Shown: in pieces, positions 1 to 36,551 of the stretch
Numbering within the stretch: position 1 is the first letter of the stretch
How the letters are laid out: each line of letters begins with the position of its first letter
DNA from: a virus
DNA length: 36,551 nt
Virus record (IMG/VR): IMGVR_UViG_3300023313_000018
Span: 1-36,551 of that record
Reading direction: 5' to 3' (one strand)
Made by a program: the position numbers and the translations under genes
Notes under the pieces: generated by a model
Databases searched by the model: none
Told to the model about the DNA's origin: nothing
Seen by the model: only the letters and a program-made list of their open reading frames with translations

Positions 1-127
1 CCAGCGACCATAAGTCCAAACATAAAGTCATCAATCTCAGCTGCAAGTTCTTTAGAGCCATTTTTAACTGCCTCAGTGATTGCACTGATTTTAGACTGAA
101 TCTCAGCACGTTTAGAAACGGCCCAAG
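1..127. repeat. Terminal direct repeat, copy 1 (identical to 36425..36551); circular-assembly or terminal-redundancy overlap
   Basis: Read directly: bases 1-127 match 36425-36551 base for base. The repeat lies inside one continuous minus-strand reading frame. Confidence 0.95.
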
Positions 128-386
128 CAACACCACGTTGTCTATCAAGATTTAACTTCGCTGTAGAAACTGCAATAGTCTCTGGTAGCATAGCCGATCC
201 CTCTGTGATTGTATTAACAGTCATAGAATTGAATAGTGGGATGTCTAATCTGTCCATTCCGCTTTCAACGGGGTATTGTCTAACAACACCCATAGAAACT
301 GCCTCTTGGATTAATGTCTCAGTTACGATGTTAGAGACTCTTTTTTCAATTACTGCCTGTAAATTTACAGAACTTGTGTCAGCCAT
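1..386 (-). CDS. Major capsid protein, 5' part (continues across the window junction into 35983..36424)
   Basis: A minus-strand ATG at 386..384 has AAGGAAG 6 nt upstream. The frame runs off the left edge with no stop. Through the 127-bp overlap it is in phase with track ORF 35983..36447, giving one 828-nt gene (275 aa). It lies directly downstream of a scaffold-like gene. Called by position and size only. Confidence 0.7.
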   Translation of the reverse strand, partial: MADTSSVNLQAVIEKRVSNIVTETLIQEAVSMGVVRQYPVESGMDRLDIPLFNSMTVNTITEGSAMLPETIAVSTAKLNLDRQRGVAWAVSKRAEIQSKISAITEAVKNGSKELAAEIDDFMFGLMVA

Positions 387-414
387 TTTATACTTCCTTG
401 TTTTGGTTAATTAG

Positions 415-996
415 TTAATTAACAAATCCCAATAGGGCATCTGCCAGTTTTTCTTCCTCTGTTCTTAAGTCCTCGGTAGTATTATCTACTACTGGTCTTC
501 CTGACGCTTGACCTGATTTTTTATCCGTATCGAAAAGCCATGGTTTCAACTCCCTAACCTTATTTACAGCTTCATCCACACCATTTATTGACAAATTTTC
601 GTCATCAATTGAGATTAAATCTCGTGGGAGAGCGTTAATAATGTCAGTTACATCGTGAGCATCCTTAGCAGATGATGCTACTTTAAAGTTTAATTCCTTT
701 TGAAGTACCGTTTTCTTAGTTTCTTTCAATTGGGTTTCAAACTCTGATCTCTTATTCTTTTCGATCTCAAGTAGTTCTTTCCATTGCTCATTATCAGTAA
801 GTTGTTCCTTTTCTTTAGCCTCAACTTCTGATTTTAAACCTTGGTACTTACTCTTATTTGCTTTAGATTCCTCAAGCAATCTTGAATTAGTAGCCTCTAA
901 TTTCTCCATACGTTCCATTAACAACTTGACATCAATTTCTTGAGTAGTTGTATCAGTCTCATCTGTCTTTACGTCTTCCTTAGTCACTTCTGACAT
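415..996 (-). CDS. Scaffolding protein (putative)
   Basis: Track ORF 415..1041. The preferred start is ATG 996 (MSEVTKEDV...), preceded by AAGGAGTGAAC. The protein is highly charged, Glu/Lys-rich and coiled-coil-like, and sits immediately upstream of the capsid gene. Confidence 0.65.
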   Translation of the reverse strand: MSEVTKEDVKTDETDTTTQEIDVKLLMERMEKLEATNSRLLEESKANKSKYQGLKSEVEAKEKEQLTDNEQWKELLEIEKNKRSEFETQLKETKKTVLQKELNFKVASSAKDAHDVTDIINALPRDLISIDDENLSINGVDEAVNKVRELKPWLFDTDKKSGQASGRPVVDNTTEDLRTEEEKLADALLGFVN

Positions 997-1018
997 GTTC
1001 ACTCCTTGTGCGTTCGCA

Positions 1019-1477
1019 CTACTTAAATATTTGTTTGGCAATACGCTTCAAGGTTCCCTGCATACGTATCGTTATTGATCTACTAAATTCCTCACCCTGG
1101 TTAGTGGGTAGCATACGTCTAATAGTTTTAGATTTTCCTGCTCCTAGTCTATTATGTATATCTGCTTTGAAGTTGTCAAAACTAATTCTAATCCCATGGC
1201 CAACAACTTTGACTTTTAATGACTTCATTAAGTCGCCTTTTAAAAAGAGATTAACAGGGCGTACTCTTTTCCCTTCATGTTGCTTTGCTTTTATTTGCTT
1301 AATATAGGATTGACTATATTTTACTAGTCGTCCAAAACCTTTAACTGGTGATATCCCTCGAGCTATACTTCCCTCTATCTCTAAATTTAACTCTTTTGGT
1401 AGTTCTCTCTTTAACTCAACTTTTAGTCTTCTTAACTTTTTCTCAGCATCTTTAAAATCGATCTTAACTTTGGTCAC
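1019..1477 (-). CDS. Virion morphogenesis-like protein, paralog B (hypothetical)
   Basis: 152-aa ORF with a GTG start in a GTGA overlap with the upstream stop. It shares colinear motifs with the 190-aa neighbour: SPVxG, NLxLxGDxxxxL, KADxHN, GKSK, RxxxP, GxxFxRxI. Confidence 0.7.
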   Translation of the reverse strand: MTKVKIDFKDAEKKLRRLKVELKRELPKELNLEIEGSIARGISPVKGFGRLVKYSQSYIKQIKAKQHEGKRVRPVNLFLKGDLMKSLKVKVVGHGIRISFDNFKADIHNRLGAGKSKTIRRMLPTNQGEEFSRSITIRMQGTLKRIAKQIFK

Positions 1478-2046
1478 AATAAACCCTCAGATGTAAGAAA
1501 TGATTGTAGAAAATCGTTGCTAAATATATCGTTAAGGCTTATAGCTACACTTTTCGTTGATTGTTCTATCGTTGTAATTGATTGCTTCTTAACAGGTTGC
1601 TTGAACTTATTAACAATTGACGCAACACCGTTTTCAATGTCTCTATTAAACGTTTGTCCACTCTTTGGTATAAATTGCCTTGTGGGTAGTTTAGATTTGC
1701 CTGTAAAGTTATTATGTCCATCGGCTTTAGGCACCTCAGATTTTTTAAATATCCCTATCTCTATCCCTCTATCCGTATCTTTGAACGTTAGAGCGTCCAG
1801 CATGTCCCCCTCTAATTCTAGGTTAGCTGTTCTATTTCCCCCCTTCATGTTCTTTGCGTAGTCTTTATTTAAGACTGCTTTGTATTTTCCACCTGAGACG
1901 GGGGATTTTGCCGAGGATACTGATCTAAGTATCTCCTCTACAATAAAGTTACCGACTTCTTTCTTAACCGCTTTTCTCTTACTCAGAGGGACATCGTTAA
2001 GGTTGAGGCTTAGTTTCTTTGTTAATTTTGTCAGGTTTATGGCCAA
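1474..2046 (-). CDS. Virion morphogenesis-like protein, paralog A (hypothetical)
   Basis: 190-aa ORF with a TTG start preceded by AAGGGA, overlapping the portal 3' end. It is paralogous to 1019..1477. Confidence 0.65.
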   Translation of the reverse strand: MAINLTKLTKKLSLNLNDVPLSKRKAVKKEVGNFIVEEILRSVSSAKSPVSGGKYKAVLNKDYAKNMKGGNRTANLELEGDMLDALTFKDTDRGIEIGIFKKSEVPKADGHNNFTGKSKLPTRQFIPKSGQTFNRDIENGVASIVNKFKQPVKKQSITTIEQSTKSVAISLNDIFSNDFLQSFLTSEGLL

Positions 2047-3526
2047 AATTCATCCCTTGAATATTTGTAACATTTGAAGTCATTATCTCAGACGCTTTAG
2101 CTTTCGCATCTTCTTCTGATAGATTCGGATCAAGAACCATTAGTGCCTCAGCTTTTGTTATCAAGCCGAGTGACAATCTCTTTTCTACATTCGCTAGAAC
2201 CTCAGCATCACTGATCAACACTTTAGGTTTCTTGAATTTAATGTCTAAAGTATCAGTGTCACTGAAAACGCTGTTACCACGAAATGATTCCCACGCTTGA
2301 ATGATCTCGAATATCTCATACTCAGCATGTACATATAATTGTTGTTGGTTTTGCTCTATTATATCCTGTACAGATGAGTTAGCTATTGCAAGTTGTAGCC
2401 CACTACTAAAGTCTTGACCTTGGCTTCCTACTGCACTTGTATTTTTTAAACCGTGCTCATTCATAACTTGTTTAACGTAACTGAGTACAGCTTCTCTTTG
2501 ACCTGCTAAGTCTGGGGACGGGTTGATATACGTTGCGGTTGTAGGTTTATCGTCTGGGTTGTCAGATTGTGGTAACTTAAGTGCTGACAATAGTCCTGTA
2601 GTTATTTTCTTAAACATACCCTCATATTTCTCAGGGTAGCTAAAAACCATTTGTCCCACGCCCTGGATATTTGCAGCCGTGTAATATTCCGATGCGAGCA
2701 CGTTAGCTGTTATTGTCTGATCTAACAACGGGGAACGTGTAGGATAGTCAACGGCCATTTCCTGAGAGAGATATACGAATGGTATCTTTCCTATAAAGTT
2801 AAGCATTCTAGGATTCTCAGGTTGTGCTACAAAATCAACTGATCTCTTAATCTCAACACCACTAAGTGTAGCTACTTTTATACTTTGAACTTTGATAAGA
2901 ACATAGTTATCATTCGACCACATAGCATACACTTTTGACTGTGCCGATGAGTCAGCTTGTGACTCAGCTACTAAGTTGTCAATCCCATCACCTGTATGGG
3001 CACCCGATGTTACATCTAAATTTCCATAATTGAGAATAACAGCATCCAATTCACCTGTATCTTTGTCTCTAATGACAGAATACTCATAACCTTGTAACGC
3101 CATAAATTGATACTGTTCATCATCACCATCAATGTTGTTGATCCAAAGTAGTGAGTGCTTGTGTAAGTTTGTTATTGTATCTAAGAAGGGGAGTTGTCTC
3201 ATAGCACCCCCCTCTTTATATATCTCTTGTAACCTTGCAGTCTTTACATGGTCGCTTCCTTCAATAGTTCTTATAGGTTGTTCTTTATAAGACTTGGCTT
3301 TAGCATCTGTAATAACTTTTGAAAATGATATGTCTGACACTGTGTAACCTACATGAGATTTCGGCCTATTAGATACAATAACTTCCTGGACATAGGGTTT
3401 AACGTTTCCACTATACGCTTGCCAACTGTCAAAAGAGTGACGTTTTCTTAATCGATCCTCACTACCCTCTACATCTGAGATTATTTGATTTATAACTTTT
3501 AAGTCTGTTAAGTCTATACTGGACAT
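1997..3526 (-). CDS. Portal protein (putative)
   Basis: 509-aa ORF immediately downstream of the large terminase and upstream of the scaffold and capsid genes. AAGGAAATTCA precedes the ATG. Called by size and conserved gene order only. Confidence 0.7.
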   Translation of the reverse strand: MSSIDLTDLKVINQIISDVEGSEDRLRKRHSFDSWQAYSGNVKPYVQEVIVSNRPKSHVGYTVSDISFSKVITDAKAKSYKEQPIRTIEGSDHVKTARLQEIYKEGGAMRQLPFLDTITNLHKHSLLWINNIDGDDEQYQFMALQGYEYSVIRDKDTGELDAVILNYGNLDVTSGAHTGDGIDNLVAESQADSSAQSKVYAMWSNDNYVLIKVQSIKVATLSGVEIKRSVDFVAQPENPRMLNFIGKIPFVYLSQEMAVDYPTRSPLLDQTITANVLASEYYTAANIQGVGQMVFSYPEKYEGMFKKITTGLLSALKLPQSDNPDDKPTTATYINPSPDLAGQREAVLSYVKQVMNEHGLKNTSAVGSQGQDFSSGLQLAIANSSVQDIIEQNQQQLYVHAEYEIFEIIQAWESFRGNSVFSDTDTLDIKFKKPKVLISDAEVLANVEKRLSLGLITKAEALMVLDPNLSEEDAKAKASEIMTSNVTNIQGMNFGHKPDKINKETKPQP

Positions 3527-3535
3527 TGAATTTCC

Positions 3536-4801
3536 TTATTCTAATATAATCCCACGTGTCTTATATTTATCAGCTATTTTGTCTAAGTGCCAACACAAAT
3601 ATCCTAAAGCGTCACTAATATGTGTCAACATAGGGTCGGTTTTTTGGTCTAATTTATTATCTTTCCAACTTACACGTTCTAAGTCCCCAATCAGTTTCTT
3701 GCACTTAGGATTAATGATAATACGGTTAGACGTTAAAAGTCTATTAATGTTGTTAACCCTATCAGTAACAAATGGATTATAAACATAAGGTATCGTAAAG
3801 CCAGCCTCTTTAAGTATTTGGTGATCCGACTTGCCACTAGTCTTTCTATTCTTACCAGTACTATCGGGTATTACAGTTCCCTTGTAACCTCGTTTTTGTA
3901 GTTCATGCACCATTTTAAATGTGTCACTATTCTCGAGAAATAGCTCATCATGAATATAAAATGTTTCATTGAAATAGCTACACACTACAGCTGTCATAGG
4001 TTGGACGTTAAAATCCATTCCAACCCAAGTAGTTCCAGACATTGCAGGTGTGTCGCCAACATGTTTCTCCCGATCAAATGCGTAGTAGGCTTCACCATCA
4101 TTGCTGTCTAAAAACTCCCCCTCTAAAAACCTTTTACGTTCCGCTTCAGGCATTTTAGAAAGCATCTTTAAATAGTCTTCATCGATGTTATCTAAGTTAT
4201 CTTTGGGGTTCATCAACATAGAAGCGTATTCACCTGGGTCGTCTAATGGTTCTGACTCGATAGGGTCTAACTTCTTAATGAATAGCCAATATGACCAATG
4301 TTTCTTGTTAGGGGGGTTCTCATCATAGTATACTTTCTTAACAAGTTTATTCTTTTCAGCTAACCTTGTTAACGCTACTTGAACAGATGAATAGGATAAT
4401 TGGCTACACTCATTAAAGAATATAGTACTAAACTCTTTACCTAGTATCTTTTCAACACGTTTATCGTCGTCTAACCCTGCGATCCATATCTCGCTACCGT
4501 TAGGAAGTAGTACATAGTAATCAGATTTATTTAAATGGTAGATGAGATCGGGGAACGCTATCGCTAATACTTTTATCAGTGTATCAAGCCAGATAGATGT
4601 TTTAATACTATTGAACGTCTGTCTTAGCATAACGTGCCTAGACTTCACTTTACACGCTCTAATTATCATCGCAAATACTATGATAAAGGTCTTACCAGAT
4701 CGGGATCATGATCCCCCATAGAGCATGATGTGCTTAGCACTACTGCCCATGAGGGTAACCGCCTTATACTGAATCTTTGTTTTATTAAAGGTTTGAATCA
4801 T
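3536..4801 (-). CDS. terL: Terminase large subunit, interrupted by one in-frame TGA at 4708..4706 (codon 32)
   Basis: Track ORF 3536..4669 extends in the same frame upstream to ATG 4801 across a single TGA. The translation there is MIQTFNKTKIQYKAVTLMGSSAKHIMLYGGS*SRSGKTFIIVFAM. Supporting motifs are the P-loop RSGKT, a Walker B-like TIFFNEC, and nuclease-domain motifs VGMDFN, IPDSTG and HISDALGY. Confidence 0.8.
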
Positions 4802-5144
4802 GTTTGTCTATGTTTATTGCTATAGCTTTTACATCGATACTCTCTTCAACTTTATCCGCCCAATGTGCCATGTTCTTAAGTGCAAAGATTAACATAGTTC
4901 TATCGCCACCTAGTGCCATTTCGAGTGCTTTCTGTTGTAGCTTTCTTGCAACACCTTGTTGTCTTAACTTACCAAACTCCGAGTAAGTCATATTGTATTT
5001 TTCTTTTATTCTTTTTTCTAGTGTGTCTTCTGATACTTTAAAGTAATCAGATACGAATGCTTTAGTGAGTTTAAACTGCATTAATGCGTCTAAAGCTGCA
5101 TAGTCTATCTCTATTTTGTTACCGTGAACTTTAGCTTTTGTCAT
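4785..5144 (-). CDS. terS: Terminase small subunit (putative)
   Basis: 119-aa ORF directly upstream of terL and overlapping its start. It has a helix-turn-helix-like N-terminal half and a GGDRTMLIFALKNMAHW segment typical of small terminases. Confidence 0.65.
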   Translation of the reverse strand: MTKAKVHGNKIEIDYAALDALMQFKLTKAFVSDYFKVSEDTLEKRIKEKYNMTYSEFGKLRQQGVARKLQQKALEMALGGDRTMLIFALKNMAHWADKVEESIDVKAIAINIDKHDSNL

Positions 5145-6309
5145 TTTCCACCGCAGATTTTAGGTCATTATACAGTTCACCAGTAGATTCCAATGTAGCT
5201 TTCTTGCCTGTATAGTTTTGCCATCTGTTAACTATTACGTCTACAAATTTTACGTCAAACTCCATTACATAGCAGGGTATATCTTTTTTACATGCTGCTA
5301 TTAAAGTCGAACCAGAACCACCGAAGTAATCCGCTATTAGCTTTGGGTTAAGCTTAAATCTTTTACTTTCTAGAAACCAATCTATTAACTCAACGGGTTT
5401 TTGTGTTGGGTGTACTCTGTTTGCATTTGCAGATGATTTTTTAAACATTCTAACAACTGTTCTAAAATTCCCCCATGCTAGCTCACAATCTGTTTGGTCA
5501 CTCCCCCCATTGTTCTTATCCCAGACTATCCAATTTTCACTATCTGGTAATTCACTTGAGTAGTAATTTGCACCCCACCATATTTGCTTTGATGCGGGGT
5601 AGAGTCCTTGTATTAACTTGAAGCAATCCTTTGCAATATCAGGACTGTCGTCTCCTAATATATCCCCCCCATAATTTTTTGATAGTACCCCTGACTTACT
5701 TACAGCGTTCATGCCATAGGGTGGATCAGTATGTATAAAATCGGGTGTGAGTTTATTCATAAGCTTCTCAACGTCATCTATCATAGTGCTATCGCCACAC
5801 ATAACACGATGCTTCCCAAGTAACCAAACGTCACCCCGTTTAGTGATAGGGTTTTCAACTTCTGGAACTTCATCCTCATCAGTCTGAGGGTCTAATAATT
5901 CAACGTCTGGCAAGTTAAAATCCTCAATACCCAATAACTCAGTATCATCTATCTCTATTAATTTTAAATCCTCACCTAGCATCTCTAAGTCTAACTCAGC
6001 CCACCTGGCTATTTCGTTATCTGATATTAAATAGCTGTACTCTTGAGCTTCACTTTCAAAGTCTTGATATATTACAGGTAGTAACTCCATCCCTAACTTC
6101 TTAGCAGCCATTAATCTACCGTGGCCTACCACTAGAAACCCAGTCCGATTAGACACAATTAACGGATTTCTAAAACCTTGAAACTCTATTAATTTACATA
6201 ACCTAGTTATTTGAGCGTCTGAATGTTTGTTAGCATTTTTTGGATTTGGAACGATTTTATCTATTTCGACTAATTTTATTTCTCTAGATTTTACTATTGT
6301 CATATTCAT
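5131..6309 (-). CDS. ParB-like nuclease domain fused to a DNA N6-adenine/N4-cytosine methyltransferase
   Basis: The N-terminus carries ParB-N motifs (IVPNPKNANKH, VVGHGRLMAAKKLG). The C-terminal half has the catalytic motif IV TDPPYG followed by the AdoMet motif I FGGSGST, which is the beta-class order. Confidence 0.85.
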   Translation of the reverse strand: MNMTIVKSREIKLVEIDKIVPNPKNANKHSDAQITRLCKLIEFQGFRNPLIVSNRTGFLVVGHGRLMAAKKLGMELLPVIYQDFESEAQEYSYLISDNEIARWAELDLEMLGEDLKLIEIDDTELLGIEDFNLPDVELLDPQTDEDEVPEVENPITKRGDVWLLGKHRVMCGDSTMIDDVEKLMNKLTPDFIHTDPPYGMNAVSKSGVLSKNYGGDILGDDSPDIAKDCFKLIQGLYPASKQIWWGANYYSSELPDSENWIVWDKNNGGSDQTDCELAWGNFRTVVRMFKKSSANANRVHPTQKPVELIDWFLESKRFKLNPKLIADYFGGSGSTLIAACKKDIPCYVMEFDVKFVDVIVNRWQNYTGKKATLESTGELYNDLKSAVENDKS

Positions 6310-6458
6310 GACTCCTTATTGACTTCTCAATTGTATATAAAGAGTAGTCAATATACACTAATCAGTCAAGGAGATAGAATTTGGCGGTTTAATGCCACCT
6401 AAGACATTTTATTCTAACATTAGAATTTTAATACCCCTTGCAAATATCAATTATTGTT

Positions 6459-6674
6459 CTACCCTGACCCTGACCTTGACCCTGACCTTGACCCTGACCC
6501 TGTCCTTGACCCTGACCTTGACCCTGACCCTGACCATGACCCTGACCCTGACCCTGACCCTGACCATGACCCTGACCATGACCATGACCTTGGCCCTGAC
6601 CCTGACCATGACCATGACCCTGACCATGACCCTGACCCTGACCATGGGTACTTTTGCTTTTTACCCCGTATCAT
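6459..6674 (-). CDS. Possible repeat peptide (MIRGKKQKYPW followed by SG/SW/SR repeats), one of three competing readings of the array
   Basis: ATG 6674 overlaps the TGA of gene 6671..6940 (ATGA). The frame is open through the whole array and stops at its end. The array's sequence variation is non-synonymous in this frame, which weakens the call. Confidence 0.3.
   Translation of the reverse strand: MIRGKKQKYPWSGSGSWSGSWSWSGSGPRSWSWSGSWSGSGSGSGSWSGSGSRSGSRTGSGSRSGSRSGSG
6461..6646. repeat. Tandem hexanucleotide array, 31 units of ACCNTG (minus strand CANGGT)
   Basis: Counted directly: ACCCTG x17, ACCATG x8, ACCTTG x4, TCCTTG x1, GCCCTG x1. The units are contiguous with no spacers. Confidence 0.97.
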
Positions 6675-6940
6675 TTTTTTAATTCTCCAAACGACTCGAT
6701 ACAATTCATAGTAATATAAAACTCATCAACGCAAAGAGATTGAATATCTTTAAATTCCTTATCTGAAAACTTCCCAGTTTCATAAACGATACTAGGGTTC
6801 TTAATAAGAACGCATTTGTCATTTACACCAATTAGCTCTCCGGTATAAATCCAATTTAAACAGAAAAATGTTACGTTTTTACCCAGTAGTTTAATTAATC
6901 CCTCTTCTTTTACCTCAGTTACATGTACAAGTTTTTTCAT
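6671..6940 (-). CDS. Hypothetical protein (89 aa) ending in an A7 run plus TGA
   Basis: Track ORF with AAGGATAAATT before the ATG. It ends ...GAA TTA AAA AAA TGA. Confidence 0.7.
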   Translation of the reverse strand: MKKLVHVTEVKEEGLIKLLGKNVTFFCLNWIYTGELIGVNDKCVLIKNPSIVYETGKFSDKEFKDIQSLCVDEFYITMNCIESFGELKK

Positions 6941-6993
6941 AATTTATCCTTAATTCTGTTCTATAATGCCGTTAGTGGCATGTTAGTTGAATG

Positions 6994-7158
6994 TTAGTTA
7001 TTGTTATTGAAGTAGTCTCTGGCACGTTTTATATGGTCATACATATCCATATCCTCTGTATTTGTTACGCTATCAAAATCAAAAATAAAGCACCTTATAA
7101 CTTCTTCGGCCTTAGATAATTTACTCTTGAGCTTATCAATTTCTAAATCGTCCATCAT
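6994..7158 (-). CDS. Hypothetical small protein (54 aa, MMDDLEIDKLKSKL...)
   Basis: Not in the track because it is under 60 aa. Its ATG overlaps the TGA of 7155..7550 (ATGA). I translated it by hand to a TAA at 6994, and it fills an otherwise empty gap. Confidence 0.5.
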   Translation of the reverse strand: MMDDLEIDKLKSKLSKAEEVIRCFIFDFDSVTNTEDMDMYDHIKRARDYFNNNN

Positions 7159-7550
7159 TTTGTTTTCTCCAATTCAAGAATTGCTTTTGCGGTTGAGTGT
7201 GCAGCGGCTTGTTGGATTGTGGGTTTGTCTAGTGACTCGTAAAAATAAAACGGGTAAAATGGACTATATTCCTCTATTGGCTTATCCGAGAATAGTGCAA
7301 AATGATTATAGCTCCTATTGCCAATAACATTTAACCAGACACCACTATTTCTCAACTTCTCCCAAACTGGTATAAGCGCATCTAGTGACTTAGTAAAAAG
7401 TTTTGGTAAACTACCCCCTTGACCAAAGCAAAAACCATCGTCGCCCACAAACTCCGCTATAATCTTATTTATTTTTATATCGTCCATCTTATTATCTCCA
7501 TCACTACTCCCAAACTCCTCCAAAAGTATACTGCATCTTAATTCATCCAT
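7155..7550 (-). CDS. Hypothetical protein, possibly a phage ABA-sandwich-like domain
   Basis: 131-aa ORF. The segment TKSLDALIPVWEKL resembles the conserved core I recall for that phage domain family. This is a weak call. Confidence 0.6.
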   Translation of the reverse strand: MDELRCSILLEEFGSSDGDNKMDDIKINKIIAEFVGDDGFCFGQGGSLPKLFTKSLDALIPVWEKLRNSGVWLNVIGNRSYNHFALFSDKPIEEYSPFYPFYFYESLDKPTIQQAAAHSTAKAILELEKTK

Positions 7551-7616
7551 ATTATTATCCCCGTTATATATTTTAAAAATGTATTTTATTCTAATATTAG
7601 AATATTATTGTTAGTG

Positions 7617-7784
7617 TCATTTATATAATTCTTGTATTTTATCCAGCATTTCAACTATATGATTCTCGATTATTCTTTCTACTAAATAGTACTTATATGG
7701 CTCACTTTTCAGATTAAAAATATCATTTATATCAGTTTCAACCTGCATAACAATTCTATCTATGTATTTTTGTTTTATATTCAT
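7617..7784 (-). CDS. Hypothetical small protein (55 aa, MNIKQKYIDRIVMQ...)
   Basis: Not in the track. Its ATG overlaps the TGA of 7781..8005 (ATGA). I translated it by hand to a TGA at 7617. Confidence 0.5.
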   Translation of the reverse strand: MNIKQKYIDRIVMQVETDINDIFNLKSEPYKYYLVERIIENHIVEMLDKIQELYK

Positions 7785-8005
7785 CCCTCAACGTCCTTTA
7801 AAACCTTATTTAATATCGGCACTAAACTGCCATTTATTTTTATCTCTTTATTGATAGCATCTTTCAGCTTCTTGTTATTTAACTTTGTACACTCATGAAC
7901 TTCTAGCAAATTACTAAGCCTAAGATTTAGCTTTTTGTTTTCGGCTTCTAGTTCTATTAGTTTTTGTAGGTATTCAACTTCTCGCTCTGTCATTTCGGCT
8001 ATCAT
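7781..8005 (-). CDS. Hypothetical coiled-coil protein (74 aa)
   Basis: Track ORF with heptad-like, Leu/Lys/Glu-rich sequence. Its start is coupled to the upstream stop. Confidence 0.65.
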   Translation of the reverse strand: MIAEMTEREVEYLQKLIELEAENKKLNLRLSNLLEVHECTKLNNKKLKDAINKEIKINGSLVPILNKVLKDVEG

Positions 8006-8652
8006 TATTCACCATCCTTGCAATAAGTTAAATCCTCTGACCACTGGTTCGCCATCGCCCTTGCTATCCCTGGAAATGTTTTACTTCTTATTTTCGACCT
8101 TTCTGCTTTTGGTAATTTTATTGCGTCTGCATACCAACTAGGCATTGACTTCCCACTTTTATAAAATGTTCGCGGTGGTGGCTCAACTATGTCTGTCGGT
8201 CTTAAGTCTGGTAGCCCTTTTAACCATAAACATGTTTTTTTCTCAAAGGCATCACCAAACTGGTATGGGTTTATTATTTGATCTGGTTTTCTCCAAAAGC
8301 TAGACATAACCCCGACTGGGTTTTCTATGGCAATTTTACTACAATCAGCGTTAGCTATCATCATAAAGAAATCTTTTGCCGTCTCTCTGTCTTTGTGTCT
8401 TTGGACTGCTTTGTCCCCATACTTTTCTACATTAAACCACCTATTACCTGTGACAGTTAAGTAGGTGCATGGAGGGAAACCGATAATCATATCCAATTTA
8501 TCTTTTAACACCTCTACCAAATCTTGCTGGAGATGCCATTCAGGGTGTCCTCCACTACAGGGCAATATGTCACAACTATATGCTTCGTGCCCTAATTTTC
8601 TAAATTCCTTGCATACAGCTTGGCTTTCTTCACAGGCAAGTAATATTTTCAT
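8005..8652 (-). CDS. Minimal DNA cytosine-5 methyltransferase-like protein
   Basis: 215 aa with FPPCTYLT (motif IV PC) and IAIENPVG (motif VI ENV-like). I see no clear FxGxG motif I and very little room for a target-recognition domain. Confidence 0.5.
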   Translation of the reverse strand: MKILLACEESQAVCKEFRKLGHEAYSCDILPCSGGHPEWHLQQDLVEVLKDKLDMIIGFPPCTYLTVTGNRWFNVEKYGDKAVQRHKDRETAKDFFMMIANADCSKIAIENPVGVMSSFWRKPDQIINPYQFGDAFEKKTCLWLKGLPDLRPTDIVEPPPRTFYKSGKSMPSWYADAIKLPKAERSKIRSKTFPGIARAMANQWSEDLTYCKDGE

Positions 8653-9099
8653 TTATTCACCTTCCTTACAATATTCAAGCGTATCTGCCCACGCATAAAT
8701 GGTTCGGTAGTTTGGTGCTAGGGTGCATTTTTCTTTGTGATAGGGGGTTGTTAACTCATTTCTTTTTAAGTATAAGTTTATTCTGTTTAAGTCTTTTGTT
8801 AAAAATTTAACCTCACCGTAATTACAAATATACTCCCTAAGCTCTATTTTCTCACGTTCCTCTGGTTTGTCGTATAGGTCGTCTAGTGTTATTAATTTGC
8901 AAGTTTTGTCATTATCCTGACTACTTGTATCCCAACCCATATCTGAAGTAGAGTGAACATAAATTATTTTACACTTGTCGCCATTCTCTTCAATAAACCT
9001 ACTTGTAAAACCACTACACCATAAATCATAAAGCCGATCAAGCACGGTCTTACAGTGTTCTTTGTTTTTAATCTTAATCTTCACGTTTTTTAGTTTCAT
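8653..9099 (-). CDS. Hypothetical protein (148 aa from ATG 9099)
   Basis: Track ORF 8653..9156 starts at a TTG. The internal ATG 9099 has GGAG 8 nt upstream and is preferred. Confidence 0.6.
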   Translation of the reverse strand: MKLKNVKIKIKNKEHCKTVLDRLYDLWCSGFTSRFIEENGDKCKIIYVHSTSDMGWDTSSQDNDKTCKLITLDDLYDKPEEREKIELREYICNYGEVKFLTKDLNRINLYLKRNELTTPYHKEKCTLAPNYRTIYAWADTLEYCKEGE

Positions 9100-9168
9100 T
9101 TCATCATCTCCAATATTACGGCCCAAAAGGTTACGATTATTATTAGCGTTATCCAATTTGTTATTAGT

Positions 9169-9381
9169 CTAGTCATAATAGAAACCTCTCATTTTGTACT
9201 CCATCAATATAGATGTTCTTGCAATCTCAAAATCCTCACTACCTTGACCTCCCAGGTAAGCAAATATTCTCAAATTTTCTTCCCCTCTTTTAATTGATGT
9301 GCAAATAATTTTATTCCCCTCTTTTTTGAACCGTAACCACGGAACGTCTAGGTACGCATCTCTCTTCTTTAGATTTTCCAA
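9169..9381 (-). CDS. Hypothetical protein (70 aa, TTG start)
   Basis: Track ORF. It overlaps the upstream ORF by 71 nt in a different frame, and GAGG lies about 10 nt before the TTG. Confidence 0.45.
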   Translation of the reverse strand: MENLKKRDAYLDVPWLRFKKEGNKIICTSIKRGEENLRIFAYLGGQGSEDFEIARTSILMEYKMRGFYYD

Positions 9382-9550
9382 TTTCTGTTAACCTCACTCT
9401 CATCTTGTTTTTAAGCTTAACTATCTCTCTATAGTTATTCTCTTTACTAGCTTTAAGCATATTAACTTTAATTTGTAACGTTGCTATGCACGAGAAGAGT
9501 TTCTTATCGTCATTATCTAATTCGCTGTAGTTTATATCTGAAAGCTCCAT
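9311..9550 (-). CDS. Hypothetical protein (79 aa)
   Basis: Track ORF. The N-terminal two thirds look protein-like, while the Arg-rich tail overlaps the next ORF. Confidence 0.5.
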   Translation of the reverse strand: MELSDINYSELDNDDKKLFSCIATLQIKVNMLKASKENNYREIVKLKNKMRVRLTEIGKSKEERCVPRRSVVTVQKRGE

Positions 9551-9780
9551 AAGAAATATGTAGCATGTTTTGTGAGTTTTTCAATATGTGTTGTTATATG
9601 TTCACGGTATTTTTGATTGTATTAATAGACTCGTCCTTGAGTCCATTAATAACTTTCCATCGACTTCTTAAAGTGTTGGACATTGCTTGGTATCTTAGCA
9701 TCATATTATACTTATCAAATCTACAATCAACTGCAATAGAGCATCTAGTTTCAGTGAACCAAGTTTGATATGTTTCTAAT

Positions 9781-10161
9781 TTATTTTGTATCTCTTGAGA
9801 AGGCTTCCACTTCCTCGTAAATGGTATCAATGTCCCCACTTTTAATGATCCCCTTAAGAATTTGCTTGAAACAATTGTAATATGCGTTGGACATAGTTTC
9901 AACTATGATCTCTTCGACTTCCATGCTTACAGCACCACTAAATCTCACACCATTGCGATATAAGACACCATGGCCTAATTCATGGAATAGTGTTGTCCAG
10001 TACTCTTCCCCTTCACGTAGGTTCTTAGCTAAGTATATCGTGGCCGTATCATCTGAACATAACCCCATATACCCGTCGGGTTGACCTTTACACTTTTTCT
10101 TAGTCATTCTATATCGCTTACCTAATACATTTAAACTAGTCAATTCCAACATAACCTCCAA
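9781..10161 (-). CDS. ImmA/IrrE-like zinc metalloprotease (HExxH)
   Basis: 126 aa with TIYLAKNL...WTTLFHELGHGVLY. This is the arrangement seen in COG2856-type ImmA/IrrE peptidases. Confidence 0.6.
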   Translation of the reverse strand: MEVMLELTSLNVLGKRYRMTKKKCKGQPDGYMGLCSDDTATIYLAKNLREGEEYWTTLFHELGHGVLYRNGVRFSGAVSMEVEEIIVETMSNAYYNCFKQILKGIIKSGDIDTIYEEVEAFSRDTK

Positions 10162-10215
10162 GCTATGTCTAAATTATCTAGTATCAAGGTTAGTTAATCA
10201 AATGACTAGATTAGT

Positions 10216-10329
10216 TTATTTTAATGATAAGTAGATTATCGCACGTTCCAACATACTTTCTAATATGCTACCTTTTTCAGCTCTCTCTAATCTAGTCAAT
10301 AATCTCTCAATTTTAGTGTTACGATCCAT
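10216..10329 (-). CDS. Hypothetical small protein (37 aa, MDRNTKIERLL...), first gene of the leftward unit
   Basis: Internal ATG 10329 of track ORF 10216..10398, with GGGAG 6 nt upstream. Confidence 0.4.
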   Translation of the reverse strand: MDRNTKIERLLTRLERAEKGSILESMLERAIIYLSLK

Positions 10330-10347
10330 AAGATTCTCCCTTGACTC

Positions 10348-10399
10348 AGTGTAGCATAGATTCAATTTTATTGCAAATAATTGACGCATAGTGTACAAT
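10348..10399. promoter_or_regulatory. Candidate back-to-back sigma70-type promoters sharing one palindromic -35 (TTGCAA)
   Basis: TTGCAA lies at 10371-10376. Rightward there is a 17-nt spacer then TACAAT at 10394-10399. Leftward there is a 17-nt spacer then TACACT, read as AGTGTA on the plus strand at 10348-10353. This is pattern matching only. Confidence 0.35.
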
Positions 10400-10405
10400 A
10401 GATAT

Positions 10406-10615
10406 ATGAATAAATCTAAAATAAAATCATGGACAACATTCCGAATAAGGGAAGTACTGTCTGAAAACTACACACGAGGAGTAAACGGTACTGACTACTG
10501 CGATATTAAGGATGAATTACAATATGAGCTATGGGAAAGAGAGAATATACAAATTGAAATCGACATAGAAAAGCAAATTAAAGAAAGAGAAGAGTACGAA
10601 AATAGAGAAAAGTAA
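10406..10615 (+). CDS. Hypothetical protein (69 aa from ATG 10406)
   Basis: Track ORF 10391..10615 starts at a GTG that would lie inside the candidate promoter. ATG 10406 is 6 nt after the candidate -10. Confidence 0.5.
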   Translation: MNKSKIKSWTTFRIREVLSENYTRGVNGTDYCDIKDELQYELWERENIQIEIDIEKQIKEREEYENREK

Positions 10616-10927
10616 TAGATGACACATCAATTTTAAAATTGTAGTATATATCTCATGTTACGAAAAACAACGTTAACAAATTCCAAAAATTTACTCAAAA
10701 CACTAACTACCTGTAAAGAGGTAGTTTTAACGCACCTTTTACGAGCAAATGAGCAAATTTTTTTTCAGAAACGGTCTGCGAGCAAAAAAAAGTACACACA
10801 CACTAAAATAATACAATCACTAGTGCTTTTTATTGGTAAACAGTGCGTTAAACCTATTTCTTTACATTCTTAAAATTAAACTATACTTTTCAGCTACTCT
10901 TTCATTACGGACTTTGGGCTAGCCATG

Positions 10928-10949
10928 TAGTGATTAGAGATAATCACTA
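10928..10949 (+). promoter_or_regulatory. 5'-UTR hairpin ahead of the helicase gene
   Basis: TAGTGATTA-GAGA-TAATCACTA forms a 9-bp perfect stem with a 4-nt loop. It ends 8 nt before AGGAGGG and ATG 10970. Confidence 0.4.
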
Positions 10950-10969
10950 TACGCCGTAGGAGGGACGTA

Positions 10970-12496
10970 ATGAAAGAGACTATAGAAGAGAGAACAGCAA
11001 AGTATCTTTTAACTCAGCATCCAAATAAATATGAATTTCGAGGTCAGTCACTTTATAGAGATGGGTCTAGGACTACAAATGTAGTTAAGGAAGTATTGGA
11101 TTCAGATGATTTATTGGACGATTTAGATTTATTCTTAACGGTTAAGCGGTCTGGTTTTGATGTTAAGTCTTATAATTCTAGTGTATTTAATCTAATAAAA
11201 GATCATGTCTTATCGGAAAAGAGAAAAGAAGTAGAAAAATATTTAAGTAAGGACGTTGTACACATAAATGCATCTGATTTTACATTGTTTAAAGACATTG
11301 AAGAAACTAATGAGCATCAAAACAAAGATAAGTTTTTAGTACATAATTCTGATAGTTCTATCGTTACAAGCATGTCTGTCTCAGCTTATAAGCACCTTAT
11401 AGGTGAGGAAGTATTTAGTAACCTAAAACATAACATTCCCCTAGCACGTAGGGTGTTTGATCCCTATTTAATCAATGATACGTTAAACGATAAAAGGTGG
11501 AGTGAATATTGTGATGATTTATATTCAGATATTACTTGTATAAATGAATGCATACACCCTAAGTGGCGATATAATAGAGATAAGACTCTAAAAATTACAG
11601 ATGATGAGTTATTTTTTATCGAGTCATCTTTCACATCTTCTAATGATCTTCAATATTATATTGATGCGGCTTACCATACGATTATAGATAAGATGTGGTC
11701 ATATATTATGTTGTACGGAATTAAGGGCACAGGGAAGACTACCTTGATAGAAATGATAATCCCTTGTGTTGGTACTAATAACTATAGAAAAGCCCCTCAA
11801 AACGCTCTAAAGAAGGAATTTAACGGGTATAAAAAGAACAAGCGTCTTGTTCTGATGGATGAAATGGTCGCTGATACTAATGCAGCAATTAATATTTTAA
11901 AGTCGGATGCAAATAAAGAGTTTAATGTGGAAGAAAAATCACAGGTCACTGAGTCTGTTAAGAACTTTGTGTCTATGTGGATTGCTACTAATAATATATC
12001 TGACTGGAAATTTACTTATGATGAGCGTAGATTCTCAGTGCTTGAACTAACCAAAGAGACAACATTAGATAGGGGTATATCTGATACATGGATGAGTGAA
12101 TTTTCACAGCGAATTGAGTCAGATGAGTGGGCACAAGCATTTTTTAATTATTTAGAGAAAAATAAATCTGTTAACTTCAATACCATGGCCCCATACAGAT
12201 CAGAGGCATTCTATAAGGTAGTCTATGAGTCGTTAACAGGCTGGCAGATGAAGATTGTAGATGAAATACTACTAGGTGAGAGGGTTGACGAAATAAAAAT
12301 ATGTAACCTCTACGATGAGCGTGAAAAGTATCATCCTGAGACGCATAAAAAGATTATAGACTTCCTAGAGAATTATAGACACCGAGGACATAAACTAGGA
12401 GAGTACAAGCGAGGAAAATCCGTTAGGGCCTCATCAATAATACCTTGTGATAAGTACAGAGCTAAGATTAATAATAACTCAGACTTGGTGGATTAA
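10970..12496 (+). CDS. SF3 (D5/P4-like) P-loop helicase, possible primase-helicase
   Basis: 508 aa with Walker A YGIKGTGKTT and Walker B LVLMDEM in the C-terminal half. The strong SD AGGAGGG precedes it. I recognised no primase motif in the N-terminal half. Confidence 0.65.
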   Translation: MKETIEERTAKYLLTQHPNKYEFRGQSLYRDGSRTTNVVKEVLDSDDLLDDLDLFLTVKRSGFDVKSYNSSVFNLIKDHVLSEKRKEVEKYLSKDVVHINASDFTLFKDIEETNEHQNKDKFLVHNSDSSIVTSMSVSAYKHLIGEEVFSNLKHNIPLARRVFDPYLINDTLNDKRWSEYCDDLYSDITCINECIHPKWRYNRDKTLKITDDELFFIESSFTSSNDLQYYIDAAYHTIIDKMWSYIMLYGIKGTGKTTLIEMIIPCVGTNNYRKAPQNALKKEFNGYKKNKRLVLMDEMVADTNAAINILKSDANKEFNVEEKSQVTESVKNFVSMWIATNNISDWKFTYDERRFSVLELTKETTLDRGISDTWMSEFSQRIESDEWAQAFFNYLEKNKSVNFNTMAPYRSEAFYKVVYESLTGWQMKIVDEILLGERVDEIKICNLYDEREKYHPETHKKIIDFLENYRHRGHKLGEYKRGKSVRASSIIPCDKYRAKINNNSDLVD

Positions 12497-14490
12497 TGAA
12501 ACATTGTTCAATAGATTTTGAATACCGTGGAACATCTGAGTCCAAACTAGACTTGATCTGTTGCTCTATGACAACCGATGAAGGTGTCTTTGAATATTGG
12601 TTACGAGATAAGAAAGAATTTGAGAAGTGTAAAACACATATATTAAGTATTAGAGATACTCATAGGTTGTTGTGTTGGAATTATGTAGCTGAGGGGCAAT
12701 CTCTAATCTCAATGAACATCAATCCAATAAAGTTTAAGTGCATTGATGTTCAGCAAGAATATAAAATGCTTCTAAATCACAATCATAAATACATGTATGG
12801 GAAGCAATTAATTGGTGGGAAAGTAGTTACAACACGTCCACCTGATTATGGGAAAGATAAGACGGTTAATAATTCACGCCCTAAGTCCAATCTAGCCGCA
12901 GGGTGTTTTAAACTTCTTAACGTAAAAATAGATACTGAACACAAAGATGAAATGAGAAATATCTGTATCTATGGTTCTACAGCTAAGTTAGAAGAAAATA
13001 GGAAAGTTATTCAAGATTATTGTACCTCAGATACCAAATACTTAATGACAATGTGGGAGATTATAAAAACAGAGTACCTAGAATTTTTCAAAAGAAAGCC
13101 AAGTTGTGTTATGTATGAACACGTATATTTTCGTGCTGAGACAATGGCCAGAACGGCCGTGATGACATCCCTAGGTTATCCCGTAGATGTAGAAAAGATG
13201 AAAAATTTCTCGAAAAACGTACCAAAACTATTAAAAGAATTATGTGAGGATATTAATAGTCAATTTGAATATGATCTTTTTTCTTGGAATAATCGAGAGC
13301 AACGATACTCAAAACAAACTAAAGTCATGAAGAGTCTTATATTAGAGTCTGAATATAAAGATAATTGGATTATGACAGACTCAGGCCAATACTCGCTAAA
13401 ATTAGAAGCTTTTGAAAAACATTTTAATGCAAGACACTCTTTTAAACGTGAGTGCCCTTTTTCTCAGTATCTAAGATATCTAAAAACTCAAAGAAGTTTA
13501 AATGGGTTTATACCGAAAAGTGCTAATGCAAAAAATAAAGAAACGATATACGATAGTCTAGGAAGTGACGGGAGGGTTAGAAGTTGGCTTAATCCCTATG
13601 GATCACAATCTGGACGTTATCAGCCAAAAGCCACAAGTTTTATTCCACTAAAATCAGCGTGGCTTAGAAGTTTAATTATAAGTAAAAAAGGTATGTCCAT
13701 TGCTAGTATCGATTATAAGAGTGAAGAGTTTCTACTTGGTGCTCTATTAAGCAAAGATAAGAATATGCTCGATGCGTATGAGTCGGGTGATGTTTATTTA
13801 CACTTTGCTAAATTAGCTGGAGCCGTTCCACTAGATGGTACAAAAGAAGAGTATAAAGAAGAACGTAACTTATTTAAGGCCACTACTCTTGGTATATCCT
13901 ATCTAATGGGTGCAGAGGCCCTGGGTAGAAAACTGTCATTAGATACTGGTAAAAATATAACTAAGTCAAAAGCACAAGAGTTAATTAACAAATTCTCAAA
14001 AGCATATAGTAAATATACCGAGTATCAAGATGATGTGTATTATACATATCAAAAAAGAAATTTTTGGATGCTCCCCTGTGGCTGGACAATGTTCGGCGAT
14101 AACGAAAATCATAGAAGTGTTAAAAATATGCCTGTTCAAGGTATGGGAAGCTCAATACTAAGAAAAGCAATTCAATTAGCACAAGATGATGGGCTAAAAG
14201 TCCTATTCCCCCTGCACGACGCCCTATACATCGAGTATAAATCAAGCGATCTTAGGGACGTTGATACATTAAAGAGGTGCATGCAAGAAGCATTCGCATT
14301 TTATTTTGAGGGTGATATGAAGAAAAAAGCTTTTGATCTAATTGGGTTTGATGTTGATATTTGGAGTCCTGACTATGTTGATGGGATAGTGACAACACCT
14401 AAAGGTTTAGAGTGTAAGTCTCAATCAATTTATATCGATCAGAGAAGTAAATCAGAATATGAAAAATTTAAACAATATATGGAGCTATAA
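12496..14490 (+). CDS. Family A DNA polymerase with N-terminal 3'-5' exonuclease domain
   Basis: Exo I is CSIDFEY. Motif A is IASIDYKSEEFLLGA, motif B is RNLFKATTLGISYLMG and motif C is LFPLHDALY. Confidence 0.9.
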   Translation: MKHCSIDFEYRGTSESKLDLICCSMTTDEGVFEYWLRDKKEFEKCKTHILSIRDTHRLLCWNYVAEGQSLISMNINPIKFKCIDVQQEYKMLLNHNHKYMYGKQLIGGKVVTTRPPDYGKDKTVNNSRPKSNLAAGCFKLLNVKIDTEHKDEMRNICIYGSTAKLEENRKVIQDYCTSDTKYLMTMWEIIKTEYLEFFKRKPSCVMYEHVYFRAETMARTAVMTSLGYPVDVEKMKNFSKNVPKLLKELCEDINSQFEYDLFSWNNREQRYSKQTKVMKSLILESEYKDNWIMTDSGQYSLKLEAFEKHFNARHSFKRECPFSQYLRYLKTQRSLNGFIPKSANAKNKETIYDSLGSDGRVRSWLNPYGSQSGRYQPKATSFIPLKSAWLRSLIISKKGMSIASIDYKSEEFLLGALLSKDKNMLDAYESGDVYLHFAKLAGAVPLDGTKEEYKEERNLFKATTLGISYLMGAEALGRKLSLDTGKNITKSKAQELINKFSKAYSKYTEYQDDVYYTYQKRNFWMLPCGWTMFGDNENHRSVKNMPVQGMGSSILRKAIQLAQDDGLKVLFPLHDALYIEYKSSDLRDVDTLKRCMQEAFAFYFEGDMKKKAFDLIGFDVDIWSPDYVDGIVTTPKGLECKSQSIYIDQRSKSEYEKFKQYMEL

Positions 14491-15023
14491 TGAAACTACT
14501 ATTTTTAATTATGCTTGTGGCGTGTTCAACTAATAAAAGTAAGAAAATAGTTGAACAGGTTGAGATTTTAAAAACTAATAAAGTTAACTTAGTTAATGTC
14601 ACTAAGCTACGAAACTTTACAAAAAAAGAAGAAATTAAACTTCATAAATATATTAAAGTTATGAATGAGACAATAGCATCTAAGTGCTTCTTTAATTTTA
14701 TAAATAGTCGTAAGATCATTAAAACAAATTCACTTAAAAATAGTGAAGTTATAAACATGCTTAGAACATACAACGTAAAAATAGAACTTGAGATGTATTA
14801 TAAAAGATGGTCTAAAGTATCTGGATACACCGAACCAAATGTTAGTTGGATAAAACTAAATAGAAAATTTCACACTGGTGCGAGTCTATGTTCTGAAGCC
14901 TCTAATCTTGCCCATGAATTAAGTCATAAATTAGGCTTTGGACATTCTTATCGTGCCACAAAACAACGTCCATTCAGTGTCCCTTATTCTATCAATGAAG
15001 GGTTTAAAAAATGCTGTCTATAA
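14490..15023 (+). CDS. Predicted lipoprotein zinc metalloprotease (HExxHxxGxxH)
   Basis: The N-terminus MKLLFLIMLVAC carries a lipobox (LVAC). The C-terminal part has HELSHKLGFGH, matching the metzincin zinc-binding consensus. No Met-turn residue is visible downstream. Confidence 0.6.
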   Translation: MKLLFLIMLVACSTNKSKKIVEQVEILKTNKVNLVNVTKLRNFTKKEEIKLHKYIKVMNETIASKCFFNFINSRKIIKTNSLKNSEVINMLRTYNVKIELEMYYKRWSKVSGYTEPNVSWIKLNRKFHTGASLCSEASNLAHELSHKLGFGHSYRATKQRPFSVPYSINEGFKKCCL

Positions 15024-15214
15024 AGTTATTGAGAGAAGAGATATCAAGGGAAATTGACGAGTTGGTAGATATAAGGCCACAACTATTTGTTGATCGTGAT
15101 AAAGAAAATATTAGGACAAAAGCATATAGACTTAAGAACTTTAAAATTGTAACTAATACACGAAAATTAGAAGTCCTGAGAAAAAGGTGGGCCAGATTAA
15201 ATGAATTTAGATAG
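15011..15214 (+). CDS. Hypothetical protein (67 aa)
   Basis: Track ORF; basic and helical-looking. Confidence 0.55.
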   Translation: MLSIKLLREEISREIDELVDIRPQLFVDRDKENIRTKAYRLKNFKIVTNTRKLEVLRKRWARLNEFR

Positions 15215-15329
15215 ATATGAGAGCGAATATTTTAAACATTTTGATCCTTATGACGATGACACATTGGTACTTGATTTGTGTGAGGATGATGATATAGAAG
15301 ATGAAGAAAATGAAGGCGATAGTCAATAA
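15201..15329 (+). CDS. Hypothetical small, very acidic protein (42 aa)
   Basis: Not in the track. Hand translation gives MNLDRYESEYFKHFDPYDDDTLVLDLCEDDDIEDEENEGDSQ. AAGGTGG lies 10 nt upstream, and the ORF fills the gap before 15357. Confidence 0.5.
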   Translation: MNLDRYESEYFKHFDPYDDDTLVLDLCEDDDIEDEENEGDSQ

Positions 15330-15356
15330 AGACGCAAGCCAAATATAGGAGTAGAA

Positions 15357-15716
15357 ATGAAATTAGTATCAGCACCATCATTTGTTAAGTTATCAGAGCT
15401 AAGTAAAGGAGATGTTATTTTTGAAAGGGCCGTATATACTGGCACAAAAGAAAATACAGCATCTAAGTACAAAGGTTCTCTTAACCATTCTTTTGATGAA
15501 GAGGGCACACCTAAAGTTGTAGGTGGAAACGTTAAACTAAATGACCTAATAGACACACACCTGGTTGAGGGTGATTTATGTAAGCTTGTTTATAAGGGGA
15601 AGACAGAAGGTAAAAATGGCAATGCTTACCATGACTTTGATCTGTATGTTGAGGAAACAAAACCACTTAAGAAAGTTTCTGAAAATAAATCAGTTAATTT
15701 AGATGACTTAGAATAA
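15357..15716 (+). CDS. Hypothetical protein (119 aa), possible ssDNA-binding protein
   Basis: A good SD (TAGGAG) precedes it. The possible function rests only on its position in the replication module and its acidic C-terminus (NLDDLE). Confidence 0.6.
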   Translation: MKLVSAPSFVKLSELSKGDVIFERAVYTGTKENTASKYKGSLNHSFDEEGTPKVVGGNVKLNDLIDTHLVEGDLCKLVYKGKTEGKNGNAYHDFDLYVEETKPLKKVSENKSVNLDDLE

Positions 15717-16600
15717 TGGGTACAAGTAAAGGGGAGTCTGTGGATACACGACTCTCCTATTCATCATCTACATTATTACAAAATTGCTCTCAAAAATATG
15801 TCTATTATAAAGTTGATAAGGTTGAGGTGGATAAGGACTGTAGTGTAAGAGATGATAGTCACTTTCACTATGGCACAAGTTTCCATTATATCTTAGAAAA
15901 CTCGATGCATGAGAAACCAAGTAACATATCTAAAATGCTTGAATATTGTGTACAAAATATAGGATTAAAAGAAGAACATATCCCACATGTTCACGCATCG
16001 GTTATACAGTATTTGAGACTTAGAAAAGGGAGCGGCTTCACTGCGGTTGCTTGCGAGTATGCAATTGAGCATAAGTCTATTGTCGGATATATTGATTTAA
16101 TTGAGAAGAGAGAAGACGGCACTTGGTATATCAGCGATCTAAAAACGGCTGCATCATTTTATGAGAGTAAAATATCTGAGTTACCATCTAACCCACAATT
16201 AAATCTTTACTCCTCTTTTTATAAAGATATCGCTGAGAAATTTAATCTTAACCCTGATAAATTTATGGGTTCAAGATATTTAGTAGCCACAAAGTCAAAA
16301 GCAAAACAGCAAGCAAGAGAGAGCTATGAAGAGTTTGTTATGCGACTTGTGAATAAGAATCTAGTTAAGTGTATTTTCGTTACAATCCCTAAAGAACTTA
16401 TGAGAATTGATGAAACTAGAAAAGACATTGAGTCACTACATAAGAAGTCTATGAAGCTAAGAAAAGGGACGCTTAAGCCGAATAGAAATTTTAGCTATTG
16501 TAATGCTTTTTTTAGAAGTTGCGACTACTTTTCTAAATGCCATGGAATGGAGCATAGTGAGTTTTTAAAAATAAATAAGATCGTTGTAGAGAGAACATGA
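15716..16600 (+). CDS. Cas4/RecB-like PD-(D/E)XK exonuclease with Cys cluster
   Basis: GYIDLIEK...WYISDLKT gives the D...(D/E)xK core. One N-terminal Cys (QNCSQ) plus the C-terminal CNAFFRSCDYFSKC resemble the Fe-S cluster arrangement of Cas4 and AddB. Confidence 0.75.
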   Translation: MGTSKGESVDTRLSYSSSTLLQNCSQKYVYYKVDKVEVDKDCSVRDDSHFHYGTSFHYILENSMHEKPSNISKMLEYCVQNIGLKEEHIPHVHASVIQYLRLRKGSGFTAVACEYAIEHKSIVGYIDLIEKREDGTWYISDLKTAASFYESKISELPSNPQLNLYSSFYKDIAEKFNLNPDKFMGSRYLVATKSKAKQQARESYEEFVMRLVNKNLVKCIFVTIPKELMRIDETRKDIESLHKKSMKLRKGTLKPNRNFSYCNAFFRSCDYFSKCHGMEHSEFLKINKIVVERT

Positions 16601-17802
16601 GTAAATTTACGGGTGAGTTGATGAAATTTCAAGAAGAGTGTTTTGATTTTGCTCTCTCTCACCCGTATCATATTTGTAATATGGAAGCAGGTTTAGGGAA
16701 AACTATAACCTCGTTGGCCGTAGCTTGTCACTCAGGACTAAAAACTTTAATAATTGTCCCAGCGTTTTTAAAAAGCAATTGGGTTGTTGAGATAGAAAAA
16801 TTCACTAGTGATCTTGATTATACTCTGACAAGCTATGCAGGGTTGTCTAAGATAGATATAAGTAATTATGGAGTTGTAATCTGTGATGAGTGTCACTATC
16901 TAAAAAATCACAAAGCTAAAAGAACTCAAGTCGTACATAAATTATTAAAAGAGAATAACACACAATATTTTATAGGACTTAGTGGCACTCCAATAAGTAA
17001 TCGAGTAAGTGAGGCGTGGAGTCTCTTACAACTATGCTATTATGGACGTTCTTATGAGTTATTTAAACCGTTTAATAAGTTATTTTATAAATTCTGTAAT
17101 ACATTTAGTTATGAAAGAACTTTTGATCTAGGACATGTCACTGTTGTTAGATTTGATGGTATTAAAAATGTAGAGGCATTAAAACAACTTATAGCACCTG
17201 TCTGGATAAGGAAACGTGCAAAGGATGTCCTAGACTTACCCGATGAAATAGAAACAAACATGGTAGGTAATTCTAAAAAGTATGATAAGCAATTAGAGGA
17301 AGCGTTAACTCTGTTTAATGCTGATCCAAATGATCCTGCGTACATGAGCATAAAATCAGCGAATGCAATGGCCAAAACTGACACAACTATTAAACTAGCA
17401 AATGATCTCATAGAGCAAGGATATCGCCCTGTAATTTTTACATGCCATGTAGCCTCAGCAATCGAAATAGCATCAAAATTAAAGGCGTTGTTGATAACTG
17501 GAAGTGTTTCTGTGGATAAAAGACAAGAAATTGTAGATAACTTTAACAACAATAAGTCTAAGTGCTTGGTTGCCACTATTGGAAGTGCATCCACTGGGTT
17601 TAATATTACATCAACCAATTATATGATTTTTAATGACATAGACTTTGTCCCTGCAAATATTGAACAAGCTAAGAAGAGAATACTTAGGATAGGTCAAAAG
17701 AAAACTTGTTTCTATTATTACATTTTTACAAGTAAGTTTGATGAAAAACTAAACTCTATGGTAAAAAGAAAGTCACTCGATATAGGGAGAGTCTATGAAT
17801 AA
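16597..17802 (+). CDS. SNF2-family helicase/ATPase
   Basis: Walker A is EAGLGKT, the DExH box is VICDECHYLKN, and motif III is GLSGTP. The C-terminal helicase lobe has ILRIGQKK. Confidence 0.85.
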   Translation: MSKFTGELMKFQEECFDFALSHPYHICNMEAGLGKTITSLAVACHSGLKTLIIVPAFLKSNWVVEIEKFTSDLDYTLTSYAGLSKIDISNYGVVICDECHYLKNHKAKRTQVVHKLLKENNTQYFIGLSGTPISNRVSEAWSLLQLCYYGRSYELFKPFNKLFYKFCNTFSYERTFDLGHVTVVRFDGIKNVEALKQLIAPVWIRKRAKDVLDLPDEIETNMVGNSKKYDKQLEEALTLFNADPNDPAYMSIKSANAMAKTDTTIKLANDLIEQGYRPVIFTCHVASAIEIASKLKALLITGSVSVDKRQEIVDNFNNNKSKCLVATIGSASTGFNITSTNYMIFNDIDFVPANIEQAKKRILRIGQKKTCFYYYIFTSKFDEKLNSMVKRKSLDIGRVYE

Positions 17803-18010
17803 GTATATCCTTCACAATCATGCCACTGGAGAATTTTTTGAAGAGCACACAACCGAGAGATTAGAATCTATAATTATATCTCAATTAAGAGATGGATACG
17901 ATGTAGGCGATTTAAGTGTATATCGGGCTAAAAAAATGATAATTTTACCTGCAGAAGAGATAGTAACTAAGGTAGATATCTGTGAATTTATCGATAAAAA
18001 TACCGATTAA
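17795..18010 (+). CDS. Hypothetical protein (71 aa)
   Basis: Track ORF. Its start overlaps the end of the SNF2 gene. Confidence 0.55.
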   Translation: MNKYILHNHATGEFFEEHTTERLESIIISQLRDGYDVGDLSVYRAKKMIILPAEEIVTKVDICEFIDKNTD

Positions 18011-18398
18011 ACCCATAAGCTACAACGCGTATTATAGAAATAGTAGAACAGGGAAAAGAATAAAGACGGGAAAGGGCCTTGCCTTTGATGAAGAGATAGA
18101 ACTGCTATTGCTAGGTTACTCGAATGAGCTGGTTAAGTTTGGAAAATATATAGAACCGTCTAAAAATATTGTAAAATTTACACTAAAGGTTGGCAACCCT
18201 AAATTTTTTATCAAAGATGGAAGTAGAATATCCCAAACTTGTGGAGATGTAGATAACTACATCAAGGTATTACAGGATAAACTATTCAAGATTATTGGGT
18301 TTGATGACTATTGTGTAAGACATCTAGAGGTTAGTGACTTTCCAAGTATCGAAGAAAGTACACTTATAACTCTAGATATACGCCCTATCCCTCAATAA
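17982..18398 (+). CDS. rusA: RusA-like Holliday junction resolvase
   Basis: 138 aa with KPISYNAYY near the N-terminus and CGDVDNYIKVLQDKLF, the acidic DxDN-type core typical of RusA. Confidence 0.7.
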   Translation: MNLSIKIPIKPISYNAYYRNSRTGKRIKTGKGLAFDEEIELLLLGYSNELVKFGKYIEPSKNIVKFTLKVGNPKFFIKDGSRISQTCGDVDNYIKVLQDKLFKIIGFDDYCVRHLEVSDFPSIEESTLITLDIRPIPQ

Positions 18399-19188
18399 GT
18401 TTGCCACAAGGAAGGATTAGCTTTTTATCCCACACTTGAAAAATATTTAAATTGAAAGTTGAGTCACTTCTCATTAGGATTTGCCCATACCCATTACTCC
18501 AATTTGTCTCTCTACCTTTAATGTATTCAGGATTTAAGTTACACATTGCTGGCAATGATACACTATTTCTTGTATCCCCTCTTACCTGAAATGATTTACA
18601 ATCGTAACTATGTACATGACTAAAAATAACATTTTTAGAACCTGAAGCTTCATAATGTTTCTTATGGCAAGTTGTACCGTGATACATGCCGTGTGTGATT
18701 GATAGTTTATCCCCCCAATCAAGCCACTCGTTATAATAGAGATAATCTATACCTCTTTTCGTTAGTTCTAGTTTTGATAGGTAGTCAAAGTTATGAGCGT
18801 AGGCCGATGGAGCAAATGAGTCTTTGAAGTTTCTATACCTCCAATCATGGTTTCCTTCAATAAATATAATTTCGTTAAATACCTTTTGAAGCCTATCAAG
18901 ACACTCATTTCCCCATTCAAATTCGACATCTGACATTGGGATGAAGTAATCCTCGATTCCATCTGATCGCCCAATCCATTTCTTAAACTCTTTACACCGT
19001 GGCATCAAGTGATTAGCGCCTAAAAAATCCCCGTTAATTAGAAGATTTCTCATATTTTTTGGCAGTGATAGTGCATGATCTAGTAAAATATTAAATGTTG
19101 CCGTGCTAAGGTGCACACTGTGGAAGTCACCTGCCACGAATAATGAAGAGAAACCCTTGCTAGGTGCTTCCATTTTTGCTATTTTCAT
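18385..19188 (-). CDS. Calcineurin-like metallophosphoesterase
   Basis: Motifs appear in order: VAGDFHSVH, INGDFLG, EGNHDW, ITHGMYHG, FSHVH. It is the last gene of the leftward unit and overlaps the rusA-like 3' end by 14 nt, convergently. Confidence 0.8.
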   Translation of the reverse strand: MKIAKMEAPSKGFSSLFVAGDFHSVHLSTATFNILLDHALSLPKNMRNLLINGDFLGANHLMPRCKEFKKWIGRSDGIEDYFIPMSDVEFEWGNECLDRLQKVFNEIIFIEGNHDWRYRNFKDSFAPSAYAHNFDYLSKLELTKRGIDYLYYNEWLDWGDKLSITHGMYHGTTCHKKHYEASGSKNVIFSHVHSYDCKSFQVRGDTRNSVSLPAMCNLNPEYIKGRETNWSNGYGQILMRSDSTFNLNIFQVWDKKLILPCGKLIEG

Positions 19189-19238
19189 GTCTCATCCTTT
19201 AAGACATTGTAGGGAAGTTATTTTGATAGGTCTCTACC

Positions 19239-19625
19239 CTACATGTCTTTATATTTCGAGTGAATTGCTAAGTGTATATGTTCAGCACTTCCAACATGCC
19301 AGTAGGCTAGTCGGGACTTACCACTTTGTGATAGGTATCTATACTTTGAATAAGATTTTTTGTTATTTACATAGCTAACGATATCTTTTATCACTTCTTT
19401 TTCTAGTCCACGTGTTCTAATATCAATGGCCCTTTTTTCAAGGTGTGCACTGCTTTTTCTATGTAGTAGTCTATCCTCTCTTAGTGTTGATACTGTCTGA
19501 GTTACTATCAACTTCACACCATGTGTCTCATACGTATAATTATAGAGATCAGCAAAGATCATGATGAGTGCAGGGTGAAGGTATGTAAAAAGTGCCACGT
19601 CCTTAGATTCCTTGAACTTTATCAT
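19239..19625 (-). CDS. Peptidase M15 (VanY / L-Ala-D-Glu peptidase-like), probable endolysin
   Basis: 128 aa with SSAHLEKRAID (H-x6-D) and AEHIHL, matching the zinc ligand pattern of M15 cell-wall peptidases. Confidence 0.65.
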   Translation of the reverse strand: MIKFKESKDVALFTYLHPALIMIFADLYNYTYETHGVKLIVTQTVSTLREDRLLHRKSSAHLEKRAIDIRTRGLEKEVIKDIVSYVNNKKSYSKYRYLSQSGKSRLAYWHVGSAEHIHLAIHSKYKDM

Positions 19626-19912
19626 GGTGTTGCATACTCGAAAATCTTAGCTGTGAATCCCGTTGAATTAGTTGTGATAACAATTTGCTCCCCAGATGTC
19701 ATAGTTAACGTAACTGTATCTCTACCCTCTAGTGGTGTTAGATTATTTACGTTTAGGAAAGCTGAACCTACATTTAAACTCTCACCTGCAAATAAGACTT
19801 GTACCCTTGCATATCGACCTACTGGACAAGTATATACGACCACACCATTATTGAAAGTACCTGAAACCGATACAACATTAATTAATTGCTCACCACCGTA
19901 GAAAGTTGACAA
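19622..19912 (-). CDS. Hypothetical beta-rich structural protein (96 aa)
   Basis: Track ORF, coupled to its neighbours at the distal end of the tail module. Confidence 0.6.
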   Translation of the reverse strand: MSTFYGGEQLINVVSVSGTFNNGVVVYTCPVGRYARVQVLFAGESLNVGSAFLNVNNLTPLEGRDTVTLTMTSGEQIVITTNSTGFTAKIFEYATP

Positions 19913-19921
19913 GTTATTCTC

Positions 19922-20470
19922 CTAGTTTATTGGACGATAAAATAACGTTAAACCGCAATTTCTAGCAGCTAACATTGTATTTGTTAATTCTAAATAGAGG
20001 CTATCCCCCTCCAAAAAAGTTGTTTTACTTAAAATTCCATTCGTAACACCTGCTGGAGTTACTACTGTATTTGTTATCAAACTTTTAAAAGCTACTGTCT
20101 CATCGAGAGATGCACTTGAGATTGATGGTTTTGTAGAAAAGATACTACCTTGGGTTACACCAGACGAATTTTTCCACTTAATATCAAATGTCGTTGTACC
20201 TGAGATACCTGACTTTCCATTGTAGAAATTAAGCCCTACAATTTCACTGTTATAGAAGAAGCTGGCAACACCGTCATAGAACGTGATACCCGTAGCAAAT
20301 CCATAGCTACCATTTAGTTTCCATTCTTTTATGTCAGTTTGAAATTCGTTTATAAAATTATTCTGGCTTGCGTGTTTGTTTAGCATCGCCTCTGATACTG
20401 CTCTCTTATATGCAACATCACCTTCCAAAAATACTTGTCTTACTGGCGTTACTACATCCGTTTTGGCCAT
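19922..20470 (-). CDS. Hypothetical tail-associated protein (182 aa)
   Basis: Track ORF directly downstream of the 810-aa tail protein. Confidence 0.6.
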   Translation of the reverse strand: MAKTDVVTPVRQVFLEGDVAYKRAVSEAMLNKHASQNNFINEFQTDIKEWKLNGSYGFATGITFYDGVASFFYNSEIVGLNFYNGKSGISGTTTFDIKWKNSSGVTQGSIFSTKPSISSASLDETVAFKSLITNTVVTPAGVTNGILSKTTFLEGDSLYLELTNTMLAARNCGLTLFYRPIN

Positions 20471-20479
20471 TACTTTTCC

Positions 20480-22912
20480 TTATATTATTGAGTAATATTT
20501 TCCACCATCTAGAAAGTCACTTCTATTCACAATATATCCAACTTGAGGTGTAAAAGGAAGTCCAACATCAATTGTAACTGTGCTTCCTATTATATCAATT
20601 ATCTCATGTTCTATTAAATTATCAAAAGTATCATCTGTAAAGTCTTGAGAGTTAACAATTATTTTCGATCCAACAAGTAACTTTAAAGGAGAATTTACGT
20701 CAAAAATTGATGGACTAGTGACGGCTGTAATTAGTACATTGGCCACATAGTGAGCAAATCTTAGTTTATATTGAGGATTTACAAGCTTTGATGTGTTGTC
20801 ATACTCTGGAATTTCAATAATATGGTTAGTTGTTGGTGTAAAACTAAGAGGAGAGTCGAGTAATAAAAAACCAAGATTTGAAGGATCAACACTCTTAAGT
20901 ATCACTGTCTCGTCTTGGGTGTAATCTTTAGAAAAAACTCTAACTTGAGTACCTTTAAACTCTTCCCATTTATCAGATTCGTTAATATATTCCTCAACAT
21001 TTACAAGATTTACAAGTTCGATACGTGTAGTAGTACTATTAGCCCCACAACCAGACGCAAGGCTTACAACTGCGTTTCTACTATCAACACTAAAAGCAGT
21101 GGATAAAAGATCAACTTTTATCTCACCTGTGGATATGTTTAGAGACTTGTTTATAACTTCAAATAATTCAGCCTCAACACCTCTCTCGCCTGTTTGCAAG
21201 TTAACTATCTTAGTATTTAAACCCCCAAAAGGTAGAACGTCCCCAACTTCCAACGAAAAACCGTCTGAGTATTTAATACCTATATTTTCAAAATAGGTTG
21301 GTGCAAATTTATATCTATCTATCAACCTTGCTGATATTTGTTTTAATGATAGTGTTGTTGCAGCCCCTCTTCTTAACCCTTTAGAATTAATCTTTAATTG
21401 CTTCCTACCCCCTCTTATTCTATTTAATGAGGTGGCTGAAATTAAGTTGTCTTTAACCAAAAACTTTTCATCAATTACATCATGCTCATAATTGTAGCTT
21501 ATTATATTATATAAGTACTTATGTAGAGAGCGTCTCTGTCTAATATTTCCAATATTAATTATATTTGTAAGATCAACGGTTGGCACAATGTCTGAACTAA
21601 AAGGTGGTGTTACTATTTTTACAGATGTTCTGGCTTTTCTGGGTATTTGATATAACCCTTGTGGGAAATAAACCTCAGTATCAATAAATTTCTTAGTGTC
21701 TTCCAGGGTATCTGATAAGTTTATAGTATAATTAACAAAGTTTGAGGGGAATTGATCCTCAATATTTGTATGGCTTTCTATATCTACCTGATTTTGAAGC
21801 ATACCTAGCCCGTCGGGAAGGACATTATACTTACTTCTATATTCAAAAGTACCTGCAAATTCTATCTCAGTAATTAACGGGGTTTCTACTTTGATGTATG
21901 ATCCATTAGGCAGTGTGCCAATTTGTTTAACAATATAATCACCAGCATTAACCCCAGTAAGTCTGATTGTGTCACCTCGCACCATTCCTGTTAAATCGCC
22001 TATATCAAAATAATCGAAAATTATAGAGTTGCTTAGTGTCTTTGTTATATCTACAAAGTTAATAGACACTGGCAAATTATCGCTATTGAAAAATGTGTTT
22101 CCTTGATCTGATAACATCAACTTTAATGCTAATGGTATTGGTTTTTCAGTAAATTGATAGATTGATGTTATCTCAGTGTCAGTATGTGCTGCGGGTATTG
22201 TATTCTCTTGTGCTCGGATAACTGTTAGTTGTGTTCCTGAGTCAATAGAGACAAGCTCCATTATCTCATCTTCTATTCTTACTAATGTTCTAACAATATC
22301 AGCACTAGGAAGTAATGTTGTGGTATCAGATACGGGAATTATTGTTGTACTAGTATCAATAGGTGCTGTGATCTTTGATTGAAATTGTTGATAGATGTCC
22401 TGTCTTTTAAGTGCCTCAGGATGAGCAACTGACACCATTACTATTCCATCGGTTGTATAGAAATCAACAATCACACCACGAAATATAGGTAGTGCGTCCT
22501 CTGGGAATGCTCCTTGTTTGAACCCGATATAAAAATCTGCTTTTTTCCCTAGAACCTCTTTTATGTTATCAAATGAGAAAATCTTTGCAATCTCACCATT
22601 TAAGTCTACGAGTTGAATATTTATTGTGCTCACACTGGAGCTACCCCCCTTATCTGGGAGTATTTGTTGAGTTAAGCTATTAGTAGTGCCTTGTGATAGG
22701 TCAATTACTGCTTTTGAATCTTTTATCTCTGTAAGCCCGTCCCAAAATGTATTTGGAGTATCCCACCTTAAACCCTTATCCCATCTTGCAAATTCAACTA
22801 CTGGTTGTGCCCCGAATATTGTAGAGATTCCCTCAACCTGTAATATGGCCTGAGGATTTATTGATATTTGTTTTGACAGTGATACATTTCTAGGTGTTAG
22901 TGGAAGTGACAT
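20480..22912 (-). CDS. Large tail/baseplate structural protein (810 aa)
   Basis: Called by size and its position in the distal tail module. No catalytic motif was recognised. Confidence 0.65.
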   Translation of the reverse strand: MSLPLTPRNVSLSKQISINPQAILQVEGISTIFGAQPVVEFARWDKGLRWDTPNTFWDGLTEIKDSKAVIDLSQGTTNSLTQQILPDKGGSSSVSTINIQLVDLNGEIAKIFSFDNIKEVLGKKADFYIGFKQGAFPEDALPIFRGVIVDFYTTDGIVMVSVAHPEALKRQDIYQQFQSKITAPIDTSTTIIPVSDTTTLLPSADIVRTLVRIEDEIMELVSIDSGTQLTVIRAQENTIPAAHTDTEITSIYQFTEKPIPLALKLMLSDQGNTFFNSDNLPVSINFVDITKTLSNSIIFDYFDIGDLTGMVRGDTIRLTGVNAGDYIVKQIGTLPNGSYIKVETPLITEIEFAGTFEYRSKYNVLPDGLGMLQNQVDIESHTNIEDQFPSNFVNYTINLSDTLEDTKKFIDTEVYFPQGLYQIPRKARTSVKIVTPPFSSDIVPTVDLTNIINIGNIRQRRSLHKYLYNIISYNYEHDVIDEKFLVKDNLISATSLNRIRGGRKQLKINSKGLRRGAATTLSLKQISARLIDRYKFAPTYFENIGIKYSDGFSLEVGDVLPFGGLNTKIVNLQTGERGVEAELFEVINKSLNISTGEIKVDLLSTAFSVDSRNAVVSLASGCGANSTTTRIELVNLVNVEEYINESDKWEEFKGTQVRVFSKDYTQDETVILKSVDPSNLGFLLLDSPLSFTPTTNHIIEIPEYDNTSKLVNPQYKLRFAHYVANVLITAVTSPSIFDVNSPLKLLVGSKIIVNSQDFTDDTFDNLIEHEIIDIIGSTVTIDVGLPFTPQVGYIVNRSDFLDGGKYYSII

Positions 22913-23176
22913 CTATCGACACCTGTTTGGGAATTTAGTACAGATATATAGTCTATTTTCTATGTCATCCCAATAAGTAAATAATACATTATACTCCTCG
23001 GGGGTTACACATAGCATGTTAGTTGTATCCTGGATCAATTCGCCTGATCTGTAGGCCGTACCATCTCCATTGGATATCATAGAAACTATTTTAGGTCGAT
23101 TAAATGGATCACTAACTGTTTGGCAGCTTACCAATAGTATGTTGATGAAGCAGAATAGATAACTCTTTACGTTCAT
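22913..23176 (-). CDS. Predicted lipoprotein (o-spanin-like or superinfection-exclusion-like)
   Basis: MNVKSYLFCFINILLVSC carries the lipobox LVSC. An alternative ATG lies at 23191. The 5' end overlaps gene 23112..23360 out of frame. Confidence 0.55.
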   Translation of the reverse strand: MNVKSYLFCFINILLVSCQTVSDPFNRPKIVSMISNGDGTAYRSGELIQDTTNMLCVTPEEYNVLFTYWDDIENRLYICTKFPNRCR

Positions 23177-23360
23177 TATTATCCTTAGCATTTTTTATTG
23201 CATTAGTTAATGCAAGTCTTCTTTTCTTCTTTTCTTCTTTTATATTTTCTAACTTATGTACCATGTACATTTCTTCAATTGACGAGATAAACATACCCAC
23301 AAGCTTTTGAGCAAGTGGGTATCCGATGTACTTAACTAGATATTTCACTAGTATTTGCAT
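23112..23360 (-). CDS. Hypothetical coiled-coil protein (82 aa)
   Basis: Track ORF with a Lys/Glu-rich central helix. It overlaps the lipoprotein gene. Confidence 0.55.
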   Translation of the reverse strand: MQILVKYLVKYIGYPLAQKLVGMFISSIEEMYMVHKLENIKEEKKKRRLALTNAIKNAKDNNERKELSILLHQHTIGKLPNS

Positions 23361-23575
23361 TAGAGATTAACTTCAATCTTATCGGCCATATCTCTTGCAA
23401 CGCCTTGAACAGCAGCAAACGCAACGTCATCAATTGGAGTTGTAGTTTCTTTTACAAGCTCCTCTAGAATATCAATTGCAAGATGTGCAATACCTTTCGC
23501 ACCTTGAGTAATTGAATTCTCAGCAAGAATAAGTCCTCTTTTTTTAGCCATTTCAATTAATTTTTCAGTATTCAT
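23360..23575 (-). CDS. Hypothetical soluble protein (71 aa)
   Basis: Track ORF whose stop overlaps the next gene's start codon. Confidence 0.6.
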   Translation of the reverse strand: MNTEKLIEMAKKRGLILAENSITQGAKGIAHLAIDILEELVKETTTPIDDVAFAAVQGVARDMADKIEVNL

Positions 23576-23765
23576 CTTTCCCCCTAGTATAGTGTCGTCT
23601 TATATATTTAACATCATCTTTTATTTCCATAACGACCTCTTTAATAGTCTTATTTTCACTTTTTAAGATCGCAACGTCAATAATTGCCTTAGCACTAGTA
23701 CCTAGTGCCATTAATAACAATCCAATTAATAGAGGATATAAAAATTCTCTTTTCATTAAATACAC
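23565..23765 (-). CDS. Small single-pass membrane protein (holin-like or i-spanin-like)
   Basis: 66 aa with a hydrophobic segment FLYPLLIGLLLMALGTSAKAII followed by a highly charged tail. Confidence 0.5.
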   Translation of the reverse strand: MYLMKREFLYPLLIGLLLMALGTSAKAIIDVAILKSENKTIKEVVMEIKDDVKYIRRHYTRGKDEY

Positions 23766-24307
23766 GTCTTATAACCATCAATAAGTGAAAGAACATCCGC
23801 AATATTTTGAGCTGTTATATTAGCGTCAGGTACGATTGCCGAAATATCAACCCTAGCACTACAAATATCACCGTCAAGTAAAGCGTCTCTAATAGTAACA
23901 AAGCTTGCTCTCATAGCATCCCTTACAGCTTTTGACTTCCCTGCATTCATTAACCTAATATTTGCGTAGAGTGATTTTCCAAAATCCATATCTTTTTTTA
24001 TTTTAATCAGTGCAGATTGAGCGGCTTTTTTAGCTGTAGTATCTGTCTTTGTAATTGTGAATTGATCTGGGCAATTATATTCAGTAAATCCAAAACTATT
24101 TACTCTAGTAGCCGTTTGTCCTACGCAATTGTCTGACCTCCACCCAGCAAGTTTACCCCAACGATGCTTAGTTTTTGAGATATAGTTATCAGCTTCTATG
24201 AGTGTGTCAAATTCTTGCCACAAATCAACTCCATCGCTATTTGTTATAGAAACCAATGTTGACGCATTTACGCTAAATGAAATAAAAAATATAAATAACT
24301 TTACCAT
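23756..24307 (-). CDS. Predicted secreted protein (183 aa)
   Basis: The N-terminus is signal-peptide-like (MVKLFIFFISFSVNAS). The mature part contains several Cys residues. Confidence 0.55.
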   Translation of the reverse strand: MVKLFIFFISFSVNASTLVSITNSDGVDLWQEFDTLIEADNYISKTKHRWGKLAGWRSDNCVGQTATRVNSFGFTEYNCPDQFTITKTDTTAKKAAQSALIKIKKDMDFGKSLYANIRLMNAGKSKAVRDAMRASFVTIRDALLDGDICSARVDISAIVPDANITAQNIADVLSLIDGYKTCI

Positions 24308-26751
24308 CTTGTAGAAACTCCCTTACTTATTTCGCATAATTCAACCCAGGTCTTATCTAGCCCATTATTTCCATAAGTAGTTATTGATGTGTCTTTTCTC
24401 CCAATCAAAGTGGTAGCTGTAGCTGTAAATACTGGGGTGGATATATACTGATTAATTTGCCCCGTTGTCTGATTAAATGCTTGTCCTTGAGTAACCGAAT
24501 TATGGATAAACCTAAAAACATTACCTTGATCGTGGAGTAAAATTCCCCTCGCCCTGTACCTTGCACCAATTGTAAGGCCTGTAAAACTTAATTCTGCAAC
24601 ATCACCAAATACAGATATATTCGCACTTAGCGTCTTAGTTTGGCAGTCTCCAAATGTACCAATAATAGTTCCGTTTATTGGTTGCTCTGTTATCTCTAGA
24701 TGTGTGTTTCCAAAATTAGTCAGTATAGCATTACCGCCAGAGTTTTGAAAAATATGGACTTGAATAGTCCCACCTGTGCTTAGGCATATATGTGAAGAAC
24801 CAGAACCTCCAGCCTCACCAAAGGTAGATGTAGAACCAGATTGAAGTATAAATCCGTTTATATCTGAAACGTATGAAAATACAGATGATGGTGATGAAAA
24901 ACGATGCCCAGCAGAAACTAAGTAACACGCATCTTTAGGTGACGTAAAAATACCAGTAGAATTATCGTAAGAATTGTAATTATCTTCTGACTCAATGTTG
25001 TATATTATTGTTGTTGTTACATTGTTAGGAATTACTTGAGAAGAATTAATTGTAGCCTTTACTTTTAACAGTGTACTTTTAGATATGACTACATTCGTCC
25101 CACTTGAAAAACCTAGTGCAGAATAGCTAAAATCAACAAATAGTTCATCACTAGCACCCCAAGTAAAGGGTTGGGTTGCATTGTAGGGGTCTTTTCCTGT
25201 TGAGGCAAAATAAACGGAGTTGACTGAAGAGGCATTTCCTATTATCTCCCCCCCATTTTGAACTCCTATACCTCCAAGGTCATAAGCCCTAACACTACCC
25301 TTCAATCTTGCAAAATCGTTAGGTCGCCCCTCTTTTGAATAGTCTATATTACTTGGTAGGGATACTATTAATTTTCCTGTAAAAGAACCCCCTGTACCTA
25401 GTTTGATATATCCTTTTATGTGTTGTTGATCCCCAACAATCTTCTTAAAAAATCTAGTAATACCTCCAGTACCTAGAGCTAAATTTGTAAAAGTGGGTGT
25501 GTAACTTTGCCAGTCACTAATAGCCGCTAGATTCTTAATTATTGGGTCTTCTATGAAAGGATAAATCTTAAAATAATCAAAGTTGATACTATATACAGTT
25601 AATTCAGTGGTAACTTGAGTTATTCTAATTTGATAATCTGTAATTACCGAGTCGGCTATGAAAGTCATTAAATGCCTTCCATCCCCACTAGGTATCGATG
25701 CTAAGTCAGTTACCGTAGCGACTGGCGTTCCAAGAGGGTCTTGAATGACTTCAATTTTCATAGAGCCATTATTATAAGCGACGGGTGCAGAATAATCGAA
25801 CTCAATAGCTATCTTGTGACCTAAATCCGCATTGTCTAATGTGAAGACGGGTGATTTCACCGATTGATTTTGAGCGTTTATCGCACCTTTTGACAATCTA
25901 AGATAGGCACTTCCTCTCATAGTAGAGGCTTGTGGATTCAAAGCCGCAAGGGAGGTATCCCCAGCCCAACCCCCTAGAGAAGTCTCAAAGTCAGAAGCAT
26001 CGCCTACTAGGTAATTAAACTCTCCCGTGCCGCCACTTCCAGCTAAAGCACCCCATACAGTTCCATCATAAATGTTCATTTGTAGCGTATCGAGATTATA
26101 AATTAAATCCCCTGAGATAGGAGCGGCAATTGCGTCACGTTGTGCTGCGGTCATTGATGGTGCAGGGTGGGAACTATCTGTTGTTGAGGTTGCTACTAAT
26201 TGGCCTGTGAAAGTTTTAACCCCTGCGATAGATTGAGCTGTTGTTAAGTCTACAAAGTTTTGAGTGGCACTCCCCGTCCCTCCGTTTACGATTGGCAATA
26301 TTGTTATAGCACTTTGCTTATTGTTAAAAGTATTCCAATCTGTAGAACTTAAGTATCCGTCCGTTGTCGTATTAGATTGTTGAATACTAAATGTTCTATC
26401 AGCACTTAAATCCCCAGATGCAACACCGTCTATGAATAGTGGCGATGTCATAGTGAATATTCGAGATAATGGAGTCTTAGAATCTAGTTGAGTTTGTATA
26501 GAAGATGTTACGCCAGAGACATAACCTAGCTCTACATTAGTCACGGCACTTTCTTCTAATTCTTTTAATGCCCCTGACTGTAGTGCCTTTCCACCTGTTA
26601 AGCTATTAACTTTTACGGATGATATGGGGTTGAGTATTATATCAACGCCTGTATTGTTATTGATTTGATCAATTTGTTTAACTGTATTGTTTCCAAAGCC
26701 AAATATAATGCTAGGGATGAATGCAAGTGTGAAAACTATAATTTTTAACAT
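24301..26751 (-). CDS. Tail fibre / receptor-binding-like protein (816 aa)
   Basis: Fibre-type motifs are present (VELGYVSGVTSSIQTQLDSK, TDGYLSSTDWNTFNNK). The C-terminal part is long, Gly/Ser/Thr-rich and beta-like. The N-terminus is unusually hydrophobic. Confidence 0.65.
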   Translation of the reverse strand: MLKIIVFTLAFIPSIIFGFGNNTVKQIDQINNNTGVDIILNPISSVKVNSLTGGKALQSGALKELEESAVTNVELGYVSGVTSSIQTQLDSKTPLSRIFTMTSPLFIDGVASGDLSADRTFSIQQSNTTTDGYLSSTDWNTFNNKQSAITILPIVNGGTGSATQNFVDLTTAQSIAGVKTFTGQLVATSTTDSSHPAPSMTAAQRDAIAAPISGDLIYNLDTLQMNIYDGTVWGALAGSGGTGEFNYLVGDASDFETSLGGWAGDTSLAALNPQASTMRGSAYLRLSKGAINAQNQSVKSPVFTLDNADLGHKIAIEFDYSAPVAYNNGSMKIEVIQDPLGTPVATVTDLASIPSGDGRHLMTFIADSVITDYQIRITQVTTELTVYSINFDYFKIYPFIEDPIIKNLAAISDWQSYTPTFTNLALGTGGITRFFKKIVGDQQHIKGYIKLGTGGSFTGKLIVSLPSNIDYSKEGRPNDFARLKGSVRAYDLGGIGVQNGGEIIGNASSVNSVYFASTGKDPYNATQPFTWGASDELFVDFSYSALGFSSGTNVVISKSTLLKVKATINSSQVIPNNVTTTIIYNIESEDNYNSYDNSTGIFTSPKDACYLVSAGHRFSSPSSVFSYVSDINGFILQSGSTSTFGEAGGSGSSHICLSTGGTIQVHIFQNSGGNAILTNFGNTHLEITEQPINGTIIGTFGDCQTKTLSANISVFGDVAELSFTGLTIGARYRARGILLHDQGNVFRFIHNSVTQGQAFNQTTGQINQYISTPVFTATATTLIGRKDTSITTYGNNGLDKTWVELCEISKGVSTRW

Positions 26752-27242
26752 TAGAAATTCCTTGTTACTTCAATATATCTTTTAATTTCGTCATTGTAGA
26801 GTAGTTCTAATATATACCCTTTCTTAAGTGTTGCATCCCCGTTCAATAACAACCCAAAATTGATATCGTTATGTAGAAACCCAACTGTGAAAGAGTCATC
26901 ATGCCCAACTAATGTTATTCTAGTCCCATCAACCACGGATATAGATGATCCGAAAGGCAAAGCGTTCATTACTATAGGTGCAGACGTTCCAATCAATCTG
27001 AACTCTTGATCCATACTCATAGCGTTGGGGGTAAGTGTGTCACCATTTACTTTATTTGATTGTGGGAATATTACTTTTAATAGAGTGTTAATTGCTAGTT
27101 GTAAGTTAGAAACAGATGGGCCACTCAATGGGTCGGTGTTGTTTAATGACACTTTACCGATAGTTCCGTCATCTATCGTCTTATCTAAAAAAGTATTGTT
27201 AGCTGTATTAGAGCTAAGTAAGCTGTTTAAAATTATTGGCAT
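26751..27242 (-). CDS. Hypothetical tail protein (163 aa)
   Basis: Track ORF between the distal tail protein and the fibre gene, with overlapping stop and start codons. Confidence 0.6.
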   Translation of the reverse strand: MPIILNSLLSSNTANNTFLDKTIDDGTIGKVSLNNTDPLSGPSVSNLQLAINTLLKVIFPQSNKVNGDTLTPNAMSMDQEFRLIGTSAPIVMNALPFGSSISVVDGTRITLVGHDDSFTVGFLHNDINFGLLLNGDATLKKGYILELLYNDEIKRYIEVTRNF

Positions 27243-28006
27243 TAAAGCCCCCTAAAAATGAGATTCCCAGATTCATAGTAACCAAATAACTTTTTACTGA
27301 AAAGTTCTTTTATTTTGAAGTTAACCCCATCTTTTGACTCTCTCGTGGATTCCAATAGGCACTTTTTAAAGGTATTGGGTGTCAATGTATCGGGAATAAA
27401 TTCAATCGGTGCTTTCCCTATACAGTAGTTCATGAATTTTCTAAATTCTGAGACTGCATTTGCATTTGATATGATTGATAGTTGGGGGGTTATATCTGTA
27501 ATAGGTGTTATGTTGCACTCCATGAATTTAACACTGCCATAAGATACAACTTCCACGGCCCCCGTTGCTGTTTGTCTTATTGTTGAATTTGTAGTCTTAA
27601 CATTATCATCAAAATCAACAAATCTTTGTAGTATATTTTGAGGGGTGTATAGTGATCCTGAAGGATAGTCACCTATATTAATAAGATTTAGCACCGTATC
27701 TGTGCTAAATCCGACGAGTGGGAGTGCAGATGTTGCGGTATTAGTTCCACTGACTGGCAATAGTTTAAACGTTGAGGGTGCTGATATAGATATAACTCTC
27801 GTCGATCTATCTAATGAAATGGAATATTCTTGACTCCCAACCGCATTAATGGCTTTAGACACTTCAATAGCAAAATCTTGTAAGCTATAACTTCCTACAT
27901 TTAATTTAGCTGTTAATTCCCCTACACCCTCGTCAAAGTCGATAGTTAAATTCCCATCTGTTATCGTGTGACCATAAGTGAATGCTGAGTATGTTTTTAT
28001 TCCCAT
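27242..28006 (-). CDS. Distal tail protein (Dit-like, by position)
   Basis: 254-aa ORF immediately after the tape measure gene, which is the usual Dit position and size in siphoviruses. Confidence 0.5.
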   Translation of the reverse strand: MGIKTYSAFTYGHTITDGNLTIDFDEGVGELTAKLNVGSYSLQDFAIEVSKAINAVGSQEYSISLDRSTRVISISAPSTFKLLPVSGTNTATSALPLVGFSTDTVLNLINIGDYPSGSLYTPQNILQRFVDFDDNVKTTNSTIRQTATGAVEVVSYGSVKFMECNITPITDITPQLSIISNANAVSEFRKFMNYCIGKAPIEFIPDTLTPNTFKKCLLESTRESKDGVNFKIKELFSKKLFGYYESGNLIFRGL

Positions 28007-30258
28007 TATGCAACCCTACTATTTACTTGAATTATTCCATTTTTTTGATTTACTTCATTTAATGTGTTTTGGATAAACGCACCTAGCTCTTCTTGTTGTA
28101 CTAGACTTCCTTGCACTGTGATGTTTACTTGAGATGATGTTTTTCTCTCTATTGCTTGAGGGGTGACTAGATTCTCATTAGCCTTATTAGCTCCAGATGC
28201 TCCAGATGAAGTAGAACCCCCACCTCCACCAGACGATCCACCACCAAGTAAGCCACCTAACAATTTCAAAGCTGAACCACCTGCAATTTCTGCGGCCCCT
28301 CCTGGGAAACCCCCAGCTACTTTGGCTATACCATCCTTGATATAGAAGTCACCTATTGAACTTGCTAGATTTCCAAATGTTTTTTCAACTGCATCTGCAA
28401 ATGATGCGAGAGCATCACCGCCATTTCTTATTGAAGCACCAACCGATGTGAATGCATTCCCTATCCCTGCGGCTAAAACGTTGTTAGTTGTCTTTGCTAT
28501 TTGACCTGCGGTTATTTTAGTATTTTTACCCAACACCTTAAATGCATCTGCAATACCTTGAGTTGAGGCTTGAGCATTTAGAACTCTTTGATCTAGTAAT
28601 GCTTTTTCTTGTGTTGCAAATGTACCTTGTACAACTGCTATACGGGAAAGTATCTCTCCCTCTAATTGAGGCTCTGTTTCTAGTAGTTGATTTAAAATTG
28701 CAAGCTTTGCATCTCTTTGACTTTCTAATTGCTGTATTCGTGTAAGTCCAATATTCTTTAACTTCTCAGCTAACCCTTGAGCAGATAGTGCAACCTTTTC
28801 ATCCCCTGCAATTATCTTTTTAACTTTCTCGTCAGATGAGCTAGCCTCAGCTTCATTTATTGCTTTTTTCTCAGCTAGTAGTTTTTTTGATTGAGATAAA
28901 AAAGATGAAAGTCTATTTTCAAGCTTAGTTATAGATTTATCTGGATTATTTGTTCTAAAAAAAGTTCCTATTTTATCCAGGAAGCTATTGCTTTTGAATT
29001 GTTTTAATGTGGATTTTACGTTGGCTATTTTCTCAGATAGTGTGACTAATTCGTCCCCTATCTCTTGTGCCCTTGTCTTTGACTTATTTCCTATAGCATC
29101 ATTTATTGCAGCCCCGACTGTTCTTAGCTTACTAACAACCTCTGTAATTGCTGGAGCTACTAGGGACAATAAGTTACGTCCAAATAGGCTGAACTCTTGA
29201 TCAAGTTGCGATATTTGTATATCGAGTGATCCTTGCATTATATCAAAAGCTTTAGATGTATCACCCACTGAGTTTTTTGTAGCGTTTAATATTCTTTCAA
29301 AGTCTTTGAAATTGCCGTTAACGATATTTAGTACGGGTGCCAATGCTCTAATGTTACCAAAGAGTTTTGCTAATGATTGCTCATTACCTTTTGTTGCTAC
29401 TTGAACACTTTTTAAAAATCCTGCAAATCCTTTAGATTGAATCGCAGATTTATTGAACTCAAGGCCTAATCTCTTGGCTTCATCGGATGCTTCTTTTGAT
29501 GGTTTTATAATTGATGCAAAGACTTGTCTTAAACCTGTCACTGCAACGTCTGTTTTAATTCCTGACTTAGTTACAAAGGCCAACGATCCTGCTAGTTCTT
29601 CATACTTAACACCTGCATTTGCCGCTATCGAAGTAGTGTTACCTAGTGAACTCGCTAATTCCCCAAATGTAGTTTGTCCTTCCCTAACGGTGGCGAATAA
29701 TATGTCAGATGCACGTTGTGCAGTTAGTCCCGACTTTGCATAGGCGTTGACTGAGGATACCAACACACTTGCAGATGAATCTATATCCACTAACCCTGCA
29801 ACCGCAGCTTTATTTGCTATGGATAAGGTTTGTAGTTGTTTCGCTGTACCCTTAACACCTGCCGAAACTACATTATAAAATGCTTTAGCTTGTGATTGAG
29901 CAGATGATCCGAATTGGACAGAGAAATCTTGTAATGTGTTTATTGAGGCTTGTGTTAGCTTCTGATTCTTAGGTAAAAGGGTATTTACCTCAGCTAACCC
30001 TTTCCCGAACTTTCTAAAATCGTTAAATGATTCATTTGCAAATTGAACAGCTTTTCCAACGGCCCTAAATGCTAGGGAAAGTCCAATTGCTTGCTTTGCT
30101 ATTGATCCAATACCAATAGATACCTGTTCACTGAACCCTTTACTTAATTCTTTTCCTGCTTTTTTACCAGACTTTGCAGATTTTCCCTCTAATTTCTTTA
30201 ATGCTTTTTCAGCCTTATCGAGTCTAAAAAGAACATCTACATGAATATTATTGGCCAT
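28006..30258 (-). CDS. Tail tape measure protein
   Basis: 750 aa, Ala/Lys/Gln-rich and helical with a Gly-rich C-terminal stretch. It lies directly downstream of the G/GT chaperone pair. Confidence 0.85.
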   Translation of the reverse strand: MANNIHVDVLFRLDKAEKALKKLEGKSAKSGKKAGKELSKGFSEQVSIGIGSIAKQAIGLSLAFRAVGKAVQFANESFNDFRKFGKGLAEVNTLLPKNQKLTQASINTLQDFSVQFGSSAQSQAKAFYNVVSAGVKGTAKQLQTLSIANKAAVAGLVDIDSSASVLVSSVNAYAKSGLTAQRASDILFATVREGQTTFGELASSLGNTTSIAANAGVKYEELAGSLAFVTKSGIKTDVAVTGLRQVFASIIKPSKEASDEAKRLGLEFNKSAIQSKGFAGFLKSVQVATKGNEQSLAKLFGNIRALAPVLNIVNGNFKDFERILNATKNSVGDTSKAFDIMQGSLDIQISQLDQEFSLFGRNLLSLVAPAITEVVSKLRTVGAAINDAIGNKSKTRAQEIGDELVTLSEKIANVKSTLKQFKSNSFLDKIGTFFRTNNPDKSITKLENRLSSFLSQSKKLLAEKKAINEAEASSSDEKVKKIIAGDEKVALSAQGLAEKLKNIGLTRIQQLESQRDAKLAILNQLLETEPQLEGEILSRIAVVQGTFATQEKALLDQRVLNAQASTQGIADAFKVLGKNTKITAGQIAKTTNNVLAAGIGNAFTSVGASIRNGGDALASFADAVEKTFGNLASSIGDFYIKDGIAKVAGGFPGGAAEIAGGSALKLLGGLLGGGSSGGGGGSTSSGASGANKANENLVTPQAIERKTSSQVNITVQGSLVQQEELGAFIQNTLNEVNQKNGIIQVNSRVA

Positions 30259-30259
30259 C

Positions 30260-30861
30260 TCAATCCTTGATGTAATCTGATATATTCCCTACATCTATCC
30301 CCAGGTTACCAAGCTGATCACTTGTAACAATAGACTTTTCAAACTCTTTAGGGAACGCAATCTTATAAGTTTCCCTATGTATCTTGTCTCTACTCTTATC
30401 TTCCATGTGAGGATAAGCTGAAACATTAAATCCTTCCAACGCCTCTCTATTTTTAATCTGAGACATACCCAACTTTAACACATCAAACTCGTATTCACTT
30501 AAACCAAATACCTGTCTCAAGGTGTAAGCTGGATAGAACCTACATAACTCGCAGGCTATTAATTCGTAACTATCTAACTTTTTTTTTCAGTCAACACCAT
30601 TAGAACTAGTTCTAATTGATGCTCATCTTCCATGTCTCTAAATACTTTTTCAGGCAATCCAAGCTTAGACAAGAACTTAGCAGTGAGTTTATAATCCTCG
30701 TCACCTTTAAGTTCAGCACCGTTAGCTTTTTTCTCATTCAACTCATCAATGCCATTGATATATTCTTGCTTTAAGATACCTGTAGGCTTCTTAACTTGAA
30801 ACTTCTCTCCATAAATATCAACATCAAAAACAGTTTTTCTAAATACTCTATTTGCAGCCAC
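30260..30861 (-). CDS. Tail assembly chaperone GT-type fusion product (via -1 frameshift)
   Basis: ORF 30574..30861 ends ACT GAA AAA AAA AGT TAG. I translated the -1 frame by hand and it is open from the A run (K L D S Y E L I A C E L C R F Y P A Y T L R Q V F G...) into track ORF 30260..30520. Confidence 0.75.
30574..30861 (-). CDS. Tail assembly chaperone (G-type, zero-frame product)
   Basis: 95 aa with a GTG start, lying between the tail tube and tape measure genes. Confidence 0.75.
   Translation of the reverse strand: MAANRVFRKTVFDVDIYGEKFQVKKPTGILKQEYINGIDELNEKKANGAELKGDEDYKLTAKFLSKLGLPEKVFRDMEDEHQLELVLMVLTEKKS
30579..30587 (-). promoter_or_regulatory. Slippery A9 run for -1 programmed frameshift
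   Basis: T9 on the plus strand equals A9 in the mRNA. It contains A AAA AAA in the zero frame, two codons before the TAG. Confidence 0.7.
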
Positions 30862-30880
30862 TTTCGTTCCTGGGTATTGA

Positions 30881-30896
30881 GGGCGTGTTCACGCCC
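30881..30896 (-). terminator. GC-rich hairpin after the tail tube gene
   Basis: GGGCGTG-TT-CACGCCC forms a 7-bp GC-rich stem in an AT-rich intergenic gap. No clear U-tract follows on the sense strand, so it may be an attenuator or stabiliser rather than a full terminator. Confidence 0.35.
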
Positions 30897-30913
30897 CTAG
30901 TTAGTAATTCGTA

Positions 30914-31819
30914 TTATAATAGACTGTGATCTCCACGAGCAAAGATATTTATTTTTGCTGGCTTGTTTCTATCTGGAAGCCCTGTGAAACTAAATGAAGC
31001 ACCTTGAGCGTCTTGTCCAGTATATGTAATATCGCTCATCGATGCAGGAGTTAGCCAAAGCACAACGTCTGAACTTCTATCTGAGTTTAAAAGTCTCTTT
31101 GGATGTCCTACAAGTTGACCTGCAAAGCTAAATGCTGATTTGTATAGTTTATCCGTTCCGTAGCCCACAAAATCATTGACACCACTAGTGAACTCATCAC
31201 CATAAGATTGACCGATTAATCGTTTCCAATTTTCTGTAGTCATTTCAGCAAGTGTCATCTCAATCGTATATGTTGCACCTTTTGATATTAAATCTTGAGC
31301 GATATCACCTTCATCGTCTCTAGTAATTGTTACGACTGATTGCTCAGATGTAAAAGTAGCACCACCAGAGGCAACCGCTCCAAGCTCTCCACCCTTTCCA
31401 ATTGATAGTACAGCCGCAACTAGTGAAGGTGCATTAGTCGCTACTTCACTTGTTATGACTCCTAAGAATTTATTTTCTATTTGAACGCTACCGGCACCAA
31501 GATCGACTGGAAGTACACTTACACTTCCTAGTATAGTTACTAGCAACCCTGCTAAAGTCTCTTTAGTGTCGTTTGCTGTATAGATTAGCTGTAAGCCTGT
31601 TTTTCCTGCGATAAGTGGATCAACACCCGTTCCAGAATCCAGCCAAATATAATACTGTTTTTCTGTATAATTCTCATCAATTACATTTAGGTCAAAATAC
31701 TCATTTTCTAGTGAACCAGCTACATCGTTAACAAAGGTGATGCTTCGGCAGTTTCTTTTCCCATAGTACCATGTCATGGCCTCTAGTACTTGATTTGATT
31801 GTTTTGCTACGGTTCCCAT
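30914..31819 (-). CDS. Major tail (tube) protein
   Basis: 301-aa ORF immediately upstream of the G/GT and tape measure genes, which is the canonical order. A good SD (AAGGAAGGA) precedes it. Confidence 0.7.
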   Translation of the reverse strand: MGTVAKQSNQVLEAMTWYYGKRNCRSITFVNDVAGSLENEYFDLNVIDENYTEKQYYIWLDSGTGVDPLIAGKTGLQLIYTANDTKETLAGLLVTILGSVSVLPVDLGAGSVQIENKFLGVITSEVATNAPSLVAAVLSIGKGGELGAVASGGATFTSEQSVVTITRDDEGDIAQDLISKGATYTIEMTLAEMTTENWKRLIGQSYGDEFTSGVNDFVGYGTDKLYKSAFSFAGQLVGHPKRLLNSDRSSDVVLWLTPASMSDITYTGQDAQGASFSFTGLPDRNKPAKINIFARGDHSLL

Positions 31820-31835
31820 AATTTATCCTTCCTTG

Positions 31836-32255
31836 TTAGTTTAGAGTGTAGTTTAAAGTTACTTTAAAGTTTAAACGTATTTTAATAGAGTTGTCATTGG
31901 TACTGTCTTCTATAGGGGTTGCACTATTAAACTCTATGTCATTTAGTATTGTGTTGTAATTCACCCTACATATTAGATTATTCTTTATAAGGATCGCTTT
32001 GTCATATATTGAATCAAAAATTGTTAACATATCTCGCCCGTCGAGTGAAAAAATGTCTAGGTTAATATCATATATCTCAAAATGACTGTTTCCATCTCTA
32101 CTTCCCGTGCAGTCACCTATTATTAGATTATAATATTTGTCAGCCCTTGTTGTAGTTTGGTCATTGTTTCCAAATAGGTCATCACTCCATGCAAGTAATA
32201 GGGGGTCAACAACCTTGATCTGAGTATCGAAATATGATCTAATCGTAGATATCAT
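31836..32255 (-). CDS. Neck / tail-terminator-position protein (139 aa, hypothetical)
   Basis: Called from its position directly upstream of the tube gene, with an ATGA overlap to the upstream gene. Confidence 0.5.
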   Translation of the reverse strand: MISTIRSYFDTQIKVVDPLLLAWSDDLFGNNDQTTTRADKYYNLIIGDCTGSRDGNSHFEIYDINLDIFSLDGRDMLTIFDSIYDKAILIKNNLICRVNYNTILNDIEFNSATPIEDSTNDNSIKIRLNFKVTLNYTLN

Positions 32256-33043
32256 ACTCTTACAATCTCAGCATTATTTAGGATTAAGTCATCTTGCTGT
32301 ACATTGTCCCCATCGTCGTTTTGATCTATCGACATTATCCACAACTTAAAAGCCCTTGAAAACATACTCTTATAATCTCTAAATTTTAGATATGATTTAT
32401 CCTCATTATTGACAGAAATATCGAAGTATATTTTTGAGAGTGTAAGGTACTTAGATGCTTGTCTAATTTCTCCTATGTCTAGTATATCCCACTTAGTTAT
32501 GTTTTTAATTAGATTATCAACGAATTTTGTATTTCCACCATTTCTCAAGGTTTGGATTATTTCGTTTCTAGCTGAGACATGATACGCTATGAATGATGTA
32601 TCCCCTTTAGCTAAATCCCTGCTTATACCTCTTGATTCTTGCATCAAGTCGTTATCATCACTAAAGACAATATTAATTCCACTAAAGACGGGAGCTATAT
32701 CTAAATCACTTGTTAACTCTAACCAGTAAGCTGATATACCGTTTATTGTCTCTACAGCCCAATTTGTAGGCTTGTCCCATTGTATAAATCCCGATCTGCT
32801 AAATGATTTGGTGTCATCACTAGTTGTTAAGATATTACTATTTGTCTTAATTGTAATAGCACTAATGGATGGGGTACTTATCTCTACATACATTGAATTG
32901 AATTTCTTATAGAGTCCGATGTAAATCTTATCAGTAGCAGCGACATAGTTTATAGTAAAGTCATCTCTAAGATAGTCTCTAGCATCAATAGAATGATCTA
33001 TAAAAGTTCCATTGCTACCATGTAATACCATTAAATCTTTCAT
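32252..33043 (-). CDS. Hypothetical head-tail joining region protein (263 aa)
   Basis: Track ORF, called by position only. Confidence 0.55.
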   Translation of the reverse strand: MKDLMVLHGSNGTFIDHSIDARDYLRDDFTINYVAATDKIYIGLYKKFNSMYVEISTPSISAITIKTNSNILTTSDDTKSFSRSGFIQWDKPTNWAVETINGISAYWLELTSDLDIAPVFSGINIVFSDDNDLMQESRGISRDLAKGDTSFIAYHVSARNEIIQTLRNGGNTKFVDNLIKNITKWDILDIGEIRQASKYLTLSKIYFDISVNNEDKSYLKFRDYKSMFSRAFKLWIMSIDQNDDGDNVQQDDLILNNAEIVRV

Positions 33044-33051
33044 GCTAACCC

Positions 33052-33222
33052 CTATCTAAACCAGTGCCCCATCAAATACCCTAATAGTAATGGGATTGAT
33101 GGAGATTTATACTTACTTATAAATGTTATCTTTTCGCTTATTGTAGGTTTCTTAGTTAGCACTAGATACATGTCGTAAATGGCCCATATTACCATAGTTC
33201 CAATTATAAAAATTATTGTCAT
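33052..33222 (-). CDS. Small membrane protein (56 aa)
   Basis: Not in the track. Its ATG overlaps the TGA of 33219..33854 (ATGA). Hand translation gives MTIIFIIGTMVIWAIYDMYLVLTKKPTISEKITFISKYKSPSIPLLLGYLMGHWFR, ending in TAG at 33052. Confidence 0.55.
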   Translation of the reverse strand: MTIIFIIGTMVIWAIYDMYLVLTKKPTISEKITFISKYKSPSIPLLLGYLMGHWFR

Positions 33223-33854
33223 ATTGTACCTATCACTTCATGAATATCACAATTCATATAAATTTCTTTTGATGCGTTTGTGTTGTTTGTGTACTCACAA
33301 TCTAGTACCATTCCTACAAATAAAGAACCTGCATATTTTGAAGTTTCATAGAAACTCCCATCTGTCATATATACATTAAACCCGAATTGATCTAGGGGAA
33401 CGTTAGTGGCTATTGATGCATCAAACTTACTATATGTATTTAGATTGTCATCTAAAATCTTAAAATTAACAGTGTCCCCCATTGTGGTATTTATAAGCCT
33501 AGCACCTTTGAATCTTGCTTCAACATAAGGGACAATTAATTGCAGGGTAGCTGTAGAGTTTGCTGGGATTATCGTGCTTACACCCGTAACTCTCTTATGT
33601 ATTACTCTTCCATCTGGTAACTTATTAGATGAAAAAGGTGATGACTCTACTTGTGCGGTCTCAGGATTCGCAACGGATTTTTTAACTCCTACATTGTAAA
33701 AGCTTCCTGTCGTTGGGTTAAATATGTAGTCATCTGTAGTTATGAATACTTCAAATGTTTCTACCTCTGTGAAAAGAGTAGTATCAAAGTTCATCTTTGC
33801 GACATTTAATTCTAATAATAGATTATCGGATTTTCTAACCTTAGCCCAAGCCAT
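33219..33854 (-). CDS. Hypothetical structural protein (211 aa)
   Basis: Track ORF; beta-rich. Confidence 0.6.
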   Translation of the reverse strand: MAWAKVRKSDNLLLELNVAKMNFDTTLFTEVETFEVFITTDDYIFNPTTGSFYNVGVKKSVANPETAQVESSPFSSNKLPDGRVIHKRVTGVSTIIPANSTATLQLIVPYVEARFKGARLINTTMGDTVNFKILDDNLNTYSKFDASIATNVPLDQFGFNVYMTDGSFYETSKYAGSLFVGMVLDCEYTNNTNASKEIYMNCDIHEVIGTI

Positions 33855-34531
33855 TATATTACCTCATTCATTCTTAATGTTACTGTAGAGTCAGAGCTTG
33901 TCGGACTCCATCCTGTCGTTCTAGCTCTTACCTCTATCTGGTCGCCTTTTACATAGGGTATTGGTGTTAGGAATGTAAGAGCAGCACTGTTACCATTAAT
34001 TCCACCCTCAGCATTAATCGCCCCATCAACTATAACTCTTTGACCTGCTATATTATTATTTACGTTGTTTATAGCTACGTAGTAAGAAGCTGATCCTGCG
34101 GTTCTTGTAGGTTCTACTCTTACAGACATTCCCTCGATCACCCCATCATTTAACGCTGTAATTCCATCGTTAGCTGAGTTATGCCCGTAACTAAAACCAT
34201 ATTCATTTCCATTACTAGGAAGATTGGAATGTCCTGCTTGCAACACCCATCTAAATGTAGTTGGCAGTCCAACAAGCTGATTATAACTTACAGAATGTGG
34301 GTTATTAGTATTTGATAGATGCGTATCAATTTGTGTGTGTGTATTCGTCCCAATATTAATTAATTGCGTATGATCTGCGAGAGGTGTTATTGGGTGGGGT
34401 ATTCCATCACTAGACATATAGTAAGGTTTCTTAGTTACTGTATCATCAAAAATATAACGTAGCACCCTTCCTGCACTTGGTGCTGTAGGGTGTACTAGTA
34501 ATACAGGTTGGTCAATAGTTCCATTACTCAT
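33854..34531 (-). CDS. Fibre-like structural protein (225 aa)
   Basis: It contains HTQLINIGTNTHTQIDTHLSNTNNPHSVSYNQLVGLP. This is a His-rich motif of the kind I associate with phage fibre N-terminal regions, recalled from memory and not verified. Confidence 0.55.
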   Translation of the reverse strand: MSNGTIDQPVLLVHPTAPSAGRVLRYIFDDTVTKKPYYMSSDGIPHPITPLADHTQLINIGTNTHTQIDTHLSNTNNPHSVSYNQLVGLPTTFRWVLQAGHSNLPSNGNEYGFSYGHNSANDGITALNDGVIEGMSVRVEPTRTAGSASYYVAINNVNNNIAGQRVIVDGAINAEGGINGNSAALTFLTPIPYVKGDQIEVRARTTGWSPTSSDSTVTLRMNEVI

Positions 34532-34719
34532 AGTATATAAACCTCACCATTAACGATTAAAGCCCCATCAATCTTAGGTGAGTGCATTTGAAGTACCATG
34601 TTACTAGGTACTTCAATGTCACCTTTAGACGTAAAATCGCTACGTGTAAATAGAAACATGTCCCAAATATAGGTCATGCTTCTTTTACCGTTAATTAAAT
34701 TTAGAAATTTTCTAAACAT
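34528..34719 (-). CDS. Hypothetical protein (63 aa)
   Basis: Track ORF with an ATGA overlap to the downstream gene. Confidence 0.5.
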   Translation of the reverse strand: MFRKFLNLINGKRSMTYIWDMFLFTRSDFTSKGDIEVPSNMVLQMHSPKIDGALIVNGEVYIL

Positions 34720-34726
34720 TAAAACC

Positions 34727-35236
34727 TTATAGAGTTATACAATCTTGAATATCTGTATTGATCTCAGTAGCCGAGATTGCAACACCTAATAATTGATGTA
34801 GTTTCCCATCATCTAGTGCGTTGGTAGGATCAAGAGGTGTTTCAATCGTTCCACCTGTTACACCTAGATACTGTCTCGCTCCAATAGTTAAACCAGAAAC
34901 ATTTGCATTGGCCCCTTCAAAAAATACATTAACAACTGCAGGTGCTACAACTGTGTCATTGACATAACCATGCACTGGGCGATTGTTACTATTATCAGCT
35001 TTTCTAGCCTTAACTACACCTAAATCTAGGAAAAGATTAACATAATCACCAGATGTTAAGTCCTCAAAAGTTACAATTGAGGTTACGTCAATGACTGAGA
35101 GCATCGATGGATCAATCTTACCATTAGAACCAAGTGCAACGATCTTACCAGCGTCCGCTACACCTGCACTAACATCATTAGATGCGGTTAAAACTTTCTT
35201 ACCCCCACTTAGGGTCATAAATTTGTTACCAGCCAT
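34727..35236 (-). CDS. Fibre/decoration-like protein (169 aa), paralogous C-terminus with 35248..35676
   Basis: The N-terminus has GKIVALGSNGKIDPSML. The C-terminus RQYLGVTGGTIETPL...EINTDIQDCITL parallels PLYLDVNGNITETAP...EIQISIQDPITL in the neighbouring gene. Confidence 0.55.
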   Translation of the reverse strand: MAGNKFMTLSGGKKVLTASNDVSAGVADAGKIVALGSNGKIDPSMLSVIDVTSIVTFEDLTSGDYVNLFLDLGVVKARKADNSNNRPVHGYVNDTVVAPAVVNVFFEGANANVSGLTIGARQYLGVTGGTIETPLDPTNALDDGKLHQLLGVAISATEINTDIQDCITL

Positions 35237-35247
35237 TTTTTACTCCT

Positions 35248-35676
35248 TTAAAGTGTTATGGGGTCTTGTATACTAATTTGTATCTCACCTAGTCCATTAG
35301 AAGTACCTATCTGTACTCTATACCCTGAAATCGGTGCTGTCTCTGTTATGTTTCCATTTACATCTAAATACAATGGTGCATTCAGTGTAAAGTTTAACGA
35401 ACTATCTACGTATTTTCCAATTATTTGATATTTTATTTTGTTTCCTGTTAAAGCACCTGTGCGAGTAAGCCCTATGACAGTAGCCTCAGACAATGAAACA
35501 TTGTTTTGAGCAAGTGCGACTCCATTTAAAGTTTTGTATACGGCCTTCACTGCGGAAATGTTACCATCTGCAAAGTCACTTTCTATATTGTCATCAAGTA
35601 CAATGTTGCCAGTAATATATACGGGATCAATGGCACTACTATCAATCTTAACTCGTCTTGATATTATAGTCCCCAT
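35248..35676 (-). CDS. Fibre/decoration-like protein (142 aa)
   Basis: Track ORF that shares a C-terminal domain with 34727..35236. Confidence 0.55.
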   Translation of the reverse strand: MGTIISRRVKIDSSAIDPVYITGNIVLDDNIESDFADGNISAVKAVYKTLNGVALAQNNVSLSEATVIGLTRTGALTGNKIKYQIIGKYVDSSLNFTLNAPLYLDVNGNITETAPISGYRVQIGTSNGLGEIQISIQDPITL

Positions 35677-35921
35677 TAACCTAGCTCCTGGATTGTCTTA
35701 GATACTGGCAATAGCTCGTCTAATTGATTTTCTGTAATGTATTGATGGTTCATAAAATCGGCATAAAACCATACAACCCAACTATCACCTTCCACGTAAG
35801 GAGTTTGATAGTTGTATGATTTTGAGTTAATCATATTGTTTAGTGCCTGTAGTTTGATCAAGTTATCTTTGCTACTAGCCTCAATATATATGTTAACTAA
35901 ATTTGGATTAAATGTATCCAT
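35676..35921 (-). CDS. Hypothetical protein (81 aa) downstream of the capsid gene
   Basis: Track ORF, the first gene after the post-capsid hairpin. Confidence 0.6.
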   Translation of the reverse strand: MDTFNPNLVNIYIEASSKDNLIKLQALNNMINSKSYNYQTPYVEGDSWVVWFYADFMNHQYITENQLDELLPVSKTIQELG

Positions 35922-35936
35922 GCAATCCTAATATAA

Positions 35937-35966
35937 GGAGAGTAGCCACGTTTGTAGCTACTCTCC
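35937..35966 (-). terminator. Hairpin downstream of the major capsid gene (probable partial terminator)
   Basis: GGAGAGTAGC and GCTACTCTCC form a 10-bp perfect stem with a 10-nt loop. The sense strand then reads UUAUAUU. It starts 17 nt after the capsid stop codon. Confidence 0.5.
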
Positions 35967-35982
35967 ATTGTTAACTTAAATA

Positions 35983-36551
35983 TTATGCAGTAACAACTGT
36001 AATTCTATTTGTACCCGTTGCAGTAAGTACACCACCATATAGGTGAGAAAGACTATAGTCATCTGATACTTTTAAAGCTTGTTCTTGTCTTAAAAGCATT
36101 GGATTGATTTGTCTAGCAAATGCAGCTGCCGATCTGTGAACAGAAATAAATCCACCTGCAGGTACAGCGATTGAACTAGATTCTACAATTGTAAATCCAT
36201 ATAATCTAGAAACAAATCCAGCCATGATAGGAGCTTCACTTCCATATTTATTTGCGTTGATAACATTATTGTTAGCAAGTAAGCCTTGAACGAATACAGG
36301 TGATGCAATTATGAATCTATCACTGCGTTGAACATTAGCTAAGTCCATTAATGCTTTACTATCAGCAATTGCAGCAAGCTCGTCACCTACGAAATCAATA
36401 GCTAATCCTTTAGTTGAGCCAGTCCCAGCGACCATAAGTCCAAACATAAAGTCATCAATCTCAGCTGCAAGTTCTTTAGAGCCATTTTTAACTGCCTCAG
36501 TGATTGCACTGATTTTAGACTGAATCTCAGCACGTTTAGAAACGGCCCAAG
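35983..36551 (-). CDS. Major capsid protein, 3' part (same gene as 1..386)
   Basis: The track ORF 35983..36447 frame stays open to the right edge of the window. The last 127 nt duplicate 1..127. The stop is TAA at 35983. Confidence 0.7.
   Translation of the reverse strand, partial: WAVSKRAEIQSKISAITEAVKNGSKELAAEIDDFMFGLMVAGTGSTKGLAIDFVGDELAAIADSKALMDLANVQRSDRFIIASPVFVQGLLANNNVINANKYGSEAPIMAGFVSRLYGFTIVESSSIAVPAGGFISVHRSAAAFARQINPMLLRQEQALKVSDDYSLSHLYGGVLTATGTNRITVVTA
36425..36551. repeat. Terminal direct repeat, copy 2 (identical to 1..127)
   Basis: Read directly. Confidence 0.95.

Follow-up and report, generated by a model that had tools for sequence, protein, structure and literature searches.

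To our knowledge, natural translational bypassing is known from very few systems: T4 gene 60 with its homologues, yeast mitochondria and, as a tentative case, the terminase of one Streptomyces phage. In T4 gene 60, as at the locus described here, a stop codon directly follows the take-off codon and a matching landing codon lies by the codon at which decoding resumes (PMC7026636; PMC5009743), and the gap is missing from the orthologues (PMC7026636; PMC5009743; bioRxiv 10.1101/2022.08.31.505936). The terminase in question is the large terminase of Streptomyces phage Hau3, for which two 10-nt gaps have been described and bypass has been proposed (Smith et al., 2013, as cited in PMC10732093). Stop-hops have been described for synthetic sites in E. 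coli (Weiss, Dunn, Atkins and Gesteland, 1987, as cited in PMC5009743), and a 2016 review knew of no natural in-frame stop-hop (PMC5009743).

The sequence analysed here, referred to as the window, is a stretch of 36,551 nucleotides covering positions 1 to 36,551 of the virus record IMGVR_UViG_3300023313_000018, and it is regarded as a complete genome because of a 127-bp terminal repeat. It contains one copy only of the gene for the large terminase (TerL), located on the minus strand with its ATG at 4801-4799 and its terminal stop codon at 3538-3536, as read from the window sequence. The minus strand of this gene reads TAT GGG GGA TCA TGA TCC CGA TCT GGT AAG ACC, and the features of the locus are the following:

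4785-5144, minus strand: 119-aa ORF, small-terminase-like, the stop of which overlaps the TerL start.
4709-4801, minus strand: TerL ORF1, from the ATG to the putative take-off Ser codon, 31 codons (MIQTFNKTKIQYKAVTLMGSSAKHIMLYGGS), matching the N-terminal part of about 110 intact homologues in the alignment.
4713-4755, minus strand: predicted 5' hairpin with the 5' arm CCCUCAUGGGCA at 4755-4744 and the 3' arm UGC-U-CUAUGGGGG at 4725-4713.
4712-4717, minus strand: Gly-Gly codons GGG GGA, a G-run and the terminal part of the hairpin 3' arm.
4703-4714, no strand assigned: 12-bp palindrome GGATCATGATCC, perfect in the window and absent from the other 19 interrupted lineages.
4709-4711, minus strand: putative take-off codon TCA (Ser31), seen in the sequence and TCN in 20/20 interrupted lineages.
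4706-4708, minus strand: in-frame stop TGA, seen in the sequence and the putative A-site codon at take-off; TGA, TAG or TAA across lineages.
4703-4705, minus strand: putative landing codon TCC, seen in the sequence; with TGA it forms the 6-nt gap 4708-4703, which is untranslated in the hop model.
3536-4702, minus strand: TerL ORF2, from the putative resume codon CGA (4702-4700) to the stop (3538-3536), 388 codons without a further lesion.

Codon 31 of TerL is thus TCA (4711-4709), codon 32 TGA (4708-4706) and codon 33 TCC (4705-4703). The sequence CGA TCT GGT AAG ACC occupies 4702-4688, with the Walker A Gly-Lys-Thr at 4696-4688 within ORF2, and the frame is open from there to 3538-3536. An in-frame TGA inside Walker A, with the same frame on both sides, had been claimed in the first-pass annotation and was confirmed from 4801-4799 to 3538-3536, the frames upstream and downstream of TGA 4708-4706 being identical. 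The prediction that taking 6 nt out of the gene yields GGSRSGKT was also borne out. The hop-corrected protein matched Pfam Terminase_3 (8e-21) and Terminase_6N (5e-15), and by similarity the predicted product is a large terminase of the PBSX / Terminase_3 family. The C-terminus of the 119-aa ORF is similar to the GP3_package protein of the related, interrupted locus L383; PHROGs returned no annotation for this ORF upstream of TerL or for the 509-aa ORF downstream. The window's own TerL had been truncated or split by gene callers.

Among homologues of TerL, of which 4387 were found at E <= 1e-20 with identities up to 81%, the motif GGSRSGKT is invariant in the approximately 110 full-length homologues contained in the best 120 proteins. 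It is equally invariant in 151 intact loci, giving more than 260 intact homologues altogether, and in these intact orthologues (about 110 proteins and 151 loci) the flanks are contiguous and the gap is absent. The TerL relatives found in cultured phages are distant (<=43% identity), and megablast of the locus against deposited phages gave no match. A scan of isolate and MAG genomes identified best matches of 64-67% identity in Micavibrio and Pseudomonadota MAGs and others across many phyla, and exact-protein look-ups of P0020 and of the window's P0001 returned no record. The window lineage is represented by one contig only, the nearest relative of which is intact.

The same architecture was found in 19 other lineages, which stem from independent samples and assemblers with a coverage of up to 128x. 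Including the window, the interruption lies at one identical codon boundary in 20 lineages, represented by at least 31 contigs, a recurrence that makes this feature far more than a chance event. Early search patterns anchored on TCATGA mostly matched unrelated genes, and the phenomenon was under-sampled until any stop codon was allowed. The insert measures 6 nt in 14 lineages, 5 nt in three and 7 nt in three; the frame is kept across the 6-nt inserts and changed by the 5- and 7-nt inserts. The take-off codon is TCN in all 20 lineages and is in each case directly followed by a stop, which is TGA in 11, TAG in five and TAA in four lineages. Intact genes use AGY at the corresponding Ser in 34/151 loci. 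Directly before the Arg codon, 15 lineages have TCN, the three 5-nt cases ACN, one lineage CCT and another TTT; the second position of this triplet is C in 19/20 lineages over all length classes. The five non-TCN landing triplets (5-nt class, L383, L292) match the take-off codon at two of three positions. According to the first-pass annotation, the recoding idea would fail if relatives carried two sense codons at this spot; none do, and an unbiased scan for any 6-nt insertion identified no pair of sense codons in this TerL family. In lineage 2, a set of contigs from one interrupted lineage, the insert is present in 9/9 independent assemblies comprising at least six haplotypes. On the tree the interrupted state is patchy and non-monophyletic, with at least 13 state changes.

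The interrupted genes carry the signature of selection on the protein. Between L280 and L283, both of which have TCA TAG TCA, dS was 0.87 and dN/dS 0.06, and within one interrupted clade dN/dS ranged from 0.07 to 0.09 for those comparisons that allowed an estimate of dS. L177, identified through a DNA pattern, showed six synonymous and no non-synonymous differences. Every ORF2 contained completely in its contig is intact and comprises 387-396 codons. Judged by these sequence comparisons, the interrupted TerL genes are under purifying selection and functional.

The most distinctive signal at the locus, which the first-pass annotation had missed, is the predicted 5' hairpin at 4755-4713. Its 3' arm is built of the Met-Leu-Tyr-Gly-Gly codons and ends 1 nt before the take-off codon. 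For the window, folding predicted an MFE of -22.5 kcal/mol (z = -2.1 against dinucleotide shuffles) and a pairing probability of 0.91 for the GGN-GGN nucleotides. An equivalent hairpin was predicted in 20/20 interrupted lineages and was mostly absent in intact relatives. RNAalifold returned no single consensus structure and the 5' arms lie at non-homologous columns; therefore z-scores, pairing probabilities and an arm-swap test were used. The median dinucleotide-shuffle z was -1.9 in interrupted genes (n = 17) versus -0.85 in 28 close intact ones (p = 4e-5, not corrected for phylogeny), and with mononucleotide shuffles the interrupted genes differed from all 151 intact loci at p = 3e-9, likewise phylogeny-uncorrected. 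GGN-GGN pairing probabilities above 0.8 occurred in 17/19 interrupted versus 9/28 intact genes. When arms were swapped, the native pairs were better than the swapped ones by 6.25 kcal/mol, as seen in 19/20 (p = 4e-6, phylogeny-uncorrected); none of the 17 chimeras made with the window folded as well as the native hairpin, and in intact controls the swap had no effect. According to these predictions, the hairpin arms are co-adapted and specific to the interrupted genes. No 3' stimulatory structure was enriched (3' z of about 0), and a search for a take-off stem-loop found none. The motif GGGGGN occurred in 8/19 interrupted versus 7/151 intact loci (Fisher p = 2e-5, phylogeny-uncorrected), and the G-run at 4712-4717 may also act as a Shine-Dalgarno-like element.

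We propose, with a probability of roughly 70%, that a programmed +6 hop by peptidyl-tRNA(Ser) restores Walker A and that the insert likely confers immunity to an endonuclease. TGA-TCC (4708-4703) would then remain untranslated, as a gap in the part of the genome's only large-terminase gene that encodes Walker A. After 31 translated codons, the P site of the ribosome would contain peptidyl-tRNA(Ser) paired to UCA and the A site would be occupied by UGA; the anticodon would then release UCA, the mRNA would slide by 6 nt and the same tRNA would re-pair with UCC. With decoding restarting at CGA, 9 nt would specify one Ser, and the product would have the GGSRSGKT P-loop. The 3' arm of the hairpin would be inside the ribosome at take-off and the hairpin would re-form on exit, which may pull the mRNA forward and block back-sliding in the way of the T4 gene 60 5' stem-loop. 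The UCA to UCC hop had already been suggested in the first-pass annotation, and it is strongly supported by the comparison across lineages, with three different stops, TCN flanks, (T)CN before Arg, purifying selection and the hairpin. The hop is favoured because only a hop gives the invariant motif in the 5-, 6- and 7-nt classes. In the 6-nt class the stop is followed by U, a strong termination context in E. coli, which counts against hopping.

Other observations that weigh against this explanation concern the window lineage, which is a single contig without an adjacent HNH gene and with an intact nearest relative, and the landing codon, the match of which is limited to two positions in the 5-nt class, L383 and L292.

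An HNH gene abuts the TerL start in 8/19 interrupted versus 4/143 intact loci (p = 3e-6, phylogeny-uncorrected), an association that became marginal with close relatives only as comparison (p = 0.049). The eight adjacent HNH genes tested were all of the NUMOD4+HNH_3 type (8/8). An adjacent HNH gene is absent in 11/19 interrupted lineages and present in four intact genes. In the window, the 119-aa ORF abuts TerL with no homing endonuclease in between, and a phmmer search (E <= 1e-3) found no homologue of the L383 HNH protein among the ORFs of the window. A 60-nt 5' patch of 87-92% identity is common to the window, lineage 2 and L383, which has the HNH gene, although the TerL proteins of the three are only 75-77% identical. 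A mobile 5' patch as a general rule was rejected, since intact genes, too, differ from one another more in the N-terminal region than in the body; the patch is clear only for these three. By analogy with T4 mobA/gene 60, the insert likely arose as immunity against the NUMOD4-HNH endonuclease. The gap would break the DNA target of the enzyme that relatives encode directly upstream of TerL and so shield the genome that carries the gap from cleavage, the essential protein would stay functional through bypassing, and the window would represent an 'orphan' that has kept gap and hairpin in the absence of the endonuclease gene. That insert and NUMOD4-HNH endonuclease together form a mobile cassette, repeatedly invading the Walker A coding sequence of phage terminases, is a tentative proposal to which we give slightly less than even odds.

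The hop could also be real but regulatory, serving TerL dosage or coupling packaging to host translation state (release-factor availability), and be unrelated to any homing endonuclease. Such a role, which we consider unlikely, would suit the window and the 10 other interrupted lineages without an adjacent HNH gene, as well as the hairpin, which would reflect selection for bypass efficiency; a regulatory role has been proposed for the Hau3 terminase gaps (PMC10732093). However, a dosage device could sit anywhere, and all 20 insertions share one boundary, in that part of the gene where the DNA is most conserved. Two unbiased samples contained five interruptions at this boundary versus two in the approximately 390 codons downstream of the P-loop. 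The HNH association and the patchy spread also seem to suit a mobile or immunity element better. For the 'new regulatory device' that the first-pass annotation had in mind there is no direct support, and the adjacent HNH association points instead to an immunity insertion rescued by bypassing.

A quite improbable alternative to the hop is that the stop is decoded, by near-cognate readthrough in the 6-nt class and by -1 or +1 frameshifting in the 5- and 7-nt classes, with a P-loop that gains one to two residues (GGS-x-S-RSGKT). UGA is generally the leakiest stop codon and in the window the frame continues unchanged beyond it, which speaks for decoding, as do the products that a +1 shift in the 7-nt class (GGS-(E/D)-S-RSGKT) and a -1 shift in lineage 2 (GGS-MT-RSGKT) would give. 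However, all three stops are used and therefore different amino acids would be inserted. No family member tolerates the insertion of a sense codon here, and more than 260 homologues have GGSRSGKT without variation. Slippery sequences are missing in the 5- and 7-nt cases, and neither of the features expected of readthrough, a conserved stop identity and a 3' structure signal, is present across lineages. Decoding also leaves unexplained why TCN flanks the stop on both sides and why the structure is 5' and not 3' of the site. The leaky UGA readthrough considered in the first-pass annotation is difficult to reconcile with the use of TAA and TAG and with 5- and 7-nt inserts that change the frame.

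That TerL of the window is simply broken, be it through a recent inactivating change, through decay of a prophage or through faulty assembly, appears very improbable. The contig is a singleton, its own protein is on record nowhere else and its nearest relative is intact, all of which would agree with a lesion. However, an error or a dead gene is contradicted by 20 lineages that are interrupted alike, 19 of them outside the window and from independent samples and assemblers, with purifying selection on the genes; the dead-variant and assembly-error alternatives raised earlier are hardly tenable on these grounds. In addition, the window has a co-adapted hairpin, which a random lesion would not bring along, and its complete genome has an intact ORF2 of 388 codons and no second TerL.

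It is just as improbable that the extra bases are removed before translation, either by hairpin-guided RNA excision or editing or through DNA heterogeneity in the population. A conserved hairpin does abut the site, and excision would result in the same canonical P-loop as the hop. However, excision requires neither a stop as first inserted triplet nor a matching landing triplet, both of which are nearly universal here, and 9/9 independent lineage 2 assemblies contain the insert. In bacteria and phages, no mechanism is known by which 5-7 nt are cut out of an mRNA. Reassignment or suppression of the stop, by an alternative code, a phage suppressor tRNA or selenocysteine, has a negligible probability: an in-frame TGA classically points to genetic code 4 or 25 or to selenocysteine, but apart from the TerL site the window uses the standard code with long ORFs throughout, 5/35 of which end in TGA with no other in-frame TGA problem, there is no tRNA gene in the window or in 12 interrupted contigs, and the TAA/TAG variants and the frame-changing 5- and 7-nt variants at the same site refute it.

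Several other ideas were rejected. A TerL split by termination-reinitiation is feasible in lineage 2 only, where an ATG overlaps the TGA; the first in-frame start in the window is Met45, past Walker A. Slippage on the G-run fails as one added G mends lineage 2 and breaks the window. A transposon or restriction-site footprint (GATC-AT-GATC, BamHI/BspHI) involves sequences specific to the window. The 12-bp palindrome GGATCATGATCC at 4714-4703 is perfect, as first reported, but the meaning then attached to it and to the footprint did not hold up: both are peculiar to this contig and are incidental because they are absent from the other lineages.

If the cassette is real, T4 mobA/gene 60 would not be a one-off but a general strategy, in which a selfish nuclease protects its own genome by a tiny insert that the ribosome is programmed to ignore. 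Provided that the endonuclease link is true, the most conserved motifs of essential genes could be open to selfish nucleases that combine a target-breaking mini-insert with bypassing. With about 20 independent natural versions of a minimal bypass site of 5-7 nt, in which the stop codon, the length of the gap, the landing codon and the sequence of the hairpin all vary, a ready mutational series would be at hand for the rules of take-off and landing. Such sites would be systematically hidden in viral metagenomes because gene callers truncate or split these essential genes.

Recoding at a stop codon is also known from prfB, encoding release factor 2, where a +1 programmed frameshift at CUU UGA C moves the tRNA by one base onto an overlapping codon. 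As in prfB, the slow step here would occur with UGA in the A site, and a G-rich element that may be Shine-Dalgarno-like is positioned just 5' of the shift; in contrast, the movement proposed here covers 5-7 nt onto a non-overlapping codon at any of three stops, and leaves the frame of the window unchanged. The T4 gene 60 gap has 50 nt as opposed to 5-7 nt here, which leaves no room for a take-off stem-loop within the gap, and the systems differ in the tRNA, which is Gly (GGA) in gene 60 and would be Ser (UCN) here, and in the protein, a topoisomerase subunit there and a terminase here. In gene 60-type bypass a nascent-peptide signal holds the peptidyl-tRNA; the N-terminal peptide here is conserved only to the extent of a normal TerL sequence. 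T4 gene 60/mobA and some interrupted relatives, though not the window itself, have in common that a free-standing homing endonuclease gene neighbours an essential phage gene whose insert presumably protects against that enzyme; the endonuclease found here is of the NUMOD4-HNH_3 type, sequence homology is absent, and in the window the endonuclease is missing.

The 'byps' of Magnusiomyces capitatus mitochondria, as summarised in PMC5009743 and PMC7026636, are likewise many short coding inserts that are corrected in translation and mobile. According to the same sources, they differ in their length of 27-55 nt, an unused A-site codon, their number of 81 sites per mitochondrial genome and their independence of context. 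The gaps of Hau3 resemble the present ones in that short frame-disrupting inserts, absent in relatives, occur in a terminase gene at highly conserved protein junctions, that bypassing is preferred since extra residues would not be tolerated, and that the proposed stimulators are a 5' stem-loop and a Shine-Dalgarno-like element (PMC10732093). Hau3 differs in the rare sense codon UUA in the A site, in gaps of 10 nt carried by 3/100 genes, in the proposed purpose of sensing the host bldA tRNA and in belonging to another terminase family, and that account reports no endonuclease link (PMC10732093). Synthetic stop-hops come closest in size, as the title of the 1987 report lists +5 and +6 shifts, equivalent to two of the three classes found here. 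They are described as artificial and low-level events without stimulators (bioRxiv 10.1101/2024.12.09.627546), a point against the hop, which would have to yield enough TerL. In contrast to these constructs, the site described here is natural, conserved, under selection and equipped with a predicted hairpin, and, if the hop is true, would represent the first natural family of short stop-hops.

The TerL gene of the window, encoding the terminase large subunit, is read in a single frame on both sides of an in-frame TGA inside the Walker A motif, an interruption that the first-pass annotation had described and that sequence and frame bear out. The DNA at this site is TAT GGG GGA TCA TGA TCC CGA TCT GGT AAG ACC, and the protein, once corrected for the hop discussed below, is matched by Pfam Terminase_3 and Terminase_6N.

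4801 to 3536, minus strand: TerL, ATG at 4801, stop at 3538-3536, one frame across the internal TGA
4755-4744 and 4725-4713, minus strand: arms of a predicted hairpin, CCCUCAUGGGCA and UGC-U-CUAUGGGGG, MFE -22.5 kcal/mol
4708-4706, minus strand: internal TGA, preceded by MIQTFNKTKIQYKAVTLMGSSAKHIMLYGGS and followed by SRSGKTFIIVFAMII..., open thereafter
4709-4692, minus strand: tiny -1-frame ORF started by the ATG within TCATGA (ATG ATC CCG ATC TGG TAA; also noted for L014/L149, ATG ATC TAG in L149)
5131-6309, minus strand: ParB_N and N6/N4 DNA methyltransferase fusion (392 aa), two genes upstream of TerL; also present at this position in L009, the closest intact relative
1-127 and 36425-36551: exact 127-bp direct terminal repeat

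A search of a large protein collection returned 4387 TerL homologues with identities of up to 81%. The P-loop GGSRSGKT was invariant in all full-length proteins among the best 120 of these and likewise in 151 intact loci, i.e., loci without an insert, retrieved afterwards; the window therefore carries exactly six extra nucleotides, as had been proposed. The first-pass annotation had also asked whether relatives carry two sense codons here, and no such family member emerged from an unbiased scan for any nine nucleotides separating GGN-GGN from the Arg codon. The 12-bp palindrome at the site, GGATCATGATCC, and its GATC 'footprint', both remarked on in the first-pass annotation, are incidental. 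Six homologues (P0025, P0064, P0085, P0088, P0109 and P0111) were called from M-L-(Y/F)-GGSRSGKT without the usual ~23 N-terminal residues, which could be a choice of the gene caller or an upstream lesion.

The window lineage is a singleton of one contig. A second lineage, discovered via the DNA of homologues with short protein calls, occurs in eight independent ENA/Tara assemblies and one JGI contig with coverage up to 128x. Its DNA, TAT GGG GGG TCA TGA CG AGA AGT GGA AAA ACT, has an insert of 5 nt at this boundary that shifts the frame, and as the ATG within TCATGA lies in the frame following the insert (ORF2), gene callers produced 'MTRSGKTF...' proteins (P0020, P0021). Scanning IMG/VR, JGI metagenomes and GTDB genomes for such patterns, and looking up short calls, brought the interrupted genes to 20 lineages on at least 31 contigs.

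Insert classes of interrupted TerL genes
6 nt, 14 lineages: e.g., TCA TAA TCA CGC, TCG TAG TCT AGA, TCT TGA TCT AGG
5 nt, 3 lineages: TCA TGA CG AGA, TCC TGA CC AGA, TCC TAA CT AGA
7 nt, 3 lineages: TCT TGA A TCA AGA, TCT TGA C TCT CGT, TCC TGA C TCT AGA

Eleven lineages use TGA as the stop, five use TAG and four use TAA. The Ser codon before it (the take-off codon) is TCN in every interrupted lineage, and 34 of the 151 intact genes have AGY at the equivalent position. Fifteen lineages have TCN as the triplet directly 5' of the Arg codon; this triplet is ACN in all three members of the 5-nt class, and one lineage each has CCT and TTT. In two unbiased samples of relatives, interruptions occurred at the P-loop boundary in 5 of ~155 loci, and across the ~390 codons downstream in only two loci. 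Elsewhere, the distant TerL of L347 (IMGVR_UViG_3300020045_006067, ~2268-2310) has an in-frame TGA in the nuclease motif, flanked on each side by Ser-Gly codons (TCC GGT TGA TCT GGT, DPSG*SGEED); a +9 hop between the two GGT codons may make this a second site of the same event type. In L313 (IMGVR_UViG_3300007171_000155, ~2046-2112), an in-frame TAG replacing Glu in the conserved NIDEDY (GAT TAG GAT) looks like a plain nonsense substitution between identical Asp codons rather than an insertion.

Several lines of sequence evidence indicate that the interrupted genes are functional. ORF2 is intact, with 387-396 codons, in every interrupted gene not cut by a contig end. Two lineages with identical TCA TAG TCA (L280 and L283) differ by ~125 synonymous changes (dS 0.87, dN/dS 0.06), and in a five-member clade of interrupted genes whose stop codons differ, dN/dS was 0.07-0.09 where dS was estimable and not saturated. 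Within lineage 2, all six sites differing between L177 and L001 are synonymous; L177 is unbiased, as it was found by DNA pattern. In a neighbour-joining tree, interrupted genes are interspersed with intact ones, a distribution that needs no fewer than 13 state changes, and their nearest intact neighbours lie at amino-acid distances down to 6-8%.

The best-supported mechanism, on comparative evidence from the 20 lineages, is the hop from UCA to UCC put forward in the first-pass annotation. Peptidyl-tRNA(Ser) would detach from UCN with the stop codon in the A site, the mRNA would shift by 5, 6 or 7 nt, and the same tRNA would re-pair at the (U)CN adjoining the Arg codon; one event would thus yield the invariant GGSRSGKT in every lineage. 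Readthrough is unable to serve the 5- and 7-nt classes and, like frameshifting, would lengthen a P-loop whose length never varies. Neither one suppressor nor a reassigned code could account for three different stop codons, and 12 interrupted contigs contained no tRNA genes. Global recoding of the window and a second, redundant TerL are excluded, since its long, densely packed ORFs use the standard code, TGA terminates 5 of 35 long ORFs, no tRNA gene was found, and TerL occurs once in a contig that, with its terminal repeat, represents a whole phage genome, either one with terminal redundancy or a circular assembly.

In interrupted lineages, a hairpin of 10-15 bp is predicted for the 63-66 nt that end at the take-off codon. 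The (Met/Cys)-Leu-(Tyr/Phe)-Gly-Gly codons make up its 3' arm, which stops 0-4 nt short of the take-off codon and would be inside the ribosome at take-off.

Predicted 5' hairpins, interrupted versus intact genes (p-values computed without phylogeny correction)
Median z-score, dinucleotide shuffles: -1.9 (n = 17) versus -0.85 (28 close intact), p = 4e-5
Median z-score, mononucleotide shuffles: -2.4 (n = 19) versus -0.4 (all 151), p = 3e-9
GGN-GGN pairing probability >0.8: 17/19 versus 9/28 (close intact), p = 5e-5
Mean native minus swapped-arm MFE: -6.25 kcal/mol (19/20 lineages) versus -0.33 kcal/mol, p = 4e-6 (control 0.67)

The arms diverge among lineages with complementarity kept (GGGGG/CCCUC, GGUGGUU/AACUACU, GGAGGUU/AACUUCU, GGCGG/CCGUC), and no enrichment of 3' structure was found in interrupted genes. 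The G-run GGGGGN is enriched (8/19 interrupted versus 7/151 intact) and may contribute to the hairpin, to pairing with the anti-Shine-Dalgarno sequence, or to both. Eleven of the 20 interrupted lineages (L199, L282, L285, L286, L287, L292, L297, L298, L321, L325 and L382) have a perfect GGAGG immediately 5' of the hairpin, 35-75 nt before the take-off codon and mostly in the form AAGGAGGC (Lys-Glu-Ala codons), versus 7/150 intact (p = 6e-8) and 2/28 close intact genes (p = 5e-4, both without phylogeny correction). It is too distant for ribosome contact at take-off; the window lacks it and has AAGGCGG in its place. A similar 5' stem-loop with a Shine-Dalgarno-like element was proposed for the Hau3 terminase gaps (PMC10732093). 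By re-forming as it emerges from the ribosome, the TerL hairpin may draw the mRNA forward and keep it from sliding back, like the 5' stem-loop of T4 gene 60.

In L383, interrupted by TCA TGA CCT AGA, a 175-aa NUMOD4+HNH_3 homing endonuclease gene separates TerL from the small-terminase gene, and the endonuclease stop codon overlaps the ATG of TerL (ATGTCTGA), which suggests translational coupling. Among the 19 interrupted lineages with enough upstream sequence, eight have an HNH homologue on the same strand ending right at the TerL start, versus 4/143 intact loci (Fisher p = 3e-6) and 4/27 close intact relatives (p = 0.049, both without phylogeny correction). Three further interrupted lineages have a partial or more remote copy upstream; none was detected among the window ORFs. 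The HNH C-termini of L383, L282, L287, L382 and L321 share ...KDI(N/S/K)R.(K/R)TW(K/S), encoded just ahead of the TerL start codon or overlapping it. L287 (IMGVR_UViG_3300049783_000594) carries three HNH homologues: one abuts TerL, a second lies another ~1.1 kb upstream, and the third is encoded ~10 kb away on the other strand. A NUMOD4-HNH gene, from more distant members of the endonuclease family, likewise lies upstream of four intact TerL genes (L302, L303, L310, L315) and adjoins three of them. A 60-nt 5' patch including the hairpin 5' arm is 87-92% identical among L383, lineage 2 and the window, versus only 75-77% for the TerL proteins, as would be expected from co-conversion of flanking sequence; as a general rule such reasoning is weak, since intact genes vary at the N-terminus as well.

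In phage T4, the bypassed 50-nt gene 60 insert belongs to a mobile cassette together with the MobA endonuclease, and it prevents cleavage (PMC7026636, PMC5009743). From this close parallel of a bypassed insert paired with an endonuclease, we infer that the terminase mini-insert would disrupt an endonuclease target in the most conserved DNA of TerL and that bypassing would preserve the intact protein. On this view, the window would carry a resistant allele that is orphaned. The regulatory role of the hop favored by the first-pass annotation gains from the incomplete endonuclease association, but endonuclease immunity is the likelier purpose. Literature searches found no report of such a terminase stop-hop; a 2016 review by Atkins and colleagues knew of no natural in-frame stop hopping (PMC5009743), and a 2024 preprint cites synthetic, low-level stop-hops only (bioRxiv 10.1101/2024.12.09.627546). 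As recounted in these two sources, Weiss et al. (1987) built the 'stop-hop' arrangement artificially; the TerL sites have the same arrangement, but those were synthetic and these are natural.
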